From assembly GCA_016182875.1 (NCBI GenBank), contig JACPFQ010000001.1, forward strand, positions 20-64,019: a stretch of 64,000 bases of DNA. The letters are read 5' to 3'. Every line of letters begins with the position of its first letter. Positions within the stretch are counted from its first letter, which is position 1. Below, piece by piece: positions 1 to 64,000 of the stretch. A program made the position numbers and the translations under genes. The DNA is from Candidatus Doudnabacteria bacterium (GTDB lineage Bacteria > Patescibacteriota > Doudnabacteria > UBA920 > O2-02-FULL-48-8). A model generated the notes under the pieces. That model was not told the origin of the DNA and searched no databases. It was given only the letters and a program-made list of their open reading frames with translations.

Positions 1-92
1 TGCAGGGTTATTTTACCCTGAAGTGGTGCACTCTGACCTGAATGCAGTGTTTTGGTTATTGTCTTGACCTTTTTGGGTTTATACTGTAATAT

Positions 93-482
93 GTGCTGTC
101 CTGTAAGATGTCGCTTACAGGATATGGGAATGGGAGAGACGACATGAGAGTTTACTTGAGTGAGACCACTCCGACGTCAGGGCTTATCTCGATGCAGGAT
201 GCTGTGAATACGTCTCCTGCCGCGCGAGCCGTCCTGGCCGTGCTTCATTATTACCAGAAGCACGGCATGATCAGGGAGTGGTACACGCGCAACCACAAGC
301 CCCTCCCTCCGTGGGAGCTCCGGCGGATCATGGAGAGAACCGCATCTTGGACTCCCGAGGAAGTGACTCGAGTCCTCGCTGCGCGCGGCGGAATACCCCA
401 CGACCCTCCTGGTCCATGGGAAGAGCTCAACACTGCGATGCGCCAGGCGCTCGCGAACCAGTTAGACCGCGAGCAGCGCTAG
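93..482 (+). CDS. hypothetical protein, G+C-rich module 1 (probable start ATG 144 after GGGAGAG)
   Basis: ORF track; visibly G+C-rich versus host; Shine-Dalgarno-like GGGAGAG before the ATG at 144; no motif I recognise. Confidence 0.45.
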   Translation: MLSCKMSLTGYGNGRDDMRVYLSETTPTSGLISMQDAVNTSPAARAVLAVLHYYQKHGMIREWYTRNHKPLPPWELRRIMERTASWTPEEVTRVLAARGGIPHDPPGPWEELNTAMRQALANQLDREQR

Positions 483-517
483 TCAGACAAACCCAACCTT
501 CGGTCCAGCCGTCGGTT

Positions 518-553
518 GGTCGGTCGGCCCCAGCTGACCGTTTTTTCTTTTCT
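518..553 (+). terminator. putative rho-independent terminator of module 1 ORF
   Basis: short GC hairpin (cggtc...gaccg) followed by a TTTTTTCTTTT run. Confidence 0.35.
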
Positions 554-684
554 AGGTTTATAACTTAGAACGACAAAAATAATCTGGCCGGCTACCCTAT
601 TTGCCTGTCTCGGTAGGGGAGTCACAAGGCGGCCATTGAATAGGAAACAGTTACACAATAAAGAACAGAGAAATAAAAAAAACA

Positions 685-815
685 TTCGCAAAGATTTTAC
701 GACAGCGTAGGGAATATAGCACCAGCCGTGTCGTAACAATCTTTGCAATCTTTTGCGACACAGCATAAGAATCAGCAATAGTATACGTCGCAAAAGATAT
801 ATTGCGCGACTAGTT
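685..815. repeat. AT-rich cluster of nested inverted repeats (TTCGCAAAGATTTTACGACA / TGTCGTAACAATCTTTGCA; ATCTTTTGCGACA / GTCGCAAAAGAT)
   Basis: reverse-complementary arms read directly in the sequence; lies between two G+C-rich ORFs. Confidence 0.6.
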
Positions 816-889
816 CAATATCTCGATTTAGGCCTGTTTTGTCTATCCTCCCCGCCTAGCCATGCCACTATCGGACAGATATTTACGCT

Positions 890-898
890 TGGTATAAT
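890..898 (+). promoter_or_regulatory. candidate extended -10 element TGGTATAAT
   Basis: TGnTATAAT match about 140 nt upstream of the ORF starting at 1039. Confidence 0.25.
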
Positions 899-1038
899 CT
901 TTTTTCCAGTTTTTTTATAACCACTCCCCTCTGAGCATTAATCAGATGATCGTGGAACTGTTTTTCTTTCCTTTCGTCTGATATACTTCTCCTAAATGCC
1001 CTGTTCTATTTTGAAGGGCACCAGCAGGAGGTCACATC

Positions 1039-1860
1039 ATGGCATTAGCGGCTGCCGCTACGTCAACTCCGGTGCCAGCAACGATACTCGTGGTCGGCTT
1101 TAACGTTGATGAAGCCCTCGAAGCCCACTATCGCGGCAAGGTCTTGTTTCAGGAAGAACCGCATAGCTTGATGACTCCGCAGGCAATTCCGGTCGGAATT
1201 GAGGAAATCTGGCTGCGCAGCGGAGCAGGTGACTCGCACCAGCAGCGACTCGGCAACTTGGCGGATGCCGTGAAGGCCAAGTTCGACGGAACTGTGAGCT
1301 CATTGCCAGCTCTCCGCGACCGGTTGGAGACAAGGTTCCCTCCGCCGCCGGCACCACCCAAACCGCCCAGTCCGGAACTTCAAAGAATCCGCGCCGTGGC
1401 CACCAAGCCGGGCACGGTTGCAGACTGGGTTCGCCAGCACATGAGCTATCCCTGCGAACCAGGTCCTGAGTCAAAGCGGCTCCGTCAAATGGCTCGTGAC
1501 CGCTCATACGACGCCACTGAGGGCGCCATTTATCAGGCCGTTCTGAGCATCCTTGATCGCGCTGGGCTTAGAGAAAACACCCGAGAGGCCGGTTCGAATA
1601 ACGAGGTTCACAGCATTTTGACTGAGATCCAGTCATTGATTGCTTCAGAGACCGACCGGCACAACACGCTCATCGGTTCCCTGCGGTCGCTTCAGATGCA
1701 GGTTAAAGCATTTGAAGCCAACAGCGCGGTAATCGAAAGCCTCAGAACCGAAAATGCCGGTCTCAGGCGAGACCTCACGGCCGTAGAGGATCAAGGCAAG
1801 GCCACCCAGAGGCTGCTCGATGACATCCGAATCGACTTTTTTATTTGTTATATTTTCTGA
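1039..1860 (+). CDS. hypothetical protein, G+C-rich module 2 (Pro-rich linker PPPPAPPKPPSP, C-terminal coiled-coil-like region)
   Basis: ORF track; AGGAGG 8 nt upstream of the ATG; G+C-rich; its 3' end overlaps the iscS 3' end convergently by about 20 nt. Confidence 0.5.
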   Translation: MALAAAATSTPVPATILVVGFNVDEALEAHYRGKVLFQEEPHSLMTPQAIPVGIEEIWLRSGAGDSHQQRLGNLADAVKAKFDGTVSSLPALRDRLETRFPPPPAPPKPPSPELQRIRAVATKPGTVADWVRQHMSYPCEPGPESKRLRQMARDRSYDATEGAIYQAVLSILDRAGLRENTREAGSNNEVHSILTEIQSLIASETDRHNTLIGSLRSLQMQVKAFEANSAVIESLRTENAGLRRDLTAVEDQGKATQRLLDDIRIDFFICYIF

Positions 1861-3031
1861 GTTTGTTTATAATTTCCGGAAATTTTTTTATAACGATGTC
1901 AATTTCCTGCTTGGTAGTTGCTTGGCCTAGTGTGAATCGGACTGTTGAGACTGTTTTGCTGGCAGCTTTACCTAGCGCTTTTATGACGTGAGATGGCTCA
2001 GATGAGCCAGACACACAGGCGGACCCGGTAGAAACCGCAAATCCGGCCAAATCCATGGCGGTTATGAGAGAGTCCTGGTCGATATCGCTGATCGTTATGC
2101 TTAGATTTTCCGGATTGCGCGACTCCCCTATGGGTCCATTTAATTCTACTCCGGGGATATTTTTTATTTGGTCCCAAAGTTCATCGCGGAGATTTCTGAT
2201 TTTTTTCGCTGATTTTTCCCGCTCTTCCAAAGACCCCAGAAGCTCCAGGGCCTTGGCCATGCCAATGATGCCTGCCGTATTTTGGGTTCCCGGCCGCATG
2301 TCATACTCCTGAGCGCCTCCTGACATCAGGTTGTCAATTTTGGTTCCGGTTTTGATGTACAAGGTGCCGATGCCTTTTGGTCCGTATAGTTTGTGAGCGG
2401 AAAGTGTCAGGAGGTCGCATCCGAGCTTTTCGACGTTGCAGTTATAGAATTTGGCGGCCTGAACGGCATCAGTGTGAAAAGCAATCTTATGGGAAGTTGA
2501 TAGACGAGAGTTGATAGATGATAGATGCTTGCCTATTTCCCGAACCGGCAGCACTGAGCCGATTTCGTTGGAGACGAAAATACATGAAACTAGAACGGTA
2601 TTATCTTTAATTTCTTTGATTATTTGGTCCGCTGAGATTTGCCCGTCAGGTGTCGGTTTGATAAAAGTCGCCTCGATCACTCCCCTTTTTTCCATTTCTT
2701 TTACGACGTTGTATACAGAATGATGCTCCAGTTCGGTTGTAATCACATGCGGCTTCATTCCCCATTCGAAAATCGCCTTGCTGACGATTCCCTTTATGGC
2801 GTGATTGTTGGCTTCGGTGGCCCCGGAGGTAAAAATAATTTCCTGCGGCTTGGCGTTGAGAAATTTGGCCACTGCCGCGCGCCCAAAGTCGATCTCAGCC
2901 CGCGCCTGCTGGCCTTCGCGGTGAACCGAGCTTGGGTTGCCGAAGTACTTTAATTCAAAATCACGCATCGCTTTGGATACGCGCTTATCAAGTGGTGTGG
3001 TCGCGGCATGGTCAAAGTAAATCCGGTTCAT
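1841..3031 (-). CDS. iscS: cysteine desulfurase, IscS/NifS family (class V aminotransferase)
   Basis: motifs HAATTP, SGATEANN, SAHKLYGPKGIG (PLP-lysine region) and C-terminal GSACxSG. Confidence 0.85.
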   Translation of the reverse strand: MNRIYFDHAATTPLDKRVSKAMRDFELKYFGNPSSVHREGQQARAEIDFGRAAVAKFLNAKPQEIIFTSGATEANNHAIKGIVSKAIFEWGMKPHVITTELEHHSVYNVVKEMEKRGVIEATFIKPTPDGQISADQIIKEIKDNTVLVSCIFVSNEIGSVLPVREIGKHLSSINSRLSTSHKIAFHTDAVQAAKFYNCNVEKLGCDLLTLSAHKLYGPKGIGTLYIKTGTKIDNLMSGGAQEYDMRPGTQNTAGIIGMAKALELLGSLEEREKSAKKIRNLRDELWDQIKNIPGVELNGPIGESRNPENLSITISDIDQDSLITAMDLAGFAVSTGSACVSGSSEPSHVIKALGKAASKTVSTVRFTLGQATTKQEIDIVIKKFPEIINKLRKYNK

Positions 3032-3035
3032 GGTA

Positions 3036-3404
3036 TTAACGCGAGGACTTCCGGAAGCCGGCGGCCTGGGCTTCGGCTTCGGTATTGAAGCATATTTCAG
3101 GGTTGGTGCGGCTATAAAACGAGCCGCCAGGCATGTGATAAATTTTGCCGGACGAGCTGATGTTGCCTTTTATTTTTCCGCTGCAGTCGTTTTCGCCGGC
3201 GGGGGCGCTTTCAACTTGAATTCCCGCGACATTTCCGCTATAATTAGCTGGAGCGCTGAACGCTTCCTCAATTTTAATTTCCGGTGCCTCGTATTTAAAA
3301 GCGGTGACTCTTCCTAGCATAAAAGCCAAACTGGACACCAAAATATAACCTGCTAACAAAACGATTTTCTGTTGGTGGGTTTTTATTAGCTCTCTGCTAT
3401 TCAT
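3036..3404 (-). CDS. small membrane-anchored protein with a Cys-containing C-terminal domain (GKIYHMPGG...CFNTEAEAQAAGFRKS)
   Basis: N-terminal TM helix; C-terminal motif common in small CPR proteins. Confidence 0.4.
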   Translation of the reverse strand: MNSRELIKTHQQKIVLLAGYILVSSLAFMLGRVTAFKYEAPEIKIEEAFSAPANYSGNVAGIQVESAPAGENDCSGKIKGNISSSGKIYHMPGGSFYSRTNPEICFNTEAEAQAAGFRKSSR

Positions 3405-4742
3405 ATGCGCTACGCCTTCATTCTCGGCCGGGTTTACACCCTCTCTCTGGCCGAACTTTTACAAAAACTTGGTAATTTGGGGATTAACTATAAGGTTTTG
3501 GCCTGCGCGCCGGAAGTGGTCGTGCTCGAAACGGACCAGCCAATCCAAGCGGATAAGCTTCAGCCGCAGCTTGGCGGCATTATTAAAATTATACGACTTC
3601 TCGACACTTTTCAAAAGAAGGGCAAGGAATACCCTTCCAACGCGCTGATTAACTATTTCAATTTCAAGCGAATCAAATCAGACTATTTCGGCGAATACAG
3701 CGGCAAAAGGCAGTTCGGAGTGTCCATCTATTCGCTGGATCCAGCAATCCGGTTCCGTGAAGAGAGCAGCCGAATCGCCTTTTTAATCAAAAAAATCCTC
3801 CAGGAACAGTCAGTCAGCGTCCGGGCAGTATTGCCGCAGTTTCCTTCCATGGCGCTTTCGTCCGTGCAGGTCAACGAAAATCAGCTTCTCACCAAAGGCG
3901 CTGAGATCGTGGTTGTTTCGGGGACCCAAAGAGTGTTTGTGGGCAAGACTCTGACTGTCCAGAACTACGAGGATTATGGCAGAAGAGATTATCAGAGGCC
4001 GGCGCGGGATGAAAAAGTCGGCATGATTCCCCCCAAGGTCGCCCAGAGTATGATTAACATGGCCGGCAATCTTAAGCCGCTTGATTATATCTTGGACCCG
4101 TTCTGCGGCTCGGGAACCATCCTGCAGGAAGCTTTGCTTCTCGGCCTTCGCGCTATTGGTTCGGACCTGGAGGAAAAAATGATTCACAACAGCGAAAAAA
4201 ACTTGGAGTGGTTCCGCAACCGCTATCATGTGGCACCCGGCAGGTACAAGCTATTTGTCTCCGATGCCGCGGAAATTTCCCTCCAGCTCCCCCGCTTTCC
4301 TATTTCCGCGATTGTGACCGAAGGCACGCTCGGGCCGATATACGGCAAGGTTCCCAAAAAATCCGAAATGAAAGCCAATTTCAAGATGTTAAATAAGCTG
4401 TACACTCAAGTCTTTGCCGAATTTAAGAAATTTTTGCCCGAAGGCCACAGGGTGGTCATGTGCCTGCCGGCCTACAAGGCCAGCTTCACTGACTACGAAT
4501 ACATGGACACCGTTGACTTTGCGCTCAGCAACGGCTATACTGTTCTGGATTCGATTCCTCCCGAACTGGTCAAAAAATACAAGTTTCTCAAAGTCACTGA
4601 ACGCAAATCAATAGTTTACGACCGCAAGGATCAGGTGGTAGCCAGGGAGATCATTATCTTTCAATACGGTGAAGAGCGTTTGGAGTTAAGCGGTAACGAA
4701 GCCGGTATCGTTGAGAGTCAAACGTCAGACGTAACCGAATGA
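3405..4742 (+). CDS. class I SAM-dependent methyltransferase (putative RNA/DNA N-methyltransferase)
   Basis: motif I LDPFCGSGTILQEA; long N-terminal domain of unknown type. Confidence 0.5.
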   Translation: MRYAFILGRVYTLSLAELLQKLGNLGINYKVLACAPEVVVLETDQPIQADKLQPQLGGIIKIIRLLDTFQKKGKEYPSNALINYFNFKRIKSDYFGEYSGKRQFGVSIYSLDPAIRFREESSRIAFLIKKILQEQSVSVRAVLPQFPSMALSSVQVNENQLLTKGAEIVVVSGTQRVFVGKTLTVQNYEDYGRRDYQRPARDEKVGMIPPKVAQSMINMAGNLKPLDYILDPFCGSGTILQEALLLGLRAIGSDLEEKMIHNSEKNLEWFRNRYHVAPGRYKLFVSDAAEISLQLPRFPISAIVTEGTLGPIYGKVPKKSEMKANFKMLNKLYTQVFAEFKKFLPEGHRVVMCLPAYKASFTDYEYMDTVDFALSNGYTVLDSIPPELVKKYKFLKVTERKSIVYDRKDQVVAREIIIFQYGEERLELSGNEAGIVESQTSDVTE

Positions 4743-4778
4743 CGATACGGGCATCGTAACCTTTAAACTAATAACTAT

Positions 4779-5057
4779 ATGGCACATAAAAAGGCCGGAG
4801 GCAGTACAGCACTAGGGCGAGATTCCCAAGCGCAAAGGCTTGGCGTCAAGCTGTTTGGCGGCCAGATTGCCAAAACCGGCAATATCTTAATCCGCCAGCG
4901 CGGCACCAAATGGCATCCAGGCAAGAATGTCAAAAGGGCCGGGGACGATTCACTCTACGCCATGGCCAATGGCGTCGTGAAGTTTACCCAAAAGAAAGTC
5001 CGCGGCTTCGACGGCAGTCTTCGCCTGCGAAAGTTCATCCACGTAATCACTAAATAA
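4779..5057 (+). CDS. rpmA: 50S ribosomal protein L27
   Basis: [24 protein letters not shown]... canonical L27 N-terminus. Confidence 0.92.
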
Positions 5058-5065
5058 ATTGCTAA

Positions 5066-5100
5066 TCAAAAAAACCCCCTGGCCAGGCGGGCTTTTTTAT
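5066..5100. terminator. bidirectional hairpin plus T-run between convergent rpmA and the 5097..5843 ORF
   Basis: ccccctggccaggcggg followed by cttttttatt. Confidence 0.4.
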
Positions 5101-5843
5101 TTGCCAAACCTTCCTCTGGTGAGTGTATTGGCTTCTTCCCAAAATCTTTTCACTGCCTCCAGATCGTTTTCGCGAACAATCCGTTCTCTATCGGCATTGT
5201 ATCTGGCAACCAAATCATTGAACGCCCTAACTTTTTCAGGATTCGAGTCCTTGATCAGAGCGTCGGTCTTACTTGGGTCATAATGACGGGTTCTAATGTA
5301 CTCTTCGTAAGTCGGTAAATCATGCAGTTTGGTCAGGGGTAATTCAGGGTTCGTTATCATAAGTCCTAAAGTGTTCCATGCGTTGTATGAGTCTCCATCC
5401 AACCCAAGCTCTGGATGCACGAACCCACCACCACGCAGCCCTTCCGGCTCCTTCATTGCCGTTTTGCGACTTCTTACCACCTCTTCGGCCTCGGTACAAA
5501 TTCTCCTGATAGTTTCAAAATCCTTCTCTCTGATCAGCCGATCCTTGTTGGCATTGAACTCCGCGACCAACGCATTGAACTTGGCTTTTTTTACCGGGTC
5601 GGTGTTCCTGATTAGCTCTTCGGCATATTCCGGATTTTGGGCGTTTGCTTGTCTTGTATATTCCTCGTAACTTGGAAGTTCCTTTTGGGCCAACTCGATA
5701 AAAACAGCAAACATATCTGGGTCCTCGATAAGTTTGGCAGAAGCAGCAATAGCTGCCCAAACATTCAAACAATCAATAGTTATCCCCGTTTCGGGATTAA
5801 TGTAGTTACCGCCAGCTGTTATATCTCTTGGTTCATTATCCAT
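5097..5843 (-). CDS. hypothetical protein with two tandem internal repeats of about 110 aa
   Basis: repeat EEYTRQANAQNPEYAEELIRNTDPVKKAKFNALVAEFNANKDRL versus YEEYIRTRHYDPSKTDALIKDSNPEKVRAFNDLVARYNADRERI. Confidence 0.45.
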   Translation of the reverse strand: MDNEPRDITAGGNYINPETGITIDCLNVWAAIAASAKLIEDPDMFAVFIELAQKELPSYEEYTRQANAQNPEYAEELIRNTDPVKKAKFNALVAEFNANKDRLIREKDFETIRRICTEAEEVVRSRKTAMKEPEGLRGGGFVHPELGLDGDSYNAWNTLGLMITNPELPLTKLHDLPTYEEYIRTRHYDPSKTDALIKDSNPEKVRAFNDLVARYNADRERIVRENDLEAVKRFWEEANTLTRGRFGK

Positions 5844-5934
5844 GTGCGGATTATAGCATAACTAAAAGCTTATCCTTTGCCTAAAATATGCAAAAGTGCT
5901 TTAATAATCCTAAGCATTAAAAATTATATCAACT

Positions 5935-7065
5935 ATGAAGCGATTTTTGTTTCTGGTTCCTGTTCTTCTTTTGGCAACCAATACCGTGCTAGCTGCCGAG
6001 TTTCTGGTGCCGGCGAAAGATGGCGATCCCAATGTCAGCACCTCGGCTCAAGAAACCATCAGAAATCTTTATGCGGCAGGCGCTACAGTGAATATTAATG
6101 GCAATAGCCAAGGCGATTTGTTTGCGGCTGGCGGCGTGGTTACGGTTAACGGGAATGTCGAAGATGATTTATTTGCCGCAGGCGGCAATATAAATATAAA
6201 CGGCGTTGTCGGCGGCAATTTGCGTACTGCCGGCGGGAATATTTCTATTTCCTCCCCTGTAGGCCAAGATCTTTTGGCTGCAGGCGGCAACATCGCCGTC
6301 ACATCTAAGGCAGCGGTCAACGCCGACCTGGTTGTGGCCGGAGGCAATGTAGTGGTTGATTCCGAAATCAAAGGCAAGGCCAAAGTTACCGGCGGCAATA
6401 TCACAATCAACGGCAAGATTAACGGCAATCTGGAAGTGATTGCGGATGAGGGACTAACCTTTGGCCCAACGAGCGAGGTGGTTGGCAAAGTGACATACAA
6501 AGGGCGAAAGCAGGCTGTAGTGAAGGAGGGCGCCAGGATTGGCCAGATTGAGTTTACTGAACTTAAAAAGCGCGGTAGCGCGGGCGTTGCGGGCCTTGCT
6601 CCGTTCCTTTTGGTGAAAATTTTGGCGACCTTTGCAGCCGGCTGGCTGACGGTGTACTTCCTGCGCAGGCGCGCGCAGATAATCACAGACCGAATTTACA
6701 GACAGCCGTGGCAGATGCTGGGCTTGGGCTTGGCTGGCTTGGTTCTGACGCCCGTCGTTGTGGCAGTCTTGTTCGCAACCGTAATCGGATACTATGTTGC
6801 CCTTGTGCTCATGGCTTGGTACTTCTTTATGCTTCTTCTCTCCTGCCTGGCTTCCGTAATATTCACGGGCGCCTGGGTTATTAAACTGGCTAAGAAATAT
6901 CCAACACTGCCGCTTACGTGGTTATCTGTCCTTGTGGGCGTACTGGTCGTTGCCATTCTCTGGTTTGTTCCAGTCATCGGTTGGGCGGCTATTCTGGTTT
7001 TGTTCCTGCTCGGCTTTGGTTCGGTCCTGCGGCACACGTACGACCAAATCCTGGAAAGCAGATAG
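5935..7065 (+). CDS. secreted beta-helical repeat protein (bactofilin/DUF4097-like AAGGNIxINGxV repeats) with a C-terminal multi-TM anchor
   Basis: signal peptide MKRFLFLVPVLLLATNTVLAAEF; more than 8 GG(N/V)-type repeats; 4 C-terminal TM helices. Confidence 0.5.
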   Translation: MKRFLFLVPVLLLATNTVLAAEFLVPAKDGDPNVSTSAQETIRNLYAAGATVNINGNSQGDLFAAGGVVTVNGNVEDDLFAAGGNININGVVGGNLRTAGGNISISSPVGQDLLAAGGNIAVTSKAAVNADLVVAGGNVVVDSEIKGKAKVTGGNITINGKINGNLEVIADEGLTFGPTSEVVGKVTYKGRKQAVVKEGARIGQIEFTELKKRGSAGVAGLAPFLLVKILATFAAGWLTVYFLRRRAQIITDRIYRQPWQMLGLGLAGLVLTPVVVAVLFATVIGYYVALVLMAWYFFMLLLSCLASVIFTGAWVIKLAKKYPTLPLTWLSVLVGVLVVAILWFVPVIGWAAILVLFLLGFGSVLRHTYDQILESR

Positions 7066-7104
7066 GTAATGTGATATATTTGGGCAAACCGAAAGGAGTG
7101 CCCA

Positions 7105-7176
7105 ATGCCGCTGGACGCAAGCACGCCTGCGGCCGTGCTCGACGGCATTCAGCAGCCGATTTGGCTGGATGCATGA
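7105..7176 (+). CDS. tiny G+C-rich ORF (23 aa) with AAAGGAG Shine-Dalgarno, first ORF of module 3
   Basis: ATG preceded by AAAGGAG; ends 15 nt before the next Shine-Dalgarno and ATG. Confidence 0.25.
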   Translation: MPLDASTPAAVLDGIQQPIWLDA

Positions 7177-7193
7177 TAGGGAGGGCATCAGAA

Positions 7194-7502
7194 ATGAGAG
7201 CCAACTTGAACGTCGCAAAAAAGGAAGTCACGATATACTTTGAGATGCTGGAGGGCAGCCGTGCCTCCTGTTTCTACTGCAAGCACCCTGGGGCGCCGTC
7301 CCGAAGTATTCAGATCAACCGAATGCTCGTCAGCGGTGCCGAGGTTGAGCGCGCCGAGGCGTTGTACAAGAGAGCCGCCGGCAAACTGCGCCATCTCGTC
7401 CACTCCGGCCGCCCGGTATGCGAGAGGCTTCAGTGCGAGGACGCTTGGCATCGCGATCTCATGGAGACGGATGAGGCCGCCATCGACCTGTATGCCGCCT
7501 AA
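7194..7502 (+). CDS. hypothetical protein, G+C-rich module 3 (102 aa, Cys-rich CFYCKH...CERLQCED)
   Basis: GGGAGGG Shine-Dalgarno before the ATG; visibly G+C-rich; terminator follows. Confidence 0.45.
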   Translation: MRANLNVAKKEVTIYFEMLEGSRASCFYCKHPGAPSRSIQINRMLVSGAEVERAEALYKRAAGKLRHLVHSGRPVCERLQCEDAWHRDLMETDEAAIDLYAA

Positions 7503-7503
7503 G

Positions 7504-7541
7504 TCCGCGGATTGCCCGTCAGCTCCGCGGTTATTTTTTTG
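7504..7541 (+). terminator. rho-independent terminator (CCGCGGA...TCCGCGG plus T8)
   Basis: inverted repeat followed by TTATTTTTTT. Confidence 0.5.
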
Positions 7542-7602
7542 GAGGATCCGCCGTCAACAGAAAGGGTGCTCTATGGGATAACGTAAGAAATAATTAATAC
7601 CA

Positions 7603-7636
7603 CGTTTTGGCCGTACGGCAATTTCATGATATAGTT
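7603..7636. repeat. operator-like palindrome TTTTGG-GCCGTACGGC-AATTT followed by GATATAGT (-10-like)
   Basis: 10-bp perfect palindrome; paralogous arrangement at 46139. Confidence 0.6.
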
Positions 7637-7670
7637 ATTTTGTTCTGTCAGAGTTGCACAGTTAACTTTA

Positions 7671-8200
7671 TGAAACGAAAGACAAAAAAGAAAATCAAGG
7701 CGTTGGGCAAATCGTTTGTGCTTGATCTTTTATTGATTGTGAAAGACTTGGCTGAGCTTTGGCCAGAGCCTTTCGAAAGCCCATATGCTTACCAGCGGCG
7801 GATTTCTAGCACCTATCCCCGATTTTCTCCCCAAAGGGTTAGTCGAAACTTATATTATTTGAAGAAACAAGGACTTATTGAGAAAAAGAAAGTGCGCAGC
7901 CGGTTTGTATATCAGTTGACGCTAAGCGGAAAACAAAAGCTTTTGATGTCGAAGATCAGTTTCAATAAGACTAATCCTAAAGATGGCACATCGTGCGTTA
8001 TTATCTATGATATTCCTAATGAAAAATACAAACATCGTAAGCTTTTGAGACGCTTTCTAATTAAAAACGGTTTTATGAACATTCAAAAGAGCGTGCTGAT
8101 AGGGCCGCAGTTTTTACCCAAGGAATTCCTTGAGCTTTTACATGAACTGGGTTTAAGACGAAATGTGACTATAATCAAGGGCAAGCTTTTATACTCCTAG
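7671..8200 (+). CDS. PaaX-like wHTH transcriptional regulator with Cas2-fold C-terminal domain (paralog 1)
   Basis: MKRKTKKKIK... wHTH-like YQLTLSGKQKL; C-terminal VIIYDIPNEKYKHRKLLRRFLIKNGFMNIQKSVLIG resembles Cas2/PaaX_C; paralog at 46178. Confidence 0.55.
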
Positions 8201-8250
8201 CACTATACTATATTTCGGCCGTACGGCAATTTTGTAGTATAGTTTTTTTG
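8201..8250. repeat. palindromic element CTATACTA-TATTTCG-GCCGTACGGC-AATTTTG-TAGTATAG plus T-run (terminator and second operator copy)
   Basis: nearly identical copy at 36186-36225 in opposite orientation. Confidence 0.6.
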
Positions 8251-8322
8251 GCGCAAAAAAAGTTATATCTGAGTATAACCTAGATATAACAAAAACCGCC
8301 CTTAAAGCGATTTTTTGGCTAA

Positions 8323-9156
8323 TTAAACAGCGACTGGTTGTTTCTGTTTCAGTGAGTCTAATCCTTTTTTTTGGATTTGATATCGATTTTCGCTTTTAAT
8401 AAAGTAGCCCTTTTTGCCGAAACTCTCTGTCAACGCTGACACCGCGTTCGTACTTATTTTTTCGAGTAGTTGGGTGGATATATATTCAATTTCTGTTGAT
8501 GTTAATGATGTTATATTATTAAGATATGCATATGCCAGTATCCATATAATCTTCATACCTTTTGAAGGCTGGTTATGAAAGTCTCCCAGTTCGTCTGAGT
8601 TAGGACTGACTATAAGATTTTTTACCTCCTCTCTAACGATTTTAATATTTGTACCCCTGGCGTTAGTTACTCGTCGTCTTTTTCGAGGGCTTTCTTCAGT
8701 TTCTTCTTTGAAGGAATTTTCTACTGATTTCAGCCCAGATTCCGAAAGGGCGTAGTCATCTGAGCCTGAATCAAGTTCGAAAACATACCCTAGCTGAATA
8801 GCAGTCTTAAAGTCTCGCGATAAGTTCTTCGGGGCTGGCTCACCAGATTTTTCAAATAACCTTTTAATGTCAACTGGTTTGAAGGATTCTAAATTTTGAC
8901 AATTTCTTAGATAGACAGCAAAAGCTGTGATCTTCTGGGCATTGGTTTTAGCGTTAGAATCGATGATAACTTGGCGAGGTCCCGATGAACTCAAGACCAA
9001 GTTAGGTTCTGACATTGCTGTTGCTGAAAGGTCCGATTTTTCTAAAACTTGGCGCTGCTCAGCATTTAAAAAAGCAATTATATGTGCGGCCTTTAATAAG
9101 TTTGTGTTTGTTTTGAAGGACAGGTCATCACCTTCTATTGTGACAAGTACGTTCAT
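8323..9156 (-). CDS. hypothetical protein (277 aa) in an AT-rich accessory segment
   Basis: ORF track; no recognisable motifs; lower G+C than flanks. Confidence 0.45.
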   Translation of the reverse strand: MNVLVTIEGDDLSFKTNTNLLKAAHIIAFLNAEQRQVLEKSDLSATAMSEPNLVLSSSGPRQVIIDSNAKTNAQKITAFAVYLRNCQNLESFKPVDIKRLFEKSGEPAPKNLSRDFKTAIQLGYVFELDSGSDDYALSESGLKSVENSFKEETEESPRKRRRVTNARGTNIKIVREEVKNLIVSPNSDELGDFHNQPSKGMKIIWILAYAYLNNITSLTSTEIEYISTQLLEKISTNAVSALTESFGKKGYFIKSENRYQIQKKGLDSLKQKQPVAV

Positions 9157-9405
9157 ATTTTCTCTCTATAGCGGTATTGAAGATACCGGCATTAATAATA
9201 TGCTATTAGCCTAATACTGTATGTCATTTTAGTCAACCTATTAAGCTAATGGTATAAAATGGCTTATTTAAAGCCTTTTACATCGTAAGTATATTTTCAT
9301 TGTAAAAGTTATCCACATGACTATAGGCCTGCAGTCAAGCCAGATAGTAGCCAGAACCATAATTACCTAACAAAAAACCACCTTTGAGGCGATTAATGTT
9401 AGCGC

Positions 9406-9780
9406 TCAGGCCTTGCTTATTACAGAAAGTATAATAAGAAGCCCAACAATGACGACTACAACAAGAAGTACTAATTGAACCTTGTTTTTAACTTGATTAT
9501 AGTTCGGAAATCTAGTTCTACCTAGATTATCAAGTTCTTTGGCAGCTTTTCCATACAAGTAAACTCTCATGAAGCCGAAGATAATGGAGAGAACACTAAT
9601 TACAAATAAGGGGATTACAACATTTAGAGTATATCCACTTCCGTGGACGCAGTCCAAAACAAATATATTTCGGGTTGGGCTATTGCAATCTACATTCAAA
9701 CTCAAGTACCACAAGTAGCCTGAGAGTAACAGAAGTATTACTCCGGCTATGATTAGTGAGCTTTTAAAATATCTGCTCAT
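9406..9780 (-). CDS. small membrane protein (3 TM)
   Basis: hydrophobic segments. Confidence 0.4.
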   Translation of the reverse strand: MSRYFKSSLIIAGVILLLLSGYLWYLSLNVDCNSPTRNIFVLDCVHGSGYTLNVVIPLFVISVLSIIFGFMRVYLYGKAAKELDNLGRTRFPNYNQVKNKVQLVLLVVVVIVGLLIILSVISKA

Positions 9781-11408
9781 TTTTTGTTTCTGACAGCAGC
9801 CTTCACGAATTCCCTAAACAGCGGTCCCGGATTAAGCGGTCTTGATTTGAATTCGGGGTGGAATTGGGTGCCGACGAAGAACGGATGGTCTTTGAGCTCG
9901 ATTATTTCCACGAGGAGGCCGTCGGGGGTGGTGCCGGAGAAGACGAAGCCTTTGGCTTCGAATTGTTTGCGGTATTTGTTGTTGAACTCATAGCGGTGGC
10001 GGTGGCGCTCGAAAATTCTTTTTTGGCCATAGGCCTTCAAGGCTTTACTGCTGTCCTTGAGGATACAGGGCCACGCGCCCAAGCGCATGGAAGCGCCATA
10101 ATCTTTTTTCAAAAGTTTTTTCTCCTGTTCGGGCATCAAGCCAATCACTGGATGTGGGGTTTTGGGGTCAACTTCAGTTGTATGGGCGCCTTTAAGACCC
10201 AAAACATTGCGGGCAAACTCGATAGTGGCCATCTGCATGCCGTAGCAGAGTCCCAGGTATGGGATTTTCTTGGTGCGGGCGTAGGTTATGGCTTTAATCA
10301 GTCCTTCGACTCCCCTTTTGCCAAAGCCCGGGGTAATCACGATGCCGTCATGGCCTTTCAAAACTTCTGCTCCGGATTTTTCCAGTTTCTCCGAATCAAT
10401 CCAGACCAGTTTCGGCTTGACCTTGTTGTGCCAGCTGGCGGCCTTGAGCGCCTCGATTATCGAAACATAGACGTCGGACAAATGATAATCGCCGGTGGCG
10501 AAGTATTTGCCGACTACGGCGATTTTGACTTCTTTTTTGGCGTTTTTGATATTACGGACTAATTTTTTCCACTCGGTCAAATCTTTTTTGGCAGCCGGCA
10601 GACCTAATTTTGCCAGGATTTTCTCGCCAAGCTTCTGATTCTGCATGACCAGCGGCACTTCGTATATGGACTGGACGTCGGGGGTGGAAATAACGTCGTC
10701 TTTTTTGACGTTGCAAAACAGCGCGATGCGCTCTTTTCTTTTGTCGTCAACTGCAAATTCGGAGCGGGCAATAATAAAATCAGGCTGAATCCCCATGGAG
10801 TTCATAAGCCTGACTGATTGCTGGACCGGTTTGGATTTCATCTCGCCGATGTTGCTGGGGATCGGAAGATACGCGACATGGACTTGAATGACGTCCTGCG
10901 GGTTTCTAAGCCTCATGATGCGGGAAGCTTCGAAGAAAATGGCGTTTTGGTATTCGCCGACCGTGCCGCCGAGCTCAATCATGACGATGTCGGACTTTTT
11001 GCCGGCAAGCTTGATGCGGTGGATGATTTGGTCCGTAATGTGCGGAATGGCCTCGACGTCTTCGCCGTCGTATTCAAACGCGCGCTCCCGGCGCAGGACC
11101 TCGGCGTAAACCTGGCCGGTAGTCACATAATTTACTTTGGATAAATTGACGTCGAGGAACCGCTCGTAATGCCCCAGGTCCTGGTCAGTCTCCATGCCGT
11201 CCTCAGTGACGAAGACTTCGCCGTGCTCCTGGGGCCGGATGGTGCCCGCGTCCTGGTTGAGGTACATGTCGATTTTGATCGGCGAGACGGCGTAGCCTCG
11301 GCTTTTTAAAATCGCCGCGATGGACGCGGTCGTGATTCCTTTGCCGAGGCCCGAAATGACCCCGCCGGAAACGAAAATGTATTTTGTGGCGCGCTTGTTC
11401 TTAGCCAT
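9777..11408 (-). CDS. pyrG: CTP synthase
   Basis: MAKNKRATKYIFVSGGVISGLGKGITTAS...; glutamine amidotransferase C-terminal LGLCYGMQ; start at the internal Met after 12 upstream codons. Confidence 0.93.
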   Translation of the reverse strand: MAKNKRATKYIFVSGGVISGLGKGITTASIAAILKSRGYAVSPIKIDMYLNQDAGTIRPQEHGEVFVTEDGMETDQDLGHYERFLDVNLSKVNYVTTGQVYAEVLRRERAFEYDGEDVEAIPHITDQIIHRIKLAGKKSDIVMIELGGTVGEYQNAIFFEASRIMRLRNPQDVIQVHVAYLPIPSNIGEMKSKPVQQSVRLMNSMGIQPDFIIARSEFAVDDKRKERIALFCNVKKDDVISTPDVQSIYEVPLVMQNQKLGEKILAKLGLPAAKKDLTEWKKLVRNIKNAKKEVKIAVVGKYFATGDYHLSDVYVSIIEALKAASWHNKVKPKLVWIDSEKLEKSGAEVLKGHDGIVITPGFGKRGVEGLIKAITYARTKKIPYLGLCYGMQMATIEFARNVLGLKGAHTTEVDPKTPHPVIGLMPEQEKKLLKKDYGASMRLGAWPCILKDSSKALKAYGQKRIFERHRHRYEFNNKYRKQFEAKGFVFSGTTPDGLLVEIIELKDHPFFVGTQFHPEFKSRPLNPGPLFREFVKAAVRNKK

Positions 11409-11410
11409 AG

Positions 11411-11480
11411 GTTTTAGATTGCTTCGTCGCTTCGCTCCTCGCAAATGCGCATCTGCGAGCGACCGTAGGTCGCGTGGCAG
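11411..11480 (-). repeat. dispersed hairpin motif, copy A (CTCGCAGATGCGCATTTGCGAG...CGACGAAGCAATCTAAAAC) ending 2 nt before the pyrG ATG
   Basis: 22-bp near-perfect palindrome plus GAAGCAATCTA box; other copies at 49895, 60484, 62385. Confidence 0.6.
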
Positions 11481-11481
11481 T

Positions 11482-11910
11482 CTATTCCACCGCCTGTACG
11501 TCCAGCTTTATTTTAACCTTAATATCCTCGAAAAGTCTAGCCTCGGCTTCATAATTGCCCAGGGTCTTAATCGGCTGGCTCAGCGTGATTTGCTCGGCGG
11601 TCAAGCCGGCCGCCCGGGCTATTTCTGCTTCGTGAATCGCGGCGAAAAGCGTTTCTTTATTAGCTTTAGCCTTGATGCTGAATGTTTTACCCTCGAGCTT
11701 GCGCTTAAGGGCCAGCGCCGCATCTCGCTGTTTAAGAATTTTATCCTGGCGCTCTTTTTCTTCTTTTTGGACTTTGTCCAAAAGCTGGCTGGTCGCAGGC
11801 AGGGCCAAATGCCTCGGAATCAAAAAATTTCTGGCGTAGCCATCGGAAACTTCCTTGACATGCCCTGCTTTGCCTAGTCCCTTAACTTCTTTTGACAAAA
11901 TAACCTTCAT
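11482..11910 (-). CDS. rplI: 50S ribosomal protein L9
   Basis: [32 protein letters not shown]. Confidence 0.9.
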
Positions 11911-11912
11911 TA

Positions 11913-12836
11913 TTATATTCGCAAATAGCGTCTGATGGCAATACTGCTTGAGACCACCCCGATGATTATGCTTGCCAGGAGGTTAATGATGAATAGTTCC
12001 GCAAACAGGCCGCGCACCAGGCTGCCGCCGAAGTGTCGAAGGTCGAGGAATTCCTCGATTCGGGTGGAGGCCAGCGACAGCAACCCGAACATGACAATCG
12101 ACGTGATGGCAGTAGCTAAGATGGCGTAAATCAATCCCTCGATAAGAAACGGCCACCGGATATACCAGTTGGTCGCTCCGACCAGGCGCATGATTTCGAC
12201 TTCCTCGCGGCGGTTGTAGATGGCCAGGCGAATGGTGTTGAACATGACCATGATGGTTACGGCGATGAATACGACGGTAAGCAAGACTCCCAGCTGCCGA
12301 ATCAATTTGCTCAAAACCCCCAGCCGCTCGATTATCTTGCGGTTGTCCTTAATGCCGTCTTTTTCCTCGATGTACGGCCGAAACCGGTCGCTGCCCAGGA
12401 ACTTAACTATCGGTTCGTAGTTGGTGAGTTCGCTGGCTGTTATGGCGAACGAGTTTGGGAAGGGGTCGGTGTCGTTATCGAGTTCATCGAGCGCCCGAAT
12501 CCGGTCCGGCCGGTTTTGGTTGCGTTCGATGTAGCGGTCGCGCGCCTGCTCCTTGGAAGTAAAAATGATGGACTTCACGCCGGGAAAGGCTTCCAGGTCA
12601 GAGCGAATGACATCAATTTCCTGCTTAGTTGTGGAGTCCTTGAAATAAACCGAAACGCCGACGCGGTCCTTGGCGCTATCAAGCGAGAGGTCAGTGAGAT
12701 TGTAAAGCACTAAAACCGTGGAAATAATGAACAGCGTGATAACCATTATCGACGTCGCCGAAATCGACACGCCGATATTGCGCAGGAAGCTGGTGGTGCC
12801 GGATTTGACGAGTCGGTTGAATGTTACGAGATTCAT
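11913..12836 (-). CDS. ftsX: cell division permease FtsX
   Basis: FtsX architecture: N-terminal TM, periplasmic domain, three C-terminal TM helices. Confidence 0.8.
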
Positions 12837-12906
12837 GAGTTAGAATGTAGAATTTGGAATATAGAATATGGACGATTCCAAATTCCATATTCCACATTCC
12901 ATATTC

Positions 12907-13584
12907 CTATAAAACATACTTCCCCTTTTCCTGGTCGTAAACGATCTGCCCTTTCTCGACCGTGACCACGCGCTTCTTGACGCTGTTGACCAGATCCTTG
13001 GCATGGGTGGCCAGGATCACGGTCGTGCCGGCTTTGTTGATTTTCATAAGCAGCTGGATTATGTCCCAGGCATTAATGGAGTCAAGGTTGCCGGTTGGCT
13101 CGTCGGCCAAAAGCAATACTGGGTTGTGAGCCAGGGCGCGGGCAATAGCCACTCTCTGCCGCTCCCCGCCGGACATCTCGCTTGGGAAGGAATTAGCCTT
13201 ATCCGCAAGCCCCACCATCTCCAGAATTTTGGGCACTTCTTTTTTAATCGTATCAGCCGTGTCGCCGGAAACCTCAAGGGCGTAAGCGACGTTTTCGAAG
13301 GCCGTGCGATTAGGCAGGAGCTTGATGTCTTGGAAAACCACGCCGATTTTTCTTCTCAAATAAGGAATGTCCGCGCGCCTGATTTTCGCCACGTCAATGT
13401 CGTCGATGAGTATCCGGCCGGAATCAGGCCGCTCTTCGCCGATAATCAGGCGAATCAATGTCGATTTGCCGGCGCCGGATTGGCCGACTATGGAAATGAA
13501 TTCGCCTTTGTGAATCTGGAGGCTTAGGTCCTTGAGCGCCGTGACTTTGTTGTAGGTTTTAGTGACGTTATCGAATTTTATCAT
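12907..13584 (-). CDS. ftsE: cell division ATP-binding protein FtsE
   Basis: MIKFDNVTKTY..., Walker A GQSGAGKST, LSGGERQRVAIARAL, Walker B LLLADEPTGNLD. Confidence 0.9.
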   Translation of the reverse strand: MIKFDNVTKTYNKVTALKDLSLQIHKGEFISIVGQSGAGKSTLIRLIIGEERPDSGRILIDDIDVAKIRRADIPYLRRKIGVVFQDIKLLPNRTAFENVAYALEVSGDTADTIKKEVPKILEMVGLADKANSFPSEMSGGERQRVAIARALAHNPVLLLADEPTGNLDSINAWDIIQLLMKINKAGTTVILATHAKDLVNSVKKRVVTVEKGQIVYDQEKGKYVL

Positions 13585-13645
13585 CCAGGTACTAGAAATT
13601 TGACTTAATTTTTGGGCCACATCGGGTAGCCTTCTGCCTGGCCTA

Positions 13646-13697
13646 AAAATTATGGCGCAATATGTTTTTGATTAAGGATATTTGCCCAAAAAACATA
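13646..13697. promoter_or_regulatory. 13-bp-arm inverted repeat GCAATATGTTTTT...AAAAACATATTGC in the ftsE upstream region
   Basis: perfect 13-bp arms separated by 22 nt. Confidence 0.35.
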
Positions 13698-13751
13698 TTG
13701 CAGGTCAAATTTTCAGTACCTGGCATGCGTGGTTATTATATCATGCAAGTT

Positions 13752-13807
13752 GTCATTCTGAACGCAGTGAAGAATCTCATGAGATCCTTCGCTCCGCTCA
13801 GGATGAC
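13752..13807. repeat. 56-bp composite palindrome GTCATTCTGA...ATCTCATGAGAT...TCAGGATGAC (copy 1 of 2)
   Basis: second copy at 40118-40173 with reciprocal transitions. Confidence 0.6.
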
Positions 13808-13815
13808 ACAAAACA

Positions 13816-14908
13816 CTATTTTCTACTATGCTCCAGGTAACTCTTTACGAACTCGTCCAGGCTGCCGTCAAGCACTGATTCCGCGTCTGAGGTTTCGTAT
13901 CCGGTTCTGTGGTCTTTCACCATTTTGTAAGGGTGCAGGACATACGAGCGAATCTGGTTGCCCCACTCGGCAGACTGGAATTCCCCGCGCAGGGCAAGTT
14001 TCTCGGCCCGCTGTTTTTCCTCCTCGAGAGCGGCGAGCTTGGCCGAAAGAATTTTGAGCGCCTGCTCTTTGTTTTGGGTTTGCGACCGCTCGTTTTGAAT
14101 GGTTACGGAAGTGCCCGTGGGTCTGTGTGTGGCGCGGATGGCCGAGTAGGTCGTGTTGACCGACTGGCCGCCATGCCCTCGTGAGGTTTTTGCCTCGATT
14201 TCGATATCGGCCATATTGAGCTTGAATTGTTCCTGGGGAATGGCAGGGAGGACTTCGACTAAGGCAAAGGAAGTTTCCCTGGTATGCGCGGGATTGAATG
14301 GCGAGAGCCGCACTAGCCGGTGCACTCCAGCTTCGCATTTGAGATACCCATAAGCATACGGGCCGACAACTTCCAATACTGTGCTTTTTACGCCGGCTTC
14401 TGAGCCGCGGCTTTGGTCAAGGATATTAACCTTGAATTTATTTTTCTCCGCAAAGCGCAAATACATCCGAAGCAGCATCTCGGCCCAATCCTGGGCGTCA
14501 ACTCCGCCGGCGCCGGCATGAATCGACATAAAAGCGTCGTTTTTATCGTATTTCCCGCTCAAAAAGGTGCCAAGCCTGATATGCTCAAATAGGGCCTTTA
14601 AATCGTTGAATTTGAGCTTTAAATCGCCTTCCAAGCCCTTGTCACCTTCGTTTTTTGCCATTTCCGCCATTTCTTCAAGCTCTTTGAGGTCTTTCTCGAA
14701 TTTCTCCCATTCGGAAACCTGGCTTTTGAGCAAATCCAATTCCTGGGCAAAGTTTTTTGCCTTGCTTTGGTCAGTCCAAAAATCAGGCTGGGCCATTTGG
14801 TCTTCGAGTTCTAGAATTTTTTGTTTCTTTTGGGGCAACTCAAAGATGCTCCTTCAGGTCTAGGAGCTGGCCCTTTAACTGATTAATTTCTCTGAGCAGT
14901 TCGTCCAT
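13816..14908 (-). CDS. prfB: peptide chain release factor 2 with programmed +1 ribosomal frameshift
   Basis: frame A MDELLREINQLKGQLLDLKEHL then CTT TGA G at 14845-14839 preceded by an AAGGAG Shine-Dalgarno-like site 3 nt upstream; frame B continues ELPQKKQKILELEDQM...; SPF and GGQ motifs present. Confidence 0.88.
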
Positions 14909-14913
14909 CTAAA

Positions 14914-15225
14914 TTAGTGGTAGGTATCGGGTTCAAAATTATCCAATATATCTTTATACACAAGGTGCTCTGCAAGAAGATTCTGGATATCCTGGCTCAG
15001 TTGTGTCTGCTTTGTTTTGATCTCGGTAATTGATTGATCGCACTTTTCAATAAGCTGGGCTAACCGGCTTTTCTGAGCTTTAGTTAATTGCGTGTTCAGT
15101 AACTCTTGCGCTCTAGCTTTGTCTTTAGATAAGTTCTCTACGATTTGTTGTAGATTATTGCCTTGCTCAATTAGCCCTTCGGCCTTTTCGATTGGCTCAG
15201 AATAAATAGTTTCTCCTTCGCTCAT
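14914..15225 (-). CDS. small coiled-coil hypothetical protein
   Basis: ORF track; heptad-like Q/E/L-rich sequence. Confidence 0.35.
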   Translation of the reverse strand: MSEGETIYSEPIEKAEGLIEQGNNLQQIVENLSKDKARAQELLNTQLTKAQKSRLAQLIEKCDQSITEIKTKQTQLSQDIQNLLAEHLVYKDILDNFEPDTYH

Positions 15226-15228
15226 ATT

Positions 15229-15717
15229 TTACCTTTCGTAAGTGGCCCAGGTGAATTCCTCGTGTGGCTCTTCGTTGGTCCTTTTCCACTCTGATAAATC
15301 GATTTGTGGGAAAAGCACATCGCCCTCAACCTCTCTGTGTACGTGGGTCATATAGATTCTATCAACCTTTCCCATTTCAGCCAACTGGCTGAAAATCTGC
15401 CCGCCGCCAATCACCATCAGCTCATCTAGTCCCTCTGACATAAAATAAGCGATCGCTGAATTTATGTCATGGAAGATTAGAACTTCATGAGGGGCTTGAA
15501 AATCAGTCTGCCTGGTTATAACAACATTTCTTCGATTTGGCAAAGGTTTGCCCAACCGGCCAATAATTGAGTCGTAAGTTTTTTTGCCCATCAACACCGT
15601 GCGGCCGTCGGTAACTTTTTTGAAGTGCTTGAGATCTTCGGGGATATAGAAAGGCAGGTCGTTGTGCGACCCTATGACCCCATTCTTAGCGACTGCCACC
15701 ACAAAAGAAATTTTCAT
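15229..15717 (-). CDS. folA: dihydrofolate reductase
   Basis: MKISFVVAVAKNGVIGSHNDLPF...LMGKKTYDSI...VIGGGQIF. Confidence 0.88.
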   Translation of the reverse strand: MKISFVVAVAKNGVIGSHNDLPFYIPEDLKHFKKVTDGRTVLMGKKTYDSIIGRLGKPLPNRRNVVITRQTDFQAPHEVLIFHDINSAIAYFMSEGLDELMVIGGGQIFSQLAEMGKVDRIYMTHVHREVEGDVLFPQIDLSEWKRTNEEPHEEFTWATYER

Positions 15718-16379
15718 AAGCGTGTAATAATTTTTTTGAGTTCGTTAAGATTGTGGATTAAGAAATCGGGCTTGGCCGCGCGAAGCCTTTTGGTGCTTTG
15801 GTACCCGCCGGTCAGCGCGACCGTAAAGTACCTGAATTTCTTGCCAATTTCAATCTCTTCGTCTGTGTCGCCGATGCAAATGACTTCATTAGGTTTATAA
15901 CGCCTCGATTTCACGTATTTATGAAGCAGTATATCCTTGGTTCGAAAGTGGAGCAGAGAATGGTCATGGGGCTGCCGAGCTAAGACATGGCTGAAGTACT
16001 TGCTTAATCCCAAGCGCCTCAGCTGTTTGTGTATGTGCGGTTCCGGGTGGTTGCTGAACATCACCGTGTCGATTTTCTTTTTGTGAATCCAGCTGAGCGC
16101 TTCCCTGCTTCCTGACCTCGTGCGGCAGAAACTTTCCAATGGTTCGTAGGTAGCCATGAACAAATGCTGGACATCTTTGTAGTGCTTATCGAAAAATTTT
16201 CCGCTCAGGCCCATGTTAAGCCAATAATTCCTGATTGGCATGGCATAAGTATTCTGAAATTCTTTGACATTGGTCGGTTTGAATCCAAAGTGCCGCAGTA
16301 TCACGGATTGAGATCTTACAACCGCAAACGTGTCGGCGAGAATCGTGCCGTTCCAGTCAAAAGCGGCGAGTTTAATCAT
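15714..16379 (-). CDS. HAD-superfamily phosphatase
   Basis: N-terminal FDWNGT (DxDGT-like) and C-terminal GDTDEEIEIGK motifs. Confidence 0.65.
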   Translation of the reverse strand: MIKLAAFDWNGTILADTFAVVRSQSVILRHFGFKPTNVKEFQNTYAMPIRNYWLNMGLSGKFFDKHYKDVQHLFMATYEPLESFCRTRSGSREALSWIHKKKIDTVMFSNHPEPHIHKQLRRLGLSKYFSHVLARQPHDHSLLHFRTKDILLHKYVKSRRYKPNEVICIGDTDEEIEIGKKFRYFTVALTGGYQSTKRLRAAKPDFLIHNLNELKKIITRL

Positions 16380-16777
16380 AAAGCAAATTCCGAGATTATT
16401 TTAGCTATATCAGAAATACTTTCATAACGCATAAACGTGAACAGCGGAGTGTCTATGCCCAGAATCATCCTGCTTACTAAAGCATCTTTGTGAGCCACAG
16501 CAATAACCGGTTTGTTCAGATTTAAGGCTGAGGCAATCTCGAATCCCAATCCTAAAGAAGGATAACTGCATTCAGCCAGGAGAAAATCGCAATTTTTGAC
16601 GCAGTCAATGTCATGGAGGTATACGTTTCTGGCCTCCCCCGCTTTATCATAGCCATAAAAGTCCAAAACCTCGAATTGTTCGCTAAGAATTTTTTTGAGG
16701 TCTAGAATCGAGCGCCGGTAGACTTCCGGCGCATGCACGAGTGCGGCGCCTAAATAGATTTTTTTACCTTTTGCCAT
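16376..16777 (-). CDS. nucleoside 2-deoxyribosyltransferase-like (DNPH1/Rcl-like) Rossmann protein
   Basis: size and YLGAALVHAPE...FLLAECSYPSLGLGFEIASA pattern typical of the family; context of dNMP metabolism genes. Confidence 0.45.
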   Translation of the reverse strand: MAKGKKIYLGAALVHAPEVYRRSILDLKKILSEQFEVLDFYGYDKAGEARNVYLHDIDCVKNCDFLLAECSYPSLGLGFEIASALNLNKPVIAVAHKDALVSRMILGIDTPLFTFMRYESISDIAKIISEFAL

Positions 16778-17421
16778 ATTAGCTCGTGAATTCGCTCTAT
16801 CGAGAGGATTTTATTGCCGGGCGCGCAGTCGATCTTGGGGTAGCGAAATTTTTTTGAAATCTCGAGAAAGGTTTTCTCAGCCGCCGCCAAATGCTTCATG
16901 TCCTTTTCGTGGATGTCCCTTTTTTTGTAGCCTATGTAAAATCGCCGCTCCTTATTCGCCACTAACTTATGAGCGATCTTGGCCGGGACATGCAAAATCA
17001 GGGTTAAATCAGGCTTAGGAATTCTCAGCAGGCCGTATTCAAGCTCAAAAAGCCATTTGAAATACTTGTGCCGTTTCCTCGGGTTTTTGATTTTGCCGCC
17101 CTGGTGAGCCATATTGGCCGTGACGTACCGGTTGCAGATTACTATGAATCCTTCCTTAAGGTGCTGGCGGATTCTTTGGGAGGCGGCAAAGCGGTCCAAG
17201 GCATAAAACATTGATGGGATATAAGGGCCAAGCTCATCACCGGTTCCGTAAAGACCGTTAAGGTAATCCTCAACCAGTCCCGCTGATTTTTTGCCGTACT
17301 GCGGGAAGTCCTCAGTTTTAACTTTATAACCTTGGCTAGCCAGGCGCTTAACCAGCAAAACGGTTTGCGTGGCCTTGCCTGAGCCGTCCGTGCCGTCAAT
17401 GATGATAAGCTTGCCTTTCAT
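16750..17421 (-). CDS. tmk: thymidylate kinase
   Basis: MKGKLIIIDGTDGSGKATQT (P-loop), DRY-like region. Confidence 0.85.
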   Translation of the reverse strand: MKGKLIIIDGTDGSGKATQTVLLVKRLASQGYKVKTEDFPQYGKKSAGLVEDYLNGLYGTGDELGPYIPSMFYALDRFAASQRIRQHLKEGFIVICNRYVTANMAHQGGKIKNPRKRHKYFKWLFELEYGLLRIPKPDLTLILHVPAKIAHKLVANKERRFYIGYKKRDIHEKDMKHLAAAEKTFLEISKKFRYPKIDCAPGNKILSIERIHELIWQKVKKSI

Positions 17422-18089
17422 GGGTTGTAGTAAGGCTCCAATGCTGACGATAGATTGATTGCGAATTGCCTCTCGCTAAGGCCAGGCTGCGGCTTAAAAA
17501 CGAAATCGGCTTGCTTTGGGTCGTCAGTAAAACTAATTAAAACTTTTTTAAACCTTTCTTTAAGCTCGCCGCTTGGCTTCTGTCCTTCAACAAAAATTTT
17601 CACGGATTTAAGCGGCTCGCCCTTTGATGAAACTTCCTGAAAGAATTTATCCTCAGCACCCTCGACCAAGTAGACATTGTTTATGCCGGCCTCGATAATT
17701 TTGTCCCAGCAGGGTTTGCAAAGCCACCAGTGCCCATAGAGGTATATATCAGCGCCGTGAATGTCCAGGCCCTTGCTTATGGCATCACGGATTGCCGAGG
17801 CCTCAGAATGGTTATCGGAGTGGCAGTATTTTGGGCAAAGCTCGTAGTCTTCGCCAGAGGCGGAATCAAACACGGTTCTGGGGCAGAAGGATTTATGAAT
17901 GGGCTTATTGGTCCCGCTGCCGATTACTTTTCCGTCCTTAATGATAATTGACGAAGTGCTGATCGAGCTTGGATACTGCTCGATAAGCGGCTGACGATTC
18001 TGCCTGGCAATCAGGATAAACTCATTGTCCTCCGGGGCATATAAAATTGTCCTGCCCTCCGGCAAGTATGGGTAAGCTCTCTTTGGCAT
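17418..18089 (-). CDS. dCMP deaminase (ComEB/CDA family) with C-terminal extension
   Basis: HSEASAI zinc motif and CKPCWDKI (PCxxC). Confidence 0.8.
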   Translation of the reverse strand: MPKRAYPYLPEGRTILYAPEDNEFILIARQNRQPLIEQYPSSISTSSIIIKDGKVIGSGTNKPIHKSFCPRTVFDSASGEDYELCPKYCHSDNHSEASAIRDAISKGLDIHGADIYLYGHWWLCKPCWDKIIEAGINNVYLVEGAEDKFFQEVSSKGEPLKSVKIFVEGQKPSGELKERFKKVLISFTDDPKQADFVFKPQPGLSERQFAINLSSALEPYYNP

Positions 18090-18752
18090 TCAATTAAGTC
18101 CAACTTTGAATTTGCTTTTCAAGCCCTCAATGTCGCCCTTTTTGATGTACTCTATCTCTTCGTCGCTGTCTGTCCTAGCTTCCAAATTAAAGGCTGTAGC
18201 ATCAGCGTATTTGGCAGATGCCACGCCGTGTTTGAGCGCTGACTCCGAGGTCAATTCGCTGTCAATTTTGTGAAAGAGCAGCTGGTACGCTCTCTCTCCC
18301 ACGAATAATTTTAGATTATGATTGGAGGCGTTCATGACCGGAATCACCAAATGGCCTTTGTACATTACGTCCACGACCCCGCCCTGGATTATGAAGCCGC
18401 GCCTGACCATGGAACTGCGCGGGTAGAGCACGGCCATAAGCTCGCCGGAATTCAGTTCGACTTTTTCCAATGATGAAACAAGGACTGACTCGCCTGGGAG
18501 AATCTCAAAAAACTGACCGGGCTTGATTTTGACCAGCTTCAGGTGCTCTTTGTTCATTGACTTTACGAGGTAATCAGGGTCGAACGCTTCGCGGCCTCTA
18601 TCGGTAAGATGCCAGCTTTCGGGAATGTAGAAACTGGCGCCAATCCGCAAATCAATCGAATTGGGCTGGAGCTGAAATTCGTCCAAACCCGGCGTGAAGG
18701 CGATTTTGCCTTCCTTGATGCATTGAGCCAGTTCATTTTTGCCCAAAACCAT
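18090..18752 (-). CDS. dcd: dCTP deaminase (dUTPase fold)
   Basis: MVLGKNELAQCIKEGKIAF...NSIDLRIG; length and motifs of the Dcd family. Confidence 0.75.
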   Translation of the reverse strand: MVLGKNELAQCIKEGKIAFTPGLDEFQLQPNSIDLRIGASFYIPESWHLTDRGREAFDPDYLVKSMNKEHLKLVKIKPGQFFEILPGESVLVSSLEKVELNSGELMAVLYPRSSMVRRGFIIQGGVVDVMYKGHLVIPVMNASNHNLKLFVGERAYQLLFHKIDSELTSESALKHGVASAKYADATAFNLEARTDSDEEIEYIKKGDIEGLKSKFKVGLN

Positions 18753-18764
18753 AAAACTTATATC

Positions 18765-19607
18765 CTACAAAACAATTTTCATGCCTTCCAAAACCGGAAG
18801 CGGATGATATTGCTTGTTTAATAAGTTGAAGATTTCGTCGACCAGCGACTCGTCGGTCTTTTCCGCCCGGTCAAACCAGTCCGGCTGGGGGTCGATAATT
18901 ATTTCGGAATGCTTGTTTTCCCGCTCCAGCAGTTCCCAGGCCTGGTCATAATGAATGTCGTAAATATGGGCGTTGGAAATGGAATGCGTAAGCATCCCAG
19001 GTTTGACGCCGAGTTTGGCCGCCAGGATGTATTGCAAAAGCGCGAACCCTGCCACATCGTGGGGTGAGCCGAGCATCATGTCGTTTGAGCGCACGATGTT
19101 ATGCAGGTGCAGTTTGTTGCCAATGATGTTTACGGTGAACGCGTAGGGGCAAGGCACGTTTTTTTTCGGCGTTGATTTAAGGCCCTGGCCGTAAAGCCCG
19201 TCGTCCGACGGGTCCCAGGTCACGACCACGGCTTGGCGGGAATGAGGCTCCTGCGTAAGGTGCATTATAAGCTGTCCGAGCTGGTCGCGGCCAAAATGTT
19301 TGCGCCAGCGGTAGCCGTAGGCCGCGGCCACGGTCCCGTCGGCTTCGGTAAAATCCTTCCAAATCGGGGTGAATTTATTGACGAAATCGGCAGGCTTGTT
19401 TGAGCCGGAAATGAACCAAATCATCTCGGCAATGAACAATTTGGTCGGGATTTTCCGCAGTGTCAGCAGCGGAAAGCCTTCGTTGAGCCGAAACGTGATT
19501 CCGGGGGCGATCCTAATCTTATGGCCGGTCCGCTCGTTAGTTTCCTCGTAGCCCTTGTTCATTATTTCCCGTATCGCCTCTTTGTATTGGGTGTCGAATT
19601 GGGTCAT
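18765..19607 (-). CDS. thyA: thymidylate synthase (ThyA family)
   Basis: MTQFDTQYKEAIREIMNKGY...GFPLLT.RK...FIAEMIWFISG...DLGPVYG-like...VPCPYAF region. Confidence 0.8.
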   Translation of the reverse strand: MTQFDTQYKEAIREIMNKGYEETNERTGHKIRIAPGITFRLNEGFPLLTLRKIPTKLFIAEMIWFISGSNKPADFVNKFTPIWKDFTEADGTVAAAYGYRWRKHFGRDQLGQLIMHLTQEPHSRQAVVVTWDPSDDGLYGQGLKSTPKKNVPCPYAFTVNIIGNKLHLHNIVRSNDMMLGSPHDVAGFALLQYILAAKLGVKPGMLTHSISNAHIYDIHYDQAWELLERENKHSEIIIDPQPDWFDRAEKTDESLVDEIFNLLNKQYHPLPVLEGMKIVL

Positions 19608-19621
19608 GACTTTTACTCATT

Positions 19622-20347
19622 CTAGCAGATTTTATTTGGTTTTAAAACCTTAAGCAACGGATAATAGATGTCGCTCTTTCGCGGCATGACAATCTTTCGG
19701 AAAGTGCTTTTTGAGGTGAATTCAAGCTTGAGACCCCTGATGACGACAATAGGAACCCGTTCGCTTCCCTCGCCCATCAAAAAAACGCTCATAGCGGCCA
19801 GGGCATCCGGGATGTCCGTTTGCGTAAACTTGAATTTGCGGCCAAAGATGTCTTTTGTCCCGCGGTAGTTTTTGAGCGGCTCAAATCCGAAGAATCCTAC
19901 TGCCAGGCCGATTGTGCCGCGGCGGATGGGAAAAGTGTGGCTGTCTGTGGCAATTAGGCCGAGCCTTCTGAGTTTGTGCTGGCGCCTAAGGTATAGCCAG
20001 ATTTCTTTGAGCAACTTGTTGACGTTATCGGGAAGGAGAACGTAATACCCGTTGGCATTGCTCTCATCAATGCCGGCCGAAAGTCCCAGAATATGGTTTT
20101 TTACGGTCAGGACAAATTTTTGCTGTTTGACCTTTGTGAATTTATAGGCTTCGGCTTCGTGCTTGATTAACTTGTTTTTGTTTACGGCGCTGTCGATTTT
20201 AATGCATCTGCCCTGATGAACAGCCAGGACTTTCGAGGTGATTGCCACAACGTCGCCATCTTTAAGATTTTTAACGGAGCTAAGAAGGTCGTAGATATCA
20301 TCCTTCGGGGGGAGGAAGGCACGGGTTTTAACCTTGATGAATCGCAT
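19622..20347 (-). CDS. CofE-like gamma-glutamyl ligase (F420-0:L-glutamate ligase family homolog)
   Basis: ITSKVLAVHQGR, GIDESNA and C-terminal RGTIGLAVGFFG resemble the CofE family. Confidence 0.55.
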   Translation of the reverse strand: MRFIKVKTRAFLPPKDDIYDLLSSVKNLKDGDVVAITSKVLAVHQGRCIKIDSAVNKNKLIKHEAEAYKFTKVKQQKFVLTVKNHILGLSAGIDESNANGYYVLLPDNVNKLLKEIWLYLRRQHKLRRLGLIATDSHTFPIRRGTIGLAVGFFGFEPLKNYRGTKDIFGRKFKFTQTDIPDALAAMSVFLMGEGSERVPIVVIRGLKLEFTSKSTFRKIVMPRKSDIYYPLLKVLKPNKIC

Positions 20348-20972
20348 TAATCCATCCTTTCGCAGCCAAAACGTCGACGATTCTGCGCATCAGAATAAAG
20401 CTAGCAGCGATTCCCGCGGCAAACAATAGTCTCTCAACAATCACAACTGGAATCAAATTTATCCAAACTTGAGCGGGCAGGTTAAAAGCCCAGATCCACA
20501 AAGCGCCGCCGACAGAATGAGCCGCGAATGTCGCGCCAAGGCTCTTAGCAATCAGCGATTTATCTCTGAAGTAATACGCGGCAACAGGAATCAGCCAGAA
20601 CAGCGAGTAATACCAAACTGTCCTGCCGATGGGGTGCGCGATAAATGCCACCATAGCCAGCAGCGGAATAATAAAGTTCAATCTGGTTTTGCGAGAGAAA
20701 TAAATGACTGCAAACGCCGTCGGAATCAGCCGAATGATAAAGCCAAGATCGAGGTTGGAAGCTCCATGCAGAAGCAAATTCACAAATTGCATTGCCACGA
20801 CTGAGGCAACACCCCAGGTAGCACCCAGGAACGCCCCGGAGATAGGCGCGAAGCTGTCGAACAAAGTAAAAGCCGCTTTGGAGCCAGCCAGGTTCGCGAG
20901 TTTAATGTTGAGTGCTAAGACCCCAAGCGCCACGAACAGAAAGATGAACAAAATCTTTTTGTGATTAGTCAT
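20328..20972 (-). CDS. 6-TM membrane protein, ECF-transporter S-component-like
   Basis: about 200 aa, six hydrophobic helices, adjacent to folate/thymidylate genes. Confidence 0.4.
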   Translation of the reverse strand: MTNHKKILFIFLFVALGVLALNIKLANLAGSKAAFTLFDSFAPISGAFLGATWGVASVVAMQFVNLLLHGASNLDLGFIIRLIPTAFAVIYFSRKTRLNFIIPLLAMVAFIAHPIGRTVWYYSLFWLIPVAAYYFRDKSLIAKSLGATFAAHSVGGALWIWAFNLPAQVWINLIPVVIVERLLFAAGIAASFILMRRIVDVLAAKGWINAIHQG

Positions 20973-21074
20973 AGTATTGATGACAGTTCCTTAATAGCAA
21001 ACAAAAGGCCATCACTACGCGTTATCATTCAGCGTACGATGACCAGATTTTTTTGTTTCGAGTAAGCAGCATAT

Positions 21075-21707
21075 TTATATTTTAACCCTTATTGCCGGGC
21101 CCATGGTGGCATGGAGGGCAAGCTTTTGAATGAACTCCTTCTTCATGCCGGTTCCCTTGGCTCCCTGCAGTGCTTCCATAAACGCTTTGAAGTTGGCGGC
21201 CAGCTTCTCGGTTTCGAAATTGGTTTTACCGATGGCGACATGGACGTTGCCGGATTCGTCGTTCTTGAATTCGGTCTTGCCCGAGGAGTATTCCTTCACC
21301 GCCTTCTCTACGTCCACAGTCACATTGCCCGTCTTGGGATTCGGCATCAAACCTTTTGGGCCCAAGATTTTTGCGATTTGCGCCAGCTTGGGCATAATGG
21401 CCGGCTCAGCCACCGCAACATCAAAGTCAGTCCGGCCGGTTTCCTTGATTTTTTTAATTAGCTCTTCTCCTTCGGGCCCGGCAAAGATAGCCACCCTCTT
21501 GGTCCTGCCGGTGCCATGTGGAAAGCTCACCGTGCCGCGGACCGTTTGTTCAGTTTTTTTCGGATCAATTCCGAGTTTGGCATGAACTTCTATGTTGCCC
21601 GCGAATTTCGTGGTACCCGTTTTTTTGGCCAATTCCAAAGCCTCCTCAATCGAGTATTCCTTGTTCACATCAATCTCTTTTTTCCCTGTATCGAATCTTT
21701 TACCCAT
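21075..21707 (-). CDS. rplA: 50S ribosomal protein L1
   Basis: KFAGNIEVHAKLGIDPKKTEQTVRGTVSFPHGTGRTKRVAIFA. Confidence 0.9.
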   Translation of the reverse strand: MGKRFDTGKKEIDVNKEYSIEEALELAKKTGTTKFAGNIEVHAKLGIDPKKTEQTVRGTVSFPHGTGRTKRVAIFAGPEGEELIKKIKETGRTDFDVAVAEPAIMPKLAQIAKILGPKGLMPNPKTGNVTVDVEKAVKEYSSGKTEFKNDESGNVHVAIGKTNFETEKLAANFKAFMEALQGAKGTGMKKEFIQKLALHATMGPAIRVKI

Positions 21708-22067
21708 TTAGATTTGCCCCTCTTTTCTAATCAGCATCCAGTGGTATCCGAACAGCGGGATGCCGACGATTAATTGCGCGATTGCCTGCGCAGCCTGCCT
21801 TTGTCTATCGGATGTTTTTTGTTCCTGCTGCCGCTGCTTTTCCTCGGCTTCCCTTTGCTTTATTTCCTCCGGAGTCAGCTCGCGTTCCTCTCCGGGCTTG
21901 GTGGCTATTCGTTTTTCGACATAAATCGGATAAGTGTCGGCTTGCTTAAAGATATAAACCTTCAAACCGAGGTTAATCAGACTGACCGAGCCCGTGATTA
22001 CCAAAATCAAGCCCACGGTCGCGAACAGGTAGAGATAAACTTTTCTTAAAGTTAGATTAAATGCCAT
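21708..22067 (-). CDS. small 2-TM membrane protein inserted between rplA and rplK
   Basis: hydrophobic N- and C-terminal helices; charged E/Q/R-rich middle. Confidence 0.4.
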   Translation of the reverse strand: MAFNLTLRKVYLYLFATVGLILVITGSVSLINLGLKVYIFKQADTYPIYVEKRIATKPGEERELTPEEIKQREAEEKQRQQEQKTSDRQRQAAQAIAQLIVGIPLFGYHWMLIRKEGQI

Positions 22068-22110
22068 ATAGTTTAAATTTCTAATTTCTAATTACTAATT
22101 TCTAAACAGC

Positions 22111-22536
22111 CTAATTCTCGATTTCCACGCCCATCGATCTCGCGGTTCCGGCCACGATTTTCTCAGCCGCCTCAATGGAATCAGCGTTGAGGTCAGGGAG
22201 CTTGGTTTCCGCAATTTCACGAAGCTGTTTTTTGTTAATCCTGCCGACCTTGTTAAGCAGCGGGTTTGCTGAGCCTTTCTCGAGACCTGCGGCCTTGCGA
22301 ATCAAAACCGAAGCCGGAGGGGTTTTGAGGATAAACGTATAGCTTCGGTCTTCATAAATAGTGATTTCGGCTGGAACCACAGTATCCCCCATTGGCGCGG
22401 TTTTTTCGTTGAAGTCCTTGGTGAACTGACCAAGGTTAATTCCATGGGGGCCAAGCACTGTACCGACCGGGGGCGCTGGAGTTGCCTTGCCCGCCGGCAG
22501 CTGGATTTTGATGATTGTCTTGACCTTCTTGGCCAT
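22111..22536 (-). CDS. rplK: 50S ribosomal protein L11
   Basis: [43 protein letters not shown]. Confidence 0.92.
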
Positions 22537-22537
22537 A

Positions 22538-23296
22538 TTATTTTTTCTCCGAAGCTAGAAACTTCTTAATTTCTTCGACAGTGCTCATAAGCTGGGCTGG
22601 GAAAATTATGGTTGAATTTTTCTCGATGCTGATCTCAGCCATGGTCTGAAGGTTGCGAAGCTGAAGCGCGATCGGGTGCTGGGCTATGACGTCCGCCGCT
22701 TCGCCTAGTTTTTGACTGGCCAGAAGTTCGCCTTCCGCCGCTATGACTTTTGCGCGTTTTTCGCGCTCGGCCTCGGCCTGCTTGGCCATGGCCCGCTGCA
22801 TGTTTTCCGGCAGTTCGATGTCTTTGATCTCAACCACCGAAACCACCACGCCCCAGGGTTCGGTGTGAGCGTCCAGAACGTTGCGAACTTCCAGGTTTAT
22901 GGCGTTTCGTTCGGAAAGAATCTCATCCAACTGGAATCTGCCGACGATGTTTCTAAGCGTGGTCTGAGCGATCTGGTTGATTGCGTTCATCACGCTCTCA
23001 ATTGCGACAATGCTTTTTACCGGATCAACCACTTTATAATACGCCACTGCCGAAATATCCACCGAAACATTATCTTTGGTTATAATCCGCTGCGGCTGGA
23101 TGGGCAGAGTCACAATTCTTAAATCAACTTTCCTGATCCATTCTATATAAGGGATAATCCAGTTCAAACCCGGTTGTCTGACCCCTGTAATTTTCCCCAA
23201 CCTGAATACCACTCCCGACTGGTATTGTTGAACCACCTTAAGTCCGGGCAGAACTATGAATACGAATATAAATCCAACTATGTAGTACCAGGGCAT
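22538..23296 (-). CDS. SPFH/band-7 (stomatin/prohibitin-like) membrane protein
   Basis: N-terminal TM, then [32 protein letters not shown] and C-terminal [17 protein letters not shown]. Confidence 0.8.
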
Positions 23297-23301
23297 AATT
23301 T

Positions 23302-23847
23302 TTATAATTTCTTAATTTGTAAAAAATCCAGTTCCAAAGGTGTCTCTCGACCAAATATAGACACCATGACCTTAATCTTGCCCTTTTCCTCATCAACGTC
23401 GCCGACTTTGCCTTCGTAATCCTTGAACGGGCCGTCCATGATTCTGACTAAGTCGCCTCTGGCCACGTCAATCTTATACTTCGGCTCCTCGACGCCCATT
23501 CGCTTCTGGAGCGACTGGATTTCGTTGTCCGAAATGGGGGTCGGAATGGTGCCGGAGCCCACGAATCCCGTAACGTTGGGGGTATTTCTTACCACATACC
23601 ACGAATCGTCGGTCACAATCATTTCCACGATCACGTATCCGGGGAAGATTTTCTCTTCGACTGTTACCCGCTTGCCTTCCTTAATCTTGATCTTCTTCTC
23701 CTTGGGAACCATGACATTGAAAATTTTATCTTCCATTCCCATGGATTCGATGCGCTGTTTGAGGTTGAACGCCACACTGTCCTCGTAGCCGGAGTATGTA
23801 TGAAGTACGTACCAATGTTTTTCGCCGGTGACTTGCTGACGGGCCAT
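23302..23847 (-). CDS. nusG: transcription termination/antitermination factor NusG
   Basis: KHWYVLHTYSGYE...FPGYVIVEM... and KOW region GDLVRIMDGPFKDYEGKV; start at the internal Met MARQQ. Confidence 0.88.
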   Translation of the reverse strand: MARQQVTGEKHWYVLHTYSGYEDSVAFNLKQRIESMGMEDKIFNVMVPKEKKIKIKEGKRVTVEEKIFPGYVIVEMIVTDDSWYVVRNTPNVTGFVGSGTIPTPISDNEIQSLQKRMGVEEPKYKIDVARGDLVRIMDGPFKDYEGKVGDVDEEKGKIKVMVSIFGRETPLELDFLQIKKL

Positions 23848-23855
23848 AAAGAGGA

Positions 23856-24377
23856 TTAAGGATTTAGGATTAAGGTTATAATTGCTGCTAGGATAAGAAT
23901 AATCTCGACCTTGAATGAGAGGACTTTCGTATAGTCTTTTATAAACTGCAGCCAATGCCTTGAGAAATTTTGTTCATGAACTTCGATTTTCCGGTCGAAA
24001 GAAAAACCGTAGGATTTTTTGCTGAATGGGTATAACCATTGAACGCCGTCGGCCGAAAACGAATCGATAATGAAGTGAGACCAAGTCCCAAGCAGGAATG
24101 CCACCGCCAAGAGCTGCTGCTCGGGAAATAGCAAATACCAAATTACAAATATCAAAAGGTAAACAAGCGGCGCGTGAGTGACAAACTTTCTGTGATTGAT
24201 ATTCTCGCTGGAAATAAATTTCTTAAGCTTAAGGAAGGCGAGGAAGAAATCTAGGTCTGGGAAGAAGCCGAAGAAGGCGGCCAGGCCTAAGTATTGAGGC
24301 TCATTGAACCCGGGAATAAACTGAGAAGCGATTTTGCCGGCCAGGAATCCGCCGGCGATGTGGCCGGGAGGGAGCAT
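23856..24377 (-). CDS. membrane-bound metal-dependent hydrolase (YdjM/DUF457-like)
   Basis: MLPPGHIAGGFLAG...SHFIIDSFS pattern; multi-TM. Confidence 0.5.
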   Translation of the reverse strand: MLPPGHIAGGFLAGKIASQFIPGFNEPQYLGLAAFFGFFPDLDFFLAFLKLKKFISSENINHRKFVTHAPLVYLLIFVIWYLLFPEQQLLAVAFLLGTWSHFIIDSFSADGVQWLYPFSKKSYGFSFDRKIEVHEQNFSRHWLQFIKDYTKVLSFKVEIILILAAIITLILNP

Positions 24378-24565
24378 CAGCGGTTGTCAACAACGAATTT
24401 AAAGAGCTTGTCCAAGCCAAAGTCTATGGCGCCTAAGAATATGGCCACAACCAGGGAAATTGCGATGACGACTATGGTGACCTTAAGAACGTCCTGCCTG
24501 GTCGGCCAGACAACCTTAAACAGCTCAGTTCTGGCCTCCTTTATAAATTGCCATGGGTTCATCAT
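24377..24565 (-). CDS. secE: preprotein translocase subunit SecE
   Basis: MMNPWQFIKEARTELFKVVWPTRQDV... single TM; canonical position upstream of nusG. Confidence 0.85.
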   Translation of the reverse strand: MMNPWQFIKEARTELFKVVWPTRQDVLKVTIVVIAISLVVAIFLGAIDFGLDKLFKFVVDNR

Positions 24566-24698
24566 ATAACTGGTCTTTAAAAAGCCCTTTCGGGCTTCAA
24601 GTAGACATATTATACCATGCTAACTATTTTATGCAAGCCTTGACCAAAGCCAGTAGTACATGTATGCTAATGTGCTCGCAAGAGCAAGGAGGAGTTTT

Positions 24699-24920
24699 AT
24701 GTCGAATCCGTTTCCTGAGGAGTTCCCCGGTCTGGATGACCGGATCACCTTCGAGCTTCAGGATGGGCACGGCGGCCCATGGTGCGTCTACGAGTCGAGG
24801 GTGGTGGGTCTGGCACAGAATGCGGGCGGGGGTGTACACAGTCTACCTCGCGCTCGCTCGGTACGAGCTCATGTTCGACAAATCTGGGAAATGGGAGGCC
24901 GTCGACGGGATTACTGGTGA
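24699..24920 (+). CDS. hypothetical protein, G+C-rich module 4 (73 aa)
   Basis: AAGGAGG 6 nt upstream of the ATG; G+C-rich; terminator follows. Confidence 0.45.
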   Translation: MSNPFPEEFPGLDDRITFELQDGHGGPWCVYESRVVGLAQNAGGGVHSLPRARSVRAHVRQIWEMGGRRRDYW

Positions 24921-25014
24921 TGATGAGAGTTCGCTTCTCTACCCCGTGCGAGACGTTTCGTGGGTTTACGATAAACCCCTCAGGTAGGTTCGGCTCACGG
25001 GGGCGTTCACTGGC

Positions 25015-27161
<2,147 letters not shown>

Positions 27162-27189
27162 TTATAGCAAATTTTAGGCCATTTTTAAA

Positions 27190-28320
27190 CTACCTAATTT
27201 CGGCTGAAAATTGCTTTTTTGTCTCTTCAATAAGCTTATTCTGCAGCGGCTCGACTTCCCCGGATTTAAGAGTTCTGTCTATACTTCTATAAACAACGCG
27301 ATAAGTGTAGCTAATCTTGTCCTTGCCGAATTTTTTTTCATCCTCGTATTTATCCAGAAGTTCCACCTGCTCCACCAAATCGCCGCCGATGTCGCGGATC
27401 AGGTCGAAGTAATTATTCGGCACGAATGATTTATCGACAATAAAAGAGATATCTCTAGAGATAGGCGGAAATTTGCTGACTTCCTGATACTTTCGGCCAA
27501 GCTTAAGCTGTTTGACCACCCGTGGGTCTTGAGACCATAGCAGGCGGATGTCGGGCAGCTGCATGCTTACGATTGCCAACCGCTCCATGCCAAAGCCAAA
27601 TGCCCAACCGTGATACCCGGTTAGGCCGAAATTTGCCAGTACGCTCCTTCGCGCCATGCCCGAGCCCACCATCTCCACCCACTTATTATTAATTTCCGCT
27701 TCCATCTCAAAACTTGGGTCGGTATAAGGGAAGTTATGTTCATAAAATCGAATTTGGGTCTGGCCAAAAACGCTGCGCGCGACCTCGGCCAGTGCTTTTT
27801 TCAAATCGTCAGGCGTTATGTTGACTTTGTCGTCAGGACCGATGTAAAGCCCGCCGAACTGATGAAAAACATTCATGTGGTGGCGGTCAATCTCGTCTTT
27901 GCGGTAAACCTTGCCGTAGCAAATTACGCCAAGAGTTTCATTCTTCTCGATTCTCTTTTTGATTTCCGGGTGGTTCAAATAATAATACCAAAACACGGTG
28001 TCGTGGGTCCTAAGAACATGCTCATCGTCAATATAATAAGTGTCAGATTTGCTGCGGGCAGGATGCCCGGGCGGCATGTTGAACAAGTCAAACAGCACGT
28101 GAGTGGGTACGATTTCCGGAATTTTGATATCGTCGAAATCCTTAAAAGTCGGCGTCAACTTCACTCTTTGAATCAGTTCGGCAAGCGGGCTTGCCGGCGT
28201 GCGCGATAAATCCGGCATAGCCAAAAAGCGCTTGATTCTTTGCGCTTCAGCGTCCGTTCGTTTTTCAAGCTGCTGTTTAGCTTTCCTCTCTTCCTCGGAC
28301 TCTATGACAAAGAAGCTCAT
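27190..28320 (-). CDS. pheS: phenylalanine--tRNA ligase alpha-type catalytic subunit fused to a C-terminal FDX-ACB-like anticodon-binding domain (single-chain, mitochondrial-type architecture)
   Basis: GHPARSKSDTYYID, class II motif 3 GWAFGFGMERLAIV, then about 110 aa matching the FDX-ACB pattern RDISFIVD...GGDLVEQVELLDKYED...KISYTYRVVYRSIDRTLKSGEV. Confidence 0.75.
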   Translation of the reverse strand: MSFFVIESEEERKAKQQLEKRTDAEAQRIKRFLAMPDLSRTPASPLAELIQRVKLTPTFKDFDDIKIPEIVPTHVLFDLFNMPPGHPARSKSDTYYIDDEHVLRTHDTVFWYYYLNHPEIKKRIEKNETLGVICYGKVYRKDEIDRHHMNVFHQFGGLYIGPDDKVNITPDDLKKALAEVARSVFGQTQIRFYEHNFPYTDPSFEMEAEINNKWVEMVGSGMARRSVLANFGLTGYHGWAFGFGMERLAIVSMQLPDIRLLWSQDPRVVKQLKLGRKYQEVSKFPPISRDISFIVDKSFVPNNYFDLIRDIGGDLVEQVELLDKYEDEKKFGKDKISYTYRVVYRSIDRTLKSGEVEPLQNKLIEETKKQFSAEIR

Positions 28321-29288
28321 TTGACTTCAAGTGTTCCTTTGATCTGGGGGTTAAGCTGATCTTTGTATTCGAACTTGCCGCTTACCTCAGCGGTAAAACT
28401 GAAGGTTTGGTTTTGTTCAAGCTTGGGCGACTGAAAGCCGCCAAAGCTGCTGTTTGCCTCATATACGACCTGGTGGTTCACAGCGTCCTTATTCAGCCAA
28501 ACGACTGTATCGCCTTTGCTGACGACGACGGACTCGGGGCTGAATTTGTCATTTTCGATAAATACCGAAACTGTCTTCACATTCGGGTTAGCGGTCTTTT
28601 CGCGCAATGCGGCTAATGTCGTGATTGTCGGCTCATGCAGGCCAAAGGTTTTGGTGTCATTCTCGATTTGCCTGAGGCGGACATCAGTCATTTTTACTCC
28701 GGGCGTTATGGGGTCGTAGTTTTCAGCCACATCTCTGGCGTCGTTGTAATCTTTAATCACGGCAATTTCCCGGCGGTCAGTATATTTAAGCCCCGGCTCG
28801 GTTTTATAAATGTTGATTTCATCTCCATCCGCCAGCCCGTCCTCATCGCTGTCCGCCTTGTTGGGATTAGTTCCCTCCTTGAATTCGTTGTAGTTTATTA
28901 GCCCATCGCTGTCAGGGTCAGATTCATCGGAGCACCGGCTTTCGTCTGTGCAACTCTCGCTTCCGAAGTGCTGGTTCAGCCAAACTCTCGGCAGCTTGGT
29001 TTGCTTGACCGGCTCCTCATTTTTCCGGGCATTTGTTACGAGGTAATAAATAAGAATCCCCAAAAGCAGTATCAAAACCACGGCTCCGGAGGCCGCAACC
29101 CATTTCCTCATTTCTGGACTGAATTTAAATTTCTTCGGCCCGGGAGATTTGGGCGGCATCACGCCTGGAGGAACACTTGGCGGAATGCTCTTCGGCGCCT
29201 CGGCCCGAGGTTCGGGTCGTGGGGCGTTTGGGATGGAGGGCATTACCGTGAAATCAATATCCTGATTGCTTGGCGGTTGATTAGGCAT
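28317..29288 (-). CDS. membrane-anchored extracellular protein with Pro-rich region, TSP3-like Ca-binding Asp repeats and a C-terminal cupredoxin-like beta domain
   Basis: TM helix AASGAVVLILLLGILIYYLV; repeats DESDPDSDGLINYNEF / NKADSDEDGLADGDE. Confidence 0.4.
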   Translation of the reverse strand: MPNQPPSNQDIDFTVMPSIPNAPRPEPRAEAPKSIPPSVPPGVMPPKSPGPKKFKFSPEMRKWVAASGAVVLILLLGILIYYLVTNARKNEEPVKQTKLPRVWLNQHFGSESCTDESRCSDESDPDSDGLINYNEFKEGTNPNKADSDEDGLADGDEINIYKTEPGLKYTDRREIAVIKDYNDARDVAENYDPITPGVKMTDVRLRQIENDTKTFGLHEPTITTLAALREKTANPNVKTVSVFIENDKFSPESVVVSKGDTVVWLNKDAVNHQVVYEANSSFGGFQSPKLEQNQTFSFTAEVSGKFEYKDQLNPQIKGTLEVK

Positions 29289-29291
29289 GAG

Positions 29292-29669
29292 TTACGGCTT
29301 AGCGTAAAGAAAATACGATTCAAGAAAAATAAACGCGAGAACTAAAATTGCGGCATTGAGGAGGTTAAACAGGCCGGATGACTGCAGGATTAACGAGCCT
29401 GCGATTATGACCGAAAACCAAACCGCTTGACGAAGCGAGACGAAGAAGTAGTTCTCCGCCCGCTCTCTTTGCCCGAACATCTGTCTAAGTTGGAACCCGG
29501 CAAGAGCCGCAGTGCTCATGATTAGAACTAATAAATCCAGGTAAAAAAGAACAACATTGAACCGAGCTCCATAAGGGTCAAGGTATCGGATTACCAGAAC
29601 CAAGGAAATCAGCGACAGAACTGAACCTGTTCCGAGCAAAAAACTGTAGCCTCGAAGCTTGTTTCTCAT
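29292..29669 (-). CDS. small 4-TM membrane protein
   Basis: hydrophobic profile. Confidence 0.35.
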   Translation of the reverse strand: MRNKLRGYSFLLGTGSVLSLISLVLVIRYLDPYGARFNVVLFYLDLLVLIMSTAALAGFQLRQMFGQRERAENYFFVSLRQAVWFSVIIAGSLILQSSGLFNLLNAAILVLAFIFLESYFLYAKP

Positions 29670-29674
29670 TTAAA

Positions 29675-32641
29675 TTATACTAAAAAATGACGGAACTTAC
29701 AATCATGGGGCTTCCGCGCATCCAGTTCGTAGAATGAATCGCTTTTGCAGGTCTCAATAATCTCTTTGATCGTCTTGAGTAGATGATTTTTGACCTGCTC
29801 AATTTCGGCCTCGCTTCCGACAAACTCCTGGCTGTCCCTGAGGCTGGCCAAATACCAATACCTAAGCGACTTAACCTTCTGCTTGAACTGCTCCTGCGCA
29901 GCCCACTGGTATATCAATAGCTGGTTTTTATCCTCAGCGGTCAATTTTTCCTTAACCTGGCCGGTTTTGTAGTCAATAATCTCGATTGAGCCGTCGATAT
30001 TTTGGTCCGCGCGGTCAATTTTTCCAGTAAACTTATAATCTCCCAGTTTGAGCTTGAATTTTTGCTCAAGGAACAGGATTTTCTTCGGGTTTTCGGAGAA
30101 TCTTTTGTGAAAAATCTCGAGCATTTCCAGTCCCCGCCTGCGGCCCCTTTCCTTCTCGATTTTATCGGGGTACCAGTCATCCACCCAAACCTCCTGGTAG
30201 AACTTTTTTAGCACTTCAAAGCCTGGGACGCGAAGTCCTGCATTACTCTTGCCGAACAAATCAGCCTGCTTCTCACTGTTAAGCTGCTGATAATGCTCAA
30301 GAAACTTCTGCAAGGCTTTATGCACCGTATCGCCTAGCGATAAATATGGACTGCCGGGCAGGGGGATTTGGTAAATATAGCGAAGCTTATACTCCAGCGG
30401 GCAACTCAAAAAGCTGGAAATCTGCGAAAACGAAAAGGTTTCGGGAACCGAATATTTAGGAGCTGGCTTAAGCAGGGGCGGCTGTTTGGCAAAGAACACC
30501 TGTCCCATGGGCTTGGCAGTGGCCGGCTTGGCAGCCATGCCTAATTCCACTAAGAAGCGGGAGGGCTTCTTGTGCATTGCCCCTCCATAATCATTCCCCC
30601 AGGTCAGATAAAGGTACTGTTTGGCGCGGGTAACTGCCACGTAGAACAGCCTTCTTTCCTCCATGAGGTGGACGTCTCCTTCGGGAAGTATTTCCTTAAT
30701 CAAGCTGGCCGGCATTTCTATCTGCTCCTTTCGCTCCCTGGACGGAAACCGCTGATCGACCAGATTAACCACAAACACGCATTTGAATTCCAGTCCCTTG
30801 GCAGAATGAATGGTCATAACCCTGACTGCCTCAGGCCCCAAATCCGGGTTAAAGGCAAGCTCGCCCTGATCCCCGGCTTCCTGCTCCAGCTTGATGTGAT
30901 TTAGGAACGCCTTAAGCGATTTGTCCGTATTTTCCTGCTCAAATGTTTGGGATTTGCGGTAAAACTGCTCAAGCAGGCTTCTGTTTTCCGTATTCTGCAT
31001 GGAATCCTCAAGCAGGGACTTGGTGAGGCCAAGGTCGGTTAGAATTTTTACGATCAGCTCGGAAACCGGCGTTTCTCTGGCCAGGCTGGTATGCTTATTG
31101 ACCAGCTCAACAAGCTTGTCGATTTTTTTGTAGGATTCGGAAGAGAGCCGAACCAGGCTTCTGGCTTCCTTCAAGGCCTCGAATATTGTCAGCGCTTTTT
31201 TCCTTGCCATCTGCGACAGGCTAACCAGGTCCAAATCGCTGATGCGGAAAATATCCATGTTGAGTATGCGGAAAACATTCTCGCTTTCATGCCTATTATC
31301 CAAAATATTGAAGTATGAGAGTAAATTCAGGATAAACGGCTTTTTATACAGGCCGCGGTTGGCCACAAAGATGTAGGGGACTCCCCGCCTGTTCAATTCA
31401 AGCACAAACGGCTCGGCTGAATCATTGGCGCGGACCAGAATCGCGAAATCATTCCAATTAAGCCCTGCCTTTGAATTAAGTTCAATAATCTCATCAACAA
31501 CCCGGTTGACTTCCTCGTGAATCGACTGGCCGTGCAGCACCTCGATCGATCCTCTTTCAGCATTATGGCCGGCCAAACGCTTTACAATTTTAAGCTTATG
31601 TTCGAGCCGCTCAGGATTGTTTTGCTGGATAAAGCCGTAAGCCAGATCCAAGATAGCTTGAGTAGACCGGTAATTGTCAACCAGGGTTATTTCGTTCGTG
31701 TTTTTGTAGTCATCTTTGAATTTAAGGATGTTGGATATCGAAGCGCCGCGGAATTTATAGATTGATTGGTCGTCGTCCCCAACCACGGTCAGGTTATTCA
31801 TGGGCACTGCCAAGAGCTTAACCATTTCGTATTGGGATAGGTCAGTATCCTGGAACTCATCAACGAGGATGTATTTGAACTGCTTCTGGTAGTGACCCAA
31901 AATTTTCGGTCTGGTCCGAAAAAGCTTTATCGTGTAATTAATTAAGTCCCCGAAGTCTAAATAGGAATTATCCAAAAGCAGTTTTTGATATTTATGGTAA
32001 GCATTTGCAACTTCTGTGATTCGGCTAATCTCAAGCTCCTCTTCACTGTTCGCATCTTTTCCCTTTACCCTTTTCCCTTTACCCTTTTCCACGCGGTCTT
32101 TGTTGAGCTTCAAACCCTCAGCATAAGCTAAGTATTCCTCGGGTGTTATTCCCTCGCCTTTGGCTTTTTGAAAATGTTTTACCAGCGAATGAATGAACTT
32201 ATTCGGGTTGCCGAACGGCTTGTAATAGTCCAGGTCGAAATCATGCAAATGCTTTTTTATCAGCAGCCAGGCAGAGGTTTCATTAAGCACCCGGAAGTCG
32301 CCCGGGAGTCCGATGTCCAGCGCATGTTGGATTAGGATTTTTTGAGCGAAGGCATGAAAAGTCGAAATATTGACTTCGACGTACCCCAGCGGAAGCAGCT
32401 CGTCGACGCGCTCTTCCATCTCCGTTGCCGCCTTTTCGGTAAAGGTCAAAGCAAGAATTTCATCCGGCCTTGCCAGTTTTTGCTCAAGCAGCCAGGCGAT
32501 TCTCCTGGTAAGCACAGTGGTTTTGCCGGTTCCAGCGCCCGCAATAATCAAAAGCGGTCCCTGGCCAAAGGTCACGGACTTAACTTGCTGTTGGTTCAGA
32601 CCCTCCAGGACCTGAGATTTGGTCTTGACTGTTTGCCTCAT
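29675..32641 (-). CDS. UvrD/PcrA-type helicase fused to a C-terminal PD-(D/E)xK (RecB/Cas4-like) nuclease
   Basis: Walker A AGAGTGKTTVLT, UvrD motifs (VDEFQDT, TIHSAKGLEF), C-terminal IIDYKTG...YQWAAQE and a Cys cluster. Confidence 0.8.
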   Translation of the reverse strand: MRQTVKTKSQVLEGLNQQQVKSVTFGQGPLLIIAGAGTGKTTVLTRRIAWLLEQKLARPDEILALTFTEKAATEMEERVDELLPLGYVEVNISTFHAFAQKILIQHALDIGLPGDFRVLNETSAWLLIKKHLHDFDLDYYKPFGNPNKFIHSLVKHFQKAKGEGITPEEYLAYAEGLKLNKDRVEKGKGKRVKGKDANSEEELEISRITEVANAYHKYQKLLLDNSYLDFGDLINYTIKLFRTRPKILGHYQKQFKYILVDEFQDTDLSQYEMVKLLAVPMNNLTVVGDDDQSIYKFRGASISNILKFKDDYKNTNEITLVDNYRSTQAILDLAYGFIQQNNPERLEHKLKIVKRLAGHNAERGSIEVLHGQSIHEEVNRVVDEIIELNSKAGLNWNDFAILVRANDSAEPFVLELNRRGVPYIFVANRGLYKKPFILNLLSYFNILDNRHESENVFRILNMDIFRISDLDLVSLSQMARKKALTIFEALKEARSLVRLSSESYKKIDKLVELVNKHTSLARETPVSELIVKILTDLGLTKSLLEDSMQNTENRSLLEQFYRKSQTFEQENTDKSLKAFLNHIKLEQEAGDQGELAFNPDLGPEAVRVMTIHSAKGLEFKCVFVVNLVDQRFPSRERKEQIEMPASLIKEILPEGDVHLMEERRLFYVAVTRAKQYLYLTWGNDYGGAMHKKPSRFLVELGMAAKPATAKPMGQVFFAKQPPLLKPAPKYSVPETFSFSQISSFLSCPLEYKLRYIYQIPLPGSPYLSLGDTVHKALQKFLEHYQQLNSEKQADLFGKSNAGLRVPGFEVLKKFYQEVWVDDWYPDKIEKERGRRRGLEMLEIFHKRFSENPKKILFLEQKFKLKLGDYKFTGKIDRADQNIDGSIEIIDYKTGQVKEKLTAEDKNQLLIYQWAAQEQFKQKVKSLRYWYLASLRDSQEFVGSEAEIEQVKNHLLKTIKEIIETCKSDSFYELDARKPHDCKFRHFLV

Positions 32642-32645
32642 AAAT

Positions 32646-32722
32646 TGGCGTCCCCAGAAGGATTCGAACCTTCGGCCTCAGCCTCCGGAGGGCTACGCTC
32701 TAATCCACTGAGCTATGGGGAC
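32646..32722 (-). tRNA. tRNA-Arg (anticodon CCG)
   Basis: cloverleaf by eye: acceptor GTCCCCA/TGGGGAC, D-arm GCTC-AGTGGATT-AGAGC, anticodon loop CTCCGGA, T-arm GAAGG-TTCGAAT-CCTTC, CCA encoded. Confidence 0.8.
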
Positions 32723-32725
32723 GAG

Positions 32726-33028
32726 CTAAAAATTGCCAGTAATCGCAAACGCGGTTTTATCTTTGTTTGGTCTCGTCATAAACTGACCAGGCTCTGGCAC
32801 CAAAGATGGATCATCCCCAATATATCTATAGTGCCACGCGTTTTCCAGAAACCATTTGAAGGCATGGGCACTTACTGCTGGGATATCAATCTGAAATAAA
32901 TATTTGCCCTCGACCAGTTGAGGCTCCAAAAAAGTCCCGCCGGCTCCTTGGGCATATGCTGTCAGAGCACTCTCAAAGGCCTTTTTAGCCTCCTCCCGCC
33001 TAACTTCAACGTCTCCTTCTTCTGTCAT
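32726..33028 (-). CDS. hypothetical protein (100 aa)
   Basis: ORF track; no recognisable motif. Confidence 0.35.
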   Translation of the reverse strand: MTEEGDVEVRREEAKKAFESALTAYAQGAGGTFLEPQLVEGKYLFQIDIPAVSAHAFKWFLENAWHYRYIGDDPSLVPEPGQFMTRPNKDKTAFAITGNF

Positions 33029-33030
33029 GC

Positions 33031-33546
33031 TCAGCGGGTCCGTGGCCTATTTCTAATCGGCATCAAATACTTCTTGGTATCCGAATCTAAATCCAGGTAC
33101 TGGTCAACCAATTCTCTCATTTTGCTGGAAGTGCTTTTGCCGAATGACACCAGTTCCACCCGCACACCTTGGATCTGCAGGTATTCTAAAAGTGGAATAT
33201 AGTCACCGTCACCCGAAGCCAGCACCACCACATCCAATTTTGGCAGCAGTTTGATTATGTCCATAACAATGCCGACATCCCAGTCACCCTTTTTAGTGCC
33301 GCCGTAATACGTCTGCAAATCTTTGAGTTTCACTTCGAATCCAGCCTTCCTCAAGGCATCGAAAAATGTCTGTTCCTCGGGCATGTCCGCTCGGATTCCA
33401 TAGGCGATGGCGCGGACCAGCGGCCTTTCCCCCACCGCGTCCTTAAGAACCGAATTGAAATTAACGCGGGCATTATAAACATTGCGGGCCGTATAATATA
33501 AATTTTGAATATCCACAAACAAGCCGACTCTTTGTTCTGCTCTCAT
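33031..33546 (-). CDS. NYN-domain (LabA-like, PIN-related) protein
   Basis: VGLFVDIQNLYY...LASGDGDYIPLL signature. Confidence 0.7.
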   Translation of the reverse strand: MRAEQRVGLFVDIQNLYYTARNVYNARVNFNSVLKDAVGERPLVRAIAYGIRADMPEEQTFFDALRKAGFEVKLKDLQTYYGGTKKGDWDVGIVMDIIKLLPKLDVVVLASGDGDYIPLLEYLQIQGVRVELVSFGKSTSSKMRELVDQYLDLDSDTKKYLMPIRNRPRTR

Positions 33547-33581
33547 ATTTTTAAAATGTTATATCCATGCTTAACATTTAA

Positions 33582-34604
33582 TTATAATAACCTCTCTATT
33601 TTTGCTTCCGGTAAATTCTCGACCTTTTTTTCCACCTCAAGCTCCAGATTTGAGGCGTTCGTAATTTGAGATTTCAGCTTGGAGTAGCCATCGATTACGG
33701 TGCCCATGGTATTATTGGTGTTTTTCACGTGATTAGCAAGCGTGTCTAAAATTCTATTAAACTTATCACTTTCCTGCTTGATCCCATTGATCATGGCCAG
33801 GACTTGCTGGGCGGCCTTGCTGATTTGCTGGCCGCGCAAAGAGACCAAGAGTCCGCGCAGCGTGATATTGAGGGTATTCGGACCAACGATTATAACCTTT
33901 TTTGTGCGGCTGTAAATTTGAGTCTCTTGGTCGTTAGCGGTTTCCATATAGACTCCTTCACTGGGTATAAACATCAAAGAATAGTCAAAGGTTCCCTCCT
34001 GCGGCAATATATATTTCTTATGGATTTCATCAATCCGTTTTTTGACATCCTTGAGAAACGCTTTTTTGAGCGCGTCCGCGGACTCATCGGTTTTCGCTTC
34101 CTTATACAGCCTGTAATTTTCCATGCTGAACTTGCTGTCCACCGGAAGCAGTAAGTCCCCAATCGTTATAGCCGCGTCAACAACCTCCCCGTTTTTGAAT
34201 CGATATTGGAATTTGCAGAATTCCTTCGGAAAAACATCGGTCAAAAGATTTTCCAGTATCTCTTCTCCGAAGTTCCCGCGAAGCTTAGGCGAGGCCAAGG
34301 TTTCGGTCAGGCGTCGTATATCCGGGCCGATTTGCCCGACTGAGCCCAGCTCTTTGTTGAGTGCTGCAATGACTTTGGCGGCGTTGTCCAGGCGCTCATT
34401 GATCGCCTTGTTTGTTTCATCAATGCTTTTTTGCATTCCCTGGCGGGTTTGCTCAGTGCCCTGCTTGATTTCCTTCATCCACTCCATCATTACCTTCAAA
34501 GTCTCATTGTCTTTCTCGGGTTCTGCCTTTTTCCGGAATTGCAAATATACCAGGATCGCGAATCCGGCAATAACGACAATAAGCAGAATATTAGACTGGT
34601 TCAT
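33582..34604 (-). CDS. rmuC: DNA recombination protein RmuC
   Basis: N-terminal TM, coiled coil, C-terminal RmuC nuclease-like region FDYSLMFIPSEGVY...GPNTLNITLRGL. Confidence 0.7.
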   Translation of the reverse strand: MNQSNILLIVVIAGFAILVYLQFRKKAEPEKDNETLKVMMEWMKEIKQGTEQTRQGMQKSIDETNKAINERLDNAAKVIAALNKELGSVGQIGPDIRRLTETLASPKLRGNFGEEILENLLTDVFPKEFCKFQYRFKNGEVVDAAITIGDLLLPVDSKFSMENYRLYKEAKTDESADALKKAFLKDVKKRIDEIHKKYILPQEGTFDYSLMFIPSEGVYMETANDQETQIYSRTKKVIIVGPNTLNITLRGLLVSLRGQQISKAAQQVLAMINGIKQESDKFNRILDTLANHVKNTNNTMGTVIDGYSKLKSQITNASNLELEVEKKVENLPEAKIERLL

Positions 34605-34672
34605 AGCCTGTATTATAACATTTTTAACTGGAACCGGAGTATGCTATATTGAGCGTCTCAAGGAGGGCCCGA

Positions 34673-35332
34673 ATGGGCAAACGCGTTCGCGAAAGGCATT
34701 TTTCCGTGATTGGCATGTCCAATCACGGAAAATCGCACTGGTCCGAACTACTGGCTGCTCTGGGATATCGATGGATATCCATCGACAAGCGCATAGCCGA
34801 GCGCCTGCGTCCCGAACTCGAAACTAAAGGCCTTACCGTTGATACCGATGGGGTCGCGGCATGGATGGGCATGCCGTGGGACGAAGGGTTCGAAAGCAAC
34901 CAGGCTCGATATCTCCAGTTGGAAGAAGAGCTCACGCGCGAAGCATTGCTCACGCTGGACCCCGGTACCCCGACTGTTATCGACACGACCGGCAGCGTGG
35001 TTCACCTCAGCGGTGAGCTGCTGACCCTGCTCATCGAACTAACCGTCGTCATCTTGGTGGATTCTGATGACAATCGTGACGCTGAAGGTGTGGCGCTCTA
35101 TCTATCCAAGCCCAAGCCAGTGGCCCTCGTGAGTTTCTGGGACAGCAGCTGGAATACCCTGGGTGAGGAAGATCGAATGGCACATCTCAAGACCGCGATT
35201 GCCGGCCTGCGTAAGCTGCGTGCCAGCATTTACCGTGGCATTGCCCACGTGATCCTGCCCTACGCTCAGCACCACGAATCAGGCTGGACGGTCAGTGAGT
35301 TCATAGCTGCGATCGAATCACAGACCGCATGA
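34673..35332 (+). CDS. P-loop NTPase/kinase-like protein, G+C-rich module 5
   Basis: Walker A GMSNHGKS, Walker-B-like VVILVDSDD; AAGGAGGG Shine-Dalgarno; G+C-rich. Confidence 0.5.
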   Translation: MGKRVRERHFSVIGMSNHGKSHWSELLAALGYRWISIDKRIAERLRPELETKGLTVDTDGVAAWMGMPWDEGFESNQARYLQLEEELTREALLTLDPGTPTVIDTTGSVVHLSGELLTLLIELTVVILVDSDDNRDAEGVALYLSKPKPVALVSFWDSSWNTLGEEDRMAHLKTAIAGLRKLRASIYRGIAHVILPYAQHHESGWTVSEFIAAIESQTA

Positions 35333-35337
35333 TTGCA

Positions 35338-35378
35338 TAGCGCATCGTGAGTAGGAGCTCCGGTACGCTATTTTTTTG
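35338..35378 (+). terminator. putative terminator (short hairpin plus T7)
   Basis: tagcgcatcg...cggtacgcta followed by TTTTTTT. Confidence 0.3.
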
Positions 35379-35387
35379 CTAAAGGTC

Positions 35388-35416
35388 TTGATTTTTTAAT
35401 AGAAACTCCATATAAT
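35388..35416 (+). promoter_or_regulatory. sigma70-like promoter TTGATT-17-TATAAT upstream of the tRNA cluster
   Basis: hexamers and 17-bp spacer read directly. Confidence 0.45.
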
Positions 35417-35487
35417 TATCTAGCTGCAGGATTTCGATTCCCAGGTGACATACGGAAATCCGAGACCTGTTTTTAATTCGCTCATCG

Positions 35488-35562
35488 TCGCGGGGTAGAG
35501 AAATGGCATCTCGCAAGGCTCATAACCTTGAGATTGGCGGTTCGAGTCCGCCCCCCGCAACC
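35488..35562 (+). tRNA. tRNA with CAT anticodon (Met; C1 x A72 mismatch suggests initiator-type)
   Basis: acceptor CGCGGGG/CCCCGCA, D-arm GAGA-AATGGCA-TCTC, anticodon stem CAAGG/CCTTG with loop CTCATAA, T-arm GGCGG-TTCGAGT-CCGCC, ACCA end. Confidence 0.75.
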
Positions 35563-35845
35563 AAGAAAGAGAGTTCGCAATTGTTAGCTCGGCATAGATT
35601 GAAAACTACCGGTCGTCAAAATCTGCTGATTTTGCGACCTGCGTTCTCGCGCCGTCGCGCTGCGAAAGCTAGTTTTACAATCCATGCCTCGCACAATTGC
35701 TCACTGAGAAAATAAGGAATAATACAGAAAAATTGCCACGGCTTTTTAATTTAACCATGAGGCAATTTTTCTGAGAGGAGCAGCATGTAGACCGTAGCGC
35801 AATTTGCTTCAGCAAATTCGCGAAGTGTCTACCCGACTGCGACGA

Positions 35846-35921
35846 GGCTGGGTAGCTCAGTTGGCAGAGCGTGGGACTCATAAGCCCGAGGTCGTGGGTT
35901 CGATCCCCACCCCAGCCACCA
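35846..35921 (+). tRNA. tRNA with CAT anticodon (Met elongator or Ile2/lysidine-type; ambiguous)
   Basis: acceptor GGCTGGG/CCCAGCC, D-arm GCTC-AGTTGGCA-GAGC, anticodon loop CTCATAA, T-arm GTGGG-TTCGATC-CCCAC, ACCA. Confidence 0.75.
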
Positions 35922-36053
35922 GAGAACATTCTGAGTTACAGCAAAAATTAGGTGCGCAGGACGAAGTCCGAGCACGAATTTTTGCTAAGAGGAGCAGCAT
36001 GTAAACCGAAGCAGCCGTCATGACGGATGCGAAAGTTTACCCGACTGCGACGA

Positions 36054-36132
36054 GGGTCCGTGGTGTAGCCTGGTCTAACACGTCTCCCTGTCACGGAGAA
36101 GATCGAGGGTTCAAATCCCTTCGGACCCGCCA
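36054..36132 (+). tRNA. tRNA-Asp (anticodon GTC)
   Basis: acceptor GGGTCCG/CGGACCC, anticodon stem TCTCC/GGAGA with loop CTGTCAC, T-loop TTCAAAT, GCCA end. Confidence 0.75.
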
Positions 36133-36185
36133 CAAAGAGCATTAGCGAAAGCTAGTGTTTTTTGTTTAGGAATCTGCAGGCGAAA

Positions 36186-36225
36186 CTATACTATGAAATT
36201 GCCGTACGGCCGTTTTGTAGTATAG
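36186..36225. repeat. third copy of the GCCGTACGGC palindromic element (CTATACTA-TGAAATT-GCCGTACGGC-CGTTTTG-TAGTATAG), overlapping the cca stop codon
   Basis: near-identical to 8201-8250 in inverse orientation. Confidence 0.6.
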
Positions 36226-37588
36226 CCTTTAGGTCTTTAACGTTTTTTATTTTGCCCAAAACTATTTGAGTCTTAACTTCAGATATCTTCTGGCCGAGAG
36301 CGCGGCCGGGTTTGAGATCTGAAAGCTTCATGATCAGCTCTCCCTTGGCAAGCTTATCAATAAGCGTTTTTTTATTATTAATTTGCCTTAAAAACCGTGA
36401 GCCGATCTCGAGCACCCTTACGCTCCTTCTTCTATACCATTCATTCGCTGAGGTCATGATATTGCCCTCCAAATCAGCGCGCCACAAATCCAGGAGCAAA
36501 TTGAAATTCTCGTTAAATGCGTACATTGCCTGTTCCTCCGGGGTCATTTTCAGAAATGACCGCTTGCCGTGATGCTCGATCAGCCAGGCTACCGCTTCCT
36601 TATCGTTTCTGGAAAAGCGAAGTCTTCGCGCGAAGCCCAAAAAAATCTCCCTCGAAGCCTGTTCGTGCCCTTTAGTCGAGATGACCTGGCCCTCGTCCTT
36701 TATAGCTTCTTGGCCCACCATCGGCTTGCCGATGTCGTGAAGAAGGGCCGCATAAAAAAGGTTTATATTGCGGACCTTAACCCCGCTTAAAACCAAAAGC
36801 GCGTGCTCAAATTGCGAGCCCTCCAGGTGATAGTGTTTCGACTTATGATAAAAGTTCTTAAGCGGCTCAAATTCAGGGATTAAGAATTTCAGCAGATCCA
36901 CCTGGTCCAAAAGCCTCATTCCCTGCACTCTATTTTTGGAAAGTAAAATCTTATCCAGTTCGGATTTGACTCTTTCACTGGGGATTCCTTGGATATATTT
37001 TGCCCGGGTTTTGATGGCGGCAAAACTATTCTTTTCAAGCTTAAACCCAAACTGAGCGCTAAAACGAACGGCGCGAAGCATTCTGAGATGGTCCTCATCA
37101 ATTCTTTTTTTAGGATCACCCACGAACCGAATCAGTCTGGCCTTCATATCCCTCAAGCCCCCGACTGGGTCTAGCAGTTCTCTTTTTATAGGATTAAAAT
37201 AAAGAGCATTGATTGTAAAATCGCGGCGTTTGGCGTCCTCTCTATAATCTTTAATAAAATTAACTTTGTCAGGATGCCGCTTGTCGCTATATTTGCCCTC
37301 TGACCGAAAGGTAGTAATCTCAATGGGCACACTTTTAACGATCGTTAAAAGTGTGCCCCACTGTTTGCCCACGCGCTTAACTGGCAAATCAAGTTCTCTC
37401 AAAACCTTTTCAACTTGCTCGGGACGTGCAGAAGTGGTTACATCTAAATTGTCGGATTTGCGCCTCAGCAAAAAATCGCGAACAAAACCCCCGACAAAAA
37501 AAGTCTGGTGTCCTTCCCTATGCAAAAATCGGACAATTCTCATGCCCGATTTTTCCAGTGAGGTTCTTGGTTTCCAATTCAAATGCAT
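36191..37588 (-). CDS. cca: CCA-adding enzyme / tRNA nucleotidyltransferase with HD domain
   Basis: polymerase-beta-type NTase head GGFVRDFLL...DVT; HD motif LLHDIGKP. Confidence 0.82.
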   Translation of the reverse strand: MHLNWKPRTSLEKSGMRIVRFLHREGHQTFFVGGFVRDFLLRRKSDNLDVTTSARPEQVEKVLRELDLPVKRVGKQWGTLLTIVKSVPIEITTFRSEGKYSDKRHPDKVNFIKDYREDAKRRDFTINALYFNPIKRELLDPVGGLRDMKARLIRFVGDPKKRIDEDHLRMLRAVRFSAQFGFKLEKNSFAAIKTRAKYIQGIPSERVKSELDKILLSKNRVQGMRLLDQVDLLKFLIPEFEPLKNFYHKSKHYHLEGSQFEHALLVLSGVKVRNINLFYAALLHDIGKPMVGQEAIKDEGQVISTKGHEQASREIFLGFARRLRFSRNDKEAVAWLIEHHGKRSFLKMTPEEQAMYAFNENFNLLLDLWRADLEGNIMTSANEWYRRRSVRVLEIGSRFLRQINNKKTLIDKLAKGELIMKLSDLKPGRALGQKISEVKTQIVLGKIKNVKDLKAILQNGRTAIS

Positions 37589-37603
37589 TATTCTAGGTAA
37601 GCA

Positions 37604-37645
37604 ACTACACTTGCATACGGGACAGTATGCAAGTGTTTTTTCATA
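37604..37645 (+). terminator. strong hairpin ACACTTGCATAC-gggacag-TATGCAAGTGT plus T6
   Basis: 11-bp perfect stem followed by TTTTTT on the plus strand. Confidence 0.45.
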
Positions 37646-37654
37646 CAGCGTTAA

Positions 37655-38104
37655 TTATTCCTTGAAAGTTCCGGATTCCAGATTCCGGTGAGTTCGGGTG
37701 CGGTGCTTGCGGGCAACTTTAAGCCTAGTCAAATGCTTTTCCAATGATGCGGCGGCGTCGGCAAAAGCCTTTTGGTCCTTATAATAGCCTTCCTGCATCA
37801 GTTTTTGCGCGCGCTCCCTGGCTTTTTCCGCCCTTCCGACGTCTATTTCGTCGCTGGCTTCGGCCGTCTCAGCCAAGACGACAAGCTCATTGCCAGACTT
37901 AACTTCCACGGTCCCCGACGATACGGCAAAAACACGCTCCGCATTTCCGGCGCTGTATCTAATTTCCCCAGCCTTGAGGTTGGACACAAGCGGAACATGG
38001 CCGGTAAGGACCGTGATTTCGCCGGTTTGAGTGGGAAGCGTGACTGAGTCGACTTCTTCGTCAATCAGCACGCGCTCGGGTGTGACTAGTTTGAATTTAA
38101 ACAT
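37655..38104 (-). CDS. atpC: F0F1 ATP synthase subunit epsilon
   Basis: MFKFKLVTPERVLIDEEVDSVTLPTQTGEITVLTGHVPLVSNLKAGEI. Confidence 0.88.
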   Translation of the reverse strand: MFKFKLVTPERVLIDEEVDSVTLPTQTGEITVLTGHVPLVSNLKAGEIRYSAGNAERVFAVSSGTVEVKSGNELVVLAETAEASDEIDVGRAEKARERAQKLMQEGYYKDQKAFADAAASLEKHLTRLKVARKHRTRTHRNLESGTFKE

Positions 38105-38199
38105 AAAATTGGCATTAGTGGTTATTCGGCAGAGCTGCGCGTATCGTCTTGTGGTAGTGTTGAGCGTTAGCTTGCAGTTACTTCCCCTCCTAGGATAGG

Positions 38200-38320
38200 A
38201 GGGGAAGTAAAAGAATTGGGTTGGGCAGGGGAGGTACGGTTCAAGCTTGTACTCTACCCCACCTAACCTCCAGCCCCCGGCGGCAGGTGAGGGAGAGGGT
38301 TTCTATTCTAGGGGAGGAAT
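38200..38320. repeat. G-rich REP-like palindromes (CTTCCCCTCCTAGGATAGGAGGGGAAG; GGGGAGGTACGGTTCAAGCTTGTACTCTACCCCACCTAACCTCC; TTCTATTCTAGGGGAGGAAT)
   Basis: perfect 12-bp-arm palindrome; a 50-bp unit repeated at 41124-41172. Confidence 0.65.
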
Positions 38321-38345
38321 CCTGGCGCTTGCGGTTAAACGCAAG

Positions 38346-39746
<1,401 letters not shown>

Positions 39747-39773
39747 TTAATGGCTCAAAAGGAGGATGCCGAC

Positions 39774-39995
39774 ATGAAAGACATTTCTCGGCTTTCTGAC
39801 AGAACGCTACTGAACCGGTTCGAACGGGCGTGCGGCTGGCCCGCGTATAGGATGCCACGTGCGGAAGTGAGAAAACTGAAGCGTGAGCTTCTCCGTCGGC
39901 TCGGATCCAAGAAGAACGCGTCGGGGACCCGCAACGGAATGACGCCACTGCCGCCGGATTCATTCGACGCGGCGAATGCCGACAGCATTCGGTGA
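39774..39995 (+). CDS. hypothetical protein, G+C-rich module 6 (73 aa, Arg-rich)
   Basis: AAAGGAGG upstream of the ATG; G+C-rich; terminator follows. Confidence 0.45.
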   Translation: MKDISRLSDRTLLNRFERACGWPAYRMPRAEVRKLKRELLRRLGSKKNASGTRNGMTPLPPDSFDAANADSIR

Positions 39996-40013
39996 ACCCG
40001 ATGGGCGCTGCAC

Positions 40014-40058
40014 GTGCGAGTTGCTCACGCACTTTGTGAGCGACTCGCCTTTTTTATC
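40014..40058 (+). terminator. rho-independent terminator (GCGAGTTGCTCAC...GTGAGCGACTCGC plus CTTTTTTAT)
   Basis: 13-bp stem with one mismatch followed by a T-run. Confidence 0.55.
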
Positions 40059-40117
40059 TGCTAATGATCTTACTGCAATACGGGGAAGCATTACAGTATT
40101 CAGGGAGTACCCTTACT

Positions 40118-40173
40118 GTCATCCTGAACGCAGTGAAGGATCTCATGAGATTCTTCGCTCCGCTCAGAATGAC
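40118..40173. repeat. 56-bp composite palindrome, copy 2 (GTCATCCTGA...ATCTCATGAGAT...TCAGAATGAC), followed by a T-run
   Basis: matches 13752-13807 with reciprocal transitions. Confidence 0.6.
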
Positions 40174-40179
40174 ATTTTT

Positions 40180-41088
40180 TTATCCTTCCATGGCCAATTT
40201 GGCAGCGGAAATTTCCGACAACTCTTTGGTGATTCCTGCCTGCCTGGCCTGGTTATAGCTTAATGTCAGATCATCGATCAGATCACCGGCGGCGTCGTTG
40301 GCATTCTTCATGGCTACCATTCTCGCTGAATGCTCGGACGCGACCGCTTCCACCAGACACTGGTAAATCGCAAATTCAACCGTGCTTCCTATCAACCGCT
40401 CCAAAACCTCAATAGGACTTGGCTCAAAAAGATACTCTAATCCGTGATCTGTAATCTGTGATCCGTCGTCTGCAAATGGCAAGAGTTGAATCATATTCGG
40501 TTTTTGAACCAGGGTGGAAACAAAATCAGTATAAACGGCAAAAACTTTTTCGTATTTGAGCGCCAAATAGTCCGCGATCGCAATCTCGGCGATCGGGCGC
40601 GCGTCCAAAATCGAAATGTTTTTGTCTTTGCCGTCAAAAGCCGCGATAACGTTCAGCTTCATTCTTCGCGCGCTGTCAGAGCCTTTTTTGCCTATCGTAA
40701 TCAAATCGATTTTTTCGGCTCCCTCGGATTTAATCACGTTCAAAGCTTTATTTATGACGTTTGAGTTCAAGGCGCCAGCAAGCCCTTTGTCCGATGTTAT
40801 GAGAATCAGCAAAGTCCGAGGGATCATACCCCCCCTATCCCCCCCTATCTTAGGGGGGGATGAAGGGGGGGTAACTACTCGCTTAATCAAGGGATACTCC
40901 AGCAGATCTGCCTTTGTGGCCAGGCGCCTGATGAGTTCGCCGGAAAGTTGGGCGTAGGGACGCGACGCGATTGCCGCTGCCTGGGCTTTGCGCATCTTGG
41001 CCGCCGCCACCAGTTCCATCGCCTTGGTGATTTTGGCGATGTTTTGAGTAGATTTAATGCGTCTGCGAATTTCCCTAGATGATGGCAT
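40180..41088 (-). CDS. atpG: F0F1 ATP synthase subunit gamma, carrying an in-frame REP-like insertion (VTPPSSPPKIGGDRGGMIPR)
   Basis: MPSSREIRRRIKSTQNIAKITKAMELVAAAKMRKAQ...; the insertion is encoded by CCCCCCC-TATCTTA-GGGGGGG palindromic DNA at 40805-40870. Confidence 0.88.
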   Translation of the reverse strand: MPSSREIRRRIKSTQNIAKITKAMELVAAAKMRKAQAAAIASRPYAQLSGELIRRLATKADLLEYPLIKRVVTPPSSPPKIGGDRGGMIPRTLLILITSDKGLAGALNSNVINKALNVIKSEGAEKIDLITIGKKGSDSARRMKLNVIAAFDGKDKNISILDARPIAEIAIADYLALKYEKVFAVYTDFVSTLVQKPNMIQLLPFADDGSQITDHGLEYLFEPSPIEVLERLIGSTVEFAIYQCLVEAVASEHSARMVAMKNANDAAGDLIDDLTLSYNQARQAGITKELSEISAAKLAMEG

Positions 41089-41100
41089 ATGGTTTTATTC

Positions 41101-41195
41101 CCCTCCTAGGTTAGGAGGGGCTAGGGGAGGTACGGTTCAAGCTCGTACTCTACCCCTCCTAACCTCCCCTATTCTAGGGGAGGAATTTTTACGCA
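41101..41195. repeat. G-rich REP-like palindromes (CCCCTCCTAGGTTAGGAGGGG; second copy of the 50-bp GGGGAGGTACGGTTCAAGCTCGTACTCTACCCC unit; CCCTATTCTAGGGGAGG)
   Basis: same family as 38200-38320. Confidence 0.65.
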
Positions 41196-42682
41196 AAACC
41201 TTTCTTAAATTCTTCAATTACCTTCTTCAATTCTGGTTCGACTTCTTTTTCAAGGTCTTTAGCGCTTAAGATGGCTTGCAGCAATTTCTTATGCTGCACT
41301 TTCAGGAACTGATGAAACTTTGATTCCCAATCGCGGATTTTATCCAAAGGCACATCGTCCAGATACCCGTTGGTCGCGGCATAAATAATCGCCACCTGGT
41401 TTTCAACCGGCATGGGCTGATATTGATCCTGCTTGAGCACCTCGGTGATCCTGCGGCCGCGCTCGATGCGGGCTCTGGTTTGCGGGTCGAGGTCAGAAGC
41501 AAACTGGGCGAATGCGGCTAGCTCCCGGAATTGCGCCAGGTCCAGTCGAAGCTTGCCGGCTACTTTTTTCAGCGATTTGATTTGCGCCGCTGAACCCACG
41601 CGGGAAACCGAAATACCCACATTCAAGGCCGGCCTGATGCCCTGATAAAACAAATCTGATTCCAAATAAATCTGGCCGTCAGTAATGGAAATGACATTGG
41701 TCGGGATGTAGGCCGAAACATCCCCGGCCTGCGTTTCGATGATTGGCAAGGCCGTCAATGAACCGCCGCCGTGTTGTTTGCTTAATTTCGCCGCACGCTC
41801 AAGCAGGCGCGAGTGCAGATAGAACACGTCTCCAGGATACGCCTCTCTTCCAGGCGGCCTGCGGAGCAGCAGGGAGATTTCGCGGTAAGCCACGGCATGC
41901 TTGGACAAATCATCATAAATAATTAAAGCGTCCTTGCCCTGGTCCATGAAGTATTCGCCCATGGCCGCACCAGCAAATGGCGCTAAATACGAAAATGAAG
42001 CAGGGTCAGAGGCCCCAGCCACCACAATGATTGTGTGCTTCATGGCGTCATTCTTTTCCAGTTCGCCCATGATGCGGGCGATTTTGGATTCCTTCTGCCC
42101 GATGGCGACATAGATGCAAATTACGTTTTTCCCCTTTTGGTTGATAATAGTGTCAATCGCAATCGCGGTTTTGCCGGTCTGTCTATCCCCAATAATCAAT
42201 TCGCGCTGTCCCTTGCCGATAGGAATCATGCCGTCAATCGCCTTAATGCCGGTCTGAAGCGGCTGGTTTACCGGCTGCCTGGCCATGACCCCGGGCGCGA
42301 TTTTTTCAAGCGGATATGAAGTTTTTGAACTGATCGGACCTTTGTTGTCCACTGGCTGGCCTAGAGGATTAACTACGCGGCCAATAAACCCTTCACCTAC
42401 GGGCACTGACAAAATCTTCCCTGTGCCCTTAACCCTATCCCCTTGTTTTATGTGTTCATAATTGCCCAGAAGAATCGCGCCAATAGTGTCCTGCTCCAGA
42501 TTTAAGGCAACTCCGAGAGTGCCGCCTGTAAACTCAAGCATTTCCGAAGCCTTCGCGTTTGAAAGCCCTGAAACGCGGGTAATGCCGTCGCCCACGGCCA
42601 GAACCGTGCCAACCGTTTCCGCTTTGGTCTCAGCCTGAAACTTTTCGATTTTAGCTTTCAATTGCTCGATAAGGTTGCTCAT
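41189..42682 (-). CDS. atpA: F0F1 ATP synthase subunit alpha
   Basis: [20 protein letters not shown], full-length alpha. Confidence 0.95.
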
Positions 42683-42683
42683 A

Positions 42684-43097
42684 CTACTCTTGGATATTTT
42701 TCTTTAATTCGGCCAGCGATTTTTTAACAGACGCATCGATCATCAGGTCATCAACGGCCACCACCACGCCCCCGATCAAGTTTTCGTCAATTTTTTTCTT
42801 CAACTCGACTTTGCCTTTTAAGTACTTGTTAAGCACCTCTACTATCTGTTTCTCGTTGTCAGAATTTAAGGGATGAGATGAGGCTACTTCGGCCTGTTTG
42901 ATACCTTTGCTTTCCAATTCCTTCTTATGGAATTCCGCTTCGATCTCACCGAACATTCTCAAGTCGTTGTTCTCGGACAAAATCCGCACAAAATTATCTA
43001 AAATCTTATCCAAGTCCTTGGGAGAAGTGTTGATAGCAACCTCGTGCAAAGCGGCGGCATATTGTCTGGCAGAAAATTTCATAGGTTTTCTTTGCAT
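42684..43097 (-). CDS. atpH: F0F1 ATP synthase subunit delta (OSCP)
   Basis: position between atpA and atpF; ARQYAAAL...[20 protein letters not shown]. Confidence 0.75.
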
Positions 43098-43215
43098 CTA
43101 CCCCTCTTAGTCTCCCCTATTCTAGGGGAGAAACCCTAACGCTTTACCTGAAGGATTCGGCCGCAGTTTTACCCTCCTAGAATAGGAGGGTCGGCGGTTG
43201 TTTAAAGCTAACACT
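43098..43215. repeat. G-rich REP-like palindromes (CCCCTATTCTAGGGGAG / CCCTCCTAGAATAGGAGGG)
   Basis: same family as 38200 and 41101. Confidence 0.6.
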
Positions 43216-43245
43216 TTGCTTAACCGCCGGGGAGGTAGATATAAG

Positions 43246-43749
43246 CTATTTTATTCCATTTAAACTTTCATTTATTAGCTCATGATCTTTCTTCGGATCA
43301 AGCTTGGCTCGCAGTATCTTTTCGGAAGCCATGACCACTAGCGTCGCGACTTCCTGCTTCACTTCCTTGAGCATCTGCTGTTTTTGCGACTCAATCGAAT
43401 TTTCAGCCTGCCTAAGCAGGGTTTCGGACTGCTTTTGGGCGTCAAAAATAATTTCTTGTTTGGTTTTGTTGGCCGTGTCAGACGCCAGCCGCAGAACCTG
43501 GTCGGCCTCACCTCGGATTTTCCTCATTTCCGCCTGCTTCCATTCTTCGAATTTCTTCTTCTCTTCATCCATGAGCACGGCATTCTTTAGCCCCTGCTCA
43601 ATCCTCTCCTGGCGCTTGGTCAGGGTTTGTCCCAAGGGCTTAACAATCCATTTCCAAAAGACAAACAAGACAATACTGAAGTTAATCAGCTGGCCGACAA
43701 ATAATTTCCAGTCAATGCCCAAAGTTCCTAAAAGTGATTGGTGCTCCAT
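43246..43749 (-). CDS. atpF: F0F1 ATP synthase subunit b
   Basis: N-terminal TM plus long charged helix; operon position. Confidence 0.8.
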   Translation of the reverse strand: MEHQSLLGTLGIDWKLFVGQLINFSIVLFVFWKWIVKPLGQTLTKRQERIEQGLKNAVLMDEEKKKFEEWKQAEMRKIRGEADQVLRLASDTANKTKQEIIFDAQKQSETLLRQAENSIESQKQQMLKEVKQEVATLVVMASEKILRAKLDPKKDHELINESLNGIK

Positions 43750-43816
43750 GTCTTAAGTGTAAAATTTAAAGTGTAAAGCGCAAAATATTTTACGCTTTAC
43801 GTTTTACCCTTTACGT

Positions 43817-44035
43817 TTAAAGAATGAACGTGATAACCAGGGCGTAGATCGCGATAGCTTCGGCAAACGCCATACCCAGAAGCATCGGGACGAACAGCTT
43901 GTCGACCGATTCCGGATTGCGTCCGATCGACTCCATGGCTTTGGCGCCGATCTTGCCGACTGCCAGAGCGGGCCCCAGGCCGCCGATGGCGATCGTGATG
44001 CCCTTGGTGAAAATTTTAATCATTTCCTCGTCCAT
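43817..44035 (-). CDS. atpE: F0F1 ATP synthase subunit c
   Basis: GLGPALAVGKIGAKAMESIGRNPE...MAFAEAIAIYALV hairpin proteolipid. Confidence 0.9.
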   Translation of the reverse strand: MDEEMIKIFTKGITIAIGGLGPALAVGKIGAKAMESIGRNPESVDKLFVPMLLGMAFAEAIAIYALVITFIL

Positions 44036-44137
44036 ATTTTCTTCTTTCTCCTTCGACTGGGAATATTTTTTAAGTCGAGGTTTAAAAGTTCAGAAACAGT
44101 AACCTAACCGACCCTTAAGTTACCATAACCCAAACTC

Positions 44138-44944
44138 TTAATGCGCGGCCTCGTGCACGGGCGCCGTGGCCATGGTCAAATACACCAAGACCAGCATCGA
44201 AAACACCAAAGCCTGGATTAAGCCGACTATCAATTCCAAAAACATGAACGGCAGAGGAAGGAAATAAACGAACAGTCCGGCCATGACCGTCAGCAAAACT
44301 TCACCGGCAAAAATGTTGCCAAACAACCGGAAGGACAGTGAAATTAATTTCGCCACTTCGGAAATTATTTCCAAAAAACCGATGCCGAACTCGATCAAGC
44401 CGGTTAGGATGCTGATGCCGCCTTTTCTGACCGCTTGCACCAAATCCCCGAGCTTGATGAACTTATTCGCGTATTTGAAAAAGCCGATGGCCGCTATCCC
44501 CAGAATATGGGGAACAAAAACGCCGAATACGGCCATGGCCAAGGTCATGTTCAAATCGGCATTGGCCGGCCGAAGCAGGGGGGCAAACTCGATCTTGCCG
44601 TGAAGTTCTATGTAGCGGCCGATGGAGCCGATGCCCGGCAACAAACCAAGCCAGTTGGAAAATAATATGAACAGGAACAATCCTCCCACTATCGGCAGGA
44701 ACTTCATGGATTTGGCGCGGTCGGAGGTTACGCGGTCAACGTACCCGAGCATAAACTCCAAAACGCCTTCGGCGAAATTTTGGACCCCTTTCGGAATCAA
44801 ATCTGTTTTCTGGCGCAAAATCAAGCCGGCTAGTATAAAAAACAAAACCGCCAAGACCGAGGCAATATAAGAATTAGTAACCGGAAAATCGGCTACATGA
44901 AAGATTGGCTCCGCAACCAAAGGCGGTATGGCGTAGAGCATCAT
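44138..44944 (-). CDS. atpB: F0F1 ATP synthase subunit a
   Basis: LSFRLFGNIFAGEVLL with essential Arg; multi-TM. Confidence 0.88.
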   Translation of the reverse strand: MMLYAIPPLVAEPIFHVADFPVTNSYIASVLAVLFFILAGLILRQKTDLIPKGVQNFAEGVLEFMLGYVDRVTSDRAKSMKFLPIVGGLFLFILFSNWLGLLPGIGSIGRYIELHGKIEFAPLLRPANADLNMTLAMAVFGVFVPHILGIAAIGFFKYANKFIKLGDLVQAVRKGGISILTGLIEFGIGFLEIISEVAKLISLSFRLFGNIFAGEVLLTVMAGLFVYFLPLPFMFLELIVGLIQALVFSMLVLVYLTMATAPVHEAAH

Positions 44945-45195
44945 CGCTTCATCAGCTCCTTAATTCTTCTCGTTATCCAAATCGTGGTCATGGCAATGGC
45001 CAGCAAGATGCCAGCCAAGGTAAACCAAGGGTCGGAATCGGCTTTGCGGTCCAGCCATTTGCCCGCCAATCCAAGCGCAACCAACGGCAGGGCGATTGTG
45101 AAGCCGAATTCCATAGCGAACTGGACTAACCGCCATTTATTTAGACTTTGGTTTTGGATGTCTTTTCCCATAATTAGGCGCGTAAATTCTAACAA
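44941..45195 (-). CDS. AtpZ/AtpI-like small membrane protein
   Basis: 2-TM 84-aa protein immediately upstream of atpB. Confidence 0.5.
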   Translation of the reverse strand: MLEFTRLIMGKDIQNQSLNKWRLVQFAMEFGFTIALPLVALGLAGKWLDRKADSDPWFTLAGILLAIAMTTIWITRRIKELMKR

Positions 45196-45225
45196 AAAAT
45201 CGCCGATTTGGCAATAGTGAGGTTT

Positions 45226-45987
45226 TTAAGAGGTATTGACAATGCTAACGAGCTTTTTAACTAAAGCCGAGTTACCGGCAATAAAACCGCGGTCGCCCAT
45301 TTGCCAATCTTTGCCCATGAAATTTTTCACAACCCCACCGGCTTCCCTAACCAAAAGCGCCGATGGAGCGTAATCCCAGATGTTGGCCCCGCCAATCATG
45401 ATGCTCCAATCAAGACTGCCGCGGGATATTAAGGTGCCTGTAGTGCCGGCGCTGCCAAGGTTTCTCGCCCAGAATGACTTATCCTTTATCGACCGATTGA
45501 TCTTAGTTAAAACCTCAAAGCCGTCGTTGAAATAAAAATCAAAAGCACCTTGGCTGGATCTAAGATTAGTGTTATTAGCACATCTAATCTTTTTATTGTT
45601 CAAGAAACTTCCCTTGTTTCTTTCGGCGAAATACAAACGTTCGTGAATCGGATCGTATATTGCGCTGAACTTAATCCTGTTTGATTGGACAAACGCCAAC
45701 TGCGTTACGAACAAAGGAATGCCGAGAAGGAAATTGTTCGTTCCGTCGAGCGGGTCGATAATCCATTTGTTTGAATGCCGGTTATATTCTCCGGACTCCT
45801 CGGAAATTATGGCGTGAGTGGGGAACTTTTTCTTGATTCTGTCTGTGATGAGCTTGTCGGCGGCCAAATCTGCCTCCGTTACGAAGTCTAGGGCATGCGC
45901 TTTAGTGTTGGCAACAGTAATCTTTCCAAATTTTTCCCTTAGGATCGCACCAGCGTCTCTGAGCAATTGCTTTATAAATTTTTCCAT
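45226..45987 (-). CDS. inositol monophosphatase family protein (SuhB/IMPase-like)
   Basis: WIIDPLDGTNNFL metal-binding motif; start at the internal Met MEKF to avoid the tRNA. Confidence 0.8.
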   Translation of the reverse strand: MEKFIKQLLRDAGAILREKFGKITVANTKAHALDFVTEADLAADKLITDRIKKKFPTHAIISEESGEYNRHSNKWIIDPLDGTNNFLLGIPLFVTQLAFVQSNRIKFSAIYDPIHERLYFAERNKGSFLNNKKIRCANNTNLRSSQGAFDFYFNDGFEVLTKINRSIKDKSFWARNLGSAGTTGTLISRGSLDWSIMIGGANIWDYAPSALLVREAGGVVKNFMGKDWQMGDRGFIAGNSALVKKLVSIVNTS

Positions 45988-45992
45988 TTTTC

Positions 45993-46068
45993 TGGAGCCA
46001 GGGGTGGGGATCGAACCCACGACCTACCGCTTACGAAGCGGTTGCTCTGCCAGCTGAGCTACCCTGGC
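45993..46068 (-). tRNA. tRNA-Thr (anticodon CGT)
   Basis: acceptor GCCAGGG/CCCTGGC, D-arm GCTC-AGCTGGC-AGAGC, anticodon stem ACCGC/GCGGT with loop TTCGTAA, T-arm GTGGG-TTCGATC-CCCAC, TCCA end. Confidence 0.8.
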
Positions 46069-46138
46069 GCTAATTATAAAATCGATTCTGACTTGAAAAT
46101 TATATCAAATCCGCATCGGACGCACAATCCAATATCGC

Positions 46139-46168
46139 TTTTGGTCGATCGACAACTTTTGATATAAT
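46139..46168. promoter_or_regulatory. operator-like palindrome TTTTGG-TCGATCGAC-AACTTTT followed by GATATAAT (-10) for PaaX-like paralog 2
   Basis: 10-bp palindrome GTCGATCGAC; same architecture as 7603-7636 but a different core. Confidence 0.6.
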
Positions 46169-46177
46169 ATTGCTACC

Positions 46178-46708
46178 ATGAAGCGAAGAACTAAGAAAAG
46201 AATCAAGCAAGCGGCTCAAACGTTTATGTCGCAATTGCTTTGGACAATCAGAGATCTGGCAGACGCAATGCCATCTCCTTTTGAAACCAAGGGTCAATAC
46301 CAACGCCGAGTTTGGAGCAATTTGCCGAGGTACCCTGTACAAAAAATCCAGTTTGGCATGAGCAGGCTCAAGCAGCAAGGCTTAGCCAGGGAAAGCAAGA
46401 AGCGCAGATTTGTCCTGGAATTGACTCTAGAGGGCCGGCGCAAACTGCTGATCAGGCAAATTAGCTCTAAGCGGAAACCAACTAGGGACGGCCGGTCAAC
46501 AATCATCATATTTGACATTCCTGAGGAAAAACGCAGGCATCGAGCCTTTTTGCGGCGGCTGTTGTTAAAAAACGGTTTCATGAATTTGCAAAAAAGCGTC
46601 CTTATAAGCCGCTTCGAGCTGCCAGACGAGTTTTTCGAATTGTTAAAAGAATTGGGACTATACCAAAACGTAACGATGATCAAGGGTCAAATACAATTCC
46701 GGAGTTAA
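46178..46708 (+). CDS. PaaX-like wHTH transcriptional regulator with Cas2-fold C-terminal domain (paralog 2)
   Basis: alignable over its length with 7671..8200 (MKRRTKKRIK..., IIIFDIPEEKRRHRAFLRRLLLKNGFMNLQKSVLIS). Confidence 0.55.
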   Translation: MKRRTKKRIKQAAQTFMSQLLWTIRDLADAMPSPFETKGQYQRRVWSNLPRYPVQKIQFGMSRLKQQGLARESKKRRFVLELTLEGRRKLLIRQISSKRKPTRDGRSTIIIFDIPEEKRRHRAFLRRLLLKNGFMNLQKSVLISRFELPDEFFELLKELGLYQNVTMIKGQIQFRS

Positions 46709-46718
46709 AAAAATGTCA

Positions 46719-46740
46719 CTTTTCGTCGATCGACAATTCT
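46719..46740. repeat. second GTCGATCGAC palindrome copy (CTTTTCGTCGATCGACAATTC) downstream of paralog 2
   Basis: mirrors the downstream GCCGTACGGC copy of paralog 1. Confidence 0.55.
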
Positions 46741-46764
46741 TGGCATTCCATAAGTAGGTATGTG

Positions 46765-47415
46765 CTACAATTTTCCATCCCACTCTTTATAAAATTCTTT
46801 TAAAAACTTTTCCACGAACCTGTGCCTTCTCAAGGCTAATTTTCTGGCGGTCGAAGTATGCATTTGATCTTTCAGCAGCAATACTTTTTCATAGAAGTGA
46901 TTAATCGTGGTACTGCCTCTTTTCTTGTATTGCTCAAAAGTCGCATGCATGACTGGTTTTATGCGCGGGTCATGTATGGTTCGCTTTATCAGTCCACCCC
47001 AGGTCAATGTTCTCGCAATCCCGATTGCGCCCAAGTTGTCCAACTTATCGGCGTCCCTCACAACCATGCCTTCTACAGTTCGTACTTTTGATTTTACCCT
47101 GGCACCCTTAAAAGTGACCTCATCGACTATTTCGCAAACCTGATTGACTATGCCCCTGTCGACTCCCAGTTTCCCAAGGAGTTTCCTGCAAATTTTACTG
47201 CCGGCGTTCTCAGCGCCTTTGAAGTATTTGTAGTCTCCGACATCATGGAGTAAGGCTGCCAGTTCAACAATAAATTTATCCGCTTTTTCCTTGCGAGCTA
47301 AATACAGGGCGAGTTTGCGGACGCGGTCAATATGATCCCAGGCATGCACCGGATCATGCGTCATGGTTTTCTTCACAAATTTTTCAACTTTTCGGATAAC
47401 TTCTTTCTTGTCCAT
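46765..47415 (-). CDS. HD-domain phosphohydrolase
   Basis: HAWDHIDRV...LLHDVGD. Confidence 0.8.
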   Translation of the reverse strand: MDKKEVIRKVEKFVKKTMTHDPVHAWDHIDRVRKLALYLARKEKADKFIVELAALLHDVGDYKYFKGAENAGSKICRKLLGKLGVDRGIVNQVCEIVDEVTFKGARVKSKVRTVEGMVVRDADKLDNLGAIGIARTLTWGGLIKRTIHDPRIKPVMHATFEQYKKRGSTTINHFYEKVLLLKDQMHTSTARKLALRRHRFVEKFLKEFYKEWDGKL

Positions 47416-47433
47416 AAAAATATGTCACTTTCG

Positions 47434-47883
47434 CTAGATCGAGCGAAAGTGTATATGTTGTTCGAGCTGTGCAAGGTCCATGCGAAGGAAATCTGGAAGC
47501 TCTTTAAATTTCTTGAGTTCCTCGAGAGTCAGCCATTTTACGTCTGTCGTATCTTCAAGAGGCCGGGCTTCTCCGGATTGATAACCGCATAGAAATGTCA
47601 GGCCCACGACATGAGGAGCGTCAACTCTTTGAAATGAACTACTGCCCACGAATTCAATCCGGTCGCCTATCTCGACGCCGACTTCCTCAAGAATCTCTTT
47701 TTTCAAGGTATTCTCAATTATATCGCGCTCGACTTCGTCCTCGATCTTACCTCCAGGAATAGACCAAATTCCTGCCGCATGAATTTCTTTGGGGCTTCGC
47801 TTGGCGATCAAAAATTTATCGCCTTTTCGAACCCAGCCTTTTACAAGAACTGTATGGAGTTTGGCATTATCCTCGGTAATCAT
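47434..47883 (-). CDS. NUDIX hydrolase
   Basis: Nudix box GGKIEDEVERDIIENTLKKEILEEVGV. Confidence 0.85.
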   Translation of the reverse strand: MITEDNAKLHTVLVKGWVRKGDKFLIAKRSPKEIHAAGIWSIPGGKIEDEVERDIIENTLKKEILEEVGVEIGDRIEFVGSSSFQRVDAPHVVGLTFLCGYQSGEARPLEDTTDVKWLTLEELKKFKELPDFLRMDLAQLEQHIHFRSI

Positions 47884-48479
47884 CAGAGCAAATCGTATTC
47901 AACCATCCTAGCTTTGAAGTTCTCGTACCCCGTGTATAACTCAGCCCGAAGTCCGAGCTGCCTGGCTGAGGCCAGATTTTTTTCCTCATCATCCCAAATC
48001 AAAATTGATTCTACAGGTTCTCTGACATCATCAAGCACTTTTTTCCAAAACTCGACGTTGGGCTTGTCAGCGCCCAAGCGCGAGGAGCTGAAAACCTTTT
48101 CGAACAAACCAGCAAAGTTCATCTGATTTTCCATGTATTCCGTGCGGTACTTTTCGTTGTCAGTCACCATATAGCATTTAATGCCGGCTTGTTTCAGCCT
48201 TTGAATATCGCCAACCACACGTTCGTCTATATAGTGCTCAGCCCGAAACCAATAAAGTAAAAATTCATCCACAGTTCCCCGCCATCCCCACAGCAGCAGA
48301 TATTTGGCGATCTTCTCTTTCAAATCGGCCTTGCCTATCAGAATTGGATAAAATTCAGCATCAAAGAACTCGGTAACTTTTTCTATGGGAATGCCGTATT
48401 CCTCAGATAGCACCGCACTGAATCGTCTGGGTTTATTAATAACCATGCCATCGGCATCAAACAATACGGCTTTCATCAT
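47883..48479 (-). CDS. HAD-superfamily hydrolase
   Basis: MMKAVLFDADGMVIN (DxDG motif); start moved to MMK to avoid tRNA-Gly. Confidence 0.7.
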   Translation of the reverse strand: MMKAVLFDADGMVINKPRRFSAVLSEEYGIPIEKVTEFFDAEFYPILIGKADLKEKIAKYLLLWGWRGTVDEFLLYWFRAEHYIDERVVGDIQRLKQAGIKCYMVTDNEKYRTEYMENQMNFAGLFEKVFSSSRLGADKPNVEFWKKVLDDVREPVESILIWDDEEKNLASARQLGLRAELYTGYENFKARMVEYDLL

Positions 48480-48491
48480 ACTAAGTATCCT

Positions 48492-48565
48492 TGGAGCGGG
48501 ATACGAGAATCGAACTCGCATCTCTTGCTTGGGAAGCAAGCGTACTGCCACTGTACTAATCCCGC
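48492..48565 (-). tRNA. tRNA-Gly (anticodon CCC)
   Basis: acceptor GCGGGAT/ATCCCGC, D-arm GTAC-AGTGGC-AGTAC, anticodon stem CTTGC/GCAAG with loop TTCCCAA, T-arm GCGAG-TTCGATT-CTCGT, TCCA. Confidence 0.8.
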
Positions 48566-49401
48566 CCGAGTTTCCTGACCTTAATATTAGCAGTTTCTTG
48601 CGTAAGCCATTCATCAAAACCTTGAGATCTCACCAGGATATGCTTCACGTGCCAAAGCCGGTTGCCGCTTTCTTCCGCAGTTCCTATCGGCCAGATGACA
48701 TGGTAACCCAAACGGCTCACAAAAACTTTCCGCTGAATTTCTCCCATTGGGCCTTTCTGGATTTGCGCTTCAAGCTCAGGCAGGAGTTCTGATTCATTGA
48801 AAAACCCAAGGTCGCCTCCAAATTGAGCGGAAACCTCATCATCGCTTTCGAGTTTGGCCAATTCCTCAAAATTGCCGCCATTGAGGACTTGTTCAAGAAT
48901 GTTTTGCGCCTTATCGTATAAATCGCGATTTACGCCGTAGTCGCTGTTGAAGTAAGTCTTTAGACTGGCCTCAATCGCTGCGGGCTCAACGACGTATTTG
49001 ATAAACAACTTTTTATCTCCCTCAAAATAGTCCTCAAGAATTTTGCCGTACTCGGAATCCCGGCCGTTTGTGTAAAAAGCAAATTCTTCATCGACCTTGC
49101 TCTGCCAATCAAGGCGCAACTCAGCGGCCAGGGCCGCTGCTTTGGTCCGTTTAATAAGCTGGTCAAAGGCGAAACCTGCAGAAACGTCCGACTCAAGCCG
49201 TTTGAGAATTTGCAAATTTTCCTCAACATCTCGGATAGACAGCGTATTGCCGTCCATTATTACGGCGGGCAGGATTTTTTTAAGCGTTGAAGCCAGGGCG
49301 TTATCACTTCCAGTGCTATAACCATAAACAACTGTGACGCCAGCGACAACAATAACCACCGCAGAAATTATCGCGGGTTTTTTACTAGAAAAAATAGTCA
49401 T
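48556..49401 (-). CDS. secreted SurA/PrsA-like chaperone with parvulin-type PPIase region
   Basis: N-terminal TM/signal; C-terminal LWHVKHILV parvulin-like motif. Confidence 0.45.
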   Translation of the reverse strand: MTIFSSKKPAIISAVVIVVAGVTVVYGYSTGSDNALASTLKKILPAVIMDGNTLSIRDVEENLQILKRLESDVSAGFAFDQLIKRTKAAALAAELRLDWQSKVDEEFAFYTNGRDSEYGKILEDYFEGDKKLFIKYVVEPAAIEASLKTYFNSDYGVNRDLYDKAQNILEQVLNGGNFEELAKLESDDEVSAQFGGDLGFFNESELLPELEAQIQKGPMGEIQRKVFVSRLGYHVIWPIGTAEESGNRLWHVKHILVRSQGFDEWLTQETANIKVRKLGRD

Positions 49402-49741
49402 ACCATTTTTTCGGGTTGCTCTTTTCTTCCTTCTTGGAATCTGGAGCTTCAGAAGTGACACTTGGCGGCAGTGAAACTGCGAACTCCCCTTCCTTTTTCA
49501 AATTCAATTTATCCCGGGCCGCCCGCTGAGCGTATTCGTCGGTCTTGTAATACTTAATAAGCTCAGACAGCTCGGCGTTATCCTTAGAGATGCTATCGGC
49601 TTTTTCCTGGAGGGTTTTGATTTCCTTTTGGACTTCACGCTTTTGCATGAACAATTTTGAAGACATGACCAAAATCAATGCCAAAAGAATCATTAATCCA
49701 ACGCTTGCCAGCTTTGATTTTAAAATTGACTTTATTTCCAT
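49385..49741 (-). CDS. septum formation initiator FtsB/DivIC-like
   Basis: N-terminal TM followed by a coiled coil EVQKEIKTLQEKADSISKDNAELSELI. Confidence 0.55.
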   Translation of the reverse strand: MEIKSILKSKLASVGLMILLALILVMSSKLFMQKREVQKEIKTLQEKADSISKDNAELSELIKYYKTDEYAQRAARDKLNLKKEGEFAVSLPPSVTSEAPDSKKEEKSNPKKWYDYFF

Positions 49742-49854
49742 ATCAATCAGGCAAAAAGCGGGAACATGGTGAATAAAAGCATGCCGGCAATCATAAGCAC
49801 GGCCAGAATCAGCCAAATTCTTTGTAAGTTCTTTCGGTTTCTCATAAAATTTTT

Positions 49855-49964
49855 GGTTTAGACTGCTTCGGCCTCGGCCAATTCTTGACCAAGCCTCGCA
49901 GATACGCATTTGCGAGGAGTCCCGACGAAGTCGCAGGCGACGAAGCAATCTAACCTCAAGCTTT
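49855..49964. repeat. dispersed hairpin motif, copy B (TTAGACTGCTTCG...CTCGCAGATACGCATTTGCGAG...CGACGAAGCAATCTAA), abutting the lepA stop
   Basis: same palindrome and GAAGCAATCTA box as 11411, 60484, 62385. Confidence 0.6.
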
Positions 49965-51737
49965 TTACTTCTTTAAAATCGCCAAAAATGCTTCCTGGGG
50001 AATGTCCACCGAACCGATTCTTTTTAATCGCTTCTTGCCTTTCTTCTGTTTTTCTAAAACTTTCATCTTCCGAGTGACATCGCCGCCGTACAATCCCTTG
50101 GTCACATCCTTGCGCATCGCAGGAATCGTCTCGCGCGCTACGATTTTCCCGCCGATGGCCGCCTGGATTGCAATCTCGAACTGCTGGCGGAGAATCAGCT
50201 CCTTAAGCTTGAGCGTCAAGTTTCGCCCCTCAATTTCTGCCACCGATTTGTGTACAATTATTGACAAGGCATCGACTTTCTCGCCGGCAACCAATATGTC
50301 CAGCTTGACCAAATCAGCTGACCTAAAGTCGAGCAGTTCGTAGTTGAGCGAGGCGTAGCCTGAGGACACACTTTTAAGTTTATCATAGAAATCAATGATG
50401 ATGTTCGCCAGCGGAAGCTCCGCGGTAATCAACACCCGGTCATTACTTAAGTATTCCATGTTCTTATACATGCCGCGACGACCGGTGATTAATTCCAAAA
50501 TCGGACCGATATATTTTTGCGGGGCCAAGATTTCCACGGACACCCACGGTTCTTCGATTGATTCAAACAACGACGGATCGGGTAATTCTGACGGTGTGTG
50601 TATGGCCTTCGATTCTTTATTTTTAAGTATTACATGGTACTCAACTGATGGAGCGGTTAAAACCAGGCTCAGTCCATACTCTCGGCTCAGTCGTTCCTGG
50701 ACAATGTCCATATGCAATAATCCTAGAAACCCCGTTCTAAATCCGAATCCCAGAGCGGGAATGTTTTCTGGTGTAAATTCCAGAGCGGCGTCATTGAGCT
50801 TAAGTTTTTCTATGGCATCGCGAAGCAACGGATAGTCGTCCCCGGCTACGGGAAAAATACTGGCGAAGACCATAGGTTTGACTTGTTTATATCCAGGTAG
50901 TGCCGGTACTCTATTACGGCGCAGTATTAGAGTATCGCCAACTCGCGCATTCTTCACGTCACGCAAACCTGTCACAACATACCCGACCTCACCCGCAAAC
51001 AATTTAACAGACGGGAGGAATTTGGGTCTAAAATATCCTACTTCCAAAGCATCAGCCATAGTTTGTGTTCCAAGCATCTCAATTTGGTCTCCTTTATTTA
51101 TTTCCCCGTCTACGATTCGGACGAATGCAACAACACCACGGTGGGTATCGTATGTGGAATCAAAAATTAAAGCTCTTAAGAGTTTGGTCGGATCACCCTT
51201 GGGAGCTGGAATTTTTTCTGCGACCGCTTGCAAAATTTTATTAACCCCCTCACCGGTCTTACCCGAAGCATAAAGTATTTCTGATTTATCAAAGCCGAAC
51301 ACTTTAATCATTTCTGACGCGGTTTTTTCACGATCAGAATTTGGCAAGTCGATTTTATTCACCACTGGAACAATTTTCAAATTATGCTGTCGCGCCAAAT
51401 GGACATTGGCAAGCGTCTGCGCTTCGATGCCCTGCGTGGAATCAACGACCAAAATCGCGCCTTCGCACGCCGCCAGAGAACGGGAAACTTCGTAAGTAAA
51501 ATCGACATGGCCTGGGGTATCGATAAGGTTCAGTACATAGCCGTTCCATTCCATGCGCACTGGTTGAAGCTTAATCGTAATCCCCCGTTCACGCTCCAAA
51601 TCCATGGTATCCAAAAGCTGCTCTTTCATTTGCCTTTTTTCCACTGTCCTCGTCATTTCCAAAAACCGGTCAGCCAGCGTGGACTTGCCATGGTCAATAT
51701 GCGCGATAATGCAAAAATTTCTGATTTTTTCCTGCAT
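49965..51737 (-). CDS. lepA: elongation factor 4 (LepA)
   Basis: MQEKIRNFCIIAHIDHGKSTLADR... G domain plus LepA C-terminal domain. Confidence 0.95.
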   Translation of the reverse strand: MQEKIRNFCIIAHIDHGKSTLADRFLEMTRTVEKRQMKEQLLDTMDLERERGITIKLQPVRMEWNGYVLNLIDTPGHVDFTYEVSRSLAACEGAILVVDSTQGIEAQTLANVHLARQHNLKIVPVVNKIDLPNSDREKTASEMIKVFGFDKSEILYASGKTGEGVNKILQAVAEKIPAPKGDPTKLLRALIFDSTYDTHRGVVAFVRIVDGEINKGDQIEMLGTQTMADALEVGYFRPKFLPSVKLFAGEVGYVVTGLRDVKNARVGDTLILRRNRVPALPGYKQVKPMVFASIFPVAGDDYPLLRDAIEKLKLNDAALEFTPENIPALGFGFRTGFLGLLHMDIVQERLSREYGLSLVLTAPSVEYHVILKNKESKAIHTPSELPDPSLFESIEEPWVSVEILAPQKYIGPILELITGRRGMYKNMEYLSNDRVLITAELPLANIIIDFYDKLKSVSSGYASLNYELLDFRSADLVKLDILVAGEKVDALSIIVHKSVAEIEGRNLTLKLKELILRQQFEIAIQAAIGGKIVARETIPAMRKDVTKGLYGGDVTRKMKVLEKQKKGKKRLKRIGSVDIPQEAFLAILKK

Positions 51738-51739
51738 GG

Positions 51740-53329
51740 TTATTCCAATATCTGGGTGATGATATCAATTGGACGGGTAATTTTATATGCCATTGCTTTG
51801 AACAATGTCAGCAGATGCTTGGCTTCGGAAAGATTCATAATCCAGCCCATAACCAGATAAGTAAGAGAACCTATTATACCCGCGCCCACGGCTTGAATCA
51901 AGATGCCAAGATAAGTGGCCATGTTTACCACGGGTGCAATGGCGTATAAACCAACATAAGCCACCAACCCGGCGATAACCGAACTGATTCCAATCTTAAG
52001 CGAGCTGACTATCAAATAATTATCGTGGATGTGCCCGATCCTGCGGTGCAGCTCAGCTACCAGCATCAACAACTGCAATATTGTGCTCAGGGAGAACGCC
52101 AAAGCCATGCCCGGCACGCCCCAGCGCTGGACCAAAAAATAAGTCGCAGCCACGTTGACAATGACTGCAACCAAGCCAATCAGGACGGGTGTGATAGAAT
52201 TGTGCCTGGCGTAGAACGCGCGCATAAACAAAGGCGTCAGGCCTTGCGCAAACAACGAAATCACGAACAAGCCTAAGGTCAGCGACACGAGCCTGGTGGC
52301 CTCGAAGTCGAAATTCGTGCCTTGTCCGGCGCCATAGATTAAACGGACAATCTGAGCGCGCTCAACGAGCATCAAAACCGAGATCGGGACCATGAAAAAC
52401 AAAACCTGAATTGCCGTTTTGGCCAGCACATCCTTAAATCCCGGATCATCGCGGCGATTGTACAGATCCGAGAGCGTGGGAAAGACGGCCAGCGCCGCGC
52501 TGATGGCGAATATGCTCAAGAACACGGCCTGCAGGTTGTTGGCGTAGTAAAATGCCGAAAGTGAACCGGGAGCGAGGAACGAACCAAAAAAGGTGGCGAC
52601 CAGGAGAGTGACTTGCCCCGTACCCATGGAAAAAATCCTTGGCCAATATAATTTCCAGAAATCAAAAAAGTGCTTGTCCAGATGTATCGTTAAGGAATAT
52701 TTGAATTTGAGGCTGAATAATTGGGGGACCTGAATCAGAAGATGCAAAAACGCGCCCAAGATGACGCCTGCCGCAATGCCTTTGGCCCCGAATGCGGGAT
52801 AAAAAAATACAATCCCGGCTATTATCCCGAGATTATACAAGAGAGGCGCTGCGGCCATTAATGCAAACTTCCTATACGCATTAAGAATGCTTGAAACCAC
52901 TGACGAAAGCGCATGAAAAATAGGCGATAGCAAAAGCATCACCGTGAAGCTCTTCGTAAGCTGAAGAGTCTCAGCTCCAAATCCCGGCGCAATCAGCCTA
53001 AGCAGAGGGTCGATGAATAAAAGAGCCAGCAGGCTGAGTGCTGCCATCGCCAGGAGCGTTACGTTCAAAATTCCCGAGGCGAAGCGATAGGCATGCTCTT
53101 TGTCCTTGGAAAGCACCTCCGAAAATATCGGAATGAAGGCCACGGACACAGTCCCCAAAATCAGCAAATTAAAAATAAAGTCTGGGATTCGGAAAGCGGC
53201 GGCATAGGCGTCGATAATCGTTGACGTTCCGAATTCGTGGGCCAAAATTGCATCTCTGGCCAAGCCTGAGATTTTGGCAAGCAAAGAAAAAAGACCAATG
53301 ATAATTGTGGCTTTCCTTATTTCATTCAT
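51740..53329 (-). CDS. murJ: lipid II flippase MurJ (MviN)
   Basis: 14-TM MOP-family; N-terminus KATIIIGLFSLLAKISGLARDAILAHEFG. Confidence 0.88.
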   Translation of the reverse strand: MNEIRKATIIIGLFSLLAKISGLARDAILAHEFGTSTIIDAYAAAFRIPDFIFNLLILGTVSVAFIPIFSEVLSKDKEHAYRFASGILNVTLLAMAALSLLALLFIDPLLRLIAPGFGAETLQLTKSFTVMLLLSPIFHALSSVVSSILNAYRKFALMAAAPLLYNLGIIAGIVFFYPAFGAKGIAAGVILGAFLHLLIQVPQLFSLKFKYSLTIHLDKHFFDFWKLYWPRIFSMGTGQVTLLVATFFGSFLAPGSLSAFYYANNLQAVFLSIFAISAALAVFPTLSDLYNRRDDPGFKDVLAKTAIQVLFFMVPISVLMLVERAQIVRLIYGAGQGTNFDFEATRLVSLTLGLFVISLFAQGLTPLFMRAFYARHNSITPVLIGLVAVIVNVAATYFLVQRWGVPGMALAFSLSTILQLLMLVAELHRRIGHIHDNYLIVSSLKIGISSVIAGLVAYVGLYAIAPVVNMATYLGILIQAVGAGIIGSLTYLVMGWIMNLSEAKHLLTLFKAMAYKITRPIDIITQILE

Positions 53330-55328
53330 GAGCGAGTATCACTGCCCAATAATCATCTCGGCTGACTGCTGAGTTAAACTCCACGTCACTGCCAATAACA
53401 GCATTCGCGGTTGTCCAAATAGGAACCAGTGCTTCCGAATCGAGGCGCTGATGGAATTCATAAGGCAGGCTGCCGCTTTGCTTTTGAATCAGAAGACTGT
53501 AGCTGGATGTCGGCCTTAGGAAATTAGTCTTAACTTTGAACGGCAGGCGGTAGACAAACAAAACTTCCCGAGAGGCAGAAGCGGGGGTGGTCAGCCACGC
53601 CGAAAAGGCGGTTTTGCCTGACTCGGTTCTGACAAATACCCGCTCCCACTTTAATTCCCCTTCGTCCCAGGCCGCCAAATCGTTGTCGTAAGCAAGTCCC
53701 TCAGCGTAAGATTTCAGGTGCAGGCCTGGATCGACGCCGTCCACTGACAAAAGCTCGGAGCCTCGAGGCACCAAGACTCTCAAATAATCCCTGTTGTCTT
53801 CATTCGAAGTGTTGTTTCTGGCGATCTTCAGGTAATTGATTATCGTTCCGTCTCCGTAAATTTTTGTGGTCAGGTCCGCTGTTTGCGCGATCTCCAAATC
53901 TGTCTTGGTGCCGCCCATATTCGAGTTAATGACTGCCAAGTAATCGCCGTCCGCATCCTGAATCAGTCCGCCAAAATTAAGTTTGCTGATTTTGCTTTGG
54001 GTCGCCTCGTCTTTGCTGAAAAGCAAAATCTGCTTGGACATAAGGTTATCGGACAGGATTTGAAAAAACGCGAACCATCGGTCGCTTTTAAGGTCGGCCA
54101 GGCGATTCAAAACAATCGGCGCAAAATCACTTAAGAATTTCTTCGGCTCATTTTTCTGCTTATCATAATCATATGAGGTTTTGTACTGGACCACGTCCTG
54201 AAAATTCGCCTCGGTCAGAATCACTCCATACTGCTCCATAGAAATAGGCCCGACCAAGGCCAGCAGGTCCGTAAATAATTTGGGGGTCAAGGCAATCACG
54301 CCATCCGCCGTTTCTTGCCCCTGCTCGAGGAAGTAGAGCAGCTTCTGGCTGGACAGGCTAAAATCAGAAAACCAGTTTGCGTCTCTTGCTCCCCACTCGG
54401 CAATAACAGGCTGGAACGGGCCGGGGGCGGCAATGCGCTTCGTGATCCTTCCATCCAAGTCATATATGCTGTCAATTACAAGCCGCTTGATTTCACCATT
54501 GTCGATTTTTACAACGCCGTAAGTGCCTATGAAGCCTCCGGTTGCGCGCACTTCGTCATTATTTTGAAAAACCAACAAGTAAGTCTTGTTCTGACCTCCA
54601 AAAAAGGACAAGTATAGATCTTCCAGGTTGGTTAAGTTTTCAAGCATGCTTGATAAGCGCCTTATGCTCTGTGAAGCATTGCCTATGGCATTCTGATAAT
54701 CAGCCGGGAGATCGGAGGAAAGTTCAAGCTTGGCTTGCGCCTGATCAAGCATATTTTTGGCGCTCAATAAAAGCTCGAAGTTTTCTGACAGCTTCTTTGT
54801 AAAATCCCCAGTTCGAACCCCTTGGCTGTCAACGCTTAAATCGTCGAATAGCTGCAGAGCGCTGGTTATGCTTCGTCCTGCCTCTGAAAGCAAATACGCG
54901 CCAAGCAGGACGTTGTTGGCGCTTCGCGTCTGCGCCGAAACCAAAGACGCGTAGCGATATTGGTCCAATTTTTCCTGCGCCAGGAGCAGATTCTCCTGCG
55001 CTGACTTAAAAAGCACTGAGGCTTCTTCGAATTTCTGCGATTGAAGGCTGGCTGAAGCCTGGCTTAAATCGGCATAAGCCGCAGTTGCCGCCCCGAGAAT
55101 TTGTTGCGACTCCTCGCGCGTTTGTGTTACAAAGGCCAATGAGTAAACCAGGGATGCGGAAATCGCGGCAAAAAATGTGAATGAAAAAAGCGGCTCAAAG
55201 CGAAACTGCTTTGGGCTTTTGCGCCGCCCCAGGCTCTGGCTATATAAGTGCCGGTTGGGTGATTTATTCTCGGATGGGAACTTTCTCCTAACCGGGCCTA
55301 TATCAAATTTGGAGGGGATGTAAGTCAT
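53322..55328 (-). CDS. large membrane-anchored extracellular hypothetical protein (DUF4012-like), in cell-wall cluster
   Basis: single N-terminal TM, 600-aa extracytoplasmic domain, context. Confidence 0.4.
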   Translation of the reverse strand: MTYIPSKFDIGPVRRKFPSENKSPNRHLYSQSLGRRKSPKQFRFEPLFSFTFFAAISASLVYSLAFVTQTREESQQILGAATAAYADLSQASASLQSQKFEEASVLFKSAQENLLLAQEKLDQYRYASLVSAQTRSANNVLLGAYLLSEAGRSITSALQLFDDLSVDSQGVRTGDFTKKLSENFELLLSAKNMLDQAQAKLELSSDLPADYQNAIGNASQSIRRLSSMLENLTNLEDLYLSFFGGQNKTYLLVFQNNDEVRATGGFIGTYGVVKIDNGEIKRLVIDSIYDLDGRITKRIAAPGPFQPVIAEWGARDANWFSDFSLSSQKLLYFLEQGQETADGVIALTPKLFTDLLALVGPISMEQYGVILTEANFQDVVQYKTSYDYDKQKNEPKKFLSDFAPIVLNRLADLKSDRWFAFFQILSDNLMSKQILLFSKDEATQSKISKLNFGGLIQDADGDYLAVINSNMGGTKTDLEIAQTADLTTKIYGDGTIINYLKIARNNTSNEDNRDYLRVLVPRGSELLSVDGVDPGLHLKSYAEGLAYDNDLAAWDEGELKWERVFVRTESGKTAFSAWLTTPASASREVLFVYRLPFKVKTNFLRPTSSYSLLIQKQSGSLPYEFHQRLDSEALVPIWTTANAVIGSDVEFNSAVSRDDYWAVILAHE

Positions 55329-56435
55329 TTATTTCCTGGCAAACCTTGAAATGTTCAATAAGATTCCCAGGCCTGCCAAGTTTAAAGCGAGCGCAGACGA
55401 GCCGTAAGAAACAAAAGGCAGAGGAATCCCGGTCAATGGAATAATAGCTGTAATTCCGCCGACGTTTATCAGCGCCTGCAGGACTATCCAGGAAGTAATG
55501 CCCACGGCGACCATTTTGCCGAAGTCATCGGACGCGGCCAGGGCGGTTTTGAATCCCCGATATGCCAACAGGAAAAAAAGGAACAAGATAATGCTGATTC
55601 TTACAAAACCCAGCTCTTCAGACATAATCGCAAAAACCGAATCGCCGATTGGCTCGGGCAAATAATTGTACTTCTGCCGGGATTGGCCAAAGCCAAGGCC
55701 CCACAATCCTCCTGAGCCGATGGCCAAAATTGCCTGGTTGATTTGATAAGAGGCTCCCTGCACATCTGCCTGCGGATTTAAATACGCCAAAATTCTATGC
55801 AGACGGTAGGGCGCGGCCTTGATTGCCAGCCAAAGGATAAGCAAGCCTACTCCCCCGGCAGTCAAAAGATGTTTTATCCGGGTACCGCCTATGAAAAACA
55901 TGCTGGCGGTTATGGCCGCCAAGACGAGCATTGTCCCGATATCCGGCTCAAGCATAATCAAGCCGGCCAGCAAACCGGTTATGGCCAGGCTTGGCAGGAA
56001 GCCGTAGTACAAATCGCGGGCATGATGCTTCCTTTTATCAAACCAGCTGGCCAAATACAAAACAGTCGCCAGTTTTACGAATTCGGCCGGCTGGAAAAGG
56101 AAAAACCCAAAATCAATCCACCTTCTAGCGCCCCCGACCTCAGGCCCGACCCCCGGCACCAGCACAATCAGAAGCAGACCAATGCCAACCAGCACCAGAA
56201 GCGGGGCGATTTTTTGCCAATAATGGTAATCAATTCTCGAAAATAGATACATCAAAATCAGCCCGGGAACCGCGCCGAACATCAGCTGGCGCAAAAAATA
56301 GTAATAGTTGTTCCCAAATCTCTCAAAGGAAAGGACGGTGGAAGCCGAAGATACCACAAGCAAGCCAAACCCCAGGAGTATTAGGGCCGTGATCAATAAA
56401 ACGTAATCAACTTTAGGCAAGGCTCTCGATTTCAT
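55329..56435 (-). CDS. ftsW: SEDS-family peptidoglycan glycosyltransferase FtsW/RodA
   Basis: 10-TM; GGARRWIDFGFFLFQPAEFVK. Confidence 0.88.
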   Translation of the reverse strand: MKSRALPKVDYVLLITALILLGFGLLVVSSASTVLSFERFGNNYYYFLRQLMFGAVPGLILMYLFSRIDYHYWQKIAPLLVLVGIGLLLIVLVPGVGPEVGGARRWIDFGFFLFQPAEFVKLATVLYLASWFDKRKHHARDLYYGFLPSLAITGLLAGLIMLEPDIGTMLVLAAITASMFFIGGTRIKHLLTAGGVGLLILWLAIKAAPYRLHRILAYLNPQADVQGASYQINQAILAIGSGGLWGLGFGQSRQKYNYLPEPIGDSVFAIMSEELGFVRISIILFLFFLLAYRGFKTALAASDDFGKMVAVGITSWIVLQALINVGGITAIIPLTGIPLPFVSYGSSALALNLAGLGILLNISRFARK

Positions 56436-57667
56436 TTGAGTTCGCTTACTGCTTTCACGAATTGCTCTCCCCTATCAGATTCATTTTTAAACATGTCGAA
56501 GCTGGAAGTCGCGGGCGAGAAAATAATGACATCACCTTTTTCCGCCATCGAGAGGGCTTGCTGCAATATTTCCGTAATATTTTTTGCTCCGGTCAAAATT
56601 TTCCCCTTATATCCTTCCACTGCCTTCAGTATCTTGCCTGTCACTTGGCCGAACACCACCAACCCTCTAAGCTGTTTGGCTCGCAAGATTTCATTGCCCA
56701 GGAAGGTAAAATCAAGGCCCTTGTCAAAACCCCCAATCATTAAAATTTTCGGCTCCTTAAAAAACGCATGCATTGCCTCGATGGCAGATTCCGCATTGGT
56801 GCTGAAGCTGTCGTCAATAATAGTGATGCCCTTATATATACCGACGGGATTGAGTCGATGCGGCAAGGGCTTGAACTCGGCCACAGTTCTTCTAATGACC
56901 TCTTCCGACGCCCCCAGTTCTTTTGCCGCAACAGCGGCAGCAGCTATATTCTCTTCATTGTGCGCACCAAGCAGTTTCCATGGGTAATAACGCAGGGCGT
57001 CATCGCGTCTGAAGGTAACTTTTTTCCCCTGGCCAAGCTTAAAAAAATAAGGCGACAACCGAATATTTAAAATTGCAATATCGTCCTTGCCTTGATTGGC
57101 CAGCAATTGTCCCTTGGCCCTGGCATACTCTTCCATGTCAGCGTGATGGTTTAGGTGATCCGAATAAACGTTGGTTATGACTGCGATGTGAGGACTCTTG
57201 TGCAAGTCCTGAAGCTGAAAGCTTGAGAGTTCCAAAATCACCAGATCCTCCGATGTTAGTTCGTCTAGAAACTCGAATGGATCGTATCCTATGTTCCCGG
57301 CGAGCCAGACCTTCCTACCGCCGGCCTTGAGAATTTCATAAAGCAGGCTTGCGGTGGTGCCCTTCCCTTTCGTGCCCGTTATTCCGACAATCGGACAGGG
57401 GCAGAGGTCAAAAAAAAGCTTCGTCTGGCTGTATATCGTTGCTCCGGCGCTCAGTGCCCCCTGTACAGGCTGCGAAAGAAGCGGCAGGCCGGGTGTCCGA
57501 AAAATTATCTGGTAGTTTTTCAATTTTGCGGAAAGGCCGGCAATTGACTGCCACTCCACCACATCATAAGCCAGGTTCTTTTTGCCGAAATATTGGGCGA
57601 GGTTTTCGTTGTTGACCCCCAAACCAACAATGGCAATTCGTTTTTGGCGCAGATCTTCAAGGGTCAT
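56432..57667 (-). CDS. murD: UDP-N-acetylmuramoylalanine--D-glutamate ligase
   Basis: GITGTKGKGTTASLL (P-loop), Mur ligase middle and C-terminal domains. Confidence 0.9.
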   Translation of the reverse strand: MTLEDLRQKRIAIVGLGVNNENLAQYFGKKNLAYDVVEWQSIAGLSAKLKNYQIIFRTPGLPLLSQPVQGALSAGATIYSQTKLFFDLCPCPIVGITGTKGKGTTASLLYEILKAGGRKVWLAGNIGYDPFEFLDELTSEDLVILELSSFQLQDLHKSPHIAVITNVYSDHLNHHADMEEYARAKGQLLANQGKDDIAILNIRLSPYFFKLGQGKKVTFRRDDALRYYPWKLLGAHNEENIAAAAVAAKELGASEEVIRRTVAEFKPLPHRLNPVGIYKGITIIDDSFSTNAESAIEAMHAFFKEPKILMIGGFDKGLDFTFLGNEILRAKQLRGLVVFGQVTGKILKAVEGYKGKILTGAKNITEILQQALSMAEKGDVIIFSPATSSFDMFKNESDRGEQFVKAVSELK

Positions 57668-59244
57668 TTTGTTAGAACGGAACCAAAACTGCCTGACATA
57701 TTCCCGCCGCGAACGGCGGATTGGCCGTTGACCAATACATGATCGATGCCGACTGCCTGAATAAACGGATGTTCGTAAGTCGCCCTATCGCTGACCTTAA
57801 GCGGATCGAAAACCACAATATCGGCAAAGTTATTTTTGGCGAGTGTCCCGCGGCCTCGAATTCCGAGCAGTTTTGCCGGCTCGGAGGTTAATTTTTTGAC
57901 TGCCAGTTCAAAGCTGATGGCCTTTTTCTCGCGGACCATTTTCAGAAACCGCGGCATCGTGCCGAAGCATCGAGGGTGGACCAAATTATTGAGGTCCTCT
58001 TTGGAATAGCCGGCTCCGTCCGTGGCTATGAGCGACAGCGGAGAAAAAGCCAGCAGTTCGACGTGCTCATCCGACAAGTTGTGGTCGAAAATTATAACTT
58101 GGGTTTTGCAGGCCGACAAAATATTTAATACTGCCTCTTCGTTGCTTACTTCTTGATTGGCGGCGATCTGGGCTATGGATTTTCCCACAAACGAAGGGTT
58201 GTGCTCGGCGTGAGCAATTATGATATTGCTGAAATTTTCCTCGGCAGCCCGCAGGTAATCCAAAATTTTTCTTCTCTCTGAGGCCGAGTTGATTCGGCGC
58301 AAGATTGCAGCCCGCCCGCCCTCATAAGCCCATTTAGGCAAATAGGTGTACAAAACCGACCAGGAAGTGTCGTAAGGATAAACGTCAAAAGCCAGGTTCA
58401 AGCCCTCATGGTAGGCAATCTCGAGCTTGCTTGCCATTCTATCGAATAAATGCCAATTTTTTTTGCCTCGAATTTTAAGATGCGAAATTTTCAACGGCAC
58501 CGAGGCTTCACGGGAAAGCTCAATCGCTTCATCCAGCGCTTCCAGGATATGGCTGCCTTCGGAGCGCAAATGCACGCTGAGATATCCACCGCCGGCTTTA
58601 AGCGTCTTTGACAAAGCTGTTAATTCTTCCAGGCTTGAATCAACTTCGTGGGCATAAATCAGGCCGAGGGAGAATCCAAACGCACCCGCCTCCAATGACT
58701 TGCGCAAAAGATCTTCCATGATCCTGATTTCATCTGCCGTGACTGCCCGAACCTGGTCGCCTAAGATTCCCCGCCTGAGAGTAGCGTGCCCCACCAGGCT
58801 GCCGACATTGACGCCTAATTTATTTTCACCAAGCGCCGCGGCCAATTCTGCAAAAGTTGCCCAGTTGAGGTTTACCCCGGACAAATCATGCCACTTCTGA
58901 ACGGCTTTAATCGCCTCCTGAGACGCAAGGGGGGCCAAGGACGCCCCGCAATTGCCTACGATAATGGTCGTAATGCCCTGGGATAAGAGGCTTGACTGCT
59001 CCGGCTGGTCAAACAAAGTCCAGTAAGAATCCGAATGATTCTGAATGTCTATAAATCCGGGGGAGACGAACTTGCCCTTGGCGTCAATAACTTCCTTGGC
59101 CCGCTCTTTTGGAATAGCTGGGGCAATTTCAACAATCCTCCCCTTTTCAACAGCGACGTCTGACTTGAATCCGAGCTGGCCCGTGCCATCGATCACTGTT
59201 CCGTTTTTTATTAAAATATCATGCATGCAAAATTCAGCGTCCAA
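57664..59244 (-). CDS. N-acyl-D-amino-acid deacylase / D-aminoacylase family amidohydrolase
   Basis: MHDILIKNGTVIDGTG...GFIDIQNHSD (HxH metal motif); probable start at Met 59226. Confidence 0.75.
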   Translation of the reverse strand: MDAEFCMHDILIKNGTVIDGTGQLGFKSDVAVEKGRIVEIAPAIPKERAKEVIDAKGKFVSPGFIDIQNHSDSYWTLFDQPEQSSLLSQGITTIIVGNCGASLAPLASQEAIKAVQKWHDLSGVNLNWATFAELAAALGENKLGVNVGSLVGHATLRRGILGDQVRAVTADEIRIMEDLLRKSLEAGAFGFSLGLIYAHEVDSSLEELTALSKTLKAGGGYLSVHLRSEGSHILEALDEAIELSREASVPLKISHLKIRGKKNWHLFDRMASKLEIAYHEGLNLAFDVYPYDTSWSVLYTYLPKWAYEGGRAAILRRINSASERRKILDYLRAAEENFSNIIIAHAEHNPSFVGKSIAQIAANQEVSNEEAVLNILSACKTQVIIFDHNLSDEHVELLAFSPLSLIATDGAGYSKEDLNNLVHPRCFGTMPRFLKMVREKKAISFELAVKKLTSEPAKLLGIRGRGTLAKNNFADIVVFDPLKVSDRATYEHPFIQAVGIDHVLVNGQSAVRGGNMSGSFGSVLTK

Positions 59245-60280
59245 TCAGGTTAATTGCCACACCCAGCGTTGCCGCAACCCCAGAAATGACCCAAAACCGC
59301 ATGGTGATCTTGGTCTCAGGCCAACCGATTGCCTCAAGGTGATGATGTATCGGGCTTGAGAGAAAAAGCTTTTTGCCTAAAGCCTTCCGCCAAAACACTT
59401 GCAGTATGGTCGAAACAGATTCAAGCACAAGAATAAAGCCGACTATTGGCAACACGGCCACGGAATTGGTTAAAAAAGCGATGACCGCGAGCACCGTGCC
59501 CAGCGACATTGACCCGGTATCGCCCATGAAAAACCGCGCAGGGTAAATGTTGAACCACAGGAAGGCCAGAAGCGCGCCAGAAATCACGGCCGAGAGTGCG
59601 GCCAGCTCGTGCCGCCCCTGCATAAAAGCAATGAGGCCATAGGCAAAAAAACAGGTGGCCAAAACTCCCCCGGCCAGGCCGTCCAAGCCGTCCGTTTGAT
59701 TGACTGAGAAGCTGGTCGCAATGACCACGAAAATAAAAAGCGGGATATACCACCAGCCGATGGTAAAATCACCCAATCCCGGGATATGCAAGATGTCGAA
59801 TTCAAGCTTGAAATAAAACCAATAAGCGCCAACCAGCGCCACCAGCAAATAAAAAAGCAATCTGTGCCTCACCCGAAGCCCTCCGCCTTGGCCGCCGCCG
59901 ATCCCTTTCACTCCCAAATAATCGTCCAGCAAACCAAGCAGGGCCGCGGCCCCCAAAACGCCCAGGGGCAGCAGCGTTTGCTGCCTGGTCAAAAAATTAA
60001 GATTATGGAAAAATTGCAGGTCCAAAACCCGGTCCAGAAACCAAAACAGCGAAGCCAAGAGCAGAGTCGTGGCCCAAACAAGAATTCCGCCCATAGTCGG
60101 GGTTCCCTGCTTTTTTTCATGGAGTTTGCTGAAGTAAGGGGTTGAACCGTCAGAACGGATTTTTTTTCCAAGCTTGTGCTTATATAAAAAATTGGTAAAA
60201 AGCGGGGTTAAAGCAATAGCCACAACGAATGAAATTGTGGCTAGACTGAAAATCTTGATTAGAGCAGCGGCTGGTAACAT
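59234..60280 (-). CDS. mraY: phospho-N-acetylmuramoyl-pentapeptide transferase
   Basis: 10-TM; KKQGTPTMGG, NQTDGLDGLAGG, GDTGSMSLG. Confidence 0.92.
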   Translation of the reverse strand: MLPAAALIKIFSLATISFVVAIALTPLFTNFLYKHKLGKKIRSDGSTPYFSKLHEKKQGTPTMGGILVWATTLLLASLFWFLDRVLDLQFFHNLNFLTRQQTLLPLGVLGAAALLGLLDDYLGVKGIGGGQGGGLRVRHRLLFYLLVALVGAYWFYFKLEFDILHIPGLGDFTIGWWYIPLFIFVVIATSFSVNQTDGLDGLAGGVLATCFFAYGLIAFMQGRHELAALSAVISGALLAFLWFNIYPARFFMGDTGSMSLGTVLAVIAFLTNSVAVLPIVGFILVLESVSTILQVFWRKALGKKLFLSSPIHHHLEAIGWPETKITMRFWVISGVAATLGVAINLIGR

Positions 60281-60335
60281 TTTTATGTTTCAAGAAATCA
60301 AAATTGCCACCAAATTATACCATATTTACAATGGG

Positions 60336-60364
60336 TTGACAAAACGACTAATTTAATAGATAAT
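60336..60364 (+). promoter_or_regulatory. near-consensus sigma70 promoter TTGACA-17-GATAAT pointing into the structured array
   Basis: -35 TTGACA at 60336-60341, 17-bp spacer, -10 GATAAT at 60359-60364. Confidence 0.55.
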
Positions 60365-61023
60365 TGCCTGTCGGTGAGACGATTCTAATGTCTCACCGCC
60401 GGACTGATTTGGACGAAAGAATCCGTGTCTTCAAGACGAGGAGCGGCATGTCCACTCAGTCCGTCCTTTTCTCAAGCATAGACAATCGCATTTGCGAGGA
60501 CCCCGGACTCCGATCCGGGGAACGAAGCAATCTAATCTTGAGAAAGGGTGCGATGTTGCGATTGTTCTTGAATGGACGAAGGGACATGCGCACCCTCGTG
60601 GCGGACGAAAATATTTATGTCCTTTACTGGACGAATGAGGGAGTGTCCGCCACGAAATTTTAAACCGGAGGAATCAAGTTTGGTGAGACGAGGTGCGAGG
60701 TGTCCGCTAGGAGGACGAACTTAGTGGTGTCTCACCACCGGACTGAAAGACGAATCCAAGGATGTCTCTTGTAGACGATGGGTCGTATGTCATTTCAGTC
60801 CGGCCTTTTCCAAATGATTCATCTACGAAATAGAACTCCCCTCTCCTGGAGAGGAGAGGGGTCGGGGGTGAGGTGGATTATTCATTTGGAAAGGGTACGA
60901 GAGTTTCATTGTCCATATAGGACGAACCACCGACTGTACCCTTTTGGCGGACGATTGATAGCATGTCTGAAGTAGACGAGCATGTCTTTGTCCGCTACCA
61001 CGTTCCTTTTCAAGGAGTGCGCC
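60365..61023 (+). ncRNA. candidate structured non-coding RNA array (about 8 stem-loop modules with conserved stems and variable loops) upstream of the recombinase gene
   Basis: stems GGTGAGAC/GTCTCACC, GTGGCGGAC/GTCCGCCAC, AGGGTRCG/CGYACCCT, CCGGACTGAAA/TTTCAGTCCGG; inner hairpins GTCY-N5-8-RGACGA; promoter upstream. Confidence 0.5.

Positions 61024-64000: not shown

Follow-up and report, generated by a model that had tools for sequence, protein, structure and literature searches.

PaaX, the phenylacetyl-CoA repressor of E. coli and Pseudomonas (structure 8a39, model TIGR02277), combines an N-terminal winged helix with a Cas2-like dimerisation domain and, in a protein of about 305-316 residues, adds a C-terminal helical effector domain. 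The E. coli site for this protein is TGATTC-N27-GAATCA, 39 bp with widely spaced inverted half-sites, and PaaX is an autorepressor that blocks RNA polymerase at its promoter (PMC9493321). BlaI/MecI and PadR-type regulators are also dimeric repressors on palindromic, promoter-overlapping operators, with a helical rather than a Cas2-like dimerisation module and no second copy of the site downstream. A second site is found in the lac (O1/O2), gal (OE/OI) and deo systems, where a promoter operator and a site some hundred bp downstream follow a looping or roadblock logic. In insertion sequences and REPtrons, a gene is flanked by its cognate sites, the left of which lies over the gene's own promoter, and the whole is gained or lost as a discrete unit; autoregulation through the promoter-bearing end is secondary in insertion sequences. 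How CPR bacteria control transcription is, to our knowledge, hardly explored, and a literature search for PaaX together with Cas2-like, Patescibacteria or CPR found nothing relevant.

The window analysed here is the whole 64-kb stretch of a Candidatus Doudnabacteria contig. It contains two paralogous genes, W1 and W2, each of which lies between two copies of its own palindromic element (Table 1). The two proteins are 51% identical (E=2e-61, protein comparison), and both match the Cas2-like domain PaaX_M (PF20803; E=2.5e-12 with 47.1 bits and E=4.6e-13 with 49.5 bits, against a cut-off of 24 bits). The N-terminal halves give weak PadR/MarR/ArsR-type winged-helix matches in a profile search, and these halves have weak sequence and fold likeness to BlaI/MecI and PadR-type repressors. 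These results bear out the original prediction of paralogous winged-helix/Cas2-fold regulators, whose start for gene 1 (7671) was one nucleotide late. No further member of the family was detected by profile search among all 411 open reading frames of the window. Gene 1 (GC 0.39) lies inside a low-GC segment, 7600-9800, with a GC content of 0.37 against 0.486 for the whole window; this is the AT-rich segment that had been noted next to the gene.

An AF2 model (pLDDT 77) predicts the order H-H-H-wing, followed by beta-alpha-beta-beta-alpha-beta. In W1, the modelled chain starts with a basic helix and continues with a winged helix-turn-helix (H40-48, recognition helix H54-66, wing/beta-hairpin 70-83) and the Cas2-like/PaaX_M domain (about 105-172) bearing the FDIPE-type Asp114; the chain ends at residue 176, right behind this domain. 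The top PDB fold match in Foldseek is E. coli PaaX (8a39), followed by Cas2 proteins and PadR-like regulators; the matches to PaaX and to PadR-like regulators cover the winged-helix region, and Cas2 chains are matched at probability 0.98-1.0.

W1 and W2 thus share the domain order of PaaX, but with 176 residues they are without the helical effector domain. The PaaX equivalog model TIGR02277, which has a cut-off of 264.55 bits, gives them only 29.0 and 25.8 bits, over about positions 37-146 of 279. Unlike PaaX, the two genes have no paa genes beside them in the window, and none was found among the called neighbours of 16 loci. With Cas2, the proteins share the ferredoxin-like fold and, in alignment with type II and type V Cas2, the motif (I/V)(I/V)FD(I/L)P...R..LR..L...GF...QKSV, together with the Asp that ends beta1. 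This residue (D114), at the Cas2 catalytic position, is invariant among the family members aligned, and the profile match to the Cas2 of 6jhz and 8ia4 includes FD(I/L)P. Cas2 models score at or just under their curated cut-offs (Pfam 23.6 against 23.8, TIGR01573 24.5 against 24.5), and weak Cas2 models were the only PADLOC matches. Unlike in Cas2, however, the domain is fused to a winged helix; neither cas1 nor other cas genes were found in the window or among the called neighbours of related loci, and a repeat search of the window gave no CRISPR-like array.

Table 1. Genes, palindromic elements and promoter-like sequences in the 64-kb window
Feature	Position	Strand	Core (exact copy)	Description
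Gene 1 (W1)	7670..8200	+		176-aa protein, winged helix + Cas2-like/PaaX_M
Gene 2 (W2)	46178..46708	+		176-aa paralog of W1
Gene 1 upstream element	7596..7635	+	GCCGTACGGC, 7610-7619	composite palindrome centred GCCGT/ACGGC
Promoter in gene 1 upstream element	7607-7635	+		promoter-like; -35 TTGGCC (7607-7612), extended -10 TGATATAGT (7627-7635)
Gene 1 downstream element	8203..8242	+	GCCGTACGGC, 8218-8227	CTATACTAT-ATTTCG-GCCGTACGGC-AATTTT-GTAGTATAG
Solo W1-type element	36186..36225		GCCGTACGGC, 36201-36210	against gene 1 downstream copy, 32/38 inverted and 30/38 direct
cca	36191..37588	-		stop codon (36191-36193) within left arm of the solo element
Gene 2 upstream element	46130..46168	+	GTCGATCGAC, 46144-46153	centred GTCGA/TCGAC
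Promoter in gene 2 upstream element	46141-46168	+		-35-like TTGGTC (46141-46146), 16-nt spacer, extended -10 TGATATAAT (46160-46168); read directly from sequence
Gene 2 downstream element	46711..46748	+	GTCGATCGAC, 46725-46734	centre 21 nt past stop
Orphan element of the same class, other specificity	37325..37358			perfect 34-bp palindrome GGGCACACTTTTAACGATCGTTAAAAGTGTGCCC within the cca coding sequence
Orphan CGATCG-centred palindrome	15433..15471			16/22 symmetric positions; lies within the coding sequence for dihydrofolate reductase

Both genes have exact copies of their own 10-bp palindrome on either side, as had been reported, and no exact copies beyond those in Table 1 occur in the 64 kb, where about 0.06 chance occurrences per 10-mer are expected from the window size. 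The strings preceding the palindromes had been given with one G doubled; the true ones are TTTTG-GCCGTACGGC and TTTTG-GTCGATCGAC. The downstream element of gene 1 begins 3 nt past the stop codon, with a T7 run (8243-8249) directly behind it. The third W1-type element was likewise correctly placed over the end of cca: it covers the last ~11 codons and the stop of this gene, 54 nt after a tRNA-Asp. Beyond these three W1-type sites (one of them solo) and two W2-type sites (none solo), no sequence in the window exceeds 23/38, that is, none rises over background. The window also has two orphan palindromes. The one within cca has no cognate gene in the window, and the class membership of the one in the dihydrofolate reductase gene is uncertain because its outer arms are 2 bp nearer the centre. 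An Rfam scan of the window returned tRNAs only.

The 10-mer is merely the core of a composite palindrome of about 38 bp. Across 23 related loci, the element consists of an invariant centre, CG(A/T)(T/A)CG, inner arms at ±4-7, a T-rich polar spacer and outer arms at ±12-19, and both pairs of arms vary by locus. Arm symmetry is 0.65-0.83, the upstream and downstream copies match at 0.65-1.0, and the similarity between copies ends at ±19. The earlier picture of a 10-bp palindrome in an identical scaffold therefore has to be revised, since the outer arms, which in the upstream copy had been taken for a shared -10 box, are themselves locus-specific and symmetric. The outer arms, 8 bp each and about 22 bp apart with a footprint of 38-40 bp, resemble the N27-spaced half-sites of PaaX, a likeness that here is one of sequence only; unlike the PaaX site, the element has an additional conserved inner palindrome and a second copy immediately behind the stop codon. 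The symmetry acts at the level of DNA, for mismatches on neither strand are biased towards G:U. The four symmetric blocks lie at ±5.5 and ±15.5 bp, with an arm spacing of 11 bp or 31 bp, and a single dimer is unlikely to read all of them. The T-rich polar spacer and a -35-like TTG are also retained in the promoterless downstream copy, which a purely symmetric-binding model does not predict.

The bracketing of a gene by its own site is not peculiar to W1 and W2. A matched pair of elements in direct orientation was found at 28 of 28 non-redundant related loci, including distant Parcubacteria and Taylorbacteria. These comprise 23 loci with a GATC/GTAC-centred 44-mer pair, one (L028) in which both copies are present and the contig end cuts the downstream one, and four of a distant subfamily (Doudnabacteria, Taylorbacteria, Parcubacteria) with a like layout and other centres (CCATGG, TCGA, GATAGC). 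For the 23 loci, direct 44-mer identity averages 32.8/44 within a locus against 19.7/44 between loci, and direct exceeds inverted identity in all but one (22/23). The ATG follows the upstream centre at a distance of 16-151 nt (28-81 nt in most of these loci), and in 19 of the 23 the downstream centre is found 18-29 nt past the stop. Over all 28 loci, the two centres are 516-668 bp apart. In most loci with gene calls, the neighbour that comes next is convergent. Between its two flanks, gene 1 reaches a best 44-mer identity of 35/44 and gene 2 one of 31/44 (family median 34), whereas 62 control open reading frames of the window give a mean of 23.3/44 (sd 1.6) and a maximum of 28; controls above 28/44 were met only in L023, namely rpsG and a tandem paralog array. 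A chance origin of the bracketing is ruled out by these far lower controls and by the restriction of the exact copies to the positions listed. At E≤1e-3 the family comprises at least 4,770 clusters (50% identity). Its members are variously labelled hypothetical, 'PaaX' or 'Cas2', and those identified all come from CPR bacteria. As every relative examined shows the layout, there may be a large set of self-contained repressor-operator pairs that has so far gone undescribed.

Such palindromes could also be RNA or DNA hairpins, that is, intrinsic or bidirectional terminators or REP-like repeats that the encoded protein does not read and that accompany the gene incidentally. The W1 downstream copy, which has U7 behind it, gives a predicted RNA fold of -16.9 kcal/mol (z=-4.3), and the solo copy, at a convergent tRNA/cca junction, one of -16.7/-20.2 kcal/mol. 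Furthermore, the unrelated rpsG of L023 is also bracketed by a repeated palindromic 44-mer (40/44 identity), and other palindromic repeat families are present in the window. We nevertheless consider a hairpin function very unlikely, for the folds are weak at W2, L004, L015 and L016 (z -1.0 to -1.5; -7.5 kcal/mol and z=-1.0 for the W2 downstream copy), the U-run behind the element is unconserved (positions +20 to +22 are uninformative), and most of the upstream copy precedes the predicted transcription start. The consistent bracketing of family genes, against at most 28/44 in control reading frames of the window, and the covariation of the arms with the recognition helix described below also speak against it. 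Selection on a hairpin at the RNA level can be ruled out, as the transcribed strand has no G:U bias and most downstream copies fold weakly.

The two copies differ in their relation to transcription. The upstream copy covers both promoter boxes of the gene, the -35 (element positions -8 to -3) and the -10 (positions +16 to +21). The expectation that the upstream site is set in a good promoter holds for both genes: for gene 1, a scan gave TTGGCC-17-TATAGT with a TG in the extended -10, and for gene 2, TTGGTC-16-TGATATAAT was found by direct reading; the consensus scan had missed it because the -35 matches at only 3/6 positions. Among the 23 loci, upstream copies are promoter-like in the sense direction in 16, against 4-5 in each of the other three classes (downstream sense 5/23, downstream antisense 4/23). 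Position +19, within the -10, carries 0.91 bits in upstream copies but 0.09 bits in downstream copies. The downstream copy, about 20 nt beyond the stop codon, has no conserved -10, and that of gene 2 has none at all.

These figures bear on whether the downstream copy might be a second regulated promoter, serving the next gene or an antisense RNA, so that the pair would form a small two-promoter regulon. Single loci fit such an arrangement. For example, the L030 downstream copy has TTGGCC-16-TATAAT, and that of W1 contains, at 8229..8202 of the minus strand, TTGCCG-16-TATAGT; a tRNA-like sequence, recognised by eye, comes next on the same strand in L025 and L027; and the upstream copy of L015 could drive the divergent Aminotran_5 gene. 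Across the family, however, the low promoter-like counts, the loss of -10 information and the convergent orientation of most neighbouring genes make this proposal highly improbable, and as a second promoter in general the downstream copy was rejected.

Protein and site vary together. In the alignment of W1 with W2, divergence is greatest in the recognition helix, with 3 of 13 residues in common against 43 of 66 in the Cas2-like domain, and across the family the DNA-binding half, at 2.0-2.4 bits, varies far more than the Cas2-like one, at 1.28 bits. Outer-arm distance correlates with the distance between predicted recognition helices (r=0.30, p=0.0005), also when Cas2-domain distance is held constant (r=0.24, p=0.001), which corrects for ancestry only partly; for the inner arms, the correlation is weaker (r=0.17, p=0.05). 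Outer-arm divergence thus appears to track that of the recognition helix, modestly. In addition, syntenic orthologs of W2 (59-61% identity) adjoin the atp operon and a tRNA in L003 and L029. The core is GTCGATCGAC in both copies of W2 and of the GTCCGATCGGAC type in both copies at L003 and at L029, so the upstream and downstream copies seem to have changed in concert. The original prediction of autoregulation by a pair with diverged DNA specificity accordingly gains comparative support from helix, arms and promoter overlap, except that the operator is not the 10-bp palindrome.

We infer, at a probability of about 0.6, that W1 and W2 are self-repressing dimers with two cognate operators each, acting via a loop or a roadblock. 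Such a protein would be, in effect, PaaX minus its effector domain, and would recognise the ~38-bp composite palindrome that belongs to it. Of the two copies, the upstream one spans the entire core promoter, with the left inner arm as -35 (TTGnCC) and the right outer arm as -10; protein bound there should exclude RNA polymerase, and the gene would therefore repress itself. The second, promoterless copy at or just behind the stop codon is most likely an auxiliary operator. It may form a loop with the first across the gene of about 520-670 bp, or it may carry a protein roadblock, at which the transcript of the gene would end and which would insulate the gene from its usually convergent neighbour. 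The lac, gal and deo systems likewise pair a promoter operator with a distant second cognate site; unlike there, the second site here is fixed 3' of the regulator's own monocistronic gene throughout the family. No tetramerisation element was identified. Paralogs would have diverged in recognition helix and arms into protein/site pairs that do not cross-react, and solo sites such as that at the 3' end of cca would be further targets. This differs from PaaX in that a CPR genome of about 1 Mb has several paralogs, each with its own site. It speaks against this reading that a regulator with nearby targets only around its own gene would lack an obvious physiological effect.

A self-contained unit of element, gene and element is also what a selfish or mobile cassette would look like, with the elements as its ends, a Cas2-like metal site that nicks or recombines at CG(A/T)(T/A)CG, solo elements as scars or attachment sites, and autoregulation through the promoter-bearing end as a secondary matter. 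The cassette indeed comes and goes precisely. In L015, L014 and L026, it sits exactly between the start of Aminotran_5 and the stop of ArfC, genes that are 4 bp apart in the window, and in L015 only 38 nt (left) and 7 nt (right) lie outside the elements. In a related genome (L009; flanks of 72% nucleotide identity), the cassette is part of a 1.6-kb extra segment by a tRNA-Arg that is absent from the window. Members of the W1 clade occur in at least three different gene contexts, gene 1 sits in its low-GC island, and the solo element covers a gene end beside tRNA genes; the invariant Asp and the alignment of the domain with true Cas2 would suit a catalytic site.

Other features of mobile elements are missing. 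The ends are direct rather than inverted, no target-site duplications were found (the longest shared flank averages 3.5 nt; shuffled pairings give 3.9 nt), and there are no near-identical copies, paralogs within one genome being 35-51% identical. W2, L003 and L029 are syntenic yet only 59-61% identical, which indicates long vertical residence and speaks against mobility. Searches of plasmid, phage and viral-contig collections gave no homologs. The centre differs in the distant subfamilies, which argues against a fixed catalytic core, and no Cas2 fold is known to act as a recombinase. The resemblance to insertion sequences and REPtrons is limited in the same way, for the repeats are direct and lack target duplications, multicopy identical elements and a transposase; unlike in REP/RAYT, no profile match to the HUH family was obtained for W1 or W2, and where REP copies would be abundant, the 64 kb have three W1-type and two W2-type sites. 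On balance, a mobile cassette is doubtful. The original hint of a MITE-like cassette holds for the cassette-precise presence and absence between genomes, and fails for inverted ends, target duplications and near-identical copies. A Xer/dif-like or integron attC-like site for a host recombinase was ruled out because the arms differ at every locus. In view of the gain and loss of the cassette and of the invariant Cas2-type Asp, the protein may have a selfish or catalytic role. A bolder proposal, which we consider unlikely, is a hitherto unrecognised kind of autonomous CPR module whose protein uses the two flanking palindromes for more than self-repression: one that excises, copies or relocates its own cassette, with the Cas2-type metal site cleaving at the CG(A/T)(T/A)CG centre, or that builds a protein-dependent transcriptional insulator around itself and the solo sites. 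If the excision version were true, the family would provide a Cas2-fold site-specific DNA enzyme independent of CRISPR.

For this very large family, the elements provide a concrete, testable cis-partner and a likely function. Every gene holds two copies of its own site, and the family would therefore be a self-annotating catalogue of hundreds to thousands of protein/operator pairs, suited to work on a winged-helix recognition code and as a source of orthogonal repressors for synthetic biology. The elements also flag CPR promoters that can be used in experiments. The conserved copy that lacks a promoter, at the stop codon, suggests a regulatory design so far undescribed as a family trait; in these very compact genomes, it may serve self-insulation, looping or termination by a roadblock. 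In addition, the invariant Cas2-type Asp, together with the gain and loss of whole cassettes, keeps a possible link between Cas2 folds and site-specific DNA transactions outside CRISPR.

Gene 1 and gene 2 of the window are paralogous, as the original prediction had it; they encode proteins (W1 and W2) of 176 aa each that are 51% identical (E=2e-61). A database entry for an identical protein carries the label Candidatus Doudnabacteria, which makes the organism a CPR bacterium. The span proposed for gene 2 stands, and gene 1, thought to begin at 7671, starts one base earlier. The 10-bp palindromes reported beside these genes are also present: GCCGTACGGC occurs exactly three times, at 7610, 8218 and 36201, and GTCGATCGAC twice, at 46144 and 46725, with no further exact copies of either in the 64-kb window. 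However, each 10-mer is the centre of a larger quasi-palindrome of about 38-40 bp; the copy downstream of gene 1 reads CTATACTAT-ATTTCG-GCCGTACGGC-AATTTT-GTAGTATAG. The third site lies 54 nt past tRNA-Asp and, as claimed, includes the stop codon of cca. The AT-rich segment noted near gene 1 is real and takes in gene 1 itself, with a GC content of 0.37 over 7600-9800 compared with 0.486 window-wide. GC falls from the upstream element of gene 1 onward.

Coordinates of genes, ORFs, sites and repeats in the window
Feature	Coordinates	Strand	Remarks
Gene 1	7670..8200		encodes W1
ORF without family match	8323..9156		277 aa; in low-GC island 7600-9800
ORF without family match	9406..9780		124-aa predicted membrane protein; in low-GC island 7600-9800
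58-nt palindromic repeat	13751-13808, 40117-40174		TGTCATTCTGAACGCAGTGAAGAATCTCATGAGA...; two copies, 93% identical
Dihydrofolate reductase gene	15229..15717	minus
Orphan CGATCG-centred palindrome	15433-15471		inside dihydrofolate reductase gene; 16/22 symmetric; arms TGACATAAA...TTTATGTCA
Solo site	36186-36225		W1-type element at cca 3' end
cca (CCA-adding enzyme)	36191..37588	minus
Orphan CGATCG-centred palindrome	37325-37358		inside cca coding sequence; perfect, 34 bp; GGGCACACTTTTAACGATCGTTAAAAGTGTGCCC
atp region	38182-43191		palindromic repeat families between genes
Gene 2	46178..46708		encodes W2
Antisense ORF	46294..46683	minus	129 aa; antisense to gene 2
Arrays of hairpin-like units	60560-61010, 62440-62990		units ending GACGA, e.g. 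TGTCCTTACAGGACGA, GTACCCTCGTGGCGGACGA
187-nt repeat	60713-60899, 62610-62796		95% identical
High-GC ORF	60982-62283		433 aa

Elements from 23 non-redundant loci, drawn from genomes and metagenomes and each centred on its dyad, share a composite architecture. Positions ±1-3, CG(A/T)(T/A)CG, are invariant. The inner arms (±4-7) and outer arms (±12-19) vary from locus to locus, are symmetric in 0.65-0.83 of loci and agree between the upstream and downstream copies of one locus at 0.65-1.0. The spacers at ±8-11 are both rich in T on the same strand (symmetry 0.17-0.48), and this asymmetry makes the element polar; similarity ends at ±19. Selection for an RNA hairpin as the source of the symmetry is ruled out by the missing G:U bias among non-Watson-Crick symmetric positions on either strand, and the symmetry is therefore kept at the DNA level.

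Each of the 23 loci has one copy before and one after the gene, as direct repeats, and the mean identity over 44-mers is 32.8/44 within a locus versus 19.7/44 between loci. Bracket scores (of 44) are 35 for W1, 31 for W2 and 34 for the family median, against a maximum of 28 (mean 23.3, sd 1.6) for 62 other window ORFs. The weakest bracket, that of the related locus L003, is explained by an indel that displaces the arms; at L028 both copies are present, the downstream one truncated by the contig end. The downstream centre lies 18-29 nt past the stop in 19 of the 23 loci, so that the left arm often contains the stop codon. Four loci of a distant subfamily, retrieved by a search with P0100 from Doudnabacteria, Taylorbacteria and a Parcubacteria group bacterium, have the same layout with centres CCATGG, TCGA and GATAGC. 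Control ORFs from the related loci scored high only at a tandem paralog array and at rpsG in L023 (ribosomal protein S7, 7150-7850), the latter bracketed by two copies, 40/44 identical, of its own AT-rich palindromic intergenic element, TTTTGAATTTCGATTGA...TATTCGAAATT. Repeat-bracketing is therefore not unique to the family and occurs elsewhere in CPR genomes, though element bracketing accompanies the family genes completely.

L007 (2756-2798) and L017 (2775-2817) have additional element copies some 100-130 bp ahead of the regular upstream copy; the one in L017 has the same outer arms (TGTCCAA/TTGGACA) and a CGATCG instead of a CGTACG centre. In L009, the upstream element and the family gene's start codon are separated by about 12 copies of a 10-bp tandem repeat, (ATGA(C/T)TAAAT)n (2878-3003), which move the element centre out to 151 nt before the ATG. 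L030 has a second, partial family member at the contig edge (1-178), 4.8 kb from the first, whose downstream element (188-230) is centred 31 nt past its stop. At least two other MAGs in the scan have 2-3 paralogs: three in MFER01 and two each in MFEL01 and JAHFJG01.

W1 and W2 match Pfam PaaX_M ('PaaX protein central Cas2-like domain') at about 1e-12 and Cas2 models at threshold or slightly below, and winged-helix matches to their N-terminal half are weak. The AlphaFold2 model (pLDDT 77) consists, from N to C, of a long basic N-terminal helix, a helix-turn-helix (H40-48, H54-66), a beta-hairpin wing (70-83) and a beta-alpha-beta-beta-alpha-beta domain; the closest solved structures are E. coli PaaX (8a39), many Cas2 chains and PadR-like regulators. 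In sequence, the C-terminal domain can be aligned to Cas2 of types II and V, and the alignment takes in the FD(I/L)P Asp (D114), which is invariant across the family. Because the PaaX C-terminal effector domain is absent and TIGR02277 scores 29 bits, far under its cut-off of 264.6, the protein belongs to a 'short PaaX-like' winged-helix/Cas2-fold class and is neither a PaaX equivalog nor a CRISPR Cas2. The family is large: at least 4,770 representative clusters (50% identity) match with E≤1e-3, 1,658 of them with E≤1e-10. The ORF antisense to gene 2 is open in many related loci (tblastn 38-55% identity) and probably arises as a side effect of conservation in the sense frame, not as a gene.

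Each locus has arms of its own, which excludes a shared host factor as the reader of the elements; the sole locus-specific protein is the product of the bracketed gene. From these comparisons we infer that the encoded protein reads its own elements. Variability per column is 2.0-2.4 bits in the DNA-binding half versus 1.28 bits in the Cas2-like half, and W1 and W2 have 3/13 recognition-helix residues in common versus 43/66 across the Cas2-like domain. Divergence in the outer arms is correlated with that in the recognition helix (r=0.30, p=0.0005), also when Cas2-domain divergence is removed as a proxy for ancestry (partial r=0.24, p=0.001); the correlation is weaker for the inner arms (r=0.17, p=0.05) and absent for the spacer. 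W2, L003 and L029 are syntenic orthologs, flanked by the atp operon with a tRNA and, at the opposite end, by a NUDIX gene. The core is GTCGATCGAC at both W2 copies and GTCCGATCGGAC-type at both copies in L003 and L029, so four half-sites have changed together. The outer arms, 8 bp long and about 22 bp apart in an element of 38-40 bp, have a geometry likened to that of the E. coli PaaX site, TGATTC-N27-GAATCA (PMC9493321). Four symmetric blocks at about ±5.5 and ±15.5 bp all fall, by this spacing, on one helix face; more than one dimer may bind the element, or the basic N-terminal helix, the wing or the Cas2-like dimer may also contact DNA.

In the upstream copy, positions -8 to -3 read TTGnCC, a -35, and a TAnnnT hexamer follows at +16 to +21, 16-18 nt past the -35 and often with an extended TG. 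The promoter scan gave TTGGCC-17-TATAGT with TG for gene 1 (7607-7635); direct sequence reading gave TTGGTC-16-TGATATAAT for gene 2, missed by the consensus scan because its -35 agrees at 3/6 only. Promoter-like sequences occur in the sense direction in 16/23 upstream copies, compared with 4-5/23 for upstream-antisense, downstream-sense and downstream-antisense, and -10 information at +19 is 0.91 bits in upstream versus 0.09 bits in downstream copies. The upstream copy is a promoter plus predicted operator, and the downstream copy a predicted operator alone. Protein on the upstream element would span the promoter from about -50 to -7. Few downstream copies being promoter-like, a conserved promoter there was rejected, as was a general intrinsic terminator: the hairpin is strong at the W1 copy only (-16.9 kcal/mol, then U7) and likewise at the solo copy, and the others fold at z about -1.0 to -1.5 (L030, z=-2.5). 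The neighbouring gene past the downstream copy is convergent in most loci with gene calls, and the two centres are 516-668 bp apart. Two mechanisms, neither favoured over the other, would best fit a cognate site fixed at the 3' end: the downstream and promoter copies would loop cooperatively over this distance, or a protein roadblock at the downstream copy would end the gene's own transcript and also keep convergent transcription out of the gene.

The solo site is of W1 type (32/38 against the W1 downstream copy). It could be a regulon target or a roadblock at the convergent tRNA/cca junction, or it could be a scar from recombination between two flanking copies. The orphan within cca, which has the CGATCG-centred architecture of the bracketing elements and different arms, encodes GTLLTIVKSVP, at whose position other CCA enzymes (such as that of Bacillus subtilis) presumably have a stretch of equal length. 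This perfect palindrome is far too long for chance, with an estimated 4e-6 or so expected per 64 kb. Across the window, 7 of the 20 CGATCG/CGTACG hexamers fall within 44-mers of ≥13/22 symmetry. Both orphans may be candidate sites for paralogs encoded beyond the window.

Between genomes, the cassette of element, gene and element acts as a discrete insertion/deletion unit. In the window an Aminotran_5 gene and an ArfC-family gene are 4 bp apart; at L015, L014 and L026 the cassette separates the Aminotran_5 start codon from the ArfC-family stop codon. At L015 the 650-bp difference is made up of the gene, its two elements and 38 + 7 additional nt. The Aminotran_5 gene displaced there could draw a divergent promoter from the upstream element, which is quasi-symmetric. 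At L009 the cassette is in a 1.6-kb extra segment adjoining tRNA-Arg and missing from the window, and the flanking genes have about 72% nucleotide identity to those of the window. Such precise behaviour, together with the location of W1 in a low-GC island, would suit a cassette that is mobile or selfish and whose Cas2-like domain is catalytic. This main rival is nonetheless unlikely and ranks below self-recognition by the encoded protein: the flanking repeats are direct, no target duplications and, in the window, no near-identical copies were found, orthologs are syntenic at about 60% identity, and plasmid, phage and viral-contig collections yielded no homologs. The earlier hint of a mobile, MITE-like cassette thus survives as a discrete unit but not in its MITE-like character.

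Other repeats were seen in the window and related loci. At L009 (1865-2060), tRNA-Arg(CCG) at 1910-1984 seems nested within a second tRNA-like sequence that is broken in its D-arm region, with the insert flanked by the inverted repeat CCCGCCCGACCGCCTGAC / GTCAGGCGGGCGGG. The 433-aa ORF, with a weak, below-cut-off match to IS110-family Transposase_20 (E=5.5e-4), is flanked on both sides by the hairpin-like arrays and the 187-nt repeat, and Rfam gave no match; the region 60560-62990 may represent an IS110-type element whose non-coding flanks are structured. A palindrome related to the 58-nt repeat, TGTCATCCTGAAC...GGAATGACA, lies near 4130-4165 of L014, and the repeat families of the atp region (D5, D8, D14, D20) are of CCCCTCC/GGAGGGG type.

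The cassette can be likened to the PaaX, PadR and BlaI autorepressors, with an added auxiliary operator, both functions being predicted. A PaaX equivalog has the effector domain and paa context, and the family protein, having neither, is not one; nor is it a CRISPR Cas2, since no cas1 or array accompanies the family genes in the window or among the called genes of related loci. Direct repeats, no target duplication and no transposase set the cassette apart from IS, MITE and REPtron. A search of the accessible literature found no description of the family or its bracketing elements. The bracketing pattern is robust, family-wide and directly testable, with a function predicted from sequence.

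Follow-up and report, generated by a model that had tools for sequence, protein, structure and literature searches.

The hairpin motif that recurs in the non-coding DNA of this 64,000-nt stretch of a Candidatus Doudnabacteria genome (the window) is, with high probability, a divergent Doudnabacteria subtype of the Ssn-related motifs (SRM), known as NTS in Neisseria. Judged by its sequence, it is a REP-like, multi-copy intergenic DNA repeat and not a leader of the pyrG gene. The Ssn/SRM system itself has been known since 2025; new is a divergent subtype with an interrupted stem in a host from the Candidate Phyla Radiation (CPR).

Ssn proteins are single-domain GIY-YIG proteins of about 94 aa (cd10448; Chenal et al. 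2025, Nat Commun 16:2388, PMC11893778). Their genes are flanked by hairpin repeats, the NTS (CGTCATTCCCGCGMAVGCGGGAATCYRG) in Neisseria and SRM more generally, which are present in hundreds of copies (PMC11893778). The Neisseria protein SsnA binds the NTS solely as single-stranded DNA, not as duplex, as RNA or on the reverse strand, and cuts a few nucleotides upstream of it (PMC11893778). Mutagenesis identified the C just past the palindrome as the base most critical for binding, while the three upstream nucleotides (a conserved GTC) matter most for cleavage; mutation of the SsnA residues Y6, Y17 and E64 abolished cleavage (PMC11893778). By analogy, we infer that an Ssn protein acts on the window copies in the source organism. 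The original prediction had considered a protein-binding element reused in several contexts, which was right in spirit, as Ssn binds this family in the form of single-stranded DNA (PMC11893778). It had also named a simple REP as an outcome that would speak against it; a simple REP is essentially what we found.

Hairpin units in the window

Six copies of the hairpin unit are present at four non-coding sites in the 64 kb (Table 1). The unit measures about 35–50 nt. In a covariance model derived from an alignment of 49 units from the window and related genomes, the six units score with E values between 2e-11 and 9e-8, and the next-best match in the window has an E value of about 2. Four exact copies of a 12-mer, CGAAGCAATCTA, are present (11415-11426(-), 49941-49952(+), 60523-60534(+) and 62425-62436(+)), and the core GCGCATTTGCGAG is found at the same four sites with 0–1 mismatch. 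The 12-mer, the core and the model matches thus bear out the dispersed hairpin family at four sites that had been proposed before.

The copies next to pyrG and lepA had been described as one motif with one hairpin. Each of them is in fact an inverted pair of two unit subtypes, R and L, one half of which had been overlooked. Read on the minus strand, the element between rplI and pyrG consists of TAGACTGCCACG-CGACCTACGGTCG-CTCGCAGATGCG followed by CATTTGCGAG-GAGCGAAGCGAC-GAAGCAATCTA, that is, of two inverted units arranged head to head. It spans 11415-11484. On one side, the box is followed by AAACCT and the pyrG ATG at 11408, so that the distance is 6 nt and not 2 nt as first stated. On the other side, the rplI stop codon TAG is formed by the first three bases of the element end (the L-unit tail in reverse complement). 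The lepA copy (49859-49952) is built in the same way and does not abut the lepA stop codon (49965-49967) but leaves a gap of 12 nt; its L unit closely resembles the L unit located 3' of the ssn gene in another genome (L132). The palindromic core that had been thought common to all copies, CTCGCAGATGCGCATTTGCGAG, represents the junction of two units and is restricted to the pyrG and lepA copies, while the array copies share only TCGCATTTGCGAG.

The two remaining sites hold single R units in the arrays on either side of an ORF that resembles TasR. The hairpin CCTTTTCTCAAG...CTTGAGAAAGGG of one array carries a unit at its apex (60489..60534), and a paralogous array hairpin carries the other unit in the same place (62390..62436); the boxes of the two are alike and the inner hairpin differs.

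Beside the lepA-proximal element, there is a possible ORF of 32 codons (MRNRKNLQRIWLILAVLMIAGMLLFTMFPLFA, window 49747-49845(-)) that starts 13 nt after the element and extends up to a DivIC-like gene (49385-49738). The predicted product is hydrophobic; the ORF may encode a genuine small membrane protein or may be spurious.

Table 1. Coordinates of the hairpin units and of associated features in the window
Feature	Position	Strand	Details
pyrG (CTP synthase)	9777..11408	-	Pfam CTP_synth_N E 2e-103, GATase
R-type SRM unit, pyrG side	11415..11447	-	CATTTGCGAG-GAGCGAAGCGAC-GAAGCAATCTA; model 11412-11450(-), 50.2 bits, E 1.3e-10
L-type SRM unit, rplI side	11450..11484	+	CATCTGCGAG-CGACCGTAGGTCG-CGTGGCAGTCTA; model 11447-11487(+), 47 bits, E 8.6e-10
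rplI (ribosomal protein L9)	11482..11910	-	Pfam Ribosomal_L9_N/C
L-type SRM unit, lepA-proximal pair	49859..49904	-	model 49856-49907(-), 40.3 bits
R-type SRM unit, lepA-proximal pair	49907..49952	+	model 49904-49955(+), 53.3 bits, E 2e-11
lepA	49965..51737	-	Pfam GTP_EFTU, LepA_C
Promoter-like TTGACA-17-GATAAT	about 60337-60366		
Arrays flanking ORF 61024-62283	about 60340-61020, 62284-63000		26 variable segments, period ~345 nt
Single R-type SRM unit, array upstream of TasR-like ORF	60489..60534	+	model 60486-60537(+), 51.4 bits
Single R-type SRM unit, array downstream of TasR-like ORF	62390..62436	+	model 62387-62439(+), 39.3 bits
Terminator-like hairpin with T run	about 62985-63012		

Architecture and covariation of the units

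The 49 aligned units give the consensus nCGCAT-TTGC-GAG-GA-(variable hairpin)-GAC-GAA-GCAA-TCTA. Structurally, this is an imperfect hairpin with a defined orientation. Its 5' flank is short and reads CGC in the window units (C4 is conserved in at least 90% of the aligned units); next comes the lower stem, A(T)TTGC/GCAAT. Between this stem and an apical GC hairpin, which is free in sequence and in length (about 7 to more than 40 nt), lies an internal loop rich in purines, GAG(GA)/(GA)CGAA, in which tandem G.A pairs are possible. All 49 units have a C directly after the stem (GCAAT), and this C precedes a TA.

The 4-mers of the lower stem pair within the unit and covary: TTGC/GCAA in the R type, CTGC/GCAG in the L type, and TCGC/GCGA. 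The column pair 7-46, for example, is UA in 35 and CG in 13 of the 49 units, and up to six pair types are seen per position of the inner stem. Overall, 83.4% of the cells in the alignment are paired, compared to 68.5% in shuffles, and the covariation score of 0.335 (shuffled: 0.12) was reached by none of 500 shuffles. When the register is slid, only 24–53% of the positions pair. The variable hairpin therefore does covary among the 49 units, in agreement with the compensatory variation claimed in the original prediction. The pyrG-proximal GAGCGAAGCGAC is barely self-complementary and forms a GC-GAA-GC hairpin only, flanked by G.A pairs. In the R units, the positions adjoining the inner stem are G.A or A.G and not Watson-Crick pairs.

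In 178 of 207 units, folding is better on the sense strand than on the antisense strand (G.U pairs: 138 vs 99). In the paired units, and likewise in the units around ssn genes, these better-folding strands lie on opposite DNA strands, which disfavors a function of the pair as a single transcript and, as indirect evidence, fits a model in which each end is recognized while the DNA there is single-stranded or extruded. Ribozymes were considered as well. The full and circularly permuted forms suggested a four-way-junction ribozyme, which we rejected since half units occur alone, covariation supports pairing within the unit and the sense strands of the pairs are opposite. Self-cleaving permuted ribozymes (hammerhead, twister, etc.) were dismissed because Rfam gave no match even up to E 10 and the covariation does not support pairing across units.

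Association with ssn genes

In Doudnabacteria relatives and six other lineages that we examined, the units bracket a gene for a GIY-YIG protein of about 96 aa. One Doudnabacteria locus (L002) contains a GIY-YIG ORF of 98 aa exactly between the tails of a unit pair. The layout in this locus and in two others (L034 and L132), all with units of the window's own subtype, is an R unit, 4 nt, the ATG, and at the other end a TAG that consists of the first three bases of an L unit. Homologous genes of about 96 aa in Thermoflexales, Nitrospirota and three other lineages are flanked by a variant, GTCATTGCGAG...CGAAGCAATC. In a set of 80 metagenome ssn loci, a unit was present within 250 nt downstream of the gene in 68/75 and upstream in 61/77 cases, compared to a background rate of 0.21 units per kb elsewhere in these loci. 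The commonest layout is +|ORF|-, and in about half of the loci the inverted unit begins 1–3 nt past the ssn stop codon. A tblastn search of the 64-kb window itself did not find an ssn gene.

The proteins associated with the units in relatives have 95–98 aa and PF01541 as their sole domain. The Doudnabacteria protein is 46% identical to SsnA of N. gonorrhoeae (E 2e-26), and a tblastn search with the Thermoflexales protein led to a 94-aa ORF in a chromosome-sized N. gonorrhoeae record, with canonical NTS copies on its flanks. With the Doudnabacteria protein as query, the family comprises more than 6,500 database matches at E <1e-5, with identities of 60–78%, an unusual degree of conservation across phyla. 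In the numbering of one member (P0001), Y20 and E68 are invariant and Y9 is conserved in at least 90% of the sequences; Y6, Y17 and E64 of the Neisseria protein appear to correspond to Y9, Y20 and E68. A PDB search with the GIY-YIG protein gave no match, and an NCBIfam search returned only sub-threshold matches to group I intron endonucleases and UvrC.

The repeat frames correspond as well, with GTC-ATTCC...GGAAT-C-TAG in the NTS and CGC-AT(T)TGC...GCAAT-C-TA in the window. The published SRM pattern, HGTCWYN(0-2)YYVSBRHN(0-5)WNVSBRGN(0-2)RNCYNB, is an operational search sequence and not a functional definition. It has 0 matches in the window and in the related loci L001, L002, L034, L035, L038 and L039, matches 1 of the 80 metagenome ssn loci, and finds 5 matches in the Neisseria control (L131). 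Since the pattern misses the window units and all but one of the 80 ssn loci, the window units represent a distinct SRM subtype. Units around ssn genes in other phyla carry the GTC triplet, whereas the window units carry CGC.

By homology with Neisseria SsnA, recognition of a unit would require that its sense strand has become single-stranded and has folded, as might happen in replication, in transformation or when a cruciform extrudes, and the nuclease would then nick the DNA a few nucleotides 5' of the unit. The units may have spread by a REP/RAYT-like process, either selfish or domesticated.

Two observations were made around the ssn genes. Automated gene calls let ssn ORFs run on into the adjacent repeats (P0074, P0092; L001 7600-8000), which produces peptide tails such as MSLRGATATWQS... 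and ...IASLRSQ; translated repeats read, for example, VIARSKATKQS or QIASRFQSARND. These repeats are a likely source of spurious "hypothetical proteins" in many genomes. In L034 (650-1500; GCA_034680565.1, JAXOUH010050713.1), a RAYT-like Y1_Tnp gene (900-1379) is located directly upstream of ssn. The repeat on the flanks of this gene is a different hairpin of its own (TAGCGGAAGGCTTYAGCCTTCC), so that two distinct REP-type systems are neighbours in this locus.

Distribution and arrangement in other genomes

We searched the GTDB representative genomes (one per species) with the pattern CATTTGCGAG-N8-38-GAAGCAATCTA and obtained 33 loci, with about 8 expected by chance according to our own arithmetic. 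Most of these loci belong to Ca. Doudnabacteria MAGs with several copies each, the remaining ones to Saccharibacteria, other Patescibacteria and a few other bins. Three arrangements recur: head-to-head pairs with the tails TAGA...TCTA pointing outward, tail-to-tail pairs with the heads CGCAT...ATGCG pointing outward, and single units. In the Doudnabacteria MAGs, all units lie between ORFs, often a few nucleotides from a stop or start codon. The L9 proteins of the window and of Ca. Doudnabacteria RIFCSPLOWO2_02_FULL_48_8 share 62% identity.

Of the related contigs, three from the same species carry the rplI-pyrG element and all of them end inside it, with no empty site seen among the three. Breaks of this kind are the usual assembly behaviour of multi-copy repeats. 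More distant relatives (L123/L124 and L125) keep the ftsX-rplI-pyrG synteny and do not have the element; their rplI-pyrG spacers read TAA+44 nt+ATG and TAA-aattctagac-ATG (10 nt). Insertion of the element is suggested by this absence in relatives with about 62–64% identity in L9, which is a comparison between lineages and not a polymorphism within the species. The element would then lie next to pyrG because it was inserted at one of the few places that are non-coding in a compact genome.

A separate observation concerns a Balneolaceae chromosome (OZ252011.1, L031 7605-7767) that contains two Whalefall-1 motifs (RF01762; 72 and 58 bits), which form a divergent pair with some 50 nt between them. 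This looks like a repeat layout rather than a single sRNA gene.

Units at gene junctions

In several independent cases, including ssn itself, an ATG is located 4–6 nt past the tail of a unit. Together with a stop codon TAG inside the opposite tail, this layout is seen at pyrG in the window, at four or five independent host genes of other Doudnabacteria and at ssn. Much of the 4–6 nt spacing is explained by the short intergenic gaps of compact genomes, but it could also hint at an added RNA-level role: on a polycistronic mRNA, the stop codon and the start codon would be brought close to each other by the terminal stem, TAGAYTGC/GCARTCTA. It is possible, though unlikely, that the head-to-head SRM pair serves as an intercistronic module for coupling, processing or stability in addition to being an Ssn target. 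If so, the idea of a leader in the original prediction would be right with respect to the effect, but not to the origin.

Alternative explanations

The units might also belong to a generic REP or MITE that is unrelated to Ssn and is moved by a Y1 transposase (RAYT) or a TA-targeting transposase, with the ssn association arising by coincidence from shared non-coding space. The inverted pairs in both phases do resemble the BIME/REPIN grammar, and a Y1_Tnp gene adjoins ssn in L034. Moreover, the two ends of the element read TA...TA, and excision leaving one TA would restore GAA-TAA-aacct-ATG between rplI and pyrG. However, the hairpin flanking the L034 Y1_Tnp gene is a different one, and the units abut the ssn ORFs at fixed positions (the 68/75 loci mentioned above, against the background of 0.21 per kb). 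The TCTA tail has its counterpart in the conserved C-YRG tail of the NTS rather than in a target duplication. Taken together, this makes a generic REP or MITE distinctly unlikely. A TA target-site duplication is plausible at rplI-pyrG, but we do not claim one, since TCTA belongs to the conserved SRM tail. Membership in the REP/RAYT class, where a Y1 transposase gene is flanked by repeats, was likewise rejected, as the flanked gene encodes a GIY-YIG protein.

A different possibility is suggested by the locus that holds the single units. The ORF at 61024-62283(+) is a member of a family that is spread across the CPR and carries the annotation of IS110-like transposases; it has a weak match to Pfam Transposase_20, and its sole sequence match in the PDB is 9MTY, the TasR complex from the TIGR-Tas study, with an E value of 5e-7. 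By eye, the places of the catalytic D and E of IS110 enzymes are taken by IGIR/LGGSG in its N-terminus, and its GC content of 64.5% compares with the 44–54% that are typical of the window. The array unit is composed of a stem, GACGA, about 10 variable nt, GTCY-loop-RGAC, GA, another 10 or so variable nt and a stem. Alternate array hairpins, CCTTTTCCAAAT...ATTTGGAAAGGG (60806-60895 and 62703-62790), have the GC-rich apex CCCCTCTCC-TGGA-GAGGAGAGGGG, then TCGGGGGTGAGGTG; the two copies lie within a 187-nt repeat that is 95% identical. According to the TIGR-Tas study (Faure et al. 2025, PMC12045711), one clade of TasR proteins in the CPR has a RuvC domain that is inactive and is accompanied by "stem arrays". 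The segment 60337-63012 of the window looks like a TIGR-Tas system of this CPR type.

The SRM unit could therefore be a working part of the IS110/TasR-like locus, either as target or donor site or as an RNA module of the array, and the copies at pyrG and lepA would be footprints of its activity. Two of the four sites are indeed inside the arrays and in the same structural position; IS110-family enzymes are known to target REPs (PMC12288879), and the dRS3/NTS repeats of Neisseria are the target of a phage recombinase (PMC11893778). This reading is nevertheless very improbable. A syntenic locus (L130, Ga0642625_26627) has the same order as the window, mraY, array-ORF-array and Peptidase_S11, with an ORF that is 55% identical, and its arrays are devoid of the unit: the apices are short and AT-rich at the places where the window has SRM units, and an SRM pair is found just after the array terminator. 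Conversely, loci found by the motif pattern possess neither a homologue of the ORF nor arrays. The 26 variable array segments match the units at chance level only, and for the same reason bridge-RNA or TIGR guides aimed at the motif were rejected. Because L130 shares the arrangement, the TIGR-like locus appears to be a stable, syntenic resident and not a recently moved insertion sequence. The SRM copies in the arrays, in turn, are probably secondary insertions into non-coding, hairpin-rich DNA, given the L130 apices without units and the unmatched array segments.

The original prediction had suggested a structured RNA that acts in cis as a regulatory leader of pyrG; such an element would be comparable to the CTP-sensing pyrG leaders of Firmicutes. 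The element does fill the entire rplI-pyrG spacer up to 6 nt before the ATG, and it folds stably, with -27.6 kcal/mol in pyrG sense (z -2.0). It is also probably carried on the rplI-pyrG mRNA: the sole strong promoter-like site in a promoter scan is located upstream of rplI, at 11941-11912(-) (11/12 matches), and the spacer has no terminator-like site, so that rplI and pyrG are apparently under one promoter. However, the other strand, antisense to pyrG, folds better (-33.1 kcal/mol, z -3.9), and the element is missing from the rplI-pyrG spacer of the two relatives described above. The lepA copy, which is of the same element type, has the opposite orientation relative to the transcription of its host gene, and units occur in many unrelated contexts. 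The only terminator-like site found is at 11316-11334(+), inside pyrG and on the opposite strand. Neisseria SsnA does not bind RNA (PMC11893778). At gathering thresholds, Rfam reports six tRNAs only for the whole window, and up to E 10 there is nothing meaningful on single copies, around the ssn loci or on the arrays. A dedicated pyrG leader is thus extremely improbable, and any influence of the element on pyrG expression would be a side effect and not a conserved control of pyrG.

Implications

As SRM, the window units extend the Ssn/SRM system into the CPR and to a large cross-phylum clade of ssn genes. The repeats GTCATTGCGAG...CGAAGCAATC and the variant CGCATTTGCGAG escape the published SRM pattern, and surveys based on this pattern therefore undercount the system. 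Each repeat subtype is a candidate for a new specificity in single-stranded-DNA tools. The finding further explains why CPR assemblies show a class of intergenic "hairpins", together with spurious small ORFs and broken contigs, and it is a caution against reading such hairpins in CPR genomes as riboswitch-like leaders.

Comparison with known systems

In Bacillus and Lactococcus, pyrG is preceded by leader attenuators that depend on CTP-sensitive reiterative transcription. The window element shares with them the position directly upstream of pyrG and the capacity to form hairpins, but it has no terminator/antiterminator pair, is not conserved together with pyrG and occurs at unrelated genes in either orientation. 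MITEs of the Correia (CREE) type are intergenic elements of about 70–110 bp with TA-bounded inverted ends that are co-transcribed with their neighbours. The window element is similar in size, in its intergenic location, in its probable co-transcription and in its inverted ends that start and finish in TA; it differs in being composed of two autonomous hairpin units, in occurring also in a circularly permuted form and in its link to a GIY-YIG gene.

REP/BIME elements with their RAYT (Y1) proteins, and the dRS3-flanked NIMEs of Neisseria, come closer. They too are short intergenic hairpins that occur as singles and as inverted pairs of two subtypes, with an enzyme gene flanked by inverted copies and recognition as single-stranded hairpins. 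The enzyme for units of the window type is a GIY-YIG nuclease instead of a Y1 transposase, and the units are only putatively mobile. Chenal et al. themselves liken NTS/Ssn to REP/BIME/RAYT (PMC11893778).

Compared to the NTS and SRM described so far, the stem of the window subtype is interrupted by the conserved purine-rich loop and carries a free apical hairpin, the upstream triplet is CGC and not GTC, and the 5' stem arm has an extra T. Two linked subtypes, R and L, form pairs here both head to head and tail to tail. The host is a member of the CPR, which is absent from the main text of PMC11893778, and the 64-kb window is without an ssn gene. In all other respects listed here, the resemblance holds: the window units are oriented hairpins with an upstream triplet, an ATT-SC...GS-AAT stem and an invariant C followed by TAG or TA; units of this type are multi-copy and intergenic; and in relatives, inverted copies flank genes for GIY-YIG proteins of about 94–98 aa, among them the Doudnabacteria protein with its 46% identity to SsnA, in which the residues matching the catalytic Y/Y/E are conserved.

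What the first reader, a model, noticed from the sequence alone, without database searches (positions are those of the whole stretch)
27190..28320. PheRS alpha-type catalytic core fused to an FDX-ACB-like anticodon-binding domain, a single-chain (mitochondrial-type) architecture
Bacterial PheS normally ends shortly after class II motif 3 (GWAFGFGMERLAIV here). This ORF continues for about 110 aa. The extension matches the FDX-ACB fold pattern normally found at the C-terminus of the PheT beta subunit and in monomeric mitochondrial PheRS: RDISFIVD...GGDLVEQVELLDKYED...KISYTYRVVYRSIDRTLKSGEV. No pheT lies next to it, where bacteria normally have it.
Basis: partly seen in the sequence, partly recalled or inferred. 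Interest (0 to 1): 0.6.

Follow-up and report, generated by a model that had tools for sequence, protein, structure and literature searches.

The report
Single-chain mitochondrial-type PheRS in CPR bacterium
This ultra-small (CPR/Patescibacteria) bacterium encodes a one-piece phenylalanyl-tRNA synthetase built like the mitochondrial enzyme, sitting exactly where its relatives keep the normal two-subunit genes, so a form thought unique to organelles appears to be the working enzyme of a large bacterial group.

Summary
Window 27190-28320 (-) is an intact 376-aa gene with a PheS-type class II core (PF01409, E 9e-53) fused to an FDX-ACB domain (PF03147, E 2e-23). Its predicted fold matches human mitochondrial PheRS over the whole chain (TM 0.73).

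It is identical to MBI2355611.1, a "hypothetical protein" of Candidatus Doudnabacteria. More than 6,000 database clusters and at least 357 species genomes carry the same architecture, all of them Patescibacteria among the named ones. It scores below the curated cut-offs of pheS_mito, pheS and SrmL.

The key new result is positional. Related Patescibacteria carry helicase-pheS-pheT-gyrB-secE-nusG. This genome carries helicase-...-single-chain gene-gyrB-secE-nusG. Relatives whose GyrB is 84-89% identical differ only in which PheRS type fills that slot. No pheT or second pheS was found in the window or within 10 kb in 80 related genomes.

Both halves resemble other single-chain PheRS, including organellar ones, more than they resemble canonical subunits. 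This suggests one fusion event.

The amino-acid pocket is rewired (Q->W111, T->D107, E->G156, F->Y199).

I conclude it is most likely the cell's only PheRS, monomeric and without editing. Whole-genome absence of pheT and enzymatic activity are inferred, not shown.

The parts
27190..28320 (-). Complete single-chain PheRS gene (376 codons plus stop); identical to NCBI MBI2355611.1 'hypothetical protein HYV13_00170', Candidatus Doudnabacteria
   Evidence: ORF list; 100% match P0001
28189..28320 (-). N-terminal region, residues 1-44: two short helices (9-20, 24-34). It is not the long coiled-coil Phe_tRNA-synt_N domain of bacterial PheS.
   Evidence: Secondary structure of the model; no PF02912 hit, whereas Kerfeldbacteria PheS has one
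27505..28188 (-). Class II PheS-type catalytic module, residues 45-272, with motif 2 (R140, FHQ 152-154) and motif 3 (GWAFGFGMER 238-247, A240 = E. coli A294, R247)
   Evidence: PF01409 E 8.7e-53; residue conservation
27724..28002 (-). Stretch holding the four family-specific pocket substitutions: D107 (28000-28002), W111 (27988-27990), G156 (27853-27855), Y199 (27724-27726). Other PheRS have T, Q, E/D and F at these positions.
   Evidence: Column statistics over 171 sequences and 121 family members
27478..27504 (-). Linker or hinge, residues 273-281, between the catalytic module and the anticodon-binding domain
   Evidence: Gap between the Pfam domains; non-helix, non-strand stretch in the model
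27193..27477 (-). FDX-ACB (B8-type) anticodon-binding domain, residues 282-376, with RDISF (289-293), LLDKY (321-325), SYTYR (337-341) and RTL (349-351)
   Evidence: PF03147 E 1.8e-23; TIGR00472 pheT_bact C-terminus 692-798; beta-alpha-beta-beta-alpha fold in the model
25059..27134 (-). gyrB, immediately downstream (55-nt gap). It is the conserved downstream neighbour of the PheRS slot.
   Evidence: ORF, Pfam in L001; adjacent in 61 of 80 related loci; downstream of pheT in L264, L266, L268, L269, L225, L169
28317..29288 (-). Upstream membrane/cupredoxin-like gene whose stop overlaps the PheRS start (ATGA), suggesting co-transcription and translational coupling. It is context only, not part of the enzyme.
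29675..32641 (-). UvrD/PDDEXK-type helicase-nuclease (988 aa), the conserved upstream boundary of the PheRS slot
   Evidence: Pfam in L001; the same gene lies upstream of pheS in L264, L266, L268, L269, L225
23302..23955 (-). nusG, part of the conserved gyrB-secE-nusG-L11-L1 block that anchors the synteny
   Evidence: Pfam; the same order in L264 and L266

Best explanation
The gene encodes a single-chain phenylalanyl-tRNA synthetase of the mitochondrial type, and it is most likely the only PheRS of this Doudnabacteria cell. Residues 45-272 form the class IIc catalytic module. This module activates phenylalanine with ATP and transfers it to tRNA-Phe. Residues 282-376 form a ferredoxin-fold domain, normally the C-terminal B8 domain of the beta subunit. 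It reads the GAA anticodon and is joined to the core by a short hinge. By analogy with human mitochondrial PheRS, the hinge must swing from the closed form (the form predicted here) to an open form to accept tRNA. There is no B3/B4 editing domain, so mischarged Tyr-tRNA-Phe cannot be proofread in cis. In evolution, the gene displaced the two-gene pheS-pheT operon at its ancestral position between a UvrD/PDDEXK helicase and gyrB. It descends from the same core+B8 fusion as the organellar enzymes, not from a recent fusion of this lineage's own pheS and pheT. Shown: the architecture, the fold, conservation of the catalytic residues, the family distribution and the positional replacement. Inferred: monomeric state, Phe-tRNA-Phe activity, absence of pheT from the rest of the genome, and hinge motion.
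For: Architecture and fold.

Catalytic residues kept: motif-2 R140, motif-3 R247, H106, Q154, F197, A240, G242 and G244.

Anticodon-domain signature kept: RD..., D323-x-Y325, S337 and RTL.

Family size and taxonomy: more than 6,165 clusters. 357 species genomes matched and the best 80 are almost all labelled Patescibacteria lineages (one is labelled Verrucomicrobiia).

One copy per locus, next to gyrB in 61 of 80 loci.

Positional replacement:
- Kerfeldbacteria and other Patescibacteria carry helicase-(DciA)-pheS-pheT-gyrB-secE-nusG-L11-L1.
- Paceibacterota carry helicase-pheS-pheT-gyrB.
- The window carries helicase-...-single-chain-gyrB-secE-nusG-...-L1.
- L225 (pheS-pheT) has a GyrB 84-89% identical to those of L043, L054, L051 and L067. 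In those four loci the same helicase-gyrB interval holds the single-chain gene.

No PheT or second PheS in the window or in 1.24 Mb of flanks of 80 loci, even with Patescibacteria probes.

No MAG name or contig length is shared between PheT-bearing and single-chain-bearing contigs in the lists seen.

Both halves are closer to other single-chain PheRS than to canonical subunits.
Against: The rest of this genome could not be read: the window is 64 kb of a 151 kb contig of a MAG. A pheS-pheT pair elsewhere is therefore not excluded. Unlinked genes appear in only 0-2 of the 80 flanks, so their silence on pheT is statistically weak.

The protein scores below every curated cut-off: pheS_mito 222 against 258, SrmL 220 against 300, pheS 172 against 237.

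Two residues that contact the substrate in other PheRS are changed. The Glu of FHQxE is Gly156, and the conserved Gln is Trp111. The amino-acid specificity is therefore not proven.

No biochemical data exist. The deep branches of my neighbour-joining tree are unresolved (bootstrap 0-42).
Confidence: 0.72

Rival explanations
1. It is an accessory PheS paralogue with a non-translational or unknown ligase function, like the NCBIfam 'PheS-related mystery ligase SrmL'. A canonical pheS-pheT pair elsewhere in the genome would then do the housekeeping job.
For: NF051887 SrmL matches almost end to end (profile positions 33-344 of 349) at 220 bits. Single-chain PheS+FDX-ACB proteins also occur in bacteria that presumably have normal PheRS, for example an Oligoflexia MAG. 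The substrate pocket is altered. The whole genome was not available.
Against: The score is below the SrmL cut-off of 300. The gene sits in the pheS-pheT slot of a conserved housekeeping block, and close relatives carry either pheST or this gene there, never both within 10 kb. The family is very widespread, one copy per locus, and has about 130 invariant residues, including all catalytic and anticodon-domain signatures. A relocated pheST in every one of these genomes is less parsimonious.
Confidence: 0.15
2. It is the catalytic subunit of a re-partitioned multi-subunit PheRS. It would work with separately encoded partners, such as the free-standing tRNA_bind (B2-like) protein or an unrecognised remnant of the beta subunit.
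For: In 20 of 80 related loci a conserved 115-190 aa ORF directly upstream is a PF01588 tRNA_bind domain. It aligns to PheT residues about 1-150 at 35-45% identity.
Against: That ORF is absent from this window (no hit at E<=10) and from 60 of the 80 loci, so it cannot be obligatory. The protein lacks the PheS N-terminal coiled coil. The structurally equivalent human enzyme works as a monomer (PMC3275996).
Confidence: 0.1
3. It is an artefact: a chimeric ORF created by mis-assembly or by a deletion within a pheS-pheT operon in a metagenome bin, or a decaying pseudogene.
For: The source is a metagenome-assembled genome, and the gene lies where pheS-pheT lies in relatives.
Against: The identical protein is found on five independent contigs from four sequencing runs. 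Thousands of homologues share the same length and architecture. The ORF is intact and strongly conserved. Neither half is especially similar to Patescibacteria PheS or PheT (27-34% and 26-31% identity), so it is not a recent deletion product.
Confidence: 0.01

Closest known systems
Mitochondrial (organellar) monomeric PheRS: human FARS2 (PDB 3CMQ, 3TUP), yeast MSF1; TIGR00469 pheS_mito; 'PheRS-M' of AARS Online
   Same: The two-module architecture is the same: a PheS-type catalytic module plus a C-terminal B8/FDX-ACB domain, with no beta subunit and no editing domain. FARS2 is the best sequence match among solved structures (E 3e-56) and the best fold match over the whole chain (TM 0.73, rmsd about 4 A, closed state). 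The FDX-ACB domain is closer to organellar and other single-chain versions than to PheT.
   Different: This gene is encoded in a free bacterial (Patescibacteria) genome, inside a housekeeping operon block. It is only 30-40% identical to organellar enzymes and scores below the TIGR00469 cut-off (222 against 258). At 376 aa it is shorter than the roughly 405-415 aa solved human chains. It has an insertion after residue 115. Its pocket has W111, D107, G156 and Y199 where organellar enzymes have Q, T, E and F.
Bacterial heterotetrameric PheRS (PheS alpha, TIGR00468, plus PheT beta, TIGR00472)
   Same: The catalytic core is homologous to PheS (E 6e-30 to E. coli PheS). The C-terminal domain is homologous to the last domain of PheT. 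The gene occupies the genomic position of pheS-pheT in related Patescibacteria.
   Different: It is one chain instead of two. It has no N-terminal coiled coil and no B1, B2, B3/B4 (editing), B5 or B6/B7 domains. It scores below the TIGR00468 cut-off. Canonical Patescibacteria PheS cluster with other bacterial PheS, not with this protein.
NCBIfam NF051887 'PheS-related mystery ligase SrmL'
   Same: It is a bacterial single-chain protein of about 349 aa. Its profile aligns across both the core and the FDX-ACB part of this protein (query residues 62-365) at 220 bits.
   Different: The score is well below the family cut-off of 300 bits. No paper on SrmL was found, so its function and gene context are unknown to me. 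The window protein is longer and sits in a translation and replication housekeeping block.
Reduced canonical PheRS of Paceibacterota/Nomurabacteria (alpha 244-263 aa, core only; beta about 600 aa without B2)
   Same: It occurs in the same phylum and in the same genomic slot (helicase-...-gyrB), and follows the same trend of domain loss.
   Different: It is still two subunits and keeps the B3/B4 editing, B5 and B6/B7 domains. Its sequences are only 27-34% (alpha) and about 30% (B8) identical to the window protein.

Membership tests
Monomeric mitochondrial-type PheRS (TIGR00469 / PheRS-M) | A single polypeptide with a PheS-type class II catalytic module directly followed by an FDX-ACB (B8) domain, and no other beta-subunit domains | tested here: met
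   PF01409 at residues 43-271 plus PF03147 at 282-376, with nothing else
Monomeric mitochondrial-type PheRS (TIGR00469 / PheRS-M) | Whole-protein score at or above the curated TIGR00469 cut-off (258.35 bits) | tested here: not met
   222.3 bits. It is the top-scoring NCBIfam model but below the cut-off.
Monomeric mitochondrial-type PheRS (TIGR00469 / PheRS-M) | Three-dimensional similarity to human mitochondrial PheRS over both modules | tested here: met
   AlphaFold model pLDDT 88.7. Foldseek ranks 1-7 are all HsmtPheRS entries, TM 0.72-0.74 for the closed form.
Monomeric mitochondrial-type PheRS (TIGR00469 / PheRS-M) | Conserved class II motif 2 and motif 3 catalytic residues and the Phe-pocket Ala (E. 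coli A294) | tested here: met
   R140, R247, F197, A240, G242 and G244 are invariant. The Glu of FHQxE and the pocket Gln are replaced (G156, W111).
Monomeric mitochondrial-type PheRS (TIGR00469 / PheRS-M) | Active as a monomer; aminoacylates tRNA-Phe with Phe; no editing | not testable with these tools
   Needs biochemistry. Only the absence of a B3/B4 domain is shown.
Monomeric mitochondrial-type PheRS (TIGR00469 / PheRS-M) | Nuclear-encoded eukaryotic protein targeted to an organelle | tested here: not met
   The gene lies in a Candidatus Doudnabacteria contig between gyrB and a helicase. Homologues are in Patescibacteria genomes.
Bacterial PheRS alpha subunit PheS (TIGR00468) | Score at or above 237.45 bits | tested here: not met
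   172.2 bits
Bacterial PheRS alpha subunit PheS (TIGR00468) | N-terminal coiled-coil domain (PF02912) | tested here: not met
   No PF02912 hit. Kerfeldbacteria PheS has one.
Bacterial PheRS alpha subunit PheS (TIGR00468) | A partner pheT encoded beside it or elsewhere in the genome | tested here: inconclusive
   None in the 64 kb window or within 10 kb in 80 related genomes.
PheS-related mystery ligase SrmL (NF051887) | Score at or above 300 bits | tested here: not met
   220.1 bits. The best score among 107 distant representatives was E 2e-81.
FDX-ACB domain (PF03147) | Score at or above the gathering threshold (31.1 bits), full-length match | tested here: met
   83.2 bits, profile positions 1-94 of 94

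The most novel reading that the evidence does not exclude
The single-chain PheRS of Patescibacteria and the mitochondrial/plastid PheRS of eukaryotes descend from one and the same core+B8 fusion, which arose in bacteria. On this reading the organellar enzyme, long described as a eukaryotic invention and 'the only known monomeric class II catalytic module', was inherited from a bacterial donor. A whole bacterial radiation would then run translation with an editing-less 376-aa PheRS. Its rewired pocket (W111, D107, G156, Y199) removes the two side chains that bind the meta-hydroxyl of m-Tyr in the human enzyme, and so could substitute for proofreading.
Probability: 0.3. Interest if true: 0.85.

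Novelty: new variant of a known kind. Interest (0 to 1): 0.68.

Why it matters
Textbook and review accounts list three forms of PheRS and treat the monomeric form as unique to organelles (PMC3275996; AARS Online, PMC11580382). Here the same architecture appears to be the housekeeping PheRS of a very large bacterial group. NCBI's pipeline does not recognise it and labels it "hypothetical", and it falls below all curated family cut-offs.

If confirmed, five things follow:
- A fourth natural setting for PheRS, and one of the smallest bacterial aminoacyl-tRNA synthetases.
- Clean natural "swap" pairs, in which close relatives differ only in PheRS type at one locus. These can be used to study how an essential two-subunit enzyme is displaced.
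- The origin of mitochondrial PheRS becomes directly testable with bacterial outgroups.
- A question about how cells without PheRS editing avoid Tyr and m-Tyr misincorporation, with four specific pocket substitutions to test.
- A practical correction for genome annotation and for completeness marker sets (pheS and pheT models) applied to Patescibacteria.

Tried and rejected
1. Direct search for pheT in the same genome was not possible. The tools give at most 10 kb around a gene, and the NCBI contig of this MAG is not in the contig index.

2. Absence of pheT in 1.24 Mb of flanks of 80 related loci cannot be used as statistical evidence. Control genes from the window that are not linked to the locus appear in only 0-2 of the 80 flanks.

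3. rplT/rpmI synteny as a route to pheS: no rplT in any fetched locus (supplied the E. coli probes).

4. Literature: eight full-text searches found no description of a bacterial or CPR single-chain PheRS or of SrmL. The two PheRS-M sources I read (AARS Online; Douglas et al.) do not mention a bacterial form.

5. Recent in-situ fusion of this lineage's own pheS and pheT is rejected. Neither half is especially similar to Patescibacteria PheS or PheT, and canonical Patescibacteria PheS cluster with other bacterial PheS.

6. Recent horizontal sweep, suggested by the protein being more conserved than GyrB at long range, is not supported as stated. At short range it diverges faster than GyrB and then saturates at about 30% difference. 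This fits a rigid set of invariant sites plus freely varying ones.

7. Deep phylogeny: my neighbour-joining tree with bootstrap leaves the relation between the CPR clade, other bacterial single-chain forms and eukaryotic enzymes unresolved. No maximum-likelihood software was available.

8. Viral contigs scanned with a PheT motif gave only ordinary bacterial PheT in prophage flanks.
Full report
**1. The observation**

- Pfam finds two domains and nothing else of note: PF01409, the PheS-type class II core (residues 43-271, E 8.7e-53), and PF03147, FDX-ACB (residues 282-376, E 1.8e-23, full-length match).
- The NCBIfam pheT_bact model aligns its last 107 positions to residues 269-376.
- The start codon overlaps the stop of the upstream gene (ATGA). 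gyrB starts 55 nt downstream.

**2. What the protein looks like**

- Among solved structures, the best sequence matches are the human mitochondrial PheRS entries (E about 3e-56). Bacterial PheS alpha chains follow at E about 6e-30 and match the core only. PheT beta chains match the last 100 residues only.
- An AlphaFold model built on 25 family members is confident (mean pLDDT 88.7, pTM 0.76).
- Foldseek against the PDB ranks seven human mitochondrial PheRS entries first. The closed form (3CMQ and related entries) gives TM 0.72-0.74 and rmsd about 4 A over about 385 columns. The tRNA-bound open form 3TUP gives TM 0.58. Bacterial PheS matches only the core (TMq about 0.53).
- The N-terminus is a short two-helix element, not the PF02912 coiled coil of bacterial PheS.

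**3. Who has it**

- The protein is identical to MBI2355611.1, "hypothetical protein HYV13_00170", from a Candidatus Doudnabacteria MAG. It is found on five independent contigs.
- A word-indexed search returned 6,165 clusters at E<=1e-10. The best 120 all have about 375 aa, the same two domains and 71-77% identity. The named ones come from Doudna-, Giovannoni-, Yanofsky- and Liptonbacteria, Paceibacterota and Minisyncoccia. NCBI calls them "hypothetical" and JGI calls them "PheRS alpha chain".
- A scan of one genome per species found relatives in 357 genomes. The best 80 are nearly all labelled as Patescibacteria lineages; one is labelled Verrucomicrobiia.
- In a 50%-identity representative library the whole family collapses to about one cluster.
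- The next relatives (40-44% identity) include an Oligoflexia MAG protein and proteins of 448-456 aa.
- The gene for one of those (P0131) has 13 in-frame TGA codons. One falls at an invariant Gly, which indicates genetic code 25, i.e. Gracilibacteria or Absconditabacteria.
- Eukaryotic organellar enzymes (fern, choanoflagellate) appear at 36-41% identity.
- The protein is below the curated cut-offs of every NCBIfam model: pheS_mito 222/258, SrmL "PheS-related mystery ligase" 220/300, pheS 172/237.

**4. Is there a canonical PheRS as well?**

Direct evidence:
- The window has no pheT and no second pheS. This was tested with Pfam on the large ORFs, with E. coli probes and with Patescibacteria probes.
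- The same holds for 10 kb either side of the gene in 80 related genomes.
- Control genes show that such flanks sample too little of each genome for this absence alone to be informative.

Positional evidence, which is decisive:
- A motif scan of metagenomes for PheT recovered loci in which canonical pheS-pheT lies immediately upstream of a gyrB 50-61% identical to the window's GyrB.
- Using those PheT as queries, Kerfeldbacteria and other Patescibacteria contigs (1.1 Mb, 680 kb) show the order UvrD/PDDEXK helicase, DciA, pheS, pheT, gyrB, secE, nusG, L11, L1.
- Paceibacterota and Nomurabacteria contigs show helicase, pheS (244-263 aa, core only), pheT (about 600 aa, no B2), gyrB.
- The window shows helicase (29675-32641), two small genes, the single-chain gene, gyrB, secE, nusG, then L1 and thymidylate synthase.
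- gyrB is adjacent to the single-chain gene in 61 of 80 related loci.
- The sharpest comparison is L225 (helicase-pheS-pheT-gyrB). Its GyrB is 84-89% identical to the GyrB of L043, L054, L051 and L067, and its helicase is 49-72% identical to theirs. In those four loci the interval between the same two genes holds the single-chain gene, inverted, and no pheST.
- In the lists I could see, no MAG name or contig length is shared between PheT-bearing and single-chain-bearing contigs.

I conclude that the single-chain gene has displaced pheS-pheT at the ancestral locus and is most likely the only PheRS of these cells. This is a strong inference, not a whole-genome demonstration.

**5. Where the gene came from**

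- It is not a recent fusion of this lineage's own pheS and pheT. The core is 27-34% identical to Patescibacteria PheS, no closer than to other bacterial PheS.
- The FDX-ACB domain scores 40-53 bits against Patescibacteria PheT, a median of 45 bits against other PheT, and a median of 63 bits against other single-chain proteins, eukaryotic ones included.
- In a neighbour-joining tree of 171 catalytic cores, all single-chain proteins fall on one side and all canonical PheS, including the four Patescibacteria ones, on the other. The support for that split is weak (bootstrap 21).
- The CPR family groups with the code-25 and Oligoflexia proteins (bootstrap 75). The deeper order is unresolved.
- The simplest reading is one ancient core+B8 fusion shared by bacterial and organellar single-chain PheRS. 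The direction of transfer remains open.
- Within the family, divergence outruns GyrB at short range and then saturates near 30%. About 130 positions are invariant in the 25-member alignment. This fits a small enzyme in which most surfaces are functional.

**6. Active site**

- The class II catalytic residues are conserved: motif-2 Arg (R140), motif-3 Arg (R247), H106, Q154, F197, the specificity-determining Ala (A240 = E. coli A294) and the pocket glycines.
- Four pocket positions differ in all 120 close family members:
  - W111, where 54 of 58 canonical PheS and most other single-chain forms have Gln.
  - D107, in place of Thr.
  - G156, in place of the Glu/Asp of FHQxE.
  - Y199, in place of Phe.
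- Intermediate states track the tree: P0125 and P0130 have T, D, F; P0127, P0131 and P0121 have T/I, D, Y; the main family has D, G, Y. This suggests that the carboxylate moved from position 156 to position 107 (my inference).
- According to PMC3275996, Tyr at the position of T. thermophilus Phe-alpha-260 is normal in eukaryotic cytosolic PheRS.
- The same review states that Gln124 and Glu159 of the human mitochondrial enzyme hydrogen-bond the meta-hydroxyl of the toxic analogue m-Tyr. By alignment these correspond to W111 and G156 here.
- Loss of both side chains in an enzyme without an editing domain could therefore be an adaptation for intrinsic discrimination. This is speculative and testable.
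- In the FDX-ACB domain the signature residues are conserved: RD (289-290), D323-x-Y325, S337 and RTL. From my memory of the T. thermophilus complex, the equivalents of D323, Y325 and S337 contact G34 of the anticodon.

**7. Mechanism proposed**

- The enzyme is a monomeric class IIc synthetase. The core makes Phe-AMP and transfers Phe to tRNA-Phe.
- The hinged FDX-ACB domain binds the GAA anticodon after swinging out of the closed state predicted here. This is shown for the human enzyme (PMC3275996) and inferred here.
- There is no cis editing.

Rival explanations (details and probabilities are in the structured fields):
- An accessory "mystery ligase" paralogue.
- A subunit of a re-partitioned enzyme that works with the free tRNA_bind protein encoded upstream in 20 of 80 relatives. 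That protein is absent from this window.
- An assembly artefact, effectively excluded.

**8. Comparison with what is known, and novelty**

- The architecture is that of mitochondrial PheRS. Reviews describe that enzyme as the only monomeric class II catalytic module and as a replacement specific to organelles (PMC3275996). The aaRS catalogues list it as "mitochondrial-like" (PMC11580382, PMC10810186).
- I found no paper describing a bacterial or CPR single-chain PheRS. One paper notes only that many CPR PheRS-beta lack the B2 domain (PMC5370408).
- The sequences are in public databases but unnamed, and they fail the curated family thresholds.
- I therefore class this as a new variant of a known kind: a bacterial, lineage-wide, active-site-rewired version of the monomeric PheRS that replaces pheST in situ.

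**9. Confidence and interest**

| Claim | Confidence |
|---|---|
| Architecture | about 0.97 |
| It is a working PheRS | about 0.8 |
| It is the sole PheRS of the genome | about 0.7 |

Interest is 0.68. A specialist would be surprised to see the "organelle-only" form as the housekeeping enzyme of a major bacterial radiation. The finding also makes the origin of FARS2 and editing-free fidelity directly testable. Activity and whole-genome exclusivity remain to be shown.

Noticed in passing
Related loci L005-L009, L011-L014, L017, L022-L024, L030, L032, L034, L037, L040, L063, L078 (e.g. L017:9585-10004); absent from the window: A conserved 115-190 aa ORF lies directly upstream of the single-chain PheRS gene on the same strand. 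It is a free-standing PF01588 tRNA_bind (B2-like OB) domain that aligns to residues about 1-150 of PheT at 35-45% identity. It may be a retained 5' remnant of the displaced pheT or a trans-acting tRNA-binding helper. L040 has the cupredoxin-like gene, this ORF and then the PheRS gene, so the window's lineage seems to have lost it.
   Followed up: partly
L225:2276-5100, L268:9253-11806, L269:9205-11809: Paceibacterota and Nomurabacteria that keep the two-subunit enzyme have a strongly reduced version. The alpha subunit is 244-263 aa (catalytic core only, no N-terminal coiled coil) and the beta subunit is about 600 aa without the B2 domain. This beta family has at least 4,601 database clusters.
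   Followed up: partly
L270:9463-10833 (protein P0131): A 456-aa single-chain PheRS relative is encoded with 13 in-frame TGA codons. The stored translation has Trp at an invariant Gly of motif 3, so the organism probably reads UGA as Gly (code 25, Gracilibacteria/Absconditabacteria). The gene lies beside an ATP synthase operon rather than gyrB.
   Followed up: partly
L059 and L081 (contigs JACQLT010000001.1 and JACQLT010000003.1 of one MAG): One Parcubacteria MAG (NC_groundwater_1210) carries the single-chain gene on two different contigs. This could be a true duplication, strain heterogeneity or a binning artefact.
   Followed up: no
L264:9602-9964 and L266:9001-9999: In Patescibacteria with canonical PheRS, unrelated genes are inserted between pheS and pheT (a 23S_rRNA_IVP/bAvd-like four-helix protein in one, a Methyltransf_33 gene in the other). 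L266 also has a Na_Ca_ex gene between pheT and gyrB at 12359-13339. The slot seems prone to insertions.
   Followed up: no
window 28317-29288 (-) and 29292-29669 (-): The two genes between the helicase and the PheRS gene encode a proline-rich, single-pass membrane protein with TSP3-like repeats and a C-terminal cupredoxin-like domain, and a 125-aa multi-pass membrane protein with no Pfam hit. The first is conserved in 20 of the 80 related loci. Function unknown.
   Followed up: no
window 35489-36132 (+): A tight cluster of two tRNA-Met(CAT) genes and a tRNA-Asp gene lies next to a CCA-adding enzyme gene (36191-37588). No tRNA-Phe gene is in the window.
   Followed up: no
window 8001-10000: G+C content drops locally to 0.38, against 0.45-0.55 elsewhere in the window.
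   Followed up: no
window 60982-62283 (+) and 61105-62364 (-): Two long ORFs (433 and 419 aa) overlap almost completely on opposite strands in the most G+C-rich part of the window. Which one is real was not determined.
   Followed up: no
43 loci that hold both gyrB and the single-chain gene: Pairwise divergence of the single-chain PheRS exceeds that of GyrB between close relatives but plateaus near 30% when GyrB reaches 40-45%. The correlation between the two is weak (r = 0.45).
   Followed up: partly
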